Assembly (NCBI GenBank): GCA_951406725.2
Contig: OX597831.1
Span: 50,902,001-50,966,000 of the forward strand
DNA from: Octopus vulgaris
Lineage: Eukaryota
DNA: 64,000 bases
Direction: 5' to 3'
In this document: one piece after another, positions 1-64,000 of the stretch
Position numbering within the stretch: the first letter of the stretch is position 1
How the letters are laid out: each line of letters begins with the position of its first letter
The notes under the pieces: generated by a model
What the model was told of the DNA's origin: nothing
Seen by the model: only the letters and a program-made list of their open reading frames with translations
The model's database searches: none
Program-made: the position numbers and the translations under genes

Positions 1-505
1 TTTCTCTAAACCCTTGTTTAAATTATATCAGACACTGAGACAATGTCCATCTGATCATACCCTGTCATAATTTGATATATCATAAATTAATATGTTGAAG
101 ATTCACCCCATTCATACACATGTTTATAATGATTGCATACAAAAATTATTGTAATGTTAGACATAAGCAGCAATAGGGCAGAGATTGCCTTGCAACTCAT
201 AGCTAATAAGGGAGACTCTACGAAGTCGCTAGGATTATCAGAAATATTAGCCAATTTTCCATCAAATTTCATTCTACAGTCTTGAAAAAATGGAGGGGAG
301 ACTCGTTAGTTAATGTGTTGCTAGATATACAAAAATCTCTAAAAGACGACAGAACGGCCATAGTTTGAAGATCTTTGATCAGCTGAGGTCTAATTGGAAG
401 TAAAATGTTAACACGACAAGCACTTTATCAACTCCGGGAGAATGTTTAAAAAACGCCGACTAGAATGGTGCTTGGATGCAGAAATGTTAAAGACATGCGC
501 TGATA

Positions 506-1074
506 CTGGGTTGTCCGGAAAGTTCGTGCCGATTTTTAACGGAAAGAAAAAGGTCAATAAATACTTGCCATTACAGTTTTTAATCAACCAAATATGAAAC
601 CATTTTGTTGCACAATGCGTCTCCATCTTTCCTTTAACTTGAAAATACCCTCTTCCCAGAATTGAGGTGGTTTCATGGCAAATAATTCATCAAGGTATCT
701 TTTTACGTCATCCAAGGAATTGAAATTTTTACCATTAAGACTATTCTGCAGAGACCTGAATAAGTGAAAATCTGAAGGCGCAATATCTGGTGAATATGGA
801 GGGTGGGGGTAACACATCCCAGCCGAGCTGCAGCAACTTTTGTCTGGTTCCCAAAGTATCAACTGCCGAAAATGAACTTTCTTATCATCCATTATAAAGG
901 GTTACAGAATTAACACAGGTTATAGGAACATAAATCTTCTTCCACGAAAAGATAGCTTAAACTGTGCTTTAAATGGCGGTGTAGTCAAATCCTATTTTAT
1001 GGACTCAACCATGTTCTAAAATAAGTCGAAAGGTAAGCTACTATAAATCGGCACGAACTTTCCGGACAACCCAA
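506..1074 (-). mobile_element. Internally deleted mariner transposon (non-autonomous)
   Basis: ~30 bp TIRs (ctgggttgtccggaaagttcgtgccgattt at 506; reverse complement ending at 1074), TA on both flanks, transposase remnant inside. Confidence 0.93.
584..892 (-). pseudogene. Mariner transposase remnant, N-terminus fused to C-terminus
   Basis: HPPYSPDIAPSDFHLFRSLQN (mariner YSPDLAPSD motif) and a C-terminal RWRRIVQQNG; N-terminal MDDKKVHFRQLILWE. Confidence 0.9.
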
Positions 1075-2069
1075 TATAACGTACATTCCCGGATGCGCTA
1101 CTAGTTCTGCTACCGTAGGCCTGGTATTAGGTGTTAATAATATAGAAATATTAGGTTGCCGACAATTCTGCTTGCTAATTTATCCTTCTAACATAAAAAA
1201 AATATAACATAAAACATCTATAATACCCTATTACTGCAGGGTTTAACGGGGTTTATTTAAAATCCTACATTTGAAATATTTGTTTATAATTCTTTATTTC
1301 TGTAATTGATAAGAAAGTTACATTCGTCAATTCAAGGAAATATTCTGTTTTACAGTGGTTAAAGAAACTATTTTCATTTGTTGAAGCTGAAAACTGTAAA
1401 AAAAAGTGAATCGCTTTTAATTAGTCTTTGAGCTCCTTCACAATGTTGTACATAATCGGCACGCCTGTGCAACCGTGATTCATCTTGTTCAATCAAATAT
1501 TTTTTCTTAATGCTATTAGCAAATACGTGATGTAACATTAAAGTCAATATAATGTCTTTTTCTTTGATTTTAGTACTCAAGCGTGTAGTTTTTGATTCAC
1601 AGAAAATACTTGCGAAATTTCATGAGCATTTTGTTGAATGATTTAAGAGGAATGATGAATCGGAACAGTTTCCTACACCTCCAGAAAAGGTTGAAGTGGT
1701 GTGAAAAGCATATAACAATAACTGATACACGGGGAGTACTGAATGGCTTAGCTAAGGGAAAATTTCCGCGCTTTCAAAGGCCTGTATTCGGAAATACCAG
1801 AATTATTCGACTAAGATTTAACTGGTGTATACCGCGGTAGTGCACAGGAGGAGATTTCCCTGAAGTGTAAACAAGGTTTAATCAACCTCAAGCAGACAAC
1901 GGAAACATGGCCGATCATTTTAGACCATAAATTTGCTTAATGTAGTGATAGAGATTTGAATATGTTATCGCCAAGAGATCGATGTTTGTTCTTTGAAGCG
2001 TAATTTGACCGACACAAACTTGTGTGATTCCGTATTTCATCCCAAACAACTACCACTGCATGAGATATA

Positions 2070-2287
2070 CGAAGGAGTTCTGAAAAGTTCCTGGATTTAA
2101 GGCTTATTGCAAAAGGCCTGCTTGGAGGTCCAACCTTCTGAGTTTTTTTACTGGCCTTAGAAAAACTGAAGGACTGCTGCCATTAGTGTGTGAATCTGAG
2201 AGGGAAATATTCTGAATAAAATCATAATTAACTTATCCTCCTATATCTTTTTTTTATCCAAAGCCAGGAACTTTTCGGCACCCCATG
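2070..2287. mobile_element. Mariner-type MITE (~215 bp)
   Basis: TIRs cgaaggagttctgaaaagttcctgg / ccaggaacttttcggcacccc, 5' TA; reverse-oriented relatives at 54515 and 54811. Confidence 0.75.
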
Positions 2288-2560
2288 GAATTATAGATTC
2301 TGGTTTTGATTTCCAGTAGTGGATTTTTGATCGATCTATCCTTTTCTATGGCTGTCAACTACTCACAGTTTACACAGTTTCTTTATTTTATTGAAATGCG
2401 TTAGTCCACTTTCAGTCACGTGGGCGTGATCAGGATCCCTCCACAACAAAATTAAGTACCAGAGAAACACTGGAGGGTCGATGTAATTGACTAGTTTCCT
2501 CCCCCAAATTGTCAGGCCTTGTATCTTTAATAGAAATGATTATTATTATTATTATTATTA

Positions 2561-2619
2561 TTCAGTAGTTTTATTTTTATTTTTATAGCGTGCTTTCACT
2601 TCACTACCGAGCGCAGCTC
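2561..2619 (-). mobile_element. Very short 3' end of an R4/Dong-like LINE within (TTA)n
   Basis: Reverse complement matches the 3' UTR at ~31610-31661 (agagctgcgctcggtagtgaa..gaaagcacgctataaaaata..aactactgaa). Confidence 0.75.
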
Positions 2620-2626
2620 TATTATT

Positions 2627-2706
<80 letters not shown>

Positions 2707-2719
2707 CATCATCATCAAT

Positions 2720-3117
2720 GTAGCGAGCAGGCAGAATCGTTAACACACTTTACGTTCTGAGTTCAAACTCCGCTGAGGCCGACTTTGCATTTCATCTTTT
2801 CGGGGTCAATAAATTAAGTACCTGTTGCGTATTGAAGTCGATCTAATTAACTGTCCCCCTCACCACCACCACCCAAATGTCAGACTTTATACCTTTAGTA
2901 GAAGGGGTTATTATTATTATTAAGGCACCGAGCTGGCAGAATAGTTAGGGATATTTCGTCCGCCTTTTCGTTCTGGTTTTGAATTCTGCCGAGGTCGATT
3001 TTGCCTTTAATTATTTCCGGGTCGATAAAATAAGTACCAGTTGAACACTGTGATCAATGTAATCGATTTACCTTCTCACTCCGAACTTGCTGGCCTTGTG
3101 CCAAAATTAGAAACCAT
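2720..3117 (+). mobile_element. Two degenerate copies of SINE family A
   Basis: ctggcagaat head, gttctgagttcaaa B-box-like motif and tttcatc..ggggtcgataaa..aagtacc core shared with 7632-7859. Confidence 0.75.
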
Positions 3118-3173
3118 TGTTACTATTATTATTAAGAGTATTATTATTATTATGATGATTATTATTATTATTA

Positions 3174-3214
<41 letters not shown>

Positions 3215-3751
3215 GAGTGAGAGAGCAGTGCATGCCATCAAAGTGACACTGGGGTAAAATATACGAAGCCCAATATACCCATCATGACTACCCGTCTGAT
3301 AAGGGTACACCAGGCACATGCATCACAACCATATGTGCGCGACATGGTGATCTCATATCAAGATAAACAGCACATGACCTTGCAGGTGGGGCCCAGTTAG
3401 AATTTTCTTCAGGTTGAGTAGCCCATCCCGCTCAAAAGGTCCCTGAATAAGGATTGTTTAAGGATGTTGAAAGAACCACCCATGTTTCCAGAGGTGAATT
3501 ATTCAAACCCCAAAGAATCCCTCTCAACACATGGCTATGATGCTCCCCCACTACTTCTGCTCGTGATCAGAGATGCACATATCGTCAGCTACTAAGGGAC
3601 ATGCTCAACTGGTTAAGGTCAAACAACTGACAAGCAAATCTGTGGTATTGAGCAGAATATTTGCTGTAGCCCATCTTTTATACCAAGACAAAACAATGTA
3701 CATGATAACACTTCCAATCAGTTAAGATCAGAAGCCATGAGAGCCACTGCC

Positions 3752-3753
<2 letters not shown>
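3215..3753. mobile_element. Unclassified ~540 bp insertion in a (TTA)n tract
   Basis: Complex, higher-GC sequence bounded on both sides by pure (tta)n; no recognisable ORF or TIR. Confidence 0.5.
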
Positions 3754-3820
<67 letters not shown>

Positions 3821-4020
3821 GGCGGCGAGCTGGCAGAATCGTCAGCATGCCGGGGGAAATTTTTAGTAGTATTTCGTCCGTCTTTACGTTCTGAGTTCAT
3901 ATTCTGCCGAGGCCGACTTTACCTTTCGTCCTTTCAGCATCGATAAATTAAGTACCAGTGAAACATGGGGTCGATGTAATCGACTATCCCACCTTCCCAC
4001 AAATTTCAGGCCTTGTGCCT
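3821..4020 (+). mobile_element. SINE family A
   Basis: ggcggcgagctggcagaatcg head and gtcgat..aagtaccag core. Confidence 0.8.
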
Positions 4021-4624
4021 TTAGTAGTAGTAGTAGTAGTAGAAGTAGAAATATCGTTGTTCTTGTTCTTGTCAGATATCATCATCCTTCACTTTGATCA
4101 CCCTTAACATTATCGCTGTAATTTGTGCTTAATCTCATCCTTGATGTCTGCTTAGTTTCATGTTTACTTCTGAAGTTTATGTTATGAAATCATCTGCAAT
4201 TACTAAAACGCGAATATTCTATCTATTATCCCGCCCTCGTAAAATATTTAGCTCCGTTCACAAACTACTGATTTACTTATAACTAAGCATACTGACACAA
4301 CACCAATTGATTTTGTATGAAACCTTTGCTCGATATACAAGTTTATTTCTATATACTATACCTAACTAGAAATATTTGCATCATTATTTTTTTGTTCTTG
4401 AAATTAAACTAAAGTTACACGCACAAAACTCCTATTCTTTCATCTCGATTATATCTACATCCATTTCTGTAAACTATTGGTCACATCGGTTGACTTTGAT
4501 CTCATAACATACCAAATAGCGTAATTATAAAAGATGCAGTTTAAACAATCCTCTTATATGCACATCTTTACACAACTATCTTTGTGCTTTTCCTCCTATA
4601 CGTGTGTGGTTATACACACACACA

Positions 4625-4689
<65 letters not shown>

Positions 4690-6271
4690 CAGAAAGTGAT
4701 ACAAACATACATAGTTACACACATACTCACGCACACACGCATACACACACGTATGTGTGTGTGTGCGTGTGCGTCAAGAGAACTCAACATTGTTTCCATT
4801 TGTTTTATTGTTTTCTTTGACTTAATATTTGTTCCTAAATTCTTCGATACTTTTCTCTGAATTATTGTCTGTAAAAGAAGACGGCTGCTATGTACGAGTT
4901 AAGTACATAAGAGAGAGGGGGGGTGCATGCGTCTGTCTGTCTGTCCGCGTGTGTCATGCGCACCCATGTGTGTATGCATGTACAGGAAACAGAAAGTGAG
5001 GCGGGTAGAGAAATAAAAATTTGAACTTCGTGCACTAGAATTATAAATAATAGTAATTGAAAGTATAGACAGCAATTAAAGACGTGGAAATACAACTCAT
5101 CAGCCGTTTTGTGTAAGAAACAATACAATTTCTACGCTTAAACCGCGGTTTCTCTCACCCCGTAAATGTCAGTGTTTAGAAATATTACAAGGGGGCAGCT
5201 AGTTTTTTTTAATCCTAGAGTACTACCCTTTTCGTATTAGATGATTATGACTTCGTGAATATTCTGCATTCCTCGCTAGCGGTGTTGAAAATCACTGACA
5301 CTTACACAGAAAGCGATCCTATATTTTGAGTGCTAAAATCTTGTTGACTCAAACGCAAAAACGGCAGACGAGGGTATTTTCACTCTAAACAGTTTTTGCT
5401 GCCCAGATTTATTTGTCTCACAAAGAATAATCAACGCATATCTACAGTATCCTTGCTCATTGTACTGCGTCTGTGGAATCGAACCATGCTCCACGAGTTT
5501 GCTATGCAAGCTCATGGCTATGTCTGCGCCTCTCTAAGAAAATATTATCGTTGCTGTTATTGTTGATGATTATATTGCTGTTGCCGCTGGATTTACAAAG
5601 AAAAGACGTATCTTAAAGAAGCCCCTCTTTGATTTGTTCAAATATTTATCTTCTCAAACGGAAATGAGATTTATTCTGTTTATTTTATTGCTTTTATATC
5701 GAGAGAGAAAGTTTAATTGTTATATAAATCTTCCTGATTTAGCATAAGAAAATATTGTTAATTGCAATTTGATTCTTCCATTACGGCAGAAATTCCATTT
5801 CAACATGACTACAGTGGTAGAGGTGAAAGATAATTTCAACAACGATGCCAGCCAACTTTATACTATTACTGTTACTGTAGCTACAGCTGCTGTTGTTGAT
5901 GATGATGATGATGACGACGACGACGGCGGCGGCAACGATGTGAAGAAGTAGTAAGAGCAGGAGGAAGAGGAGGAGGAAGATTATAAACGTGGATAGTTTG
6001 AGTACTATGAGCAGTTGTGTAAACAGCAGCTATGTTTCCATCATTAACAACAACGCCAGGCAAAACACTTAATTGAACAACAGTGACAACAGCAAGAACA
6101 AAAGACAAAATGTCCTATAAACATCTGTGGCAATGTTTACAACAACGATAGCGACAGCGGCCGTTGATACCACAGTATTACAGCAGTAATGTTATTCAAA
6201 ACCGTCTTCTGTGGGTGCGTGTATGTGTATGGGAGTGCGTGCGTATGCATGTGTGTGTGTGCGCGCGCGTG

Positions 6272-6460
6272 AAGGTGCATGGCCTAGCGGTTAGAGTGCT
6301 TTGCGCTCAAAATCACAACATCGTGGTTTCGATTACCAGACTGTCCTGTCCACGGTGCGTTGTGTTATTGAGCAAAGCATTTCCATTTCACATTGCTTCA
6401 GTTCACTAAGCTGTTCACTAAGGGTAACCCTGTGATGGTCTGAAATCTCCTTCTGCAGGG
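6272..6460 (+). mobile_element. Degenerate V-SINE-like element (family D)
   Basis: tggcctagcggttag A box, gtttcgattacc B box, ttgagcaaagcatttc; similar to 21762-22021. Confidence 0.6.
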
Positions 6461-6578
6461 AACCTTCGCCAGCCGAACTAACCCAGTGGAGTTGCATCAT
6501 TTGAAAGCTACAACAATGTGAGAAGCTGCAGTGTGATCCGCAGTGTATAATGCCATCAGATTTTGTAGTCGATACAGA

Positions 6579-6620
<42 letters not shown>

Positions 6621-6830
6621 TTTGTGTGTATTATTTTATTTTTTAACTTGTTGTTTCATTCATTTAACTGCAGCCATGCTGGAGCACCACCATGTATTTA
6701 TATATATATATAACGTACAAACAAATGACAGAATATATATATGCTTATATATATAATGTATTATCATATGATTGAATCTATGTATATAAACGTATAAGCA
6801 AATGACTGAATATATACATGCACATATGTC

Positions 6831-6834
<4 letters not shown>

Positions 6835-6887
<53 letters not shown>

Positions 6888-6980
6888 GTATGTATATATG
6901 TATGTATGTATGCATGTATGTATGTATGTATGTATGTATGTATGTATGTATGTATGTATGTATGTATGTATGTATGTATG
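6835..6980. repeat. (TA)n/(TATG)n microsatellite
   Basis: Direct reading. Confidence 0.95.
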
Positions 6981-7631
6981 TGAAAAGGTAAATAAAGTTC
7001 AATGTATCCTTTCCTTCGGAAGGTTCCAAAAGAGCGATTTCTAATCAAGATTCTTCATATTTCGTTGGTAGCTTACTGGCGTAACATTTTTGAGAAATAT
7101 GAAATTATTAAATGTATAAGGTATGAGATGAGAATTTATGGAAAAGTATTCCATACAAACTCAACACACTGTTAAAGAAGGAGAAGAGAAGATGCTAAAT
7201 TGTTTTTTAAAAGAATTTTAATACATGCACACTATCGTTTCGAACAGCAATATTAGTATGTAAATAACATGGTAGAATAATTAGAAGCTAATTAAATTAA
7301 ATTAATTACATATTACTGTTCTCCCCAGTGCAGAAAAAGAATGTATCAAAAAATTATTATTGTTACAGAAGGCTTGATGGAGGCGGTAGCAAATAACATA
7401 TTCAGATACAAATATTTTATCCTTTTGAATGCATCAAAAATTATTATTTTTTTTTTTATTTTTTTTTTTTTACATAAAAATGGAGGAAGTAGCAAATTAC
7501 ATATTCGGATATACATATTTTATTCTTATGGAAGATCATGAGCATACTCAAAACAAAATTTGTTATTGAGTCTTAAATCGTGCACTGCGATAAAAGGTAT
7601 AATTTGTTGTTGAGCCTAAAAGGTATAATAG

Positions 7632-7859
7632 GCGGCGAGCTGGCAGAATCGTTAGCAAGCCGGACGAAATGCTTAGCGGTATTTCGTCTGCGTTACGTTG
7701 TGAGTTCAAATTCCGCCGAGGTCGACTTTGCCTTTCATCCTTTCGGGGTCGATAAATTAAGTACCAGTTACGCACTGGGGTCGATGTAATCGACTTAATA
7801 CCTATGTCTGTCCTTGTTTGTCCCCTCTGTGTTTAGCCCCTTGTGGGTAATAAAGAAAT
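7632..7859 (+). mobile_element. SINE family A, apparently full length, with TSD
   Basis: tRNA-like head, gcctttcatcctttcggggtcgataaattaagtaccag core, aaagaaat tail; flanking direct repeat aggtataatag (7621-7631, 7860-7870). Confidence 0.9.
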
Positions 7860-10063
7860 AGGTATAATAGTGCAGATCTATACTATAATAGTGTAGATCT
7901 ATACTATAATCTCCTATACAATTAAATTACTATAATCTCCTATATAAATAAATTACAAAGAAATATTAGATTATAAATAGTGATGTCCTAAAATCTATTA
8001 ACATTAAAGCAAACAAATAATGAGTGAATATAAATTGATGACGTAACTGAAGTCTATGAACCATCTAGGCCTAGAATTAGTATGAAAGAGCACAAACTTA
8101 ATTTTCATACTGATCCAAAGGTAAGCCCCCCCCCCCACTACAAATCCGACATCGGAAAACTAAGCAAATTTATCTTAGACAAATACTTGCACTTACTGAA
8201 ATCCAAAATTAATCTTATCCTGTGGTTAAAAACTCTAGATACAATCAGCTGGTTCGCCATCATTCAAAATAAGGAAAAATGTAAATTCATAACTCGACAT
8301 AGACAACTATTACCCATCTATAAACCCTATATTACATAATAAAGCACTTATCTTCGCCAAGAACAGGACCAAATTATCAATGAATGAAATTAAAATCATA
8401 CTTGAAGGGAGAAAAACTATAATCTCACATCGAGGTAAATATTGGACTAGGAAGGATACTTCTGACTGTTTTGATGTACCTATGGGCGCGCCTGACTCCG
8501 CTAAAGTGACCGATTTAGTTGGAATTTACCTTCTACACTTACTTAAAGAAGAATTTCCTGAATTAGAAGGTAGTCTTTACCGCGACGATGCACTATTCTT
8601 AGTTAGAAATACCTCCAACAGGGAACTGAACTATACAAAAAAAGCTACATAATTTCTTCAAAAACCAAGGACTATCCATCACTAGTGAAAAAGATAATAA
8701 CACTGTGAACTTCGACGTTAACTTTAACCTTAATAGTTCATCATATCAACCTTACCATAAGCCTAACAACAACATCACATACATACATGCTCAAAGCAAC
8801 CATCCATATAATATTATAAGAAATCTAACCTCTCACATAGAAAGTAGAATTAACCTATTATCATCTAATGAAGAAACTTTTAATAAAGAAGGCAGGATAC
8901 AAATATCAAATTAAGTACAATAAAAACAATAACACCAATTCTAATTATACTAATAGTTGTCTCGATATGAACAACAGCCCATATTAGTGAACCTAAATCC
9001 ACTGCTGATTCAGTAAACCCAAAAAACAATAAAAATGTTTCAATAATAATAATCCTCAGCAATACATTTGCATTAGACTAAAATCCTACAACAAAAATAA
9101 ACATAATAATAAACAGATTCAATATGAGTGCAACAACCTTGACCTCACTAAAAGAAAAAATAATACTAATTTCACCAATTCACAAAACACAAACTACACT
9201 ATTAATAATGTAATAAAATCCAAGTATACTAACAATAAACACCGAAAACAATTAATTATAGATAAAAATAGAGACACTAAACCAATACACTTAAAAAATG
9301 AAATTTATCACATCACATCTAATCCTTCAAATAATTTAAATAACCTCAGAATTCATATTAATAGAGATAGGAACAATATAGAAAAAAAGAAACCTATACC
9401 ATATGTAAGAATAAATGACCCCCAAAGCATAACCCACTGCGATAATAACGATAGCAACAATAACATTACTTGGATCGTAATACCTTTTGCCAAACATCTA
9501 AAATCAAATTTTATTAGATCCATTAGAAATATTATATAAAAAGAAATATTATATAAAAAAAATTCCAAACTTGTGTAGGATAATCTCTTCATTTAGCAAT
9601 AAGAAACTGGACCAATTCTATTATAATAAAACTTCTTCTAATAAACCTAGTAACTTCATAAATTCTATAACTAATAACTACAATTATAAGAATAACTAAA
9701 ACACAATTTACCCCTAATACATATAGACATAGCAATATAGTACCAACTAAGAATTCAAATTGTAATTGTAGAAACCCTAATATTGTGAAGTAGATGGAAA
9801 CTGTAAAATGAAAGAAGTAGTATACCAAGCAACAATTATTACCCATAATCTCTCTAAATTTATTTACATTGGTTGTACGAAGAATTCTCTAAAATTAAGA
9901 ATTACTAATCATAAATCATCCTTTAATGACCTTCGTGAAGAGAATAGAACAGGTCTATCCAAAAAAGTTTGGCAACTCAAAAGAAACAATATAGATTACT
10001 CAATCTCTTGGAAAATATTGTCTTCAGCCCCATCTTATACACATAACAAAATCTGTAAATTAT

Positions 10064-10228
10064 ACAGTTCTATATTTAAGAGATGAGGAATTATATACAT
10101 TATTTACATTATTCACATTTGACATATATTTGTCATCTTTACGTCATATGCCCACGAGCATATGACGTGGTGGCTAAGAGCGTAGGCTACTAGCCCCAAG
10201 ACTTCGAGTTCGATTCCAGGCAGTGACC

Positions 10229-10312
<84 letters not shown>

Positions 10313-10456
10313 TCGAAAGATACTTAGAAATGAGAACCCAGGTCCGAAATTTCACCAAGATCCCTGATGAAGGCTGGAAGGTATATCAGCCGAAACCTTG
10401 TGTTAACAAATAAGATGAGGACAAATATCCGTCAAATAAAAATGATGTAGATAACT
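10064..10456 (+). mobile_element. tRNA-headed SINE-like element with (AAT)n linker and hammerhead-like tail
   Basis: TSD tgtaaattat (10054-10063, 10457-10466); gttcgattcc B box near 10208; CTGATGA-stem-GAAA at 10364-10395. Confidence 0.75.
10359..10404 (+). ncRNA. Minimal hammerhead ribozyme-like motif (degenerate)
   Basis: CTGATGA a GGCTG n10 CAGCC GAAA; the sister copy at 26637-26668 retains GACAC/GTGTT stem I and GAAACGTT. Confidence 0.65.
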
Positions 10457-12197
10457 TGTAAATTATGCCTAGAAGAGAGTTATAAAATAATATAAATGAA
10501 TGCTTCCCTTGTAAATTCTAAAGATGAAAAAGTTTTTTTCAAGTAGACATATGTCAGAATTCCTTTTTATTAATCTTAAATAATATCCCCCCACACACAC
10601 ATCTTAACTCTTATTATATTTTTCCTTCTCTTTCTATAGAAAGTTTTTGTTATAATACCTCTCTATACATACTAACCTTCTCTGTCGTATTAGATTATTA
10701 TTTTATTATAATATTTTGTACATCGTTCCATCTTATACTATAAGGATATATATGCATTACTTATCCATCCCCTCATATAAATATATGACCCACATTTTAT
10801 TGATCTAACATCCCTTCTAAATCTCTATAAACCTCCTTTTCTCTCAATTATATTTTTAGATCTTCCCTCTATATATACCTCCCTTTTCTGTAAGTTTTTT
10901 TTCTTTTGCATAATATGTACTTAAATACACCCTTCTCTTACCTATTCCAATTATTTTCATTATTTAATCTTAGTTGACAATCTGATACTTAATTACTTCT
11001 TGCTACTGATATATGTAAACACTTATAATACCCCTCGGTGTCCAATTTTTGCTCATATATATTTTTTCGTTATTTTCCCTTTCTTGTTTTCCCTTCTTCT
11101 TGGTAATCTATTCCATTTGTAAAATATGTACTTTAAAACATACCTCTCTTTACTATTCTAATTTTATTTTTGTTTAAGGCTTCTTGCCAGCCTTCCTGAT
11201 ATTTAAGTATATCTTACAGCTGATATATACTTATAGATATATAATAATAATTATTCTTGTTGCTTTACTCTTCTACAAAATGTATGTACTTACAGATATC
11301 GTTTATTTTTATTTTTTGCACCCTATACTCCATAAATATTTTTTTTCTTTTTTTCCCATTCACAATTCACTGTTACCTTATATCAGTTAGATAATCTTTA
11401 TTACTATACTTCTCACTTCTTTTATGCATAATTAGATTCTCAAATCTTATTCTATATTTTTATTAGCTATCCAAAACATAGTCAACCTACAATTATATAT
11501 TTTTTTTTTTAAATCCTTACGTCTTTGTCTCAGATGAATCTCTCCTACATTGTTTATCGCTTTATTTTTCGAATACCTTACATTTTCATTATCCTGAAAC
11601 GGTTTTTTTTTTTTTCAATATTTTTAGCCCCAGCAAGTATTTACTCTCTTAATTTCTGTAATATTAACAACTTTACTTCTATTTTTACTTGTTTATCTCA
11701 TATTTAATACACATAAATGAATATAAGTTTTTACACTTAAATAATTTTTTTCCAATATATAGAGCTATCCTCTAATTAACTCCGATTGTTTCGTTTGCAT
11801 TTAAGTTTTCATTTCTTTATTCTCACACAAAATTTCTTTTTCTTAAAAATAATTTCTTTAAATAAACACCATACCTTATATTACTTATATAACTGTCAAG
11901 TCATAAACTGATTTAAATATAACTATGCTATCTCATTGAACATCTCTATCGCTTTTCTATGATAAATGCTTTATTTAGAGTGTATATTTCTTAAATACTT
12001 ATTTTTAAATAGAGGGAATGTTTCTTAAACATCTTTCACTTATATTTTCAAATAACCGTTGGCCGCATCAGTTTTAGTTCTTTCCCAACTAGACTCAACA
12101 ACAATTATTTTTTTTTACTATGTTCATGATCTTCCATAAGAATAAAATATGTATATCCGAATATTTGCTACTTCCTCCATCAAGTCTTATGTAACAA

Positions 12198-12596
12198 CTA
12201 GCAGTATCGCCCGGCGTTGCTCGGATTTGTAAGTGAAATAACTATATAAGCATTTTTAGTGAGTTATAGCAAAAAAATAGCAAAAAATGCATTAAAAAGG
12301 GAATAAAAAATTATGGTAATTTTTTTTAAATCGTTGACTCATCGTAGACATTTTTAGAGAGTTACTTCCCTTATATGATAGCGAAAAAATGCATTAAAAT
12401 GGAAAAAATGTTGGTAATTTTTTTTTTTAATCGTAGACTCATCGTAGACGCGCGCTAATACCCATAAGGGCTCGATATGAATCACGACTATAAGATATCC
12501 GGTTTTGGTTAAACTGCACCGCAAAATGTGGGAGTAGTTAGGAATCTAAATCGTTGGAGACAGACACTCACACAACTTCACTTTTATATATATAGA
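12198..12596 (-). mobile_element. Non-autonomous Helitron
   Basis: On minus strand 5' TC(tatatatataaaag) and 3' gcaacgccgggcgatactgCTAG, inserted between A and T with no TSD; 3' end shared with 38539-38926. Confidence 0.85.
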
Positions 12597-12716
12597 TAAT
12601 AATAAGTTTTTAATGCAGCTATAAGGATAAAATATTTGTATCTGGATATGTTATTTGCTACTTCCTCCATCAAGCCTTCTGTAACAATAATAATAATTTT
12701 TGATGCATTCTTTTTC

Positions 12717-12842
12717 TGCACTGAGGAGAACAGTAATATGTAATTAATTAATTTAATTTAATTTAATTTAATTTAATTAATTTCTAATTATTCTGCCATG
12801 TTATTTACATGCTAATATTACTGTTCGAAACGATCGTGTGCC
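12717..12842 (+). ncRNA. Hammerhead-like motif in PLE pLTR
   Basis: tgca CTGAGGA gaacagtaatat...atattactgttc GAAA cgatcg tg tgc; ~12 bp stem II, but the cleavage triplet reads GUG; inverted copy at 7226-7332. Confidence 0.55.
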
Positions 12843-12948
12843 TGTATTAAAATTCTTTTTTTTTAAATGTTAACATCTCTTCTCCATCTTTAACAGTGTG
12901 TTGAGTTTGTATGGAATACTTTTCCATAAATTCTCATCTCATACTTTA

Positions 12949-13031
<83 letters not shown>

Positions 13032-14149
13032 AATATATAAATTACTGAAACAAACAAAATAATATATATATACACAACCAGGGGCGAAAGGTTTATGTAT
13101 GCAACGCATGCACTGAATCCCTTACATTTTTGTAGAATAAAGAGTTTCGATATAATTTTAAATTAATTATTGATAATTTTCATTGTCCCCATTGTACTTG
13201 TGATAACAATATGTATGTCCAATTCCTTCATTTCTCAGTATAAATTGTAAACAATCGATATTATTTGCGAAGAGTAAATAGAGAAAGTTCCTGTTTGCAC
13301 AGCGAGGAAAAAAGGTAAATGCAATAATCTAATTGTTCCTGTTTATTCCTTTTGAGGTGGGGAGGAGTGGAAGAAAAAACAAAAGAGTGGGGATCAAAGT
13401 AAGAAAAGTAGAGAAAAGCAGAAATTTTTCTGCTTGCCTTTCAGTCATAGTAAGAAAGGACAGTGTTTTTTTTTTTTTTGTATTGTAATCACTTCGTGAA
13501 GGTATCGTGAAAATGAGAGACAAAACTGAAGAGTGGAAAGTCAAATACAGAAAGGTAGAGTAAAACCGAATTTTTCTACTCGCCATCCAGCCATGTTAAG
13601 CCAGCAGACACGTTGTAAACATATTTTCTTCTGAAACAGAGTTTTCACTGCCCTGTGTGGCAGAGATCAGAGAATTGTCTATTCAAAGGACTTAAAGCTT
13701 TCCTCATAGACAGAGTTAGATGTGAAATGGATGTTTAGTCAATTTGTTTGTTTTATTGCAGATTCTGCTTTATTTGGTATAATTATTCGACACTGAAGAG
13801 TACATACTACCTTTTAAAATATTTAACCCATGGAGAGTATTCAAGATCCCTTCTTAAAGCCCAAATTCAGTCATGTGACCACTACACAAGGTCTTCTCCT
13901 TGACCACTTCACAGTTGGAGCGAAATGAAGTAGCTGGCAAAATCTATTTTCTGTTATTAAAAAATAAACTTTTCACCCGTTTATCCATACCAATGCTTTA
14001 AAATTTTATTTTAGATATTTAAAATTATTTTTAAAAGGTTACGTAACAGAAGTATACTGGCACCTAATTTTTTGTTAAAATAAAGCTTCTATTCATTTTA
14101 AACAAATTATAACCTAGTAACATTTTCCCGCTTTCATTCACTCTCAGAA

Positions 14150-15560
14150 TGGCAAAAGAGTCATTTAGCTAAGTCTCTTCCCTTCTTTCCCGACCTTTTG
14201 CAATAAGAAATTTCGAAGATGATAAGAATATTATCATTCTCGAAAACGAGAAGCCAAAGCTTGAACCAAAATGGGCAACAAAGAATGCCATCGTTATTTT
14301 GATTCCAAGTATCAACAGCAGTATGAGTAGATGACAGGATGCCGATGACAGGATGCCCCATTCTGAACAAATTGTTCTGTTTCCTATGTCTGTTGGTTTG
14401 TGAGCATAAGAACACATGGACAGCTACTGGCTACTGCGATTTCCACAATTTCATTGGCAAAACTCAAGAACCTTAGAACCATCTGAATTCCGTAATTGCT
14501 CTAAAGCCCTTGTTCGACAACGGATTGATTCTGTCATCGATCACTGGAAAGCAGCTTCGATTCAGTTCTATAACAGATCAGTGAAGAAAAATCATGATAT
14601 TTTGAAAAGGTTAATTCATTGTATTGAAATTCTGGCCAGTTAGGAATTACCTTCTGAAGGACACGATAAAACAGAAAAATCAAACAATAAGGGCAATTTC
14701 TGGCTACATGTGAAGTAATAGTGGAATGCAATTAGTGCTTAAGACAGCATTTAGATTTCGTGAAGAAAAATGTCAACTGCACATTTTCTGAATTGTCAAA
14801 TAATATTCAAAATCAGAACATTTAATTGTACAGCTGCTTTATTTGAGGGGGAAATTAAGGTAATGATTTTTAAAAAGTAGTAATCGTTGCTGTTATGTTT
14901 GGTGAGACTACGGATATTTGAATTAAATGTCAATTCCCACACGTTTTGCAAATCGATGATGAGATGGAAAAGCCTCAAGAAAGTTTTTGGGATACATCGA
15001 TGCCAGTAAAGAGAGAAAAGCTTGCATAGCTGACAGAAATTCGAAAATCTGTTAATGAATTCAAATGTGGCCGAAAATTCATCGCATAAACTTATGACAG
15101 AGTGAGCGTGATGGCTGGACATTTCAACGGAGTACAAGCAAGAATAAAGGAGATTTTGGCGCGAACGTCATATGTGTACGTTGTTATGAACATTCACTTA
15201 CTTTGGTACTCTTTCACTAAGCTTCAAATTTTCGTGAATGGCGAATTTGCTTCCAAAATCTAAAAGAAATTTCAACTTTTTTCTCAAAGCCGACGGTTTG
15301 AATAGCTCTACTGGATGAAATTGTTGGAAAGTGATTTCCAAAGTTACCTGAGACACGTTGGAATTATTCAGCTCGGCAAGTATTCATTTTTCCAACAAAA
15401 TTACTGTTTGGCGGTATTTTCAACCATATTAGAAAACCCATCATATTGGAGTGCTTCAGAATTAGAACAGGCAAGGGAATTCATTGCAAACCTAGATTTT
15501 CAGTTTAAATTTTTTATTAGTGGTTTTCGAAACCTGTGGGATTCTATTATGCATCACTGC
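14150..15560 (+). pseudogene. Decayed hAT transposase (ZMYM1/DUF4371-like)
   Basis: Fragments TGCPILNKLFCFLCLL, VKKNHDILKRLIHCIEILA, EGHDKTEKSNNKGNF, YDRVSVMAGHFNGVQARIK, CYEHSLTL, ETRWNYS; many stops and frameshifts. Confidence 0.75.
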
Positions 15561-15590
15561 TATATGTTTTAAATATTCTCTCTGCCCGTG

Positions 15591-15950
<360 letters not shown>

Positions 15951-16802
15951 GATAGTGATGCTGTATGTATGAAAGAGAGAAGTGTTCGTTTGTGTGAGTG
16001 GGTAAAAGATATACACAATCGTCGCATTAACTGCCGGTCAGCAGCTGTGACAAACAAAAATACCTCTTGTTTTTTTAGCCTGCTCAGATTTCAATAGACG
16101 CTTCCTTGTCACTCTCGACAAGACACTGGCCTCTGGGGAAAAGTTATAAAAAGAGATAATGCTATTGTTCGCCAAAATACATGACGGGAAAGTTAAGAAA
16201 TGAATACCATCACTATCACCACGACAGTCACTGAGTGAAAAACTAGTGATAACAAGTCGAGAACTTGGACAGAAAGGAAATGAAACATTTCTTTTCCATT
16301 AATTTCAATCGATTGTTTCTCTCTGTAAAAGTGGATCTCCGCCCACATATTTCACAGTTAAAAATTCAGTCTATATCTTCTTAGATATCTGGGGCCGACC
16401 GGATGCTTTTTGAGTGTATTTTTCCGTGTAACGTAGCCATTTTGTGCCTATGTCCTTCTATGACTGCTTCTGATAAAAATTGCAGGTTTGCGGTTTTCTG
16501 CGTATACACTTTTGTATCAATGAGTTTGCATTTGTCATTGTCTGTATGTTTATGTATGTGTATGTGTATGTGTATGTATAGACGTACGTGCATGCATATG
16601 GTTCGGATTACGTTTTTTGTGAACATGAATATGCTGTGGTGTCCTTAAGGGTGCGACAGGTTTTATGTACTTGTCTGCGACTATGCGTGTACGTGTGTCC
16701 CTGGGTAGGTCTGAAGCTTTGTTTCTGTGTGAACATGTTTGAATGTGGTTTTTACACATATTTCACACACTTACACACAACGTACACATAAAAACACACA
16801 CG

Positions 16803-16846
<44 letters not shown>

Positions 16847-16904
16847 CGCTCACATACATAGTAACTTATATGTCTGTGATTTATGTGTGCATATGACTGC
16901 ATTA

Positions 16905-17250
16905 TTTACATCGACCCCAGTGCGTAACTGGTACTTAATTTATCGACCCCGAAAGGATGAAAGACAAAGTTGACCTCGGCGGAATTTGAACTCAGAGCGT
17001 AGCGGCAGACGAAATACTTATATCTTTACTACTCACAGGGAGCTAATCACAGAGAGGACAAACAAGGACAGACAAACGGATTAAGTCGATTATATCGAAC
17101 CCAGTGCGTAACTGGTACTTATTTAATCGACCCCGAAAGGATGAAAGGCAAAGTCGACCTGGGCGGAATTTGAACTCAGAACGTAGCGGCAGACGAAATA
17201 CCGTTAAGCATTTTGCCCGGCGTGTTAACGTTTCTGCCAGCTCGCTCGCC
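16905..17250 (-). mobile_element. SINE family A with internal tandem unit
   Basis: Head plus about 1.5 copies of the ~184 bp unit. Confidence 0.85.
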
Positions 17251-17457
17251 TTTACATGAGTTTATAACAGCTATGTGTGAATGGTTTTGAGTTAGTTTTT
17301 GTTTATGTCAGCTAATGCATTTAAATGCTTCTCTTAAGTGTAACCCTCATTGGCCATGCATTTATAGTTTTCATATGGTATGAATATATGAACGGCAATA
17401 TTTCTGTGCATGAGCAGCAGTGCGTATATGTTTGCAACTCAATAGATATATTATATG

Positions 17458-17518
<61 letters not shown>

Positions 17519-18616
17519 GTATATACACAGTTATATATAGGTGGTTATAAGAATACATATATATGTACAAATATATATATGTATTCTTATAACCACCTAT
17601 ATATAAGTGTGTATATATATATACACACAGATATACGTGCATATATTTACACATACACATATATGTGTGCTTAAGTATATATATACAGACACATACACAT
17701 ACATATATACATATATACTTATAATTACTTCACACATTCACACACATATCCGTATGCGTGTGTGTGTATATAAATAATCATGTAAATATATACATATGGA
17801 CATGTGTGCACATAGATGTATATTTTTACACACATTCACACAATTACATATATATATATATACTTAAGTACACACATGCATGTATGATGTGTTATCGTTT
17901 GTTTGGGTTTAGCTGAATAATATCAATTTGTTTTCTTTTATGCTTTTGTTGGTAATTAGCTGATATAGAATTTTCAGAGGAAATATGGCGTTTGTATATA
18001 TTGCGTAGGCAAGTGTAATTTCTGACGTAAAGAAATGTGCCTGTGCTTTTGTGCTTGTGTGTGTGTTTGTGTGTGTTTGTGTGTGAACCATAATTCAAAC
18101 AAATGACGATGTGTTTATATGTTTATATATTCGATGTTTATATTATTAGCAGTTTTCGTTCATCATCTTCGCAATGAAACGCTGACGGCGTGTTTATGCT
18201 GAAATAATGAACTGCTTTTAAACTGTCATTCATTCGCTTATAAAATAGTAAAATTATTGGAAATCACAGAACAAAAAGCAAAACAACACTAGACATGTAA
18301 ATAGATTGTTTGTTATGGTCATTAAGCTAAACAAATGAAGTTGAAATGAAATGACCCAGTGGATGTGAGATGTTTGACCACTTTCAGCGACCTATGTCTT
18401 GAGTTCAATCGCCAGAGTACCCCGAAAGTTGCACCCTAGCTACATGGGTTTTCTTTTATACAAAACAACAGGAAGGATACATTATTCAGTGTAATCGTAG
18501 ATATAAACAAGGAGAGGACGATCACTGCTTAAACAGCTCTCATTAAAGATGTGCTCAGTCCATTCTGAGCTACGGCTAAACAACTGCAACAAAACAGTTA
18601 CCAATAGTTAACTATA

Positions 18617-18840
18617 GGCACAGGAGTGGCTATATGATATGTAGCTTGCTTACCAACCACATGATTCCAGGTTCAGTCCCACTGCGTAGCACCTTGGGCA
18701 AGTGTCTTCTAATATAGCCTCGGGCCAACCAAATCCTTGTGAGTGGATTTGGTAGATGGAAACTGAAAGAAGCCCGTCGTATATATGTATATATATATGT
18801 ATGTGTGTGTATATGTTTGTGTGTCTGTGCTTGTCCCCCC
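18617..18840 (+). mobile_element. SINE family B, 5' part
   Basis: ggcacaggagtggct head, ggttcagtccc B box, accttgggcaagtgtcttct. Confidence 0.85.
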
Positions 18841-19490
18841 AATATATATATATATAAATATATATATATAAAAACCAGCTTAGAGAAGAAGAAGAAACGA
18901 AACAAAACCAAACGAATCGAATCGAATCGACGCGAAGGCGCTCGGTCATACAATAGTGTAATAAATAAAATATATGCATACATACAAACATATATGTACG
19001 TACCTACATCTACATGTATATATACATGCATATATAAATATATATACGTGTGTACAGAACACCACAAATAGACGTAGAACTCAACGAGAAACGAAAACGT
19101 AAAAACAGCATGGAACGGACCATTTTTTTAACAACGAAAAAACAGAGTACAAGACAACTACACAAAGAAAAATCCCCTTCATCAGCTGTCCCTAATTCAA
19201 CTCCAGCGTGTTTCGAAGGTGAGGACAGGACACGTCTCGTCGAACTAATCCTTCCTGCGAAAGAATTAAATAAAATTCCTTTGCAGAGGAAAAAAAATGT
19301 TACAAAAACAGGACGTAAAAACAATACAATTAAAAACAAATACAAAATAAAAATATAATTACAAAAAATACAGTACAAGAAGGAATAGAAACAGGACAGG
19401 AAAACAAATAAAGAGGGCCTATAAGCCTAGACGAGGAAAAAAAATTTTTTCACGAGCGCAGGAAGTTCGTAGACCCGGCTGTGAGAGAGA

Positions 19491-19551
<61 letters not shown>

Positions 19552-20413
19552 AATACATACATACATAAAAATACATATACATATATATATATATATATAC
19601 ACATGCATATATACATAGTTACGGTGGGCTTTCTCATAACTTCTGTGCCTCAAATTGCACTCGCGAACCACGCTTCATCAGAGGCTATGCACAAATACAT
19701 TTATTCAAATTCTTTGACCCGGGGAGGCTATTATAGTGTTTCGACAACAAGAGTAGTTTGTTAATTTAATTTTCTTGAGATATTCAGTTATGTTTCTTCA
19801 CTTCAGTTAGACGTCTTTTGAGGTCAAGTTTATCTGTCATTCTTCCATGTTCGATAAAATGTACACCGGTCACGGACAGGATTCGACTCTAGTAAGTTTT
19901 CAATGCTTTAAGGTATTAAGTGACGTCCCTTTCTGATTCGTCTTCTAAACTTGCTGCTGTTGACTACAATGCTTTGTATAACTCTAAGAAACGGGCAGTA
20001 GAGTTAAATACTATACGTATAATTATAATAGTGTCACTCATTAAAAATGTACGGTCTATCGATAATGGGAAAAATTCATAGTAAAGAGCACCTCATCATT
20101 GTTGTTGCATTTGCTCAAGGGAAGTTAGTTGTTTTCAGCAGACCAAACAAAGTTTCCGTCGTAATCGTCTGCAAACTTTCTCCTAATTTTCGTAGTCTTT
20201 TACATAAGTAGGAAATTGGTATTTTACATAAGTAAAGATCTTGAATGACCCCATGCCTTCTTTTCAGAATGTATGCATGTTGGAATACATTATCCAGTAT
20301 GCCCTTCTCACTTGAAGACAGAACAGTGTAGCTTGAGGGGGATTTGGTTGCTATTTCGAACAGGTCGAACGACTGCACAAGAATATTCTCATTTGCAGTG
20401 GACTGGGAGAATT

Positions 20414-20614
20414 TTTTACTCTTTTACTTGTTCCAGTCATTTGACTGCGGCCATGCTGGAGCACCGCCTTTAGTCGAGCAAATCGACCCTAGGACTTATT
20501 CTTTGTAAGCCTAGTACTTATTCTATCGGTCTCTTTTGCCGAACCGCTAAGTTACGGGGACATAAACACACCACCATCGGTTCTCAAGCGATGTTTGGGG
20601 GGGGACAAACATAT

Positions 20615-20668
<54 letters not shown>

Positions 20669-20826
20669 TATCGACAGGCTTCTTTCAGTTTCCGTTTACC
20701 AAATCCACTCACAAGGCTTTGGTCGGTCCGAGGCTATAGTAGAAGACACTTGCCTAAGGTGCCACGCAGTGGGACTGAACTCGGAACCATGTGGTTGGTA
20801 AGCAAGCTACTTACCACTCCTACGCC
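20414..20826 (-). mobile_element. SINE family B, full length, with internal (TA)n
   Basis: Matches 57007-57440 in reverse. Confidence 0.9.
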
Positions 20827-20866
20827 TATGATCAATGTTCAACATCTGAATATTTTCAGTCTTTGT

Positions 20867-20921
<55 letters not shown>

Positions 20922-21761
20922 CATATGAGGAAAGAGCACAAACGAAAAATTCCAGTACTCAAAAACTTAGCTGGCATTTTATTTCATAACAGCTTCAGTC
21001 AGCCTCGTGTTTTGTACAGTTTTGCAGGCACAGATACGTGCCTATATTTTCAGATATACGGAATGAAGAGAATTTAAAATGACTTTTAAACTAGCTGAGA
21101 TGAATACAGATCAGATAGTTACTTTGGGAAGCCAGACACAGCAGTTTTTTTCCCAATAAATGCACTATGCGGTTGAGGAGAGTCAAGCACTGGCTTGGGT
21201 ATGAAATTTGTTTAGTGGGTGCAAATCCAGGTCCAGAAGTTTTTACAAGCAAGGTCTGATTGTTTTGTTTTTTAATTTGTCTTTGTTCTTTGAGAAGAAA
21301 CCTAACTTCGAGCTACTTGTTACAGATCACTTTTTATTCATTCTTTTCTAAACCTGAGAAAAGTAAGTAGGGGTGCAAATTTCGATTTTGCACCCCGCAA
21401 AAATTCCAGCGGGTGCACTTGCACCTCCTTTTCCCGGGCCCATGCACTCAAGCAGCCTACGGTCCATAAAGTTTGAGATTTCAATTATATGTCAGTTTAC
21501 TTGGTGTAATTTTAACCGGGTAACGATATTGCGCGGGGTAGTGTCACCAAAGATATGCCGTTTTGATGAACTTCAAACCATTAGATTCTGATTACCTGGG
21601 AAGACTATCCTAGCCGTCATTGGTCCATGACATAATTGTGAAGTCGCACAATTATTCAGTATACGAATTCCGTGTTTCTATTTACGTATTAGGCCTGAAG
21701 ATTGCAGTTACGCACGAAACTCTGAATAATGACAAGTAAAATATCCTTATATAATATACAT

Positions 21762-22021
21762 GTGGAGGCACGTGGCTTAGTGGTTGGGGTGTCAGCATCA
21801 TGATCGTAAGATTGTGGTTTCGATTCCAGGACTGGCGACGCGTTGTGTCCTTGAGCAAAGCACTTCATTTCACGTTGCTGCAGTCCACTAAGCTGGGAAA
21901 AATGAGTAACGCTGCGATGGACTGGCGTCCCGTCCAGCTGGGGAACACGTACGCCATTGAAACCGGGAAACCGGGCCCATGGATCTGGCTAGGCTTTAAA
22001 AGGGCTCATTCATTTTATTTT
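21762..22021 (+). mobile_element. V-SINE-like element (family D) with TSD
   Basis: tggcttagtgg A box, gtttcgattcc B box, gcgatggactggcgtcccgtccag resembling the V-SINE domain; TSD tataatatacat (21750-21761, 22022-22033). Confidence 0.85.
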
Positions 22022-22155
22022 TATAATATACATAAAGTAAACTTATTTCGATGTGCAGCGTTCTATTTATTCCATAAATTATTTTCTACAACGTCGTGGC
22101 CATATATGTGCGTGTGTATATAACCGTACATATATTCACACACATATGCATGCCT

Positions 22156-22195
<40 letters not shown>

Positions 22196-22301
22196 CATAC
22201 ATATATATATATATATGCAAATACAAACACGCAGGCAAATATATATACAAATACACGCACATATATACACATATACACACATACAATATATACGTAGGCG
22301 T

Positions 22302-22683
22302 GGAGGCGCAATGGCCCAGTGGTTAGGGCAGCGGACTCGCGGTCATAGGATCGCGGTTTCGATTCCCAGGCCGGGCGTTGTGAGTGTTTATTGAGCGAAA
22401 ACACCTAAAGCTCCACGAGGCTCCGGCAGGGGATGGTGGTGATCCCTGCTGTACTCTTTCACCACAACTTTCTCTCACTCTTACTTCTTGTTTCTGTTGT
22501 ACCTGTATTTCAAAGGGCCGGCCTTGTCACTCTTTGTGTCACGCTGAATATCCCCGAGAACTACGTTAAGGGTACACGTGTCTGTGGAGTGCTCAGCCAC
22601 TTACACGTTAATTTCACGAGCAGGCTGTTCCGTTGATTCGGATCAACCGGAACCCTCGTCGTCGTAACCGACGGAGTGCTTCC
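22302..22683 (+). mobile_element. tRNA-derived SINE family C, full length
   Basis: tggcccagtgg A box, gtttcgattcc B box; perfect 14 bp TSD atatacgtaggcgt (22288-22301, 22684-22697). Confidence 0.92.
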
Positions 22684-23284
22684 ATATACGTAGGCGTATA
22701 GAAGAAAGTTGTTAGTTTGTAGTTTGATTTTTCTGTAAGAGCTCTTGAGCCATAAGTTAAGTGAATTAATTTGAATTCTATCTCTTGTTCACTCAACATC
22801 GCTCAACTATAGAAAAGACAGATATACTAAGCACAATTTGCAAGCAAACCAGATTGAATAGCGATATGCTTCCTTAAAAGTCAAAATGTTTAAATCTGAT
22901 TAACTACTGCTTCTTTTAATCTGATATCAATGCTTTTTTTAACGCTTTACAAACACGAAAATAACAATATGTACACATTTTGCCTTTGTCTTTCGTTCTT
23001 TGTCCGTCTCCTGTGCTGACACGAGTACCAATCATTGTCATCGTCTTCGCCGTCATTGTTGCCTTTGTCTTGATCTTTTGATACTCTCGGTACATTAATC
23101 AGAAAGGCAACACTATCGTTAATGTGCATTACTACCGTATGGATGCATACATACACGCACACACATCTATGCACACACATACATACTCATGTATAAACAT
23201 AAATATGCTCTTCAACATATTTTTATGAGGAAAGCTAGATAGAAAGATAGATAGACACATAGAAATATATACACGAATCTATAT

Positions 23285-23372
<88 letters not shown>

Positions 23373-25160
23373 TGGGACAAGAACGCAAAACATCTGGACA
23401 GCTAGGTGATACAAAAAGGGACAACAAAATATCCAGATAGACGATACAAAGAAAACAAGGACGGGTGATTCGAAGTTTTCTTTCCTCAGTCAATTTCGGC
23501 TGATTATTTGGTTTCCTTGGACTCTTATATTTCATTCTTTGATCTTTGGTACACTTTGGATTTTATATATATATTTTTATATACATACATACATACATAC
23601 ATACATACATACATACATACATACATACATACATACACACAGGTTTATATACATATGTGCGTGGTTGTGTGCATGGACGCGTGTATGTATGTATGTATGT
23701 TCTTTGGGTCGGGTCACTCTAAGTGCTATTGGTAACATGTAGTCTAATCTAACCCGTCGCATGGTCGAATCGTCGGCTATTAAACCGGCAACCACACCAA
23801 GGCTGCTTGATGAAGAGGATGGTTTCCTTTGGACACTTTGCAAAACGGAAAACAAGACTTGTCAAAGGACGGATGAATTCAATAGACTCAATGGTCATCC
23901 AACAGTTGGGAGTGGGAGATCCCTTAGTCTTTGTGTAGACAACTGTGTAAAAAGAAATTCCGAAATAGCCTCCATCTTACTGTGAAGCCGGAGATTCTGC
24001 TCTTGCTTGTTTTTAAACTGACTACCTGGTTTTGTAGGTGAGATCCTTGGCGGCGTTTTGCATGGTGTTATTAATTTAAATTTCAACACAGGCATTGCAG
24101 AGAGCCATTATCTTTAACATCTAGGACAAGATCATTTGCCAGTTATAGACATACCCATTTACGAGTTGGCAGCCACCATGTATGTATGCACGAATCTACG
24201 TATGCAGGTATGTATGAACTTACATATACAGTTTCTTCGTAGATTTTATACCTATACATATAACATAAATCTACCTACGTGTGTACATGCTTATATGTGT
24301 ATAAGCATGTACACACCAAGGAGCCCGTGTGACCGTTCATACACGTTTGTGTGGAATGGAAGAAACAAAAGTAAGATATTAGCTGTCGCACACATCTTAC
24401 GTTATTATACGGATTTCTATATCGTATTCGTATTAAATGTGTTATTTTTTATCTATTTAAGACTTGGAGAAACAATGATAAAATATATTTGTCACATTAA
24501 ACTTAATTTATAGTTATCGAAACAGTTTCAACTGAACATGGTTTTAGTGATAGTCAATTCTTTGATTAAATTCATTTTGCTTCACTTTGGGAAATTCCGT
24601 TTACGAAAGTAGCTGATTATGTGTATTAAAGTTGAACTAAATCCTTATCAGCAGCTAAAATTGTAGACGGTTGTTGAATGTTCACCAAAAGAAAAATCAG
24701 TGTCAATTAATTCCATCACAGGAAATCGAATCATCAGGAACTGCACAAATATTCGTTGGTTAATCCAACAATAAAGAAATAATTAGTATTGAAAATTCTC
24801 TTAAACTGCTTCACCTCTCAGCTTTGTTTCAGCTTCTTTCATGCTTTCTCCATCTAAAATTTTCTCTTTCAGTCTCTTTCTCTTTTCCTCTCTTTCTATC
24901 TCTCTTCTTCTTACTCCCATCCTCTCTCTCTCTCTCTCCGCATATGTGTATGTGTGCGCGGCAAGCGCACACGTTACATATCGACACCAATACAAAATCA
25001 CACCCACAAACACAGGCGGTCCCGTACGCACACACACATATCTTTAAATATGTCTAATACTTTCTCTTCTTTAGCCCTCACTCATATGTGTGTGTGTGTG
25101 TTTGTGCGAATTTGAGTGCATACGTGTGAGTTTATATTAACAATATGTATGCATGTGTAA

Positions 25161-25820
25161 GACGGCGAGCTAACAAAATCGTTGCCACACCGGGCAAAAT
25201 GCTTTGCGGTATTTCGTCTGCCGCTACGTTCTGAGTTCAAATTCCGCCGAGGTCGACTTTGCCTTTCATCCTTTCGGGGTCGATTAAATAAGTACCAGTT
25301 ACGCACTGGGGTCAATATAATCGACTTAATCCGTTTGTCTGTCCTTGTTTGTCCTCTCTGTGTTTAGCCCCTTGTGGGTAGTAAAGAAATAGGTATTTCG
25401 TCTGCCGCTACGTTCTGAGTTCAAATTCCGCCGAGGTCGACTTTGCCTTTCATCCTTTCGGGGTCGATTAAATAAGTACCAGTTACGCACTGGGGTCAAT
25501 ATAATCGACTTAATCCGTTTGTCTGTCCTTGTTTGTCCTCTCTGTGTTTAGCCCCTTGTGGGTAATAAAGAAATAGGTATTTCGTCTGCCGCTACGTTCT
25601 GAGTTAAAATTCCGCCAAGGTCGACTTTGCCTTTCATTCTTTCGGGGTCGATTAAATAAGTACCAGTTACGCACTGGGGTCAATATAATCGACTTAATCC
25701 GTTTGTCTGTCCTAATTTGTCCTCTCTGTGTTTAGCCCCTTGTGGGTAGTAAAGAAATAGGTATTTCGTCCGTCTTTGCGTTCAGAGTTCAAATTCCACC
25801 GAGGTCTCATTTGCCTTTTG
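25161..25820 (+). mobile_element. SINE family A with three tandem 184 bp units
   Basis: Units start ggtatttcgtc at 25208, 25392, 25576 and 25760 (the last partial and divergent). Confidence 0.9.
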
Positions 25821-26588
25821 AACACTTCTCAAGGGGGTTATTATTCAAGAAACACATACACATACATATATGTATGTATTATGATTTCGCTTAGGCATAG
25901 CGATATTAATAACTTGTTGTTGAGACTCAATAAACATGTGCTTCATAATAAAACGTTAGGCAAGTACAGAGCGTTTTATGAATTAAGTGAATAACAAGGG
26001 AACAGGAAATAATGTAATCAACTTCATTAGCTTACAGCTGTTTCTGCAACAACTTCAGAGCTTGAGTATCATTATGAGGATCAAAAAGATCTTGGCCATC
26101 AATGAGATAATTATTAAATATTATGTAATGTTACATGGAATGAAGAAATAAGAATATATGCGAGCAATTTCCTGATATTGTCTTTAGATGAAATTACATT
26201 TCATAAAGTAAGCTAGTTATTATAATGTTGAGACAATTTTGTTTGCAATATTTTGATAACATACGCTTTATTCGTCATGTTACAACAGAAGCAGTCAAGC
26301 ATTCGAAGTAGAGGCCATCGTGTTGCTCCGGGATGGTATTTTGCTGCGGAGAAAAAAAATTAAAATAGAAAGAGACAAAAAGTCAACAAGGAAATCAAAA
26401 GGTGTATAATGCACACGAAAGGGGAACTCCACTAAAGTCATGAGATTGAGCATGTTTCCCTCAGTTCAATGTTGGGTCTCTATAAAACGAATAAAGATGG
26501 AGGTGTGCTGCTTATCGCACAAGATAGTGGTTTCGTGTGTAGAAAACAGGCAAACGAGAGGCTCTTTCGGAAGATTACGTCAATAACT

Positions 26589-26720
26589 TACATTATTTAC
26601 ATTTGACGGATATTCGCCCTCATCTTGTTTGTTGTTAACACAACGTTTCACAGCCTTCTTCAGGTGTCTTGGGGAAATTTCGAACTTGGGTTCTCATTCC
26701 TAAGGTATTTTTCGATGTTA
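26589..26720 (-). mobile_element. 3' part of the HHR-tailed SINE-like element
   Basis: Reverse complement aligns with ~10308-10450; gacac ctgaaga aggctg..gaaacgttgtgtt with loop II deleted. Confidence 0.8.
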
Positions 26721-27390
26721 TCTGTCTTTGCATTTGTCTCCTACTACCGCTTGATAACTGGTATTGGTTTGTTTGCGTCTCCGTCAAAAGGAAGATAGAA
26801 TAAGTAACAGCTTAAAAGATGAACACAGCAATATCATATCTTCTCCACTACGATTCCCTAAAACTTGAGAACTACACAACCAATTTCATTCAAATTTTAT
26901 ACTTGCCTTACTTAGGGTCCATGTAGTTTCGTGGGCAAAAAAAAATGTTCAACTTCTTGCTTAGGGCGAGCCCATAGCAATATCATATCTTCTCCACTAT
27001 TTCAGTATTACGTGTTAAAAGTGAAACAAAAACATTTCTCTATTCTATGTCAGATGCTTTCACTTTAACAATAAAAATTAGAGATAATAATAACAATTGA
27101 ATTATATGTAGTAAGTAATAATTAAAATCAAACTAAAGTATAATATAATCGTAACACAACAAAAGTAAAAATAGCAATTGGTATAAAATTGCATCAATGA
27201 TTTGAACTTGAATAAGTGGTTTCACATGAATGGGAATAAATTAAAAATAAAATTAGCGTGCAGAAATGGAATAGTCCTACAATTCCAGTCTGTTATATAT
27301 TTTCAGTATTGTTATCACTAGCGATATCAAGATATAACTTTGTATTTTGTATTTTATGTATAGATGTATGTATATGTACACATAATATGT

Positions 27391-27444
<54 letters not shown>

Positions 27445-27497
27445 GACGGGCTCCCACACAGTTTCCTACTATGGAATTCATTTACCAGGCATTGGTC

Positions 27498-27695
27498 CAG
27501 AGGCGTATATTCCGGGTGTGCGTGCGAGGTGTGTGCTGCACACCCACCGAAAATGGCAAATTCATAATAATATTAACCTTACTCATTAATTCAATTACAA
27601 ATCTTTAAAGGAAAACTTTTGTTATACATCTGCTTGAAATTTGGTGAAATTGGGCGTGACAACGCACCCGATACAACAACCACCATACGCCACTG
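27498..27695. mobile_element. hAT-type MITE inserted in a degenerate SINE B
   Basis: TIR cagaggcgtat/atacgccactg; 8 bp TSD cattggtc/cactggtc; host SINE continues on both sides. Confidence 0.85.
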
Positions 27696-27835
27696 CACTG
27701 GTCGGCCCGGCACTAGAACAGAAGATACTGCGTAGTGGGACTGAACCCGAAAACATATGACTGAAAAGCGATCACCTTAACGAAGCAGTCTTCAAAATTC
27801 GCCACTATCAATAGAACTATTTGTATAGTATCAAT

Positions 27836-28518
27836 CAGCGACTCGTGTATAAGAACTGCGGAACTGCAGCACCCCTATTTCCACTCGATATTATTGATAA
27901 CATCCAATATAATGAGTCCTTTTTTCTTTAATTCTTTCTTTATACATGTACATTATATAATCCTTAAGCTTAATGTCAGTAGCCAAACCCTAGTTTATGA
28001 AAAAATGCAAAAATCCTTGTATAGAACTGTGCACTTCACACTTCCAGCAACACAGTATTTGGCTGTTGTGCGCATGCTCACATGTCCGAGATAGGAAGCT
28101 TCACGCTAGGGAGTGAGAGCACTGTCATTCACGCAGTGCCGACCGCTGCATGCTGGTGATAGTGTTTTGTTGTTTTTTTTTACTACGCGTGTGTTGTGCT
28201 TAAAAACATGTTTATATTCTTGAATTTGATGAAGTGTAGAATTAGATTATACTGCTTCCAGCTTCAGTATTGCTGCCAGGATTTGGAAAATGGGGATACA
28301 TTTCCACCCCCACCTTATTTTGTGATTTGGGGGGATTTTTGAAAATCAATAGGAAATTTGCGCTGGTGTTCACTGAACAAATTAAACACACTACCCGGCA
28401 GTGGCTAAAACGCGAACTGATCAAGTTTATGTTTGTTTTCTTCCACACGATATTAAAACAAAGGCTAAAAATTTTCTGAAGCAGCACCCCCACTAATTTT
28501 ATCTACGAGCCACCACTG
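27836..28518. mobile_element. Degenerate hAT-type non-autonomous element
   Basis: Ends cagcgactcgt / acgagccaccactg; imperfect 8 bp flanks gtatcaat/gttccaat; gcagcacccc subterminal motif near both ends. Confidence 0.55.
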
Positions 28519-29346
28519 GTTCCAATGATATTGTGAAGTGCTGTGAACATTCTCTATTTCGCCTCTATTTTCCATCACCGTTCGTATGACGAAACAAAAT
28601 TCTCTCTGGGGAGAATTTGATGTCCTTAATGGTATATGTATGTCTTAACATGTATTTTTATCTCATCAGATTTCAACATACATGTGTATGTCTGTGTGCG
28701 TGTGCGTGCGCGTCCATCGGAAGTTTCATGCTGTTAATACTTGCCTGTATTGCCTGTATTTCATTTCAGCTTTATAATTAATTAATTAATTAATTAATTA
28801 ATTAAATGGGAAGGGCTGGCGGAATTATTAGCATGCTGGATAAAATACTTAGTAATGTTTCGTCCATCTTTACGTTCTGAGCTCAAATTTCTCCGAGATC
28901 GACTTTACCTTTCATCCTTTCGGGGTCGATAAAATAAGTAACAGTTACTCACTGGGGTAGTTATAATCGGCTTCCCGCTATCCACAAAAATCGTTGGCCT
29001 GGTGCCAAATTTTGAAAACATAATTAGGTAATTATATAATTTTCTAGTCAATGAAATAATTGATTTATTGGGTTGTAAAAGGTCTTTCATCAATCTATTA
29101 CCTTATCACTGAAAATGTTCCCATTTTAATAGTACTATGGCCCTCTTTCAAAGTACAGCATTTGTTTCAACGCACAATTTCATATTAAGAATCTTACAAA
29201 ACAAATACAAAAGCAATACATACATAGTATATATATATACACACTCATACATATAAATACATTTATACACACATATATGTATATATGTGTGTATATATAT
29301 ATACATATGCACACATATATATATACATATATATACATATACATAC

Positions 29347-29443
<97 letters not shown>

Positions 29444-29554
29444 TATTTATATAATTAAAGTCAAAATGAGAGTGAAAAACTTGGATATTAATTTAATAAC
29501 ACCAATTTAATCACCATTGGTCTAACGCATAAAAGACTGAGATTCAGTAAATAT

Positions 29555-30103
29555 TATTAATACACAAATATGGGAGAGAATCCACTATGTGAACGCTCTT
29601 ACGCTAGATATAGATCCGCAAGGGTCTGAACCACTAAGAATTGTTCTCGAGAAAAATTTAGCACACTAAGAACGTAAGCGAGCAGGACAAATGAAAAATA
29701 ACAAAAATATAGATTAACCCCATACAATTGTTTCACTGTTAATAAATTATGCAATTTTATTTACATAATTATCCTCAGATCATCGGTGAGGTACGTCATA
29801 AAATATAATTGTCGAACTGCACGCTACATATTAACACGAGGTTAAAGACACGAGTAGTTGGGCCTATTATATTCACAGTTATATTCAAATTCCCTCGTTC
29901 TAGCGCGCCAAATTCACGGAAATGGATACTGCATAAGGGGTTAATCTATATTTTTGTTATTTTTCATTTGTCCTGCTCGCTTACGTTCTTAGTGTGCTAA
30001 ATTTTTCTCGAGAACAATTCTTAGTGGTTCAGACCCTTGCGGATCTATATCTAGCGTAAGAGCGTCCACATAGTGGATTCTCTCTCATATTTGTGTATTA
30101 ATA
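29555..30103. mobile_element. Fold-back element: 167 bp inverted arms around a 215 bp spacer
   Basis: 29555-29721 vs 29937-30103 differ at about 2 positions; HHR-like motif at 29717-29792 on minus. Confidence 0.85.
29717..29792 (-). ncRNA. Hammerhead-like motif (one core substitution)
   Basis: acctca CCGATGA t ctg...cag t GAAA caattg TA tggggt: stem I acctca/tggggt, palindromic mini stem III, GUA triplet; core reads CCGAUGA instead of CUGAUGA. Confidence 0.55.
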
Positions 30104-30105
30104 TA

Positions 30106-30145
<40 letters not shown>

Positions 30146-30784
30146 AAATGATCTTTCTTCTTTCAGCTTTATTCAAGTTCTTGAGACAGTTCAGACCAGT
30201 TGCTAACGAAACTACAAGACTTTTTGACTAAAGATGCTTCCCGGTGTTTGTAAATATGTGGTTGAGTTGGTGCGTTAGTTGAACTGCTGATGAATGCACC
30301 CAAGTGTGTGCATCTATTCACTTAAGAATCTCGGATAGAAGTTTTTGAGGAATATCTTACAAATTTTCACTGTATCACGGATAGATTGGCTTTGGAGAAT
30401 CTGCGTCAGTTTCTTTTGCACTCTCTCTCCGCGAAACCGAGTATTTCTAGATTTTTGTGCAAATTTTTTGGTACATAACCTAATGTACCAATGATGATAG
30501 GTACAAATGAGACTGTAATTCACAGTCAGGACACAAGAGCTGTAAGTTCCGGTTTAATTTGCCATAAATGTCCTCTTGTTACTGGACTTTGAGGGGATAT
30601 TTATATTCGGTAGGCAGCTAACCCCTACAACAGGGCATAACTTTTGTTGCCTCACAGAACAAAATCAAGTCTGTTATGTTTGCACCGCATTGATGTTTCT
30701 TATTGGTGTGCTCAACTAGCATATCTTGCTTAAAAATGTGTGAATACCGGTTGGTTAAGACACGCCTTTGATGTATACATCATG

Positions 30785-31090
30785 TACTTACTTGTACTTG
30801 TGGCGACATTCACCCTGGGCGGGTTGAGTCGGCTTCTTCTACCACCCTCGAGACATCTCGAACCATGGCAGCCCACGCACGACAGTCCTGCGCCAGTTCA
30901 CTGCAGATAGCGAGCCAGTCATGGTTCCATCGGCGCAGGCCGACCACCTGCGATCCCGTGAGCACGGAGAGGTCTTCCTTGATCGTCGTAACCCAGGTCT
31001 TCAGCTGCCCACCCGCGCGTTTCCGCCAGTTGGGAAGTGGAGTTGGGAGAAGGACATCACGTCTCAGTTCACCCACCGGTTCACTGCCAT
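30785..31090 (-). mobile_element. RTE-clade LINE 3' fragment
   Basis: WRKRAGGQLKTWVTTIKEDL..LAQDCRAWAAMVRDV C-terminus followed by a caagtacaagtaagta tail. Confidence 0.8.
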
Positions 31091-31312
31091 GCATCATGGT
31101 AATCATTCCTGCAGATAGTGTGCATGTATATATATTGATCTAAGTTTCTGTCTTTGCATTTGTCTCCTACTACCGCTTGATAACTGGTATTGGTTTGTTT
31201 GCGTCTCCGTCAAAAGGAAGATAGAATAAGTAACAGCTTAAAAGATGAACACTAGCACGACTGCAGTCCAACGACAGAAGCAACTGAAATAAAAGAAATG
31301 ATAAAAAATAAT

Positions 31313-31365
<53 letters not shown>

Positions 31366-31376
31366 TAATAATAATA

Positions 31377-31661
31377 GACCTGGAAATAGAGGTAACTCGA
31401 ATGGGGAATCTAAAAACAGAAACAATCCCTATCATAGTAGGCGCATTAGGTATGATAAAAAAACATAACAAAGACACCAGGACTTAAAAACACATATAAC
31501 AGACAGAAAATAGCACTACTTGGCACTGCACACATCCTACGCAAAACACTTTCAATACAGTAAGCATCAGAGCACCACAACAAATCACAACACATACCCA
31601 AGGCACACAGAGCTGCGCTCGGTAGTGAAATGAAAGCACGCTATAAAAATAAAACTACTGA
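31377..31661 (+). mobile_element. 5'-truncated R4/Dong-like LINE in (TAA)n
   Basis: DLEIEVTRMGNLKTETIPIIVGALGMIKK and LGTAHILRKTLS plus 3' UTR, with (taa)n on both sides. Confidence 0.85.
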
Positions 31662-31673
31662 ATAATAATAATG

Positions 31674-31740
<67 letters not shown>

Positions 31741-31859
31741 CAACAACAAAAACAACAACATCAACAACAACAACAATAATACATAAACAAACTACACTGA
31801 TACACTTACCTCAGACGACAACATGGCAGAAATGGTCAAAGACAAAGACATCGTGAAAA

Positions 31860-32535
31860 TAGAACTATACTATGCATACTAAAGATGAAATTGAGAGAAA
31901 AATCAAAGCATGGCCAATATCCTCCAAGGCTTGATGGAGAAGAAGTGAGCCTAAGTAAAAGCTAGCAATGGCTCAAAAGCTCGAGATTAAAAGCTGAAAC
32001 GGAAGGACTGATTCTCGCTGCACAAGACTAATGTCTGACTACGAACAGCTATAAAAGCAAATTAATGAAAACAGACCCTAACACCAAATACAGAATGTAC
32101 AACCAGCACAATAAAACAGCTAACCATATCATCTCTGACTGTCCAGGCCTTTCCAACTCTGAATATATGTACAGACACGACGTAGTAAGTAGTTATCTAT
32201 CTCCACTGGACAATATGCCGACACTACAATATAAAAATTGATGGTATAAACATGTCCCAAACTAGGCAAAAGGCATTGACCAGGCCATAATCATCTGGGA
32301 TATACCCGTTCAAACCGGCAAAGAACAAACAGCTAATAAACCAGGCATAATAATCAAGGACTGTAAAAAAAACTGCTTATTGATAGACATTGCAGTCCCT
32401 TCTGACCAAAATATTGTCAAAAAAGAAGTGGAGAAATTGCCAAAGTACAAAGACATCGAAATTGAGATATTCAAGATGTAGGGCATGAAGATGAAAATAA
32501 TACCAGTAATGCCATTGGGCATGATAAAAAATAAA
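31860..32535 (+). pseudogene. R4/Dong-like LINE zinc-knuckle/RLE endonuclease remnant
   Basis: LKAETEGLILAAQD, NHIISDCPGL..YRHD, IIWDIPVQT..NKPGIII..LLIDIAVPSD..KEVEKLPKYKD. Confidence 0.8.
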
Positions 32536-32554
32536 AAAATGTAGGAAGAGTTCT

Positions 32555-33085
32555 CAGGGTACCAAGGATCATCTGGTCATCGATAAAACAGTTTTGAGAC
32601 ATTGTAAAAAACATCATACAAACATTCTATGGCTTGGATTGATTTAAAGAAGACTTGATATGATATGATACCTCATTCTTGGATCATTGAAAGCCTGCAG
32701 TCGTTTGGTGTTGTTGCTGACATCATCACAAAGTTTCTGATGCATAGCATGAAAGAGGGGAAAATCAAATTGTACTCAAGTAATGTATTTCTTGGAGAAG
32801 TTAATATTAAAAGGTGAATCTTCCAAGGTGATTCGTTTTCTCCGTTACTTTTTGTAATTGCACTAATACCCATAATAATGACACGTAGGAAAGTTAAGAT
32901 GGGTTACCAATGTGGGAAGAAAGGCCTATCATTGAACTATCTTCTGTTTATGGATGACCTGAAAGTGTTTGGGAAATCTGAAAAATAGCTAGGTTCTATA
33001 ACCAAAACAGTCCAGAAGTGCGGTAGGGACATCGGCATGGAATTTGGGATTATCAAATGCTCTGAACTTAATATGAAAAGAGGGA
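32555..33085 (+). pseudogene. R4/Dong-like LINE RT remnant
   Basis: GTKDHLVIDK, MAWID, PHSWII, IFQGDSFSPLLF, LLFMDDLK, DIGMEFGIIKC. Confidence 0.85.
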
Positions 33086-33408
33086 ATGGTTGCTATTTCT
33101 ACACAAATTGCACATTTTAATTCATCAATAGATCGAGGGTGATGACTGAATACTTTTGATTTTAAATATCCCCACAAAAAGAAATCACTTTTCACCATTC
33201 CAGAAGAAATGATACATAACTTTCATGAACGTCTCCAACAGTGTGTTGACAATGATGGGAAGCATTTAGCTTATTTAATTTTTAAAACTTAATGATATAA
33301 AATGGCATTATATGTACATTAAAAAATAAAATTTTTCTTTTCATTATTTCTTATTTTGTGCTTTTATTAAGCCTCCAAATGTGTCAGATCATTTTGGTCC
33401 ACCCTGTA
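33085..33408. mobile_element. Tc1/mariner-superfamily 3' fragment, partly inverted
   Basis: Minus: DFFLWGYLKSKVF..IDELKCAI; plus: IPEEM..NFHERLQQCVDNDGKHL; TIR-like end cattttggtccaccctgTA. Confidence 0.7.
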
Positions 33409-33569
33409 CATTTGATCACTGTAAACAAATCATTTGTACAGGTCGTTCAGCAAAAAGCTGAACACTCATTCGTCGTCTTCGACGCGAGAATCCCCTCCCA
33501 AAAATTATTACTATTCTTATTATTACAACAACTATTTATTATTATTTTATATATACATATATACGTACA

Positions 33570-33653
<84 letters not shown>

Positions 33654-34984
33654 GAGAGTGGAGGCGGAAATATAAGAACAGAGAGGAACAGTGAGAGATT
33701 GTTTGAGAGAAATTCTGAGATAAAATACAAAGCAAGACGGAAACTGACGTGGGGTGAAGATATGGAACAGAAATAGTTTAAGAGAATTCAAATACGGAAC
33801 ATATACAAAATGCTGGATAAACCGGCTTACTTTTGTACTGTTTTTGATTATTCAATTTTGTGTGATGGAATTAGTTGGAAATTAGTCTGTTTGTCGAAGA
33901 TTTAGTGACCTTCTTTGGGGAATTCTATCTACAGATATAGGTTTAGTTTCTCAGTCACAGTTTAATGCATGCAATCAGCAACTTTCGTAAGCGTAATTTC
34001 CCAACGGCAGGAACGAATTAAAGAAGACAGAGTTTACTATCATAAGATGCATGTACATTAGGAGTATTTCAATAGTAATAACATAGCTCTAATGTTTCAT
34101 ATATATTCTAAAAGTGTTTCCAGAGGTCAAAAAGATATAAAAACGAAATAAATACAGCAGTACTTTTAATAAGATTTCTGTATAGAGTGACAGAGCTGCA
34201 CAACTCATGCACAAACGCACTGTCACAAATACGAACATAAATACACACATAGACCGAGGATCGTTTAAGCACATATATACATTACATTCACACACGCACA
34301 CCCGAGCACACACACACACGCACACATACATACATACATACATACATCATACATACATACATACATACATACATACATACATACATACATACATACATAC
34401 ATACATACATACATACATACAAATTATATGTATATATGTATATCGCGAAGATAGTACTATATGTGTGTACATGTATATAGGTTGATGTGTGTATGCGTTT
34501 GTATTAGAGTGTAAAGCAGTATGGAGGCTTATCTCTCTGTTCACACGATTGTTACTAATATTTATTTTTCACAATGGAGAGGAATCAAAACGCAGAAAAA
34601 AATATGCATCCAGTTTCTTTATAAGCTTATAAAAAGACATTCATGTTTGGATATAAAACAAAAAATCAATAACATCGGATCAATTTGAATTCCCTGTCTA
34701 CGTGGATTGGTAGATCTTAAAGTTTTGTTGTTCTCTGAGAGTTTTTCCTTATCTACGTTAATATGTTTGACTTGTAGCAATCATTGGACAGCAGGTTTGT
34801 TCGGGCGCTACCTGAAGAGGTTTAGTCGATCAGATCTATTTCAGTACTTATTTTGCTTTTGCAGTCAGGTACTTGATCCCTCGGGTTTTGTAGTCAAAGC
34901 GCTACGTTACGGCGATGTAAGCAAACGGACATCGGTCGTCAAGTGGTGTGGAAGCAAATCCGAACCCAAAAACACACACACAGA

Positions 34985-35041
<57 letters not shown>

Positions 35042-35209
35042 TAGAAAGATAGATACATAGATAGATATACACATATATATATATATATGATATATATGTA
35101 TATATATTTGTATATATATTATATATATGTATATTTAGATATATCATATATATATACATATATACATATATATATTACATTATGCATATATACACATATT
35201 ATACATATG

Positions 35210-35242
<33 letters not shown>

Positions 35243-35357
35243 GTGTGTGTATGTATGTATGTATATACATATATATATATGTATTTATATGTGTGTCTGA
35301 TATATATGTATATAAAATATATGTATATATATTATATATAATTTATTTATATATCTA

Positions 35358-35403
<46 letters not shown>

Positions 35404-35552
35404 TTATACATATATATATTGTATGTAATATGTTACTCATTTCAGCCATGCGGCCGTGGTCATGTTGGAGCACTGGAAAATGTGAGTTGGACAGGCCATT
35501 TACCTGAAACCGCTTAAAATCAATATTTTTCATCCTATTTTCTACACATACA

Positions 35553-38090
35553 AACTGTCCACTGGTGTAAATTCGGTCAACTGCCTACTAGCGCAAATTC
35601 GATCAACTGTCCACTGGTCTAAATTCGATCAACTATCTACATGTGCAAATTCGATCAACTATCTAATGGTCTAAATTCGATCAACTGTCCACTGGTGTAA
35701 ATTCGATCATCTGTCTACTTGTGCAAATTCGATCAACTGTCCACTGCTCTAAATCTGATCAACTGTCCACTAGCGCAAATTCGATCAGCTGTCCATTAGC
35801 GAATATTCGATCAACTGTCCACTAGCGAAAATTCGATCAACTCTCCACTGGTGTAAATTCGATCAACTGTCCACTAGCGAAAATACGATCAAATGTCCAC
35901 TGGTGTAAATTTGATTAACTTTTTACTTGTGCAAATTCCATCAATTGTCCATTGGTGTAAATTCGATCAGCTGTCCACTAGCGCAAATTCGATCAACTGT
36001 CCAATAACGAAAATTCAATAAACTTTCCACTAGTGAAAATTCTATCAACTGTTCACTAGCAAAAATTCGATCGACTATCGACTGGTCTAAATTCGATCAA
36101 CTATCCACTGGTGTAAATTTGATCAACTGTCCACTAGCGAAAATTTGATCAACTGTCCACTAGCGCAAATTCGATCAACTGTCCACTGGTCTAAATTCGA
36201 TCAAGTCTCCACGAGCGCAAATTCGATCAACTGTCCACTAGTCTAAATTCGATCAACTGTCTGTCCATTGCTGTAACTTCAATCAACTGCCCACTAGCGC
36301 AAATTCGATCAACTGTCCACTTGTGTAAATTCGATCAACTGTCCAATTGCATAACATTCGATCAACCGTCCACTAGCGAAAATTCGGTCAATTGTCCACT
36401 AGTCTGAATCCGATCACCTGTCCACTGGTGTAAATTCGATCAATTGTTCACTAGCGAAAATTCGATCAACTGTCCACTGGTCTAAATGCGATCAACTATC
36501 CACTGGCGTAAATTCAATCAACTGTCTGCTAGCGCAAATTCGATCAAATGTCTACATGTGCAAATTCGATCAACTGTCCACTAACGCAAATTCGATCAAC
36601 TGTCCACTAGTCTAAATTCTATCAACTGTCCACTAATGTTAATTCGATCAACTGTCCACTAGCGAAAATTCGATCAACTGTCCACTGGTCTAAATTCGAT
36701 CAACTGTCCACTAGCGAAAATTCGATCAACTGTTCACTAGCGCAAATTCGATCAACGGTTCACTGGTCTAAATTCGATTAAGTCTCCACGAGCGCAAATT
36801 CGATCAACTGTCCACTAGTGTGACTTCAATCAACTGCCCACTAGCGCAAATTCGATCAACTGTCCACTTGTGTAAATTCGATCAACTGTCCAATAGCATA
36901 AAATTCGATCAACCATCCACTAGCGATAATTCGGTCAATTGTCCACTAGTCTAAATCCGATCACCTGTCCACTAGTCTAAATCCGATCACCTGTCCACTG
37001 GTGTAAATTCGATCAATTGTTCACTAGCGAAAATTCAATCAACTGTCCACTCGCCCAAATTCGATCAACTGTCCACTGGTCTAAATGCGATCAGCTATCC
37101 ACTGGCGTAAATTCGATCAACTGTCATCTAGCGCAAATTCGATCAAATGTCTACATGTGCAAATTCGATCAACTGTCCACTAGTCTAAATTCGATCAACT
37201 GTCCACTAGTGAAAATTCGATCAACTGTCCACTTGTGTAAATTCGATCAACTGTCCAATAGCATAAAATTCGATGAACCGTCCACATAGCGAAAATTCGG
37301 TCAATTGTCCACTAGTCTAAATCCGATCACCTGTCCACTGGTGTAAATTCGATCAATTATTCACTAGCGAAAATTCGATCAACTATCCACTCGCCCAAAT
37401 TCGATCAACTGTCCACTGGTCTAAATGCGATCAACTATCCACTGGCGTAAATTCGATCAACTGGCTGCTAGCGGAAACTCGATCAAATGTCTACATGTGC
37501 AAATTCGATCAACTGTCCACTAGCGCAAATTCGATCAACTGTCCGCTAGCGAAAATTCGATCAACTGTCCACTAGCGAAAATTCGATCAACTGTCCACTA
37601 ATGTAAATTCGATCAACTGTTCACTAGCAAAAATACGATCAAATGTTCACTAGCAAAAATTCGATCAACAGTCCCCTGGTCTAAATTCGATCAACTGTCT
37701 ACTGGTGTAAATTCGATCAATTGTTCACTAGCAAAAATTCAATCAACTCTCCACGAGCGCAAATTCGATCAACTGTCCACAGGTCTAAATGCGATCAACT
37801 ATCCACTGGCGTAAATTCGATCAACTGTCTGCTAGCGAAAATTCGATCAAATGTCTACATGTGCAAATTCGATCAAATGTCCACTAGCGAAAATTCGATC
37901 AACTGTCCACTAGCGCAAATTCGATCAACTGTCCACTGGTCTAAATTCGATCAACTGTCCACTAGCGAAAATTCGATCAACTGTCCACTCGTCTAAATTC
38001 GGTCGGTCAACTGTCTACTAGCAAAAATTCGATCAACAGTCCACTAGAGAAAATTCGATCAACTGTCCACTGGTGTGTAAATTCGATCAA
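35553..38090. repeat. 26 bp minisatellite array, roughly 95-100 units
   Basis: Consensus aaattcgatcaactgtccact(agcga/agcgc/ggtgt/ggtct). Confidence 0.97.
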
Positions 38091-38209
38091 TAACCGTTTG
38101 TCTCAAAAAAATACACTGTTCAGAATTATGAAAATGAAGTAGTGACAGGACAGCAACCGAAAATTCCCGCTCATTTCCCCCAAAAAATACACTGTTCAAA
38201 ATTCTGAAA

Positions 38210-38362
38210 TTTCAGTTCCTTCTCAAACTCAGCTTCGCCATGACAATTAACAAAGCACAAGGTCAGTCCCTGGAAGTTGTCGGATTGAACCTTCGAACGT
38301 CACGCTTTTCATATGGACAGTTCTACGTCGGGTGTTCCAGAGTTGGCCATTCAGACAACTTA
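38210..38362 (+). pseudogene. Helitron PIF1-like helicase C-terminal fragment
   Basis: Translates to LKLSFAMTINKAQGQSLEVVGLNLRTSRFSYGQFYVGCSRVG (helicase motifs V and VI). Confidence 0.88.
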
Positions 38363-38538
38363 CTCAGAAACCGAAAATATCCATTCGTCTCTGAAAAAAA
38401 TAATACACAGTTCTAAATTATGAAAATAAGGTAGTGACAGGACTGCAACCGAAATATCCGTTTCTCAAACAAAACAGGTGAAAACGACTAAAATGAGAAA
38501 GTACAAACGTTCAGTAAATAGGCATTTGTCAAAGAAAA

Positions 38539-38926
38539 TCTCTCTATATATAAACGGCAGTTTGTCTGTGCGTGTTTCTGTGTGTCTGTTTTCTCGTACC
38601 CTCACCCTGACCACGGCTTTCAACCGATTCTGATGAAACTTGACACACACATAGCCCAATGTCATAATTCAAAACTAACGCAGCGAAAATTTTGAAAAGT
38701 TAACCCCAGTTCTGAAAAAAATCGATAAATTCGACATGGGGTCGAGAATCAAAAAAAACAAACCACAGACTGTCTAGGGGACGCAACTCAACCTTTTTTT
38801 ACTCTCAAAAAAAAATTTACCATAATTTTTTTTCCATTTTTTGGCTATTTTTTGGCTATAACTCTCTAAAAATGCTTTATAGTTATTTCCCTTACAAACC
38901 TGAGCAACGCCGGGCGATACTGCTAG
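38539..38926 (+). mobile_element. Non-autonomous Helitron
   Basis: A|TCtctctatatataaa 5' end; 3' gagcaacgccgggcgatactgCTAG|T. Confidence 0.85.
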
Positions 38927-39799
38927 TAGACAATAACACGTACTTGAATTTTTAAATAGACTATGCCTAGCCTTGTTACTGGTACCAGTATGTCTATAGC
39001 TTTCGATTGGCTAAAATTACCCAAAATTTGCAAATTTTAAAAGCTGTTAATATTTTATTTATTAATTTATTACAAAATGAATTTAATTTCCATAATTAGT
39101 ATACAGAACTACATAAATACAGCACATTTGAAAACAATTGGAACAACATTAGAAGAACTGAAAACTGTGAGTAAAACAAAAAAGATCCCTATTCATAATT
39201 TTTAATTAATTTTTTTACTGATTAATTTTTTAAAGATGCACAGTCGATATTTCCGAATAATTTTCTAGTTATTGAAGGCCAATATTCCCCTGTATTCGAA
39301 GCAAATATAATCCAGTTCCTTGTTTCAAGTTCAAATCCTGCTAAGTTCAAATTGCCTTTCATCCTTTCGAGACCGATAAAAGTAAAGTAACAAGCGCACA
39401 CTGTGATCGATGTCATCAATGAACTTCCTCACTTCTGCCAAAATTTAAAAGCCATTACTCTTTTTTATCGTTTTTACTGAACGCCCCAGATTGCCAGAAT
39501 CATTAACGCATCTAGACAAATTGTCTACAGGTATTTACTATACTCATTACCTTCCGAGTTCAAATTCCGCCGTGATCAACTTCGCCTTTTATCCCTTCGG
39601 GGTCGATAAAATAAGTCCCCGTAGAGTACTGGGTGGATGTACTCGACTTAACCCTCCAATAAAATTGCAAGCCTTGTGCCAAAATCTGAAACCATTTTTA
39701 TAGTTGTTGTTCTTGTTACAGGCTATATAAGTTAGCAGGGATATTGTCTTGAGGTATGATGACAAGCCTCCTCAAATCTCAAGATGCTTTCTTATGATT

Positions 39800-40560
39800 C
39801 TTTCAGGATACTGGATTACACTTTTCTACAGCTCGACAATGCTAGTTTCATTTGTAATCCTTGAACCTGTCAGGAATCAGATTGAGTGCTGTGCCAGGTG
39901 CACTAATTACCCAGGAGTGGTTATTGTCTTATTCTTCTACAATATCTTCCTGTCTCTGGCTAGGTCCTGATCTCTGATTTTTTAAAGCTTTTTGATATTC
40001 ATTCAATTAGTATATGGCCTTCCAAAGTCTATGAGTTTACATTGTTTATTTTTTTTTGTTGTTTTCTATAATAATATCAGGTTGTCTTACTTTATTAGTG
40101 TAGTTAGGCTTTATGGGGAAGTTTCAAAAGAGCCTATAATTCTAATTCTTTGTCACAGCCTCTGACTCGTCTTCATACCACTCTTCTGTTACTTTAAACC
40201 CACACTATCGATTAACACCCCATTGCACTCTTTCAGCGACACAGTCATGCCTGCGCTTATATTCTTTTTGTACTAGCATACTACATTCACTCCTTTCACA
40301 CAGTTTCTGCGTTTGCTCTCTCACTGAGTTTTATCGATCTTTACCTTTATCAAATTCGTCTAAATGGCTTGTTCTTCACTGGCTATAATTAACTTTTCGT
40401 TTTCTCCTTTCAGATTTTTGTCCGCGGGGCACAACCAACATAATTTATTTTCAACATCCATGAATTGGCCATGTAATTCCTTCTCTTTCGAACCACATGT
40501 TCTATAGTTCTTCCATCTGTCACTGTTTCAGTAACTTTTTGGCCGTTTCTCGCCACCATC
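39800..40560 (-). pseudogene. Highly decayed R4/Dong-like LINE C-terminal region
   Basis: KEKELHGQF and SECSMLVQKEYKRRHDCVA on minus. Confidence 0.6.
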
Positions 40561-40989
40561 TGAAAATAAAATAAGTTTTACTTATTACCAAGACAGTCAG
40601 AATGTTGATATTATTACTTTTCGTGTGTATAATGTTATGTTTTAAATATTAATCTAATATTCTTCCTTAAACTTGTCTTTCATTTATGTGTGTTGTACTC
40701 TAATTCATACACCTGTAATTATTTGCAAGTCTGTGTTTAATGTAATTCTCTTCTCTCTGCTACTTTATTTAGAATAATATTGCTTTTTCTTAATTTTCTT
40801 CTTTCCAGTTTTGTCTTGGTATATGTTTTTCATATCAATTATTTAAATAAATCTGTACATTGTCAGAAACTGTGTTTCTAGATATTTATCGACTGCGGCA
40901 TACAGCATTGATATTCATTGCTGTTGTTATTGTTGATGTTGCTATCGTCGTCGTCGTCGTCGTTGCTACAGTTGCTGTTGTTGTTGTTA

Positions 40990-41223
40990 ATGCGGCAATC
41001 TGGCAGAATCGTTACCACGCCGGGTAACGAAATGCTTAGTAGTATTTCACCCGTCGCTACGTTCTGAATTCATATTCCGCGCAGGTCGACTTTACCTTTC
41101 ATCTTTCTAGGGTCGATAAAATTAGTACCATTTGAACACTGGGGTCGATGAAATTGACTCATCTCCTCCCTCAAATTGGTGCCCTTGTCGCAAAATTTGA
41201 AACCATTATTGTTGCTGTTGTTG

Positions 41224-41300
<77 letters not shown>
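40990..41300 (+). mobile_element. SINE family A (old) with (TTG/TTA)n tail
   Basis: ctggcagaatcgtt head and gtcgataaaattagtacc core. Confidence 0.75.
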
Positions 41301-43408
41301 TTGTCTATGATGAAAGACTCTCGGATAGTTCTTAATTACCGGTTATTCTTTACATGAAAGCAGGCAATAACAAATCACCAAAGATTTCAAGTAGTGCCTT
41401 CTCTTGTGATTCAAAGAGACAATACTCTCCTTAGAATACAATCTGTACCCAGCAATGCTGTGTTCTGGTTCACCTCGAGCCTGATGACAGCTCCAATATT
41501 CTTAATATGTTTTTCAAAACCCTTGGAAACTGCTCCTTATTGTCCAATTACCACCGGTATCACCATTAATTTCCTCATGTCCCATAACTTTCCTATCTCG
41601 TCCCGCAGTGGCTGGTATTTCTCACACTTTTCTGTTTCCTTACATTTCACCCCCGAATCGCCTGGTATTGCAACATCTATTATCTTTGCTTCTTTTTCAT
41701 CATTATGGATGTGCACGATATCTGCTCGTCTCGCCTCAGTGACTTGGTCACACTGCATGTTAAAATCCCAAAGTATTTTGTAATGTTCGTTTTCCATTAC
41801 TCCCTGTGGCTTGTGTTCATACCATCGTTCGACTCACTCGAGGTTTGCTTTATCGCACAACAGCCAGTGGACATACCTGGCCACATTGTCGTGTCTCCGT
41901 TTGTACTCGCGCTGTGCGAGCTTACAGCACTCACTAACAATATGGCTTCTACTTTCTCTTTTCTCAGAGCACATCTTACACTGTGGCGAGTCAGTGCTTT
42001 TATCAATGTGATATTTGGAGTAGTTTGTTCTGAGAGCTTGTTCTTAAGCGCTGCACACTAATGCCTCAGTGGGCCCTTTTAAGTCTCCTTTCTGTAGCCA
42101 TTGCTAGGTTCTATTCCAATCAATTTCATCTTTATTCTTCAAGAACTGACTGTGCATTTTCTTGTCCACCCAAATTTTCTTCATCTGCTCTGTCTGGTTT
42201 TTCTTAAATTGTGTTGGATCTACGGCTTCGTTCACTTTTAAGGCTCCTTGAATTTTCACTGCTTCAATAATTTCTTCTTTACTCCCCTTGACATACCAAG
42301 CCAGGCTATTCTCCTCTTCCCTTACACAACCTTCACAACACACCAATCCCCATTTTCCTTCTTTCCTCTTCACATACAATCTTGACACTGCACTCTTGGG
42401 GTGTAGTTCCTTGTTCATTTTCATTAATTTACCTGTTCTCAGTCTATCTCTTGTAATTCATGCTTCTTCCAAGATACTATTCCTGTCCCATATCTCATCA
42501 AAACAACATCCCACGTGTTAAATTGCTCTAATCTTATAGTGGCCATGTAGCTTCGACTGGAGCACAAACCGAGTCCTCTTCAAATAGTCTTTCCTGCATA
42601 TTTCTTTCATCTTGTGTGTATTCATCTTATCTCTTTCATTGATACCCAGGTACTTAAATCCTTCCTCTCCGATTTCCTTTATAATTTCACCACTTTCCAG
42701 CTTGATCCCATGGCTTTTACTGGTTTTCTCCCTTTTGAGAATCATTACTCCACATTTCTCGATTCCAAATTCCATGCCGATATCTTTGCTAATCATCTGC
42801 ACAATCGCCGTCAAACTCTCAATTTCTTTCTCAGTCTTAGCGAATAGCTTTAGGTCATCCATAAATCACAGCTTGTTAACTTTCACTCTGCCTAGTATGT
42901 ACCCCACACGTATCTTTCTTAAACGCTTGTTAGTGGCAGTATGCAGACAACAAATCGGAGAGGCGACAGACTGTCCCCTTGAAAGATTCCTCTTTTGATA
43001 TTTACCTCTCCCAGCTTATCTCCCCATGCTGTGAGTTCAGTTCGCCACGTTGTCATTGAGCTTTGTATTTACTTCAGGATATTGTGGGAAACCTTCAGCA
43101 GTTTAAGGCATCCAATAATCCACGAGTGTGGGACCATGTCATATGCTTTCCTGTAGTCCACCCACGCCATCGCCAAATTTTTGCGTCTCTTCTTGCAATC
43201 ATCCAGGATAGTCTTATTGATTAGTAATTGATACTTCGTTCCTCTGCTCTAACGTCTACACCCTTTTTGTTCCACTGGTAGAAAGTCGTTCTCATCTAGG
43301 TACTCATAGATGCTGTTTGATATGATGCCCGTCATCAGTTTCCACATCAGTGGCAAATAAGATATTGGTGGTAAGTTTCCAACCACATTCCCTTTACTTG
43401 GGTCCTTG
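41301..43408 (-). mobile_element. 5'-truncated R4/Dong-like non-LTR retrotransposon (RT + CCHC + RLE)
   Basis: [80 protein letters not shown]; 3' end abuts (TAA)n. Confidence 0.92.
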
Positions 43409-43577
43409 TTGGTGGTAGTGGTGGTAGTGTTACCAAGCTTAACTTTTTTTCTTCATTCTTCTAGAGTCCATGAAATAAATACCTATAAACTACTGTCCTC
43501 TTCAAACTTTGTTGTATATGAACGGAAATTAAACAATTTTATCTTTGAAGCAATTATATATATAGATATATATATAA

Positions 43578-43624
<47 letters not shown>

Positions 43625-43634
43625 CATACATACA

Positions 43635-43668
<34 letters not shown>

Positions 43669-43686
43669 CATGCATACATATATATG

Positions 43687-43726
<40 letters not shown>

Positions 43727-43799
43727 GAATATGTATGCATATATATATGTGTGTGTACATATATGAATGTATATATTTATATATATGTGTGAGCATAAA

Positions 43800-43867
<68 letters not shown>

Positions 43868-43892
43868 TTTTTTTAATTTATTATATAGAAGG

Positions 43893-43943
43893 AGCTTCTA
43901 CAGGACTAGTACTGTTTCATTCAAGAGAAATCTTCAGGAAGCT
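43893..43943 (-). ncRNA. Type I hammerhead ribozyme
   Basis: Reverse complement of 47717-47767. Confidence 0.85.
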
Positions 43944-44273
43944 ATTTAACAAGAATTGTATTAGCATTTATACATTTAGGCAGGTTTAAAGGAGTGGTGG
44001 TGGGGGACTTTTTTGGGGGTAGGCATAGCGCAAAATATCATACTTGGGGGTGTGGTCAAGGAGTCAGTGGTAAGTTAGATGAAAGAATAGATAAATAAAA
44101 AAATAAAAAAATAAAAAAATAAAAAAATAAAATAATAAAAAAAAATATATATAAAAAATATATATATAAAAAATATATATATAAAAAAAAAGGGGGGATA
44201 GAGTTATAGGTAAATAAGGAGATTCTCACTTATACCTATACACATATGTATACGTATCTACACACATATATAA

Positions 44274-44324
<51 letters not shown>

Positions 44325-44667
44325 CACATATACATACATATCTACATACACACATACATACACCCGCCCACATATACAAATTTATACACATGCACATGCA
44401 TATACCTGTCTACACATACACATACGTATATATGCATACACTCACTCCCAACCCCCCCTACAACCCCCCCAACCCCACTGTTCCCCTAGCACCCCCGATT
44501 ACCTTTTCTCCTAAGACCTTTCACATATTGTATGTGCACGCTTGTATATGTGTATCGTATGTATGTATATATGTATAGAAATGCATGGGTACAGTAGGAA
44601 TATACGCATGTATTATGTGTGTGTGTGTGTATGTATGCATGTAAAAATATATATATGTATATATATT

Positions 44668-44706
<39 letters not shown>

Positions 44707-45378
44707 GCTTGTATGTGTGTGTGTGTGTATATATGTATATGTGTTTGTATGTATATGTGTATATATGCGTATATGAATATGTATGTGTAAATGTATGTGT
44801 TTATGTATGTGTATGTATGTATAAAATATTATATAATTATGGCTTAGTAAAATAAAATAAATTACTTTGCCACATACTAAACTTTCTAGAAATAGCAGCC
44901 AATAAAGTTTTTTAGCCTCTTCCACTACTTAGAGAATTTTTTTCCCTCTAACATTGTTTACTCAAAATAATAATGGTCCCTTTACATACTGAATACTTGG
45001 TGAAATTGATTAATAACTAATTAACTTTACCCTCCCTTGTTGATATATATATATGTATATGTGTACATGTATGTATATATGTGTGTGTGTGTATGTGTGT
45101 ATGTATGTTTTTGTATATGTGTGTGTGTATATGTATGTGTGCGCGTGTGTGTGTATGTATGTGTATGTATATTTGTATATGTATATGCATGTATATATAT
45201 GTGTGTGTATATGTGTATTATGTATGTATTTATATAGATATGTAATTTATATATATATGTATGTATATGCATCTGTCTGTGTGTGTGTATGTGTATATAT
45301 GTGTATCATTATTGCGTATGTATACATGTATATGTGTATATGTATGTGTGTGTGTGTGTATATATATATATAGGTATG

Positions 45379-45411
<33 letters not shown>

Positions 45412-45496
45412 ATGTACATGTATATATATATGTGTGTATATATATATATATGTTTATATGTGAGTATGTAGAGATATAAGTATATGCATGTGTATA

Positions 45497-45529
<33 letters not shown>

Positions 45530-45686
45530 GTATGGGTATGAGTATCAGTGTATATGTATATATGTATGTGTGTGTGTATGTATATGTATGTATATGTGTA
45601 TATATGTATGTGTATATGTGTATATATGTGTATATATATGTATGTATGTGTATGTGTATGTATATGTATATGTGTATGTATATGTA

Positions 45687-45736
<50 letters not shown>

Positions 45737-46452
45737 TGCGCGTGTGTGTATGTATGCATATATGTATGTATGCATGTATATGTGTATGTATATATGTGTG
45801 TAAATGTGTGCATATATGTATATGTAAGTATGTGTGCGTGTATGAGTATATATGTATGCTTGCACACGTGTATATATGTGTGTGTGTATATATATGGATG
45901 CGCGTGCGTGTGTGCACGTGTATGGGTACGCATGTATATGTGTATGAGCGTGTATGTGTATGTATGCATATATGTATGTATGCATGTATATGTGTATGTA
46001 TATATGTGTGTAAGTATGTGCATATATGTATATGTAAGTATGTGTGCGTGTATGAGTATGTATGTATGCTTGCACACGTGTATATATGTGTGTGTGTGTA
46101 TATATATGGATGCGCGTGCGTGTGTGCACGTGTATGGGTACGCATGTATATGTGTATGTGCGTGTATGTGTATACGTGTATGTATGTATGTGTGTGCGTG
46201 TATTTTTGTATATGTATGTGTGAGTGTGTATATATATATATATATATATAGATGGGTGTGTGTATGCGTATAAATGCATGTAAGTATGGATGTATGGATG
46301 TATGTATGTATGTATACGTATGTATGTGTTTGTGTGTATATGTATGTATGTGCGTGTATGTGTGTATATATATATATATGTGTGTATATATGTTTGTGTA
46401 TGTATATATATGTGTATGTATGTGTGTGTATATATATGTGCGTATGTGTATG

Positions 46453-46502
<50 letters not shown>

Positions 46503-46893
46503 TATGCATCTGTATGTAGGAGTATATGTGTGTGTGTGTATGTATATGTATATATATATATATATATGTATATTTATTGGTGTATATGTATAGACTAGCC
46601 TCCTTAAGTGTAGACACGAATCTGTAGGTACGAGTACGTATGTGTATATACGTGAACGTATGTAGATGTTTGTATGTATGAATATAACGCGTGCGTACGT
46701 GTATGTGTATGAGTGTACGAATGGGTGAATGTACGTGCTAATGAGTGTGCGTGCGGGAATGAGTACTTGCCTTCTAGTAGACAGACAAATGGACATGCTG
46801 CCATAGCCAGGATCCTTAGCTCTAGCGATCAAAGATAACAAAAGTAATAAATGAAGATAATAAAATTAAAATTAGGGAATGGGCCTGTATTGG

Positions 46894-46938
<45 letters not shown>

Positions 46939-47037
46939 GTGTATGTGTAGGTATGTATAGGTACACATGTGTATGTGTATGTGTATGTATATGTGTGTGT
47001 GTATGTATGTGCACACATGTATATATATGTATGCGTG

Positions 47038-47069
<32 letters not shown>

Positions 47070-47360
47070 TATGTGTATGTGGGTGTATGTATATATAGGT
47101 GTAAATATGTGTATATAGGGAACTAGGTGTGTTGTGTGTGCATGAGTGTATGTGTGTATGAATATATATTTTTCTGTGTATATATGTATGTGTGGTCGTG
47201 GGTATATATATACATGTGTGTATGCGTGCATGCATGGGAGTGAGTGTATGCATATATACGTGTGTGTATGTGTAGACAGGTATATGCATGTGCATGTGTA
47301 TAAATTTGTATATGTGGGCGGGTGTATGTATGTGTGTATGTAGATATGTATGTATATGTG

Positions 47361-47407
<47 letters not shown>

Positions 47408-47716
47408 TTATATATGTGTGTAGATACGTATACATATGTGTATAGGTATAAGTGAGAATCTCCTTATTTACCTATAACTCTATCCCCCCTTTTTTTTATA
47501 TATATATTTTTTATATATATATTTTTTATATATATATTTTTTTTTATTTTTTTATTTTTTTTTATTTATCTATTCTTTCATCTAACTTACCACTGACTCC
47601 TTGACCACTCCCCCAAGTATGATATTTTGCGCTATGCCTACCCCCAAAAAAGTCCCCCACCACCACTCCTTTAAACCTGCCTAAATGTATAAATGCTAAT
47701 ACAATTCTTGTTAAAT

Positions 47717-47767
47717 AGCTTCCTGAAGATTTCTCTTGAATGAAACAGTACTAGTCCTGTAGAAGCT
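47717..47767 (+). ncRNA. Type I hammerhead ribozyme
   Basis: AGCTTC CTGAAGA t TTC tctt GAA t GAAA CAG tactagtc CTG TA GAAGCT: complete core, three stems, GUA cleavage triplet. Confidence 0.85.
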
Positions 47768-47850
47768 CCTTCTATATAATAAATTAATTTTACTCTGCTA
47801 TGTATTGAGTACCTTACTTACTGTGGTTAACCCCGATTCAACCCGGGACC

Positions 47851-47918
<68 letters not shown>

Positions 47919-48134
47919 CTATATATATATCTGCGAGAGTTATGTTTAAATATACAAACACGTATACACCCACATAAACACACGCGCGCACACACATTCA
48001 CTTCGATATGAATTCGTTTTCGATAAGTATATCTATGTTTGCTTATACTTATGTCATCGAATATACATATATATTGCTGTCTCTGTGTGCAAAACAACGA
48101 TATGTATATATGTGAAATGTGTTTAAATATGAAT

Positions 48135-48480
<346 letters not shown>

Positions 48481-48638
48481 TCACACATATTTACACACAT
48501 TTCTACTATGACCTTTCATAACTTTGAAGCAAAACCAAGTGTTTGTCAACTATGGAAGCACGTCCTGAGGTTTCCTGTTGATTTGCAAGTTCAGCTAGTT
48601 CTTCAAACCAAATCATACTTTGTTTTTGCGGTTTTCGT

Positions 48639-48710
<72 letters not shown>

Positions 48711-49114
48711 AATGTATGTATGTATGTATGTATGTATGTATGTATGTATGTATGTGTGTATGTATGTATGTATATATGTATGTGTATGTGTGTATGTATG
48801 TATGTATGTATGTATGAAACTTACGCACAAATTCGTGGTTGCAAATCATTGGTAAATCTTAAATCAATTTTCAAATAGTTTCTCTGCTTATTTCCTGTTA
48901 TATATGTCTATGTTGAGGGGATAGGATGATGGTGTGTGTGTGGTGTATGTGCGGTGTGTGGCTGCGCGTGGCTCTATATGTGCGTGCATATTTGTGAGTA
49001 TATGGGATTGGGTTGTGCGATGTGCTGTACTCATGAAATACACTTTCACACACGCGGAATATACATACATAGCTGCGCACGCACACATACACAGGAATGT
49101 GTGTGCGTATAAAA

Positions 49115-49169
<55 letters not shown>

Positions 49170-49171
<2 letters not shown>

Positions 49172-49570
49172 CGCAGGAGTAGCTGTGTAGTAAGTAGCTT
49201 GCTTGCCAACCACATGGTTCCGGGTTCAGTCCCACTGCGTAGCACCTTAGGCAAGTGTCTTCTGCTATAGCCTCGGGCCGACCAAAGTCTTGTGATTGGA
49301 TTTGGTAGACGGAAACTGAAAGAAGCCTGTCGTATATGTGTATATATGTGCATATATATGTATATGTGTATCTGTGTGTATATGTTTGTGTGTCTGTGTT
49401 TGATAACCGACGGTGGTTTGTTTACGTCCCCGTAACTTAGCGGTTCGGCAAAAGAGACCGATAGAATAAGTACTAGGCTTACAAAGAATAAGTCTTGGGG
49501 TCGATTTGCTCGATTAAAGGCGGTGCTCCAGCATGGCCAAAGTCAAATGATTGAAACAAGCAAAAGAGTA
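49170..49570 (+). mobile_element. SINE family B
   Basis: Full bipartite sequence as in 57007-57440. Confidence 0.9.
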
Positions 49571-49578
49571 TCTATCTA

Positions 49579-49614
<36 letters not shown>

Positions 49615-50214
49615 CATATGTTATACATATTTATATATGCACATACATACACACATACAAACACACACACACATATATATATACGTATATATATACATAT
49701 ATTCTATGTGTGTGCATGTGTTTGAATACCTAATATACTTATTTCAAATTTTGACACAAGGCCAGCAATTTCGGGAGAGAGAATAAGTCGATTACATCGA
49801 CTCCCGTGTTCATGAATACTTCAGCAGTATTTGAATTCAGAATGCGAAAACGGACGAAATGCTGTTAAGCATTATTCCCGGCTCGTTTAACGATTCTCTC
49901 AGCTCGCAGCCTTAGGATATTTAGTATAATGACAAATGAAAAGTGAATATGAACAGAAAGAGATCTAGGAACATTATTTGATATCAACTTTTGCATAGCT
50001 AAGAAATCTTTACCTCTATTGATAAGATTTGGTTGGGAATCGCTCGTAAATATCAAGTGGTTTATCGCTACTTAAACGTTGGTGTCCTTTAAGAACACAC
50101 AATACTGCTATTTTAACCCCAGAATGATGCTTTCTCCAGCTGACTAATAAATGCGCTTCGCACTCGATATATATTTCAAGCGAGGAAAGAACACACTACT
50201 ATCGTAGCTTGGAG

Positions 50215-50264
50215 TCCATTACATCACGTGATTTCGATCCTATTAGATCATCTTCAGTGATGGA
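50215..50264 (-). ncRNA. Degenerate hammerhead-like motif
   Basis: tccatca CTGAAGA t gatc taatag gatc GAAA tcacgtga tg taatgga; the triplet reads AUG (non-canonical). Confidence 0.5.
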
Positions 50265-50679
50265 TACCCGTCTGTTAGGCATAGCTGTAATCTAACCCAA
50301 CTCGCAATATATAGAAAAACCAGTGTCACACAGTCACTGGTTTTGCAACTAACAAACCGGTTCGTTAAGAAAATATCTATTAGAGATGAAAGAAGTATTT
50401 ATACTTAGAAGTAATGTTTATCGCCGCTTAAATGTGAGTGTCCTTTAAGAACATACGATACTGTTATTTTAACTCCAGGAGAACGCCTCCACCTCCTGGC
50501 TGTTCAATGCACTTCGCACTTCACACCTAACTTCGTCTTAATGTTGCTAAATTATGACAACACTTAGGATAATTATGTACATGAAAATTGTAACAATAGT
50601 ATCCCTAACAATTATTCCGTTAACTCTGACTTTGGACTACTTGTAAATCAATTTTAATATACTTGTTACTTCCAGAATA

Positions 50680-50840
50680 TTCATTAGAAATCTAGCTTGA
50701 AGATATACCGCATCTCTGCCTAAGTATTTTTGACAGCTGAAGTACCACTACATCCATTAGAATTTGGAATGCAATATCATAGCTAAAATAAAGCCATATT
50801 TGGTAAATGGAAAAATTGTGCAGTCTTACTGCCAGGGTAC
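50680..50840 (+). pseudogene. Very decayed PLE GIY-YIG C-terminal fragment
   Basis: SLPKYF*QLK and IIAKIKPYLVNGK resemble LSKKVWQLK..WKIL..Y of the PLE at 9808-10060. Confidence 0.4.
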
Positions 50841-51734
50841 TGTAGAAATGTCATTTACCAAAGAACAATTATAAAATCGAAATTCCTGTAAATTCCTGTA
50901 AATACATGGTGAAAATTTTTCTTAATTTATAAACAGGCATTGCACCCGATTGTTACTTAAATAATTATCAAAACCTTTTCCCTCTTTTAAAATTAATCAA
51001 TAATCAACGAGTCATTCTGGGCATACACGCTCACACATACATACAAATACTTATATACATAGAAATACATACACACATACGCATATACACAGAGAAAAAA
51101 TAAGAAGTGTTGAAAGTGTGACGCAATTTTATACATATATATGTATTCATTTAATTAAATAAATCAATTTTTATTTTTTTGACAGAGGAAAATACTTTTA
51201 TTAAACATCTATATATGAAAGTAAAACTGCCAAAAAATGTTTTCACATAAACGTTTTCATATAAGAGTTTTGCTGTAAAAAAAATATTAGTGTACGTTTT
51301 CATAAGGTGAGATTTACACACAAAAGAAGGTGGGAAAAAAAAAACACATTACAGAAAAGTTTACTTATCCCAAAAATAAATTTTTTCAAATAAAAATGTT
51401 TTCGCATTAAGAAAGTTTTGCTGAACACATGTTAGTGCATGTTCTAGCGGAAAGAGGTTGTACAGTAGAAGAAAAATCATATTTTAATGACCTGGTTTGC
51501 TGCCGTTCACCTTACTCTTTTACTTGTTTCAGTCATTTGACTGTGGCCATGCTGGAGTACCGCCGTTAGTCGAGAAAATCGACCCCAGGACTTATTCTTT
51601 GTGAGCCTGGTACTTATTCTGGTACGAATCGTTAAGTTACGGGGACGTAACATACCAGCATCGGTTGTCAAGCGATGTTGAAGGGACAAATACAAACACA
51701 CAAACATACATATATATGTATGTATGTATGTATG

Positions 51735-52068
51735 TATTTCTTTATTTCTTTATTACCCACAAGGGGCTAAACACAGAGGGGACAAACAAGGACAGACAAA
51801 GGGATTAAGTCGATTACATCGACCCCAGTGCGTAACTGGTACTTAATTTATCGACCCCGAAAGGATGAAAGGCAAAGTCGACCTGGGCGGAATTTGAACT
51901 CAGAACGTAACGGCAGACGAAATACCTATTTCTTTACTACCCACAAGGGGCTAAACACAGAGAGGACAAACAAGGACAGACAAACATACAACAACCGGTC
52001 TGGGAATCGAAACCGTGATCCTCCAACCGCGAGTCCGCTGCCCTAAGCACTGTGCCATTGCGCCTCCA
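51735..52068 (-). mobile_element. SINE C head joined to SINE A tandem units
   Basis: ggaggcgcaatggcacagtgcttagggcagcggactcgcgg head runs into tgtttgtctgtccttg..aaagaaataggtatttcgtc unit and an aaagaaataaagaaat tail. Confidence 0.8.
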
Positions 52069-53180
52069 CGTACAATAATTACTGTTGTAAAGTTTATCTT
52101 GCGTTTATTTATATTTTATGTCTTGACTTGATTTGAGCCCTCAACTCCTTGTCGGCGCTCTATGTGTGCCGTCATGACATATAGCGTATCTTGGGTATTG
52201 TTTTTAGATCTGGTGAAGCTCGTGCCTTTCCAGGACAGAGCAAAGGCAATTTCTTCCAGAAACAGACAGAAAGAGTGAAAGAATGAGAAGATTCGATTCC
52301 AGTGCAGGAGAGGCACTTTATATGAATAAAGTAGCTCTCCTGCACTAGAATCGAGAAGAAGAAAAGCAAAGTTGATCTCGATGGTATTTCAATGCAAGGT
52401 TGCAAAGAGTCAGAATGATTACTACATAGCAATCAATTCGGCGCTCTAATGTCTCTTCCGATTGGCCGCCTAGTTATAACATGAGAAAGGCTGAATCTAA
52501 CATCTGAAAGACGATGGGAAATAATCCATTCATGTATATCTTATTCAGAAAATAAATATTTTTATGTTAGTCAAATAAAAAAAAAATAATCGTAATAATA
52601 TTGACATGTCTTCTTATAAATATATTAAGCGAAAATGCAAGTTAAATTATTGCTTAATTAAAAAAGTGAGAGATTTAAATATAATCTTGATATTCAAATA
52701 ATATCTATTCAAATATCTCTAAAGCATATTTATTTAACTGATGGAAAATGGAGGGACTAAAACAAATCAGAAAATGGTATTTAACGAAATATTTTGAATT
52801 AAATTATTATTATTGAATTAAATAATGAGGGAGTGGTGACGACCCCTGTTGTACTCTTTCGTCACAACTTTCTCTCACTCTTTCTTCTTGTTCCTTGAGT
52901 AACGCTGATGGACTGGCGTCCCGTCCAGCTGGGGTGAACTGGCTAGGCTTGAAAAGGGCACATAAATGAATAAAAAGTATTATTGTACAACTTATGAGGC
53001 CTATACATCAAATGGACTCTTCCAGCATCTCATGCCTGCATAGGTCTCTGTTGATGGAACTATAAATTTGTTTTTGGTTTTATCTATTTGCTTGATCTTT
53101 ACTGATCTTAGTATCATGAAGGTTAGTGCTCCTAACCAGAATCATAGGATTTGAAATGTTGGTACCATCGTGAGGAATAT

Positions 53181-53252
<72 letters not shown>

Positions 53253-53334
53253 GTGAGAGTGTGAGAGAGAGCAGAAAGAAGGATAGATTGATATGTGCGT
53301 GTGTGTGTATGTGTGTGTGTGTACATATTTATAA

Positions 53335-53386
<52 letters not shown>

Positions 53387-54514
53387 TATATCATAAGAAC
53401 TTAAAACCTCATAAGAAATTAAAATACTCTGTTTTGGAACGGTGAAACTCGAAGTAGATAACGCTATAAATAATAGCGTGTAAATACTGGGTTTAAAAAG
53501 CCTTGGATAGACAACACTGCATTGCTGAAATAAGTTCTAGACTTTAAGATTAGTACTAGTGTTAATATGATCTACTAAACCACTGTATGGCTGCAGTCAA
53601 ATGTGAGAAATATATAATTGAATAAAAGAATATTAATTTGAATTTTACTTTAATACTGCCAAACTACAATATTGAAATCAGTTTTTAGTTTCGCTTTTAT
53701 CCCACGGTGGTTCAGTTCATCTTACAAAATTTCTAGATTGATAAATTAACTATTGAGCATGCATTGTGTGTATGTGTGCATGCCTGTGTGTGTGTGTGTG
53801 TGTGTGCGTGTGGGGGGGGGGCATTGTGTGTGTGTGTAGCGGAATATTCCATTGATTACCTCCTTATAATACAAATGAGTGATTTTGTTCACGTGAAATA
53901 AACCGTACTTAATTACTTCTTTTCAGATTTGTTTTAATGCTCTTTCTATTGAACGTCTCTAATGACTCATAAACAAAGAGTCACATCCTGCTGACACAAT
54001 GAAAGAAATTCTACCTTATGAGGTCGTTCAACCTGCTAGAAGTAGCAACCAAACGTATTTTAAGCCAAAACCTTGCTCTCTTGTTAAGAGAATAGAGGTT
54101 AATTTAATCTGAGATACGCAATATCCGATCGCTCTGCGTACATGGTACATTTCTTTCAAAAGAAATAAAAACGAAAATCAACAGCATTTGGTTTTTGAAC
54201 TCAAAATATCGAGAGACGAAGCTAAATGCCCGATGGCAAAAGTTAACCGAGCAAAGTCCATGTGGTCGTTTGAACTGCTAAGAAAGAGTTTCCAAATCAC
54301 ATACCACCGTCTTTAAAAAGAAGGGCATATTGCATAATGTAGTCCTAGATGCATAATGGAGAGTTTGATAACAGTTTGAAGAGTTCAGTTGCTTCGAGAT
54401 GTGAAGAAGTTGACATTTCGAACTCTTTAACTTCGTCGGAAAATGTAAAAGATCGGGAATGAGTTTGCTTGCAGCCAAAGCAAAATTTTCTCGGTGTACC
54501 TTACTGTCGGACTA

Positions 54515-55028
54515 CGAGAGGATACTGAAAAGTTCTTGGCTATGGGTAGAAGAAAATACAGGAGGATCAGTTAATTATGATTTTTTTCAACATATTCCCC
54601 TAACCACATTCATACACCTTACTGAAGTGGTTCTTCAGTCTTCCTAAGCCCTGTAAAAGAACTCGGGATGTTGAGCCTCTAAACTAAAGTGTTGTAGAGA
54701 GGGCAACTGCTGGTCTTCCATAAACAATTTTGCCTGGACTTGTGCCTTGGAGAGCAACTTCCTAGGTGCAATCCTTTGGTCGTTCATGACCAAAGGGGGT
54801 CTTTACCATGTGAGGTGGGTGCTGAAAAGTTCCTGGTTTCAGGTAAAAGAAAACACAGGAGAATCAGTTAATTGTGATTTTATTCAGCATATTACCCTCT
54901 CAGATTCATACACTTATTGCAATGGTCCTTCAGTTTTTCTAAACTCTGTAAAAGAACTTGAAAGATTAGGCTTCCAGCGAGGCCTTTAATGATATCCTTA
55001 AAGCCAGGAAGTTTTCAGCACCCCGTCG
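54515..55028. mobile_element. Two mariner-type MITE copies (54515-~54682 partial; 54811-55028 complete)
   Basis: gctgaaaagttcctgg / ccaggaagttttcagcacccc TIRs; homologous to 2070-2287. Confidence 0.75.
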
Positions 55029-56503
55029 TAAATCTGACGATTTTTTTTGTTTCCTTTTTGCAAGAAGAGCTTGATGTATTAGTAAACAATCTTCGAACTA
55101 TCCCATATAAACTAAAAAATGTTTCAGCTGTTTAGTCCACTCTGGCTATAAATTACTTAATTTTCTTTGACCTTCACATAGTTTTTAATCAAAAAGTATT
55201 TTATCTGATATATATTCATACGGAACTTGGAATTCAGTCATTGAAATTCAACTGATGTCAGGAGGTTTTCAGTTTTAGCCTTTAAAACTAAGGTTCAGGA
55301 CCAGTACCGAGAGCTAATCACTATTGACTATTTTGTATCTGATAAAATATTTGGGGACCAACTAGAATAATATATTTGTATCTAGAGCCGATACTTAGCA
55401 ATAAACTTATACTTGTTGATGTTGTTGCTTAACCAAAAATCGGTCTTGAGTGAGCAGATCTATGACCATAGACATTTCATACGTAATCATTCTGTGTTTT
55501 CTTTTAGTCATAGTCTAACGAGGGCCACACTATCCAACGTGTCCTTCTTTTAAGAAGAAATATTGTGATATGAAAGTCTAACTGCTATATCTAGTAAGGA
55601 GAGCTAGCATCAAGAAGCTCATCTTTTTTCCTCGTTGTCCATCTTTTACTTTAGCCTTATTCTTACGTTTGTCAACCTTCTTCAAAAAGGAAAACAAATT
55701 CTAAGTGTTTTTTGCATTTATTTTATTTTCGACTTTAAATCTAACTATCATTAGTTTCTATCATATAATTATGTAAGTCTACTGTGGATATTTTATTTCA
55801 TTTTTCTAATATCAAATTCTTCTTCAAACTTTTCCTGTTCGCGGTAAATAAGAGTTTGTCAATGTCCGTTCTTATGTACAGCATTTTAAATACAGTTATT
55901 AAATTTCTTTCTTTCTCTCTTTTGTCTCGCTAATTTTCTGTCCAAAACCACAAAACTGCAACACCACAGGAAAGGAATTAATATCAATTACTTTCTTCTT
56001 AACTCTTTCACTGTCCTGAATTCTTTACTTTATTGCGTCAGCAAAATTTGTTTAATGTTTTTTTGGTATAGATTTTAGCAATTTTTTTTATTGTTTGTTC
56101 TATTGGCAAGAGCCTTTGTTGCATTTCCATGTACTAAAATAACATTCACTAAACCTTTTATTTTGGGGAAAAACCCTTGAAATACCTTCCATATCTCGTA
56201 AAGCACTTACATAAGAATTAATTAATATGTGTGTGGCTTAGTGGTGAGGGTATTGCACTTACGATTACGAGATCATGGGTTCGATTCCCAGATGGGGCGT
56301 TGCGTTGTGTTCTTGAGCAAAGCACGTTGCTATGCGATCATTTCATCGTCTGACATGTGGCACATGGTGTACCTGTACAGGTAATATCGATTTGATGTAG
56401 GGAGTGAGCTTATATGTACACAAAAAATTTATCAATATAAACAAATCATCCTTGAGGGTGTTCGGCAAATTCTTGCCGAACCTTCATACGTCGGGAGAGT
56501 CCA

Positions 56504-56566
<63 letters not shown>

Positions 56567-57006
56567 CATACATACATACATACATACATACATACATACA
56601 TACATACATACATGAGAGGGTACATGACCTAGTGGTTAAAGGGCTACATTCACGATCACAAGATCGTTGCTTTCAATTACTCAATTGGCTGGTTCCTTGT
56701 GTTCTTGAACAAAATGCTTCATTTCACGTTGCTATAACTACTTGGTTGCGGGTGCCGAAACAAATAGCATTAAACTGATGCTACAGAACAAAAGGTCTAA
56801 TTGTTACAAATGTGGGAGTGAAAACCCCTTGAAGACATTGTGCCCTAAAGAACTGGAAGTTCTTTATTGTACGTTTTACACAGACGTCTGTTCATAACTC
56901 ATTCAAAATTTTGTCGTCTCTCCAGTATTTGTGTTGTTTCTACACCCGTTTTTTTTTTAAATTCTTATACTTAGGGGTCTATTGTCTCATCTCCTTACCC
57001 ATAATA

Positions 57007-57440
57007 GGCGTAGGAGTGGGTGTGTGGTAAGTAGCTTGCTTACCAACCACACGGTTCCGGGTTCAGTCCCACTGCGTGGCACCTTGAGCAAGCGTTTTCT
57101 GCTATAGCCTCGGGCCGACCAAAGCCTTGTGAGTGGATTTGGTAGACGGAAACTGAAAGAAGCCCGTCGTATATATGTATATGTATATATATATATATGT
57201 GTGTGTGTGTGTTTGTTTGTGTGTCTGTGTTTGTCTCCCCTACATCGCTTTACAACCGATGCTGGTATGTTTACGTCCCTGTAACTTAGCGGTTCGGCAA
57301 GAGAGACCGATAGAATAAGTACTAGGCTTACAAAGAATAAGTGCTGGAGTCGATTTGCTCGACTAAAGGCGGTGCTCCAGCATGGCTGCAGTCAAATGAC
57401 TGAAACAAGTAAAAGAGTAAAAGAGAGAGAAAGAGTAAAG
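57007..57440 (+). mobile_element. SINE family B, full length
   Basis: tRNA-like head, internal (TA)n(TG)n, 3' body ending in (gtaaaaga)n. Confidence 0.9.
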
Positions 57441-58735
57441 ACTATAATCGGCATAGAGGCGATACATCCTCCTTATCTGTATGCCTTTTTGATTGTCCGT
57501 GTTCTTATAGCCTGTTCTTGGGCTGCCATTACAGTGCCTCCTGTGGCTTTCTTTAAATTCCCCTTCCTTTACTAACCCCAACTCTGAATGCTTCTGTATG
57601 TGGTGTTTCTGAAGAAAATTTCATATTTTCACTTTTTCTTCACCACGTTCCATATCTTTTCTCGCCTTCCTAAGATTTATTGTTCCTTTTTTTTTTTTAC
57701 AGATCTCAACAATTTGTTTTTATTTCTTGATACACACTTGTATAGCTATTATTTCTTTATTACAACACAATCTTCTGTGAGACCTGGCCAGTTTTCAAGA
57801 AACCTAGTTTATTATGTTTGTTATTGTCGTTGTTGTTGTTATAACCATACTACATCATTACTTTCAGATCACAAAACCAAATATCTACCTTGAATGTTTA
57901 ATCTAGATGACTAGGCGTATTTTGTTTTCATAAATGACCGTCATTCTCAGTCATGTCGTGTTTACACAGATTTTCGTTCTTTTAATCTGAGCTGATATGT
58001 TTTACGACTCAAACACAGACTCAGATAAATACGTAAACTTACACATACTCACACACATACACTCACATAAATACGCAAATTTACGCACACACGTGCACAT
58101 AAATACGCAAGATTACACCAACACGCACACAAACAAAGAAACACAAGCACAAAAATACACACAATAAACAAGGATACGTTCATCAGCTGGAAATTCCAGC
58201 TTGGCTCTCCAGACTAAGGTTAAACATGTTTCTAATCTTCCTTGGAAAATTTTCATCTTTGACAATATAATAACTGTCAAGAAACATTTTTTTTTCCCAA
58301 TTTCAGGAAAAGAATGAATTCCATTTTTGTATATTGAAATAAAAGGCCACAAACTGGAAAAATACAAAACTAAATTACAAATACTGTCCGATAATTTCAT
58401 AGCTAGGTTTGATGATTTGCAGGTACTTCTCTAATTCACGAATTTTCTGTTTACACAACTAGTGAAAGTGACACTAATGAAATTACAGGTAAACCAGGAT
58501 AGTTATTATAGCTTTGCTTTATGCTTTGGCCAGATCGTTACTGAGACAAAATAAATATCATTAGACATATATAAGGGTTTTTTACTCTCCTTGAATTTTA
58601 TTTCTAACACTTGAATTTTGCGTTATTGAATTGTAACCATGCAAATTTTTCTTAGATGTTCCTGCGATTCTTTACCGTACTAAATATGCTCGATATAGTT
58701 TAAACAACCACCAGTCAGAATTTTAATAACAATAT

Positions 58736-58771
<36 letters not shown>

Positions 58772-58777
58772 GTGTTT

Positions 58778-58924
58778 GTGGTAAGAAGCTTGTTTCCCAA
58801 CCACATAGATCCGGGCTCAGTCCCACTGCGTGGCATCTTGAGCAAGTGTCTTCAACTGTAGCCTCGAGCCGACTAAAGCCTTGTGAGTAGATTTGGTAGA
58901 CGAAAACTGAAAGAAGCCCGTCGG

Positions 58925-58959
<35 letters not shown>

Positions 58960-59165
58960 TGTATTTATGTATCTGTGTCTTTGCATTTGTGTTTGTCCTT
59001 CCCCTCCCACAATCACTTAACAACCGATGTTGATGTGTTTACGTCCTCGTAAGCTAGCGGTTCGGCAAAAGAGACCGATAGAATAAGTACTAGAATTACA
59101 AAGAATAAATGCTGGGGGCGATTTGTTCGATTAAAACCTCAAATGGCTGATAAAATAAAAGAATA
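58778..59165 (+). mobile_element. SINE family B (diverged)
   Basis: Similarity to 57007-57440. Confidence 0.85.
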
Positions 59166-59421
59166 AAAAATATATAGTAACTAGCGGAACCCCTGAATAT
59201 TTCACAGAATTAATGGTAAACTTATTGGGTTATTCCTGAAAACCTTATCCAAAAAAACCTGAAAGCATAGCCTATGTCATTTCTGTATCAAAAGATAGTC
59301 GCTCATCTGTTATTCATTGAAAAGTGAAGGAACTTGGAATACGATGATTGATTAATGCATTTTAGATGTGTAATTTATATACTTTATGCACAATTTTATA
59401 GACTTAATACACACACACATA

Positions 59422-59837
59422 TACTCTTTTACTCTTTTACTTGTTTCATTCATTTGACTGCGGCCATGCTGGAGCACCGCCTTTAATCGAACAACTCGAC
59501 CCCGGGACTTATTCTTTGTAAGCCCAGTACTTATTCTATCGGTCTCTTTTTGCCGAACCGCTAAGTGACGGGGACATAAACACACCAACATCAGTCGTCA
59601 AGCGATGTAGGAGAGACAAACACAGACACACAAACAAACACACACACATATATATATATACATATACATATATACGACGGGCTTCTTTCAGTTTCCGTCT
59701 ACCAAATCCACTCATAAGGCTTTGGTCGGCCCGATGCTATAGTAGAAGACACTTGCCCAAGGTGCCACGCAGTGGGACTGAACCCGGAACCATGTGGTTG
59801 GTAAACAAGCTACTTACCACACAGCCACTCCTGCGCC
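59422..59837 (-). mobile_element. SINE family B, full length
   Basis: Similarity to 57007-57440. Confidence 0.9.
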
Positions 59838-59862
59838 TATATACATACATACATACATACAC

Positions 59863-59963
<101 letters not shown>

Positions 59964-61814
59964 TGAGCGTCTGTTGTGATTTCCTCTTCTACATCAAGAG
60001 AACTTCCAATGTTATGTTGTGCAGAAACACTTGGGGGTTATTACAAAGGACTATATACTATTTATCCCATGACAGACATCAAAATTTAAGTAAACGACAA
60101 AAATAATTAAACCACTTTCTATTGGGTTACTAAAATGACAGCTCGTGAATATTTAATTCGTAAAAATTTCAGAGTAGCAGCTTAAAAATATAACCATAAT
60201 CGTTATTTTTCCTTTACATCACTAATGAACAATTATAAATGCTACATTTGTAATCTTGTTGATGGTTCGTTCATTTCTTCCCTTTTCCTCTTGTTTTTAA
60301 AATTGCATTTAAGAATTAAATTAACTGAATTGAATAAACACACATAAAAATAATGACAATATCGAAGCCGAGTCTAAAAGTAAAAATAACATAGAATTAT
60401 ATGGAATAGTTTTCAATTTTTCATTGAGTTGTCTTTAGGCGAAGATATGAGTATTTGTTCACAACAAAAATGTCTTCCAACAGTATATCTCTCATGTGGA
60501 AAATAGTCGTACGCGCGAGAGAGAAAATACGGGTTGAGCATAACATGTCATTAGAGAATAAGAAATATAATGTGATCAATTCAACACTGAAAATTTTGTT
60601 GCTTTTTTTTTTTTGGTTTTGGTTTTTCTATAAAACAAAGACAGAATTTTCAAGCATGAAGTCAATATCGCGCAATAAAATATTTATCATTTCTATTCAT
60701 TGAAAATGTCTTCCTTTGTTTAAATTTTATGAAGCTTTCTTTTATTCCATTTTTTAGGATATTTCTATTTTCATTTCTTATATCGGGTTAATGTCTTATA
60801 ATTACATTCCATTTATAATATTTTTTAAATATATTTGAAGAAATAAGAAAATTATTGTAATGGATGCGTATTTACAAACAATATATATTTCTTTAATAGC
60901 AACAACAATGTATCTTGGTAGAATATTCATGAACGAAAGCGGATAATGATAGAGAGGAATCGAAGATGGCCGGGCAATTGTACTGATCAATAAGTTACAG
61001 GTTCGTACCCCTCGGCGAGGCTGTGTGGTAAATAAATACCAGAGGATCACTGGGGTCGATGTAATCGACTTACCTCATCATTCGAATGTAAATAATGTAA
61101 ATAATAATGTACAATATTAAAAGGTATATAAAATAGTGATGAGGCAAAGTCATTAAAGCGTTAGAGAAAATGCTTTGTGATATTTAACTAGGGAATTTTG
61201 TTCTGAGTTCAAATCCGGCAGAGGTCAACTTTGGTCTTTTGGGGTGGTTCGATCGATGAAATAAAGAACCAAAAATGTAATGGATTGATATAATAGACCA
61301 CACACCTTCTTGCAAAATAATTTGAGGCCTTGTGCTAATCTCAAAAATCTATATTAAAAGATTAATCAACCGTTATCATAACCACGAAAACTATATGATT
61401 TCTCTCTTACCGTAAAATGGAGCTTTTTTTTTTTTTTGCAACTGGAATTCTTTGAAAGCATTGAATAAAATCCAAAACGTATATACGATAAATAATAAAC
61501 GATAACCATTATTAGAGTCGTAATTATGGTTTCAAATTTTGGTACATGTTAGGGGAAGTTGATTATCAATTACATTTACCCAGTGCTCAGTTGGCACTTA
61601 TTTTATCCACCGTGATGGGCTTTTAACTCAGAACCAAGAATGTAATGAGTCAGACATAATACTGTTAGGGATTATGTTTGTCACTCTAACGATTCTGTCA
61701 GCTTTCCACCTTTAAGGATCGTAATTATAAAACTTTATTATTCACCTCAATTTATCGTCAAACTACCGATGTTTTTTTACTATTCTCATTTCTGGAAGCA
61801 AATTTACCAGCAAC

Positions 61815-62385
61815 ATAGAGGAGACAAACAAGGACAGACAAAGAGATTAAGTCGATTACATCGACCCCAGTGCGTAACTGGTATTTAATTTATCGACCCC
61901 GAAAGGATGAAAGGCAAAGTCGACCTCGGCGGAATTTGAGCTCAGAACGTAGCGGCAGACGAAATACCTATTTCTTTACTACCCACAAGGGGCTAAACAC
62001 AGAGGGGACAAACAAGGACAGACAAACGGATTAAGTCGATTACATCGACCCCAGTGCGTGACTGGTACTTAAGTTATCGACCCCCGAAAGGATGAAAGGC
62101 AAAGTCGACCTCGGCGGAATTTGAGCTCAGAACGTAGCGGCAGACGAAATACCTATTTCTTTACTACCCACAAGGGGCTAAACACAGAGGGAACAAACAA
62201 GGACAGACAAACGGATTAAGTCGATTACATCGACCCCAGTGCGTGACTGGTACTTAATTTATCGACCCCGAAAGGATGAAAGGCAAAGTCGACCTGGGCG
62301 GAATTTGAACTCAGAACGCAGCGGCAGACGAAATACCACAAAGCATTTCGCCCGGCGTACTAACGTTTCTGCCAGCCCGTCACCT
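61815..62385 (-). mobile_element. SINE family A with about three tandem 184 bp units
   Basis: Same aaagaaataggtatttcgtc junctions as 25161-25820. Confidence 0.9.
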
Positions 62386-62690
62386 TGTATTTTATCTACA
62401 AGTATTTTATCTACTTGTTCTTTTGTGATACAACAGTACAGCTGACAACATTTAATCTTTTATGTCATTCTTGAACAGTGACATATATCTGTTTTGTCAG
62501 ATGAAATGTAAGTGCAACTAAAGCAGAAATTACAGGAATTACTTATATAAAGTTACCAAATATTACAAAACTCTGATATTAGTTACTTGCTAACAGTTGT
62601 TTTCTTCTTCATTTTCTATTTTCACTCACATTGTCAACGACGTCTACCAAACAACAAACAGAAGTATTTCTCATAGAAACTTCATATACA

Positions 62691-62855
62691 GGCGCAGGAG
62701 TGGCTGTGTGGTAAGTAGCTTGCCTACCAACCACATGGTTCCGAGTTCAGTCCCACTGCGTGGCACCTTGGGCAAGTGTCTTCTACTATAGCCTCGGGCC
62801 GACCAAAGCCTTGTGAGTGGATCTGGTAGACGGAAACTGAAAGAAGCCTGTCGTA

Positions 62856-62907
<52 letters not shown>

Positions 62908-63108
62908 TGTGTGTGTTTGTGTGTCTGTGTTTGTCCCCTAGCATTGCTTGACAACCGATGTTGGTGTGTTTATGTCCCCGTTACTTAGCGGTTCGGCAAA
63001 AGAGACCGATACAATAAGTACTGGGCTTACAAAGAATAAGTCCCGGGGTCGAGTTGCTCGACTAAATGCGGTGCTCCAGCATGGCCGCAATCAACTGACT
63101 GAAACAAG
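62691..63108 (+). mobile_element. SINE family B
   Basis: Similarity to 57007-57440. Confidence 0.9.
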
Positions 63109-63134
63109 ATACTGTTTAGTCGGGTTACCAAAGA

Positions 63135-63800
63135 ACTAATGACGATGTCTTCGGCGTATATTAACTTAAAATTGATTTCTGATTGCTCAATATTTACTTA
63201 ATCCATTCTTTATAGAAATGTTGCGTTCCCATAGAACTACTCCTCATCCACTCTGAAGTAATATCGGTAAAGGAGTCAAACATCAATCCTTCTGTCGCCA
63301 GATCGATAGATGGCCAGTATAATTTAGAGAGATGTGTGTTACTTGGAAGATTTAACTGCAGAACGGAATGAAAATGGAGCTAATCATCAACATCGGCGCC
63401 ACCTTCATCATCTCCACAATCACAACCATCGCAATCAACACTATATCACAACCTTCATCATTCCTTTATGATCGCCTTTAGAAGCAATGTCGCCACTTTT
63501 AAATATAACGTTTAACTGCCTGAATAAAGTGCTTTTGTTGAATCGATCATTGCATGTACCACCTCAAAATGTATGCATCTGTAATGGCTATCGACGTAAA
63601 CTATCCTTTTCCAATTCCCATTTCAATTTTTCTTAGGAACTTATAGCTACGCAGTAATATAGATTCAGAGACAAAATTGCACGTCAAAACTTAATTAGAA
63701 ATATTTCCGACAGACATCTATCCATCTGCTGACAACATTTTAGCTGCTTGCAATGACTTTAATATATTATCTGCTATCTGCAAGAATAAGAGCTAGCTGT
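63135..63800 (-). pseudogene. Possible ancient LINE RT remnant
   Basis: Weak motifs in expected order: MIDSTKALYS (cf. FIDFxKAFDS) and IYAEDIV (cf. YADD). Confidence 0.3.
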
Positions 63801-64000
63801 GCAAATCTATGATCGAAGATATTACAGCCAACACCATCCTGTTTTCCCCCCAGTCTAGATTATCCATTGAGTTGCCGTTTTTTTTAACACGGTATGGTGT
63901 GATATGGATGAGTTTGGGCTGCTATTTCTTGCCAGTTGTTGATAATGTTACCGATATCGTTACAGTTCTTATCACTGAATTGTTTTTTAATGAAGCTATT

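Follow-up and report, generated by a model that had tools for sequence, protein, structure and literature searches.

In the 64-kb window of Octopus vulgaris DNA analysed here, to which all positions refer, a fold-back copy of a repeated family lies at 43873-47853 between two microsatellite tracts. It consists of the last 3.4 kb of the family element and a 578-nt inverted copy of the element's own end. The features of the locus are as follows, with the basis of each in brackets.

43555-43872, unstranded: left flank, a (TAGA/TACA/TA)n microsatellite forming the target tract (sister inverted arms adjoin (TA)n too)
43873-44450, minus: inverted, 5'-truncated, tail-less copy of the element 3' end, 578 nt (arm alignment)
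43893-43943, minus: left type I hammerhead, from one strand of stem I to the other, with a predicted cut between 43899 and 43898 (motif)
43967-43972, minus: left-arm TATA-like box, an outward-pointing candidate promoter (mirrors 47688-47693)
44449-44450, unstranded: inversion junction with 2 nt of microhomology, 3 nt past the ORF stop position of full-length copies (alignment to sister L037)
44449-47853, plus: direct 5'-truncated copy with complete 3' UTR, pLTR, hammerhead and tail (sister alignment)
44451-47716, plus: 3' UTR, chiefly TG/TATG-rich microsatellite-like DNA, with conserved unique islands at about 44460-44535, 44835-45045 and 46590-46895
47235-47787, plus: right arm, the portion of the direct copy mirrored by the inverted arm (arm alignment)
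47688-47693, plus: TATA-like box 29 nt upstream of the hammerhead (first base of stem I), with a putative transcription start near 47717 (copy-count step at the edge)
47717-47767, plus: right type I hammerhead of the Hydra type, with a U.U pair under helix II and a predicted cut after A47761 (motif)
47758-47776, plus: predicted competing hairpin that buries the cut site (fold prediction)
47785-47853, plus: 69-nt tail, on one arm only, which continues into the 5' UTR and ORF in full-length copies (sister copies)
47854-47930, unstranded: right flank, an (AT)n target tract (sequence)

The alignment of the two arms covers 578 columns, of which 550 match, 3 mismatch and 25 are gapped, nearly all gaps falling within A-rich and AT repeats, and no coding remnant is present inside the copy; on both points the first-pass annotation of this DNA was correct. 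It had, however, ended the element at 47787. The true 3' end is 47853, because in 28 of 30 loci among the genomic matches listed the sequence runs on into the same 69-nt tail, followed by (AT)n; this tail is common to the sister copies and absent from the inverted arm, which in most sisters ends near the equivalent of 47784.

Searching the 2.8-Gb genome with a 208-nt probe from the right arm gave 1,238 first-look candidates; all 40 that were scored are 100% identical, in keeping with the earlier suggestion that the element is young and, judged on sequence identity, establishing the youth of the family. The 27-nt hammerhead core has 4,062 exact genomic matches, the control having 0. The 40 probe matches are covered by 38 larger regions of about 8 kb each, a sample in which the probe favours tail-bearing ends. 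The full-length unit runs pLTR, hammerhead, tail, 713-aa ORF, UTR and pLTR, some units being in tandem, and measures 5.1-5.7 kb from hammerhead to hammerhead. In sisters that reach further 5', an ORF with RT and GIY-YIG domains ends just before the base matching window 44449, and the direct part of the window copy starts 3 nt after their stop codon; a Penelope-like element (PLE) origin with such a protein-coding partner, as had been supposed, is thereby borne out. Partial tandems forming pLTRs, inverted 5'-truncated copies, a one-ended tail and, as a motif, a type I hammerhead within the pLTR, all features of PLEs, are present in the family. The copy at this host locus is one of roughly two thousand long arms and as a locus is ordinary.

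The ORF begins about 175 nt past the hammerhead core and is continuous over 713 aa in sister L081, while RT and EN motifs lie in a single frame in 4 of 14 long loci; an ORF probe gave 94 genomic candidates. Pfam matches to the ORF are weak (RVT_1, E 0.027; nothing at 0.001) and a PDB sequence search with it returned 0 matches; the protein has 1,122 homologues of similar length. The frame is split between RT and EN at a six-C run in 20 of 26 copies, and a seven-letter run with a single frame is seen in 4 of the 26; at this site (around 2581-2600 in L051-L080) an interrupted or longer run is in frame. A programmed frameshift was considered, but homopolymer error or decayed copies are more likely, given that the longer run, which is in frame, occurs among the short-read contigs of each of the four runs.

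The protein carries RWR at 38 (RWK in most homologues), DKT at 116 and no GxKF, a CxCX5C linker (CNCPDKTTC) at 567, CDLC (CxxC) at 667 and CMH (CxH) at 695; its GIY-YIG core holds one Cys only and CCHH is absent. In Craig et al. (2021, PMC8557442), the Hydra clade is characterized by RW[KR], DKG changed to DKT, GxKF/Y not conserved, a CxCX5C linker, CxxC and CxH around conserved E and N, and absence of CCHH. The CX2-5CxxC linker and CCHH that mark Neptune and Nematis are both absent from the 713-aa protein. The insertion preference for (TA)n holds across the examined loci, as in the Hydra clade, whereas the unit exceeds the length of less than 3 kb which is a tendency of that clade and not a strict criterion. 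Placed by motifs and not by a tree with named references, the family is a Hydra-clade EN+ PLE; it is a new member of a known clade with a known architecture, and what is unusual about it is an oversized UTR and a set of informative sister insertions.

Within the same source, Hydra-clade elements including Hydra-1_Obim of Octopus bimaculoides likewise have RT followed by GIY-YIG in one ORF, a (TA)n target and a hammerhead close to the 3' end whose helix II often stands on U.U. The complete families listed there measure 2.1-2.7 kb against 5.1-5.7 kb here, the unit being longer because of its 2.5-3.7 kb UTR, and the tail is 69 nt here against the 30-40 nt given for PLEs. Hydra-1_Obim is 2,507 bp long, and the window family differs from it because their hammerhead sequences differ (PMC8557442 supplement). 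No description of the family, of a TATA box or start site at the edge of a Hydra hammerhead, or of miniature palindromes centred on that edge was found in the mostly open-access literature searched, which did not extend to Repbase.

The interior of the fold-back, previously described as filler, is the 3' UTR of the family: it aligns as family sequence across the 38 sister regions, and its unique islands have 99-100% identity to two copies of the same subfamily that were checked and roughly 86-97% to three from a second subfamily. As the islands are conserved in both subfamilies, the spacer is old within the family and has been carried along. From stop codon to hammerhead it spans 2,465-3,680 nt in 17 family copies (22 rows less two that were interrupted and three without a hammerhead in the fetched stretch), compared with 90-1,101 nt (median 176) in 35 relatives, chosen from 77 as those in which a hammerhead follows the ORF match. 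The UTR probably arose by capture of microsatellite DNA, spacer capture between ORF and 3' pLTR having been described in rotifers. In Adineta vaga, whose Penelope elements (Arkhipova et al. 2013, PMC3846280) share with this family inverted pLTRs, an optional tail at one end, palindromic inverted junctions and a TATA in the pLTR, Pen1 has a captured spacer of 0.9-1.5 kb in this position; the rotifer spacers vary between copies, whereas here one microsatellite-like spacer is fixed and is shared in diverged form by two subfamilies. Such a UTR is a route by which a retrotransposon can add 'microsatellite' DNA that repeat annotation would miss. Short inverted ends of the family are inserted inside its own microsatellite-like UTR at L087 and L094, which suggests that the UTR supplies fresh target sites for the family. 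UGUAHAUA sites number 41 on the sense strand and 3 on the antisense strand, but a Pumilio sponge was rejected as their explanation, the excess being one of composition (order-2 to -4 Markov controls give 44-54).

Inverted arms occur in 29 of the 38 sister loci within the approximately 8 kb fetched, so the earlier proposal of an inverted pLTR-type copy holds; the arms range in length from 73 nt to 3.3 kb, and every locus has a breakpoint of its own. The tail is on exactly one arm in 28 of these 29 sisters and in 20 of 20 short loci. The tail-less arm is far longer than the tailed arm in L042 and L185 and so cannot be a copy of the tailed cDNA; in the long class, where the tail-less arm can exceed the tailed one, both arms therefore need an RNA template. 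The two outer ends, 47853 and about 47784, also appear as loose ends in short-read contigs of other runs. Breakpoints at 44450-44452 in both the window copy and L175 fall in a C-rich tract that directly follows the stop codon (window 44451-44500), a possible RT pause site where the cDNA would be G-rich.

The interpretation first offered was a non-autonomous, retrozyme-like element; on a fuller version of it, the 3.9-kb fold-back would be a retrozyme- or MITE-like unit that moves whole with PLE proteins supplied in trans. The window copy does have no ORF, two motif-intact hammerheads and its cis ends; rotifer pLTRs, moreover, are reported to mobilise captured DNA in trans (PMC3846280). The explanation is nevertheless quite improbable, since the window junction recurs in 0 of 38 sister loci, whose breakpoints are spread from 73 nt to 3.3 kb, and since the body of the fold-back is the UTR of ORF-bearing copies. 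Non-LTR retrozymes, as defined in bioRxiv 10.64898/2026.07.22.740005, resemble the window copy in a type I hammerhead, absence of an ORF and relation to PLEs, but they are short head-to-tail tandem units, whereas the window copy is no tandem array and is instead the head-to-head truncation product of an autonomous element. Still more remote is an inversion created by misassembly of repeated low-complexity DNA: three substitutions and 25 gap columns separate the arms, the tail is on one arm only as in the sisters, palindrome junctions exist in independent short-read contigs, and the same architecture is published for the Hydra family Penelope-13_HM. This Repbase entry, as reported in the PMC8557442 supplement, has an inverted 5'-truncated copy at its 5' end and a hammerhead on both strands, as here, but it retains ORF sequence while the window copy is cut after the stop codon. 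In favour of misassembly, the sequence is microsatellite-rich and high-copy, and homopolymers may have been under-called in the assembly: at the RT/EN junction the run of C is shorter in 20 of 26 copies than it often is in short-read contigs. Contigs bridging 44450 are found in none of four runs, which is uninformative either way as the contigs are short and the individuals may be without the insertion.

The window copy is thus best read, with a probability of about 0.9, as a 5'-truncated, end-inverted copy of a young autonomous Hydra-clade PLE inserted in a (TA)n tract. It is no new protein-free element, and its fold-back architecture is already described for PLEs. Both the one-tail rule and the fixity of the outer ends fit a scheme in which a cDNA is primed by each of the cut strands, the pair then being joined head to head. 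In this scheme the element's enzyme would cut both target strands and the RNA would be copied twice, with one strand priming cDNA at the tail end (47853) and the other at about 47784, where the tail starts. Of the two cDNAs, one would halt just short of the ORF and the other after 578 nt, and they would be joined via 2 nt of microhomology, the RNA templates likely being uncut by the ribozyme. Poseidon of Anolis carolinensis (PAc; Frangieh et al. 2024, PMC11167929) works alike in vitro, the purified protein cutting both strands and starting RT at two tail-bounding sites on an uncut RNA template. PAc belongs to another clade, and its ORF starts inside the hammerhead, in contrast to about 175 nt after the core here. 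Thousands of near-identical insertions record where copying started and stopped in vivo, and the family therefore bears on two questions about PLEs, namely the origin of the inverted end and tail and whether the hammerhead cuts the RNA that is integrated, which mostly it seems not to do.

Each arm carries an outward type I hammerhead composed of a 6-bp stem I, CUGAAGA, a 3-bp helix II on a U.U pair, GAAA, a 4-bp helix III with an 8-nt loop containing a palindrome, and GUA, so that the ribozymes first reported here, and the cut predicted after A47761, stand at the level of motif. In the proposed search with hammerhead models, no Rfam hammerhead reached its gathering score or stood among the weak matches listed (150 of 201), the weak matches being microsatellite-driven miRNA models only. 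A simple descriptor recovers both arms. It makes 3 matches in the window, against 0.13 per window in 30 dinucleotide-shuffled controls, and matches 54 of 77 fetched relative loci, many with U.U. The U.U under helix II departs from the usual G-C and is common in the published list of Hydra-clade hammerheads (PMC8557442 supplement). The third window match is an unrelated minimal type I motif at 26630-26670 on the minus strand (about 26663 in the descriptor search), with a 2-bp helix III, which probably derives from another PLE family. The hammerheads, earlier called intact, appear so in motif only: with the tail included, the hairpin at 47758-47776 (-23.4 kcal/mol) is predicted to beat the hammerhead fold (-18.9 kcal/mol) and to bury the cut site. 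Hairpins in the tail are predicted too, at a z of about -1.2 that is not significant.

Counts of exact matches along the element end are 4,807 just past the cut site (22-nt probe), 4,062 for the core (27-nt probe), 1,992 across the hammerhead 5' edge and 2,080 further upstream. They drop little across the cut site and halve at the ribozyme 5' edge, where about half of the 4,062 cores begin. Miniature palindromes centred on this edge, with varied junctions, occupy 794 loci, or 1,623 with older loop variants allowed, and edge-centred junctions are also found in short-read contigs of other runs. Palindromes centred near the cut site number 19, and truncation there was accordingly dismissed as the main 5' end; since the edge-centred class so far outnumbers them, integrated templates seem mostly to be uncut. 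The predicted tail hairpin would be in line with mostly uncut templates, as would the low activity of metazoan PLE hammerheads (PMC4209133). The 800-1,600 miniature palindromes are about 200 nt long, centred on the 5' strand of stem I, with one tail each (e.g. L192-L211), and their variants change mainly at core position 7 and in loops II and III. Arms carrying different loop variants occur in 14 of 1,623, which lends no support to random pairing of RNAs from different subfamilies; by sequence, same-loop arms fit one RNA or source locus, and for the short class they are compatible with twin priming and with fold-back synthesis alike.

We slightly favour the hammerhead 5' edge being the transcription start. 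The window family has a TATAAA 29 nt upstream of this edge. Among 45 distinct relatives, 18 have TATAW between -43 and -35 relative to the core, where shuffled sequence gives 3.5 (0 of 1000 shuffles reach 18; some of the 45 are close kin, one is a (TA)n flank, and 27 are without TATAW in that interval); the strict form TATAWA gives 10 against 1.0. Against a TATA start stands the TATA-less internal promoter of Drosophila Penelope (PMC2377424). The pile-up of copy ends at the edge could also reflect splicing at an acceptor site, stalling of RT on the folded ribozyme or annealing of two cDNAs at the 4-nt palindrome of stem I, a set of explanations that deserves serious weight even if we lean somewhat against it. 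The edge does read as pyrimidines followed by AG|C, like a splice acceptor, an intron end at helix I is reported in Drosophila Penelope (PMC4209133), and the perfect palindromes have a self-complementary 4-mer at their centre. However, no intron-skipping joint at the hammerhead edge was seen in short-read contigs of four runs (weak evidence, from contigs only), the palindrome junctions show no common upstream exon, and the TATA box 29 nt upstream is enriched at this distance in relatives; cDNA ends pairing with the other strand of stem I were found at 6 places only, and this route was discarded.

If the edge is a transcription start, a TATA promoter would start transcripts at the first base of the hammerhead, and short transcripts would yield the run-off cDNA pairs seen as 800-1,600 miniature hammerhead palindromes; the right arm of the window copy could supply such short RNAs. 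The broader proposal, which in our view has even chances of being right, is that in Hydra-clade PLEs transcription starts from a TATA box at the hammerhead first base, RT primed at both tail ends on uncut RNA runs off the 5' end like retroviral strong-stop DNA, paired run-offs become the miniature palindromes, and long transcripts spread the fixed 3-kb TG-rich UTR. Truncated copies such as the one in the window would then be promoters feeding the short class, and the genome would record, in readable form, how PLEs prime in vivo and that the ribozyme stays uncut.

The first-pass suggestion of a long dsRNA and ADAR substrate is possible on condition that host read-through covers the whole 4 kb: the arms are predicted to pair at about -914 kcal/mol if co-transcribed, but the candidate TATA promoters in both arms face outward. 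Such fold-backs could form dsRNA where they are located in host transcripts. No host exon was found among the 107 window reading frames scanned, a scan that would miss short exons, and four of the 107 have Pfam matches below the cut-off. Two runs, which at a guess are RNA, have contigs that cover the ORF but are uninformative on transcription, ends and editing.

Elsewhere in the window, a GIY-YIG fragment at 9781-10083 on the plus strand (Pfam E 2.7e-4, below cut-off) is perhaps, with neighbouring frames near 9033-9536, a decayed PLE. A 26-bp tandem repeat in 97 copies occupies 35553-38090, and after it comes a frame at 38138-38413 with a weak helicase match; the two together may be, at a guess, a Helitron-like relic. 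Tandem arrays of a 184-185-bp SINE-like repeat, which resembles the octopus OK SINEs, lie at 25208-25818 and 61812-62337, and a LINE-like reverse transcriptase fragment lies at 42521-42865 on the minus strand, about 1 kb left of the fold-back. Outside the window, two-ORF PLEs of another clade, with a CxxPxCxxC-type linker and a coiled-coil upstream ORF, adjoin family copies at L038 (482-4194, minus) and L050 (3028-6110, plus).
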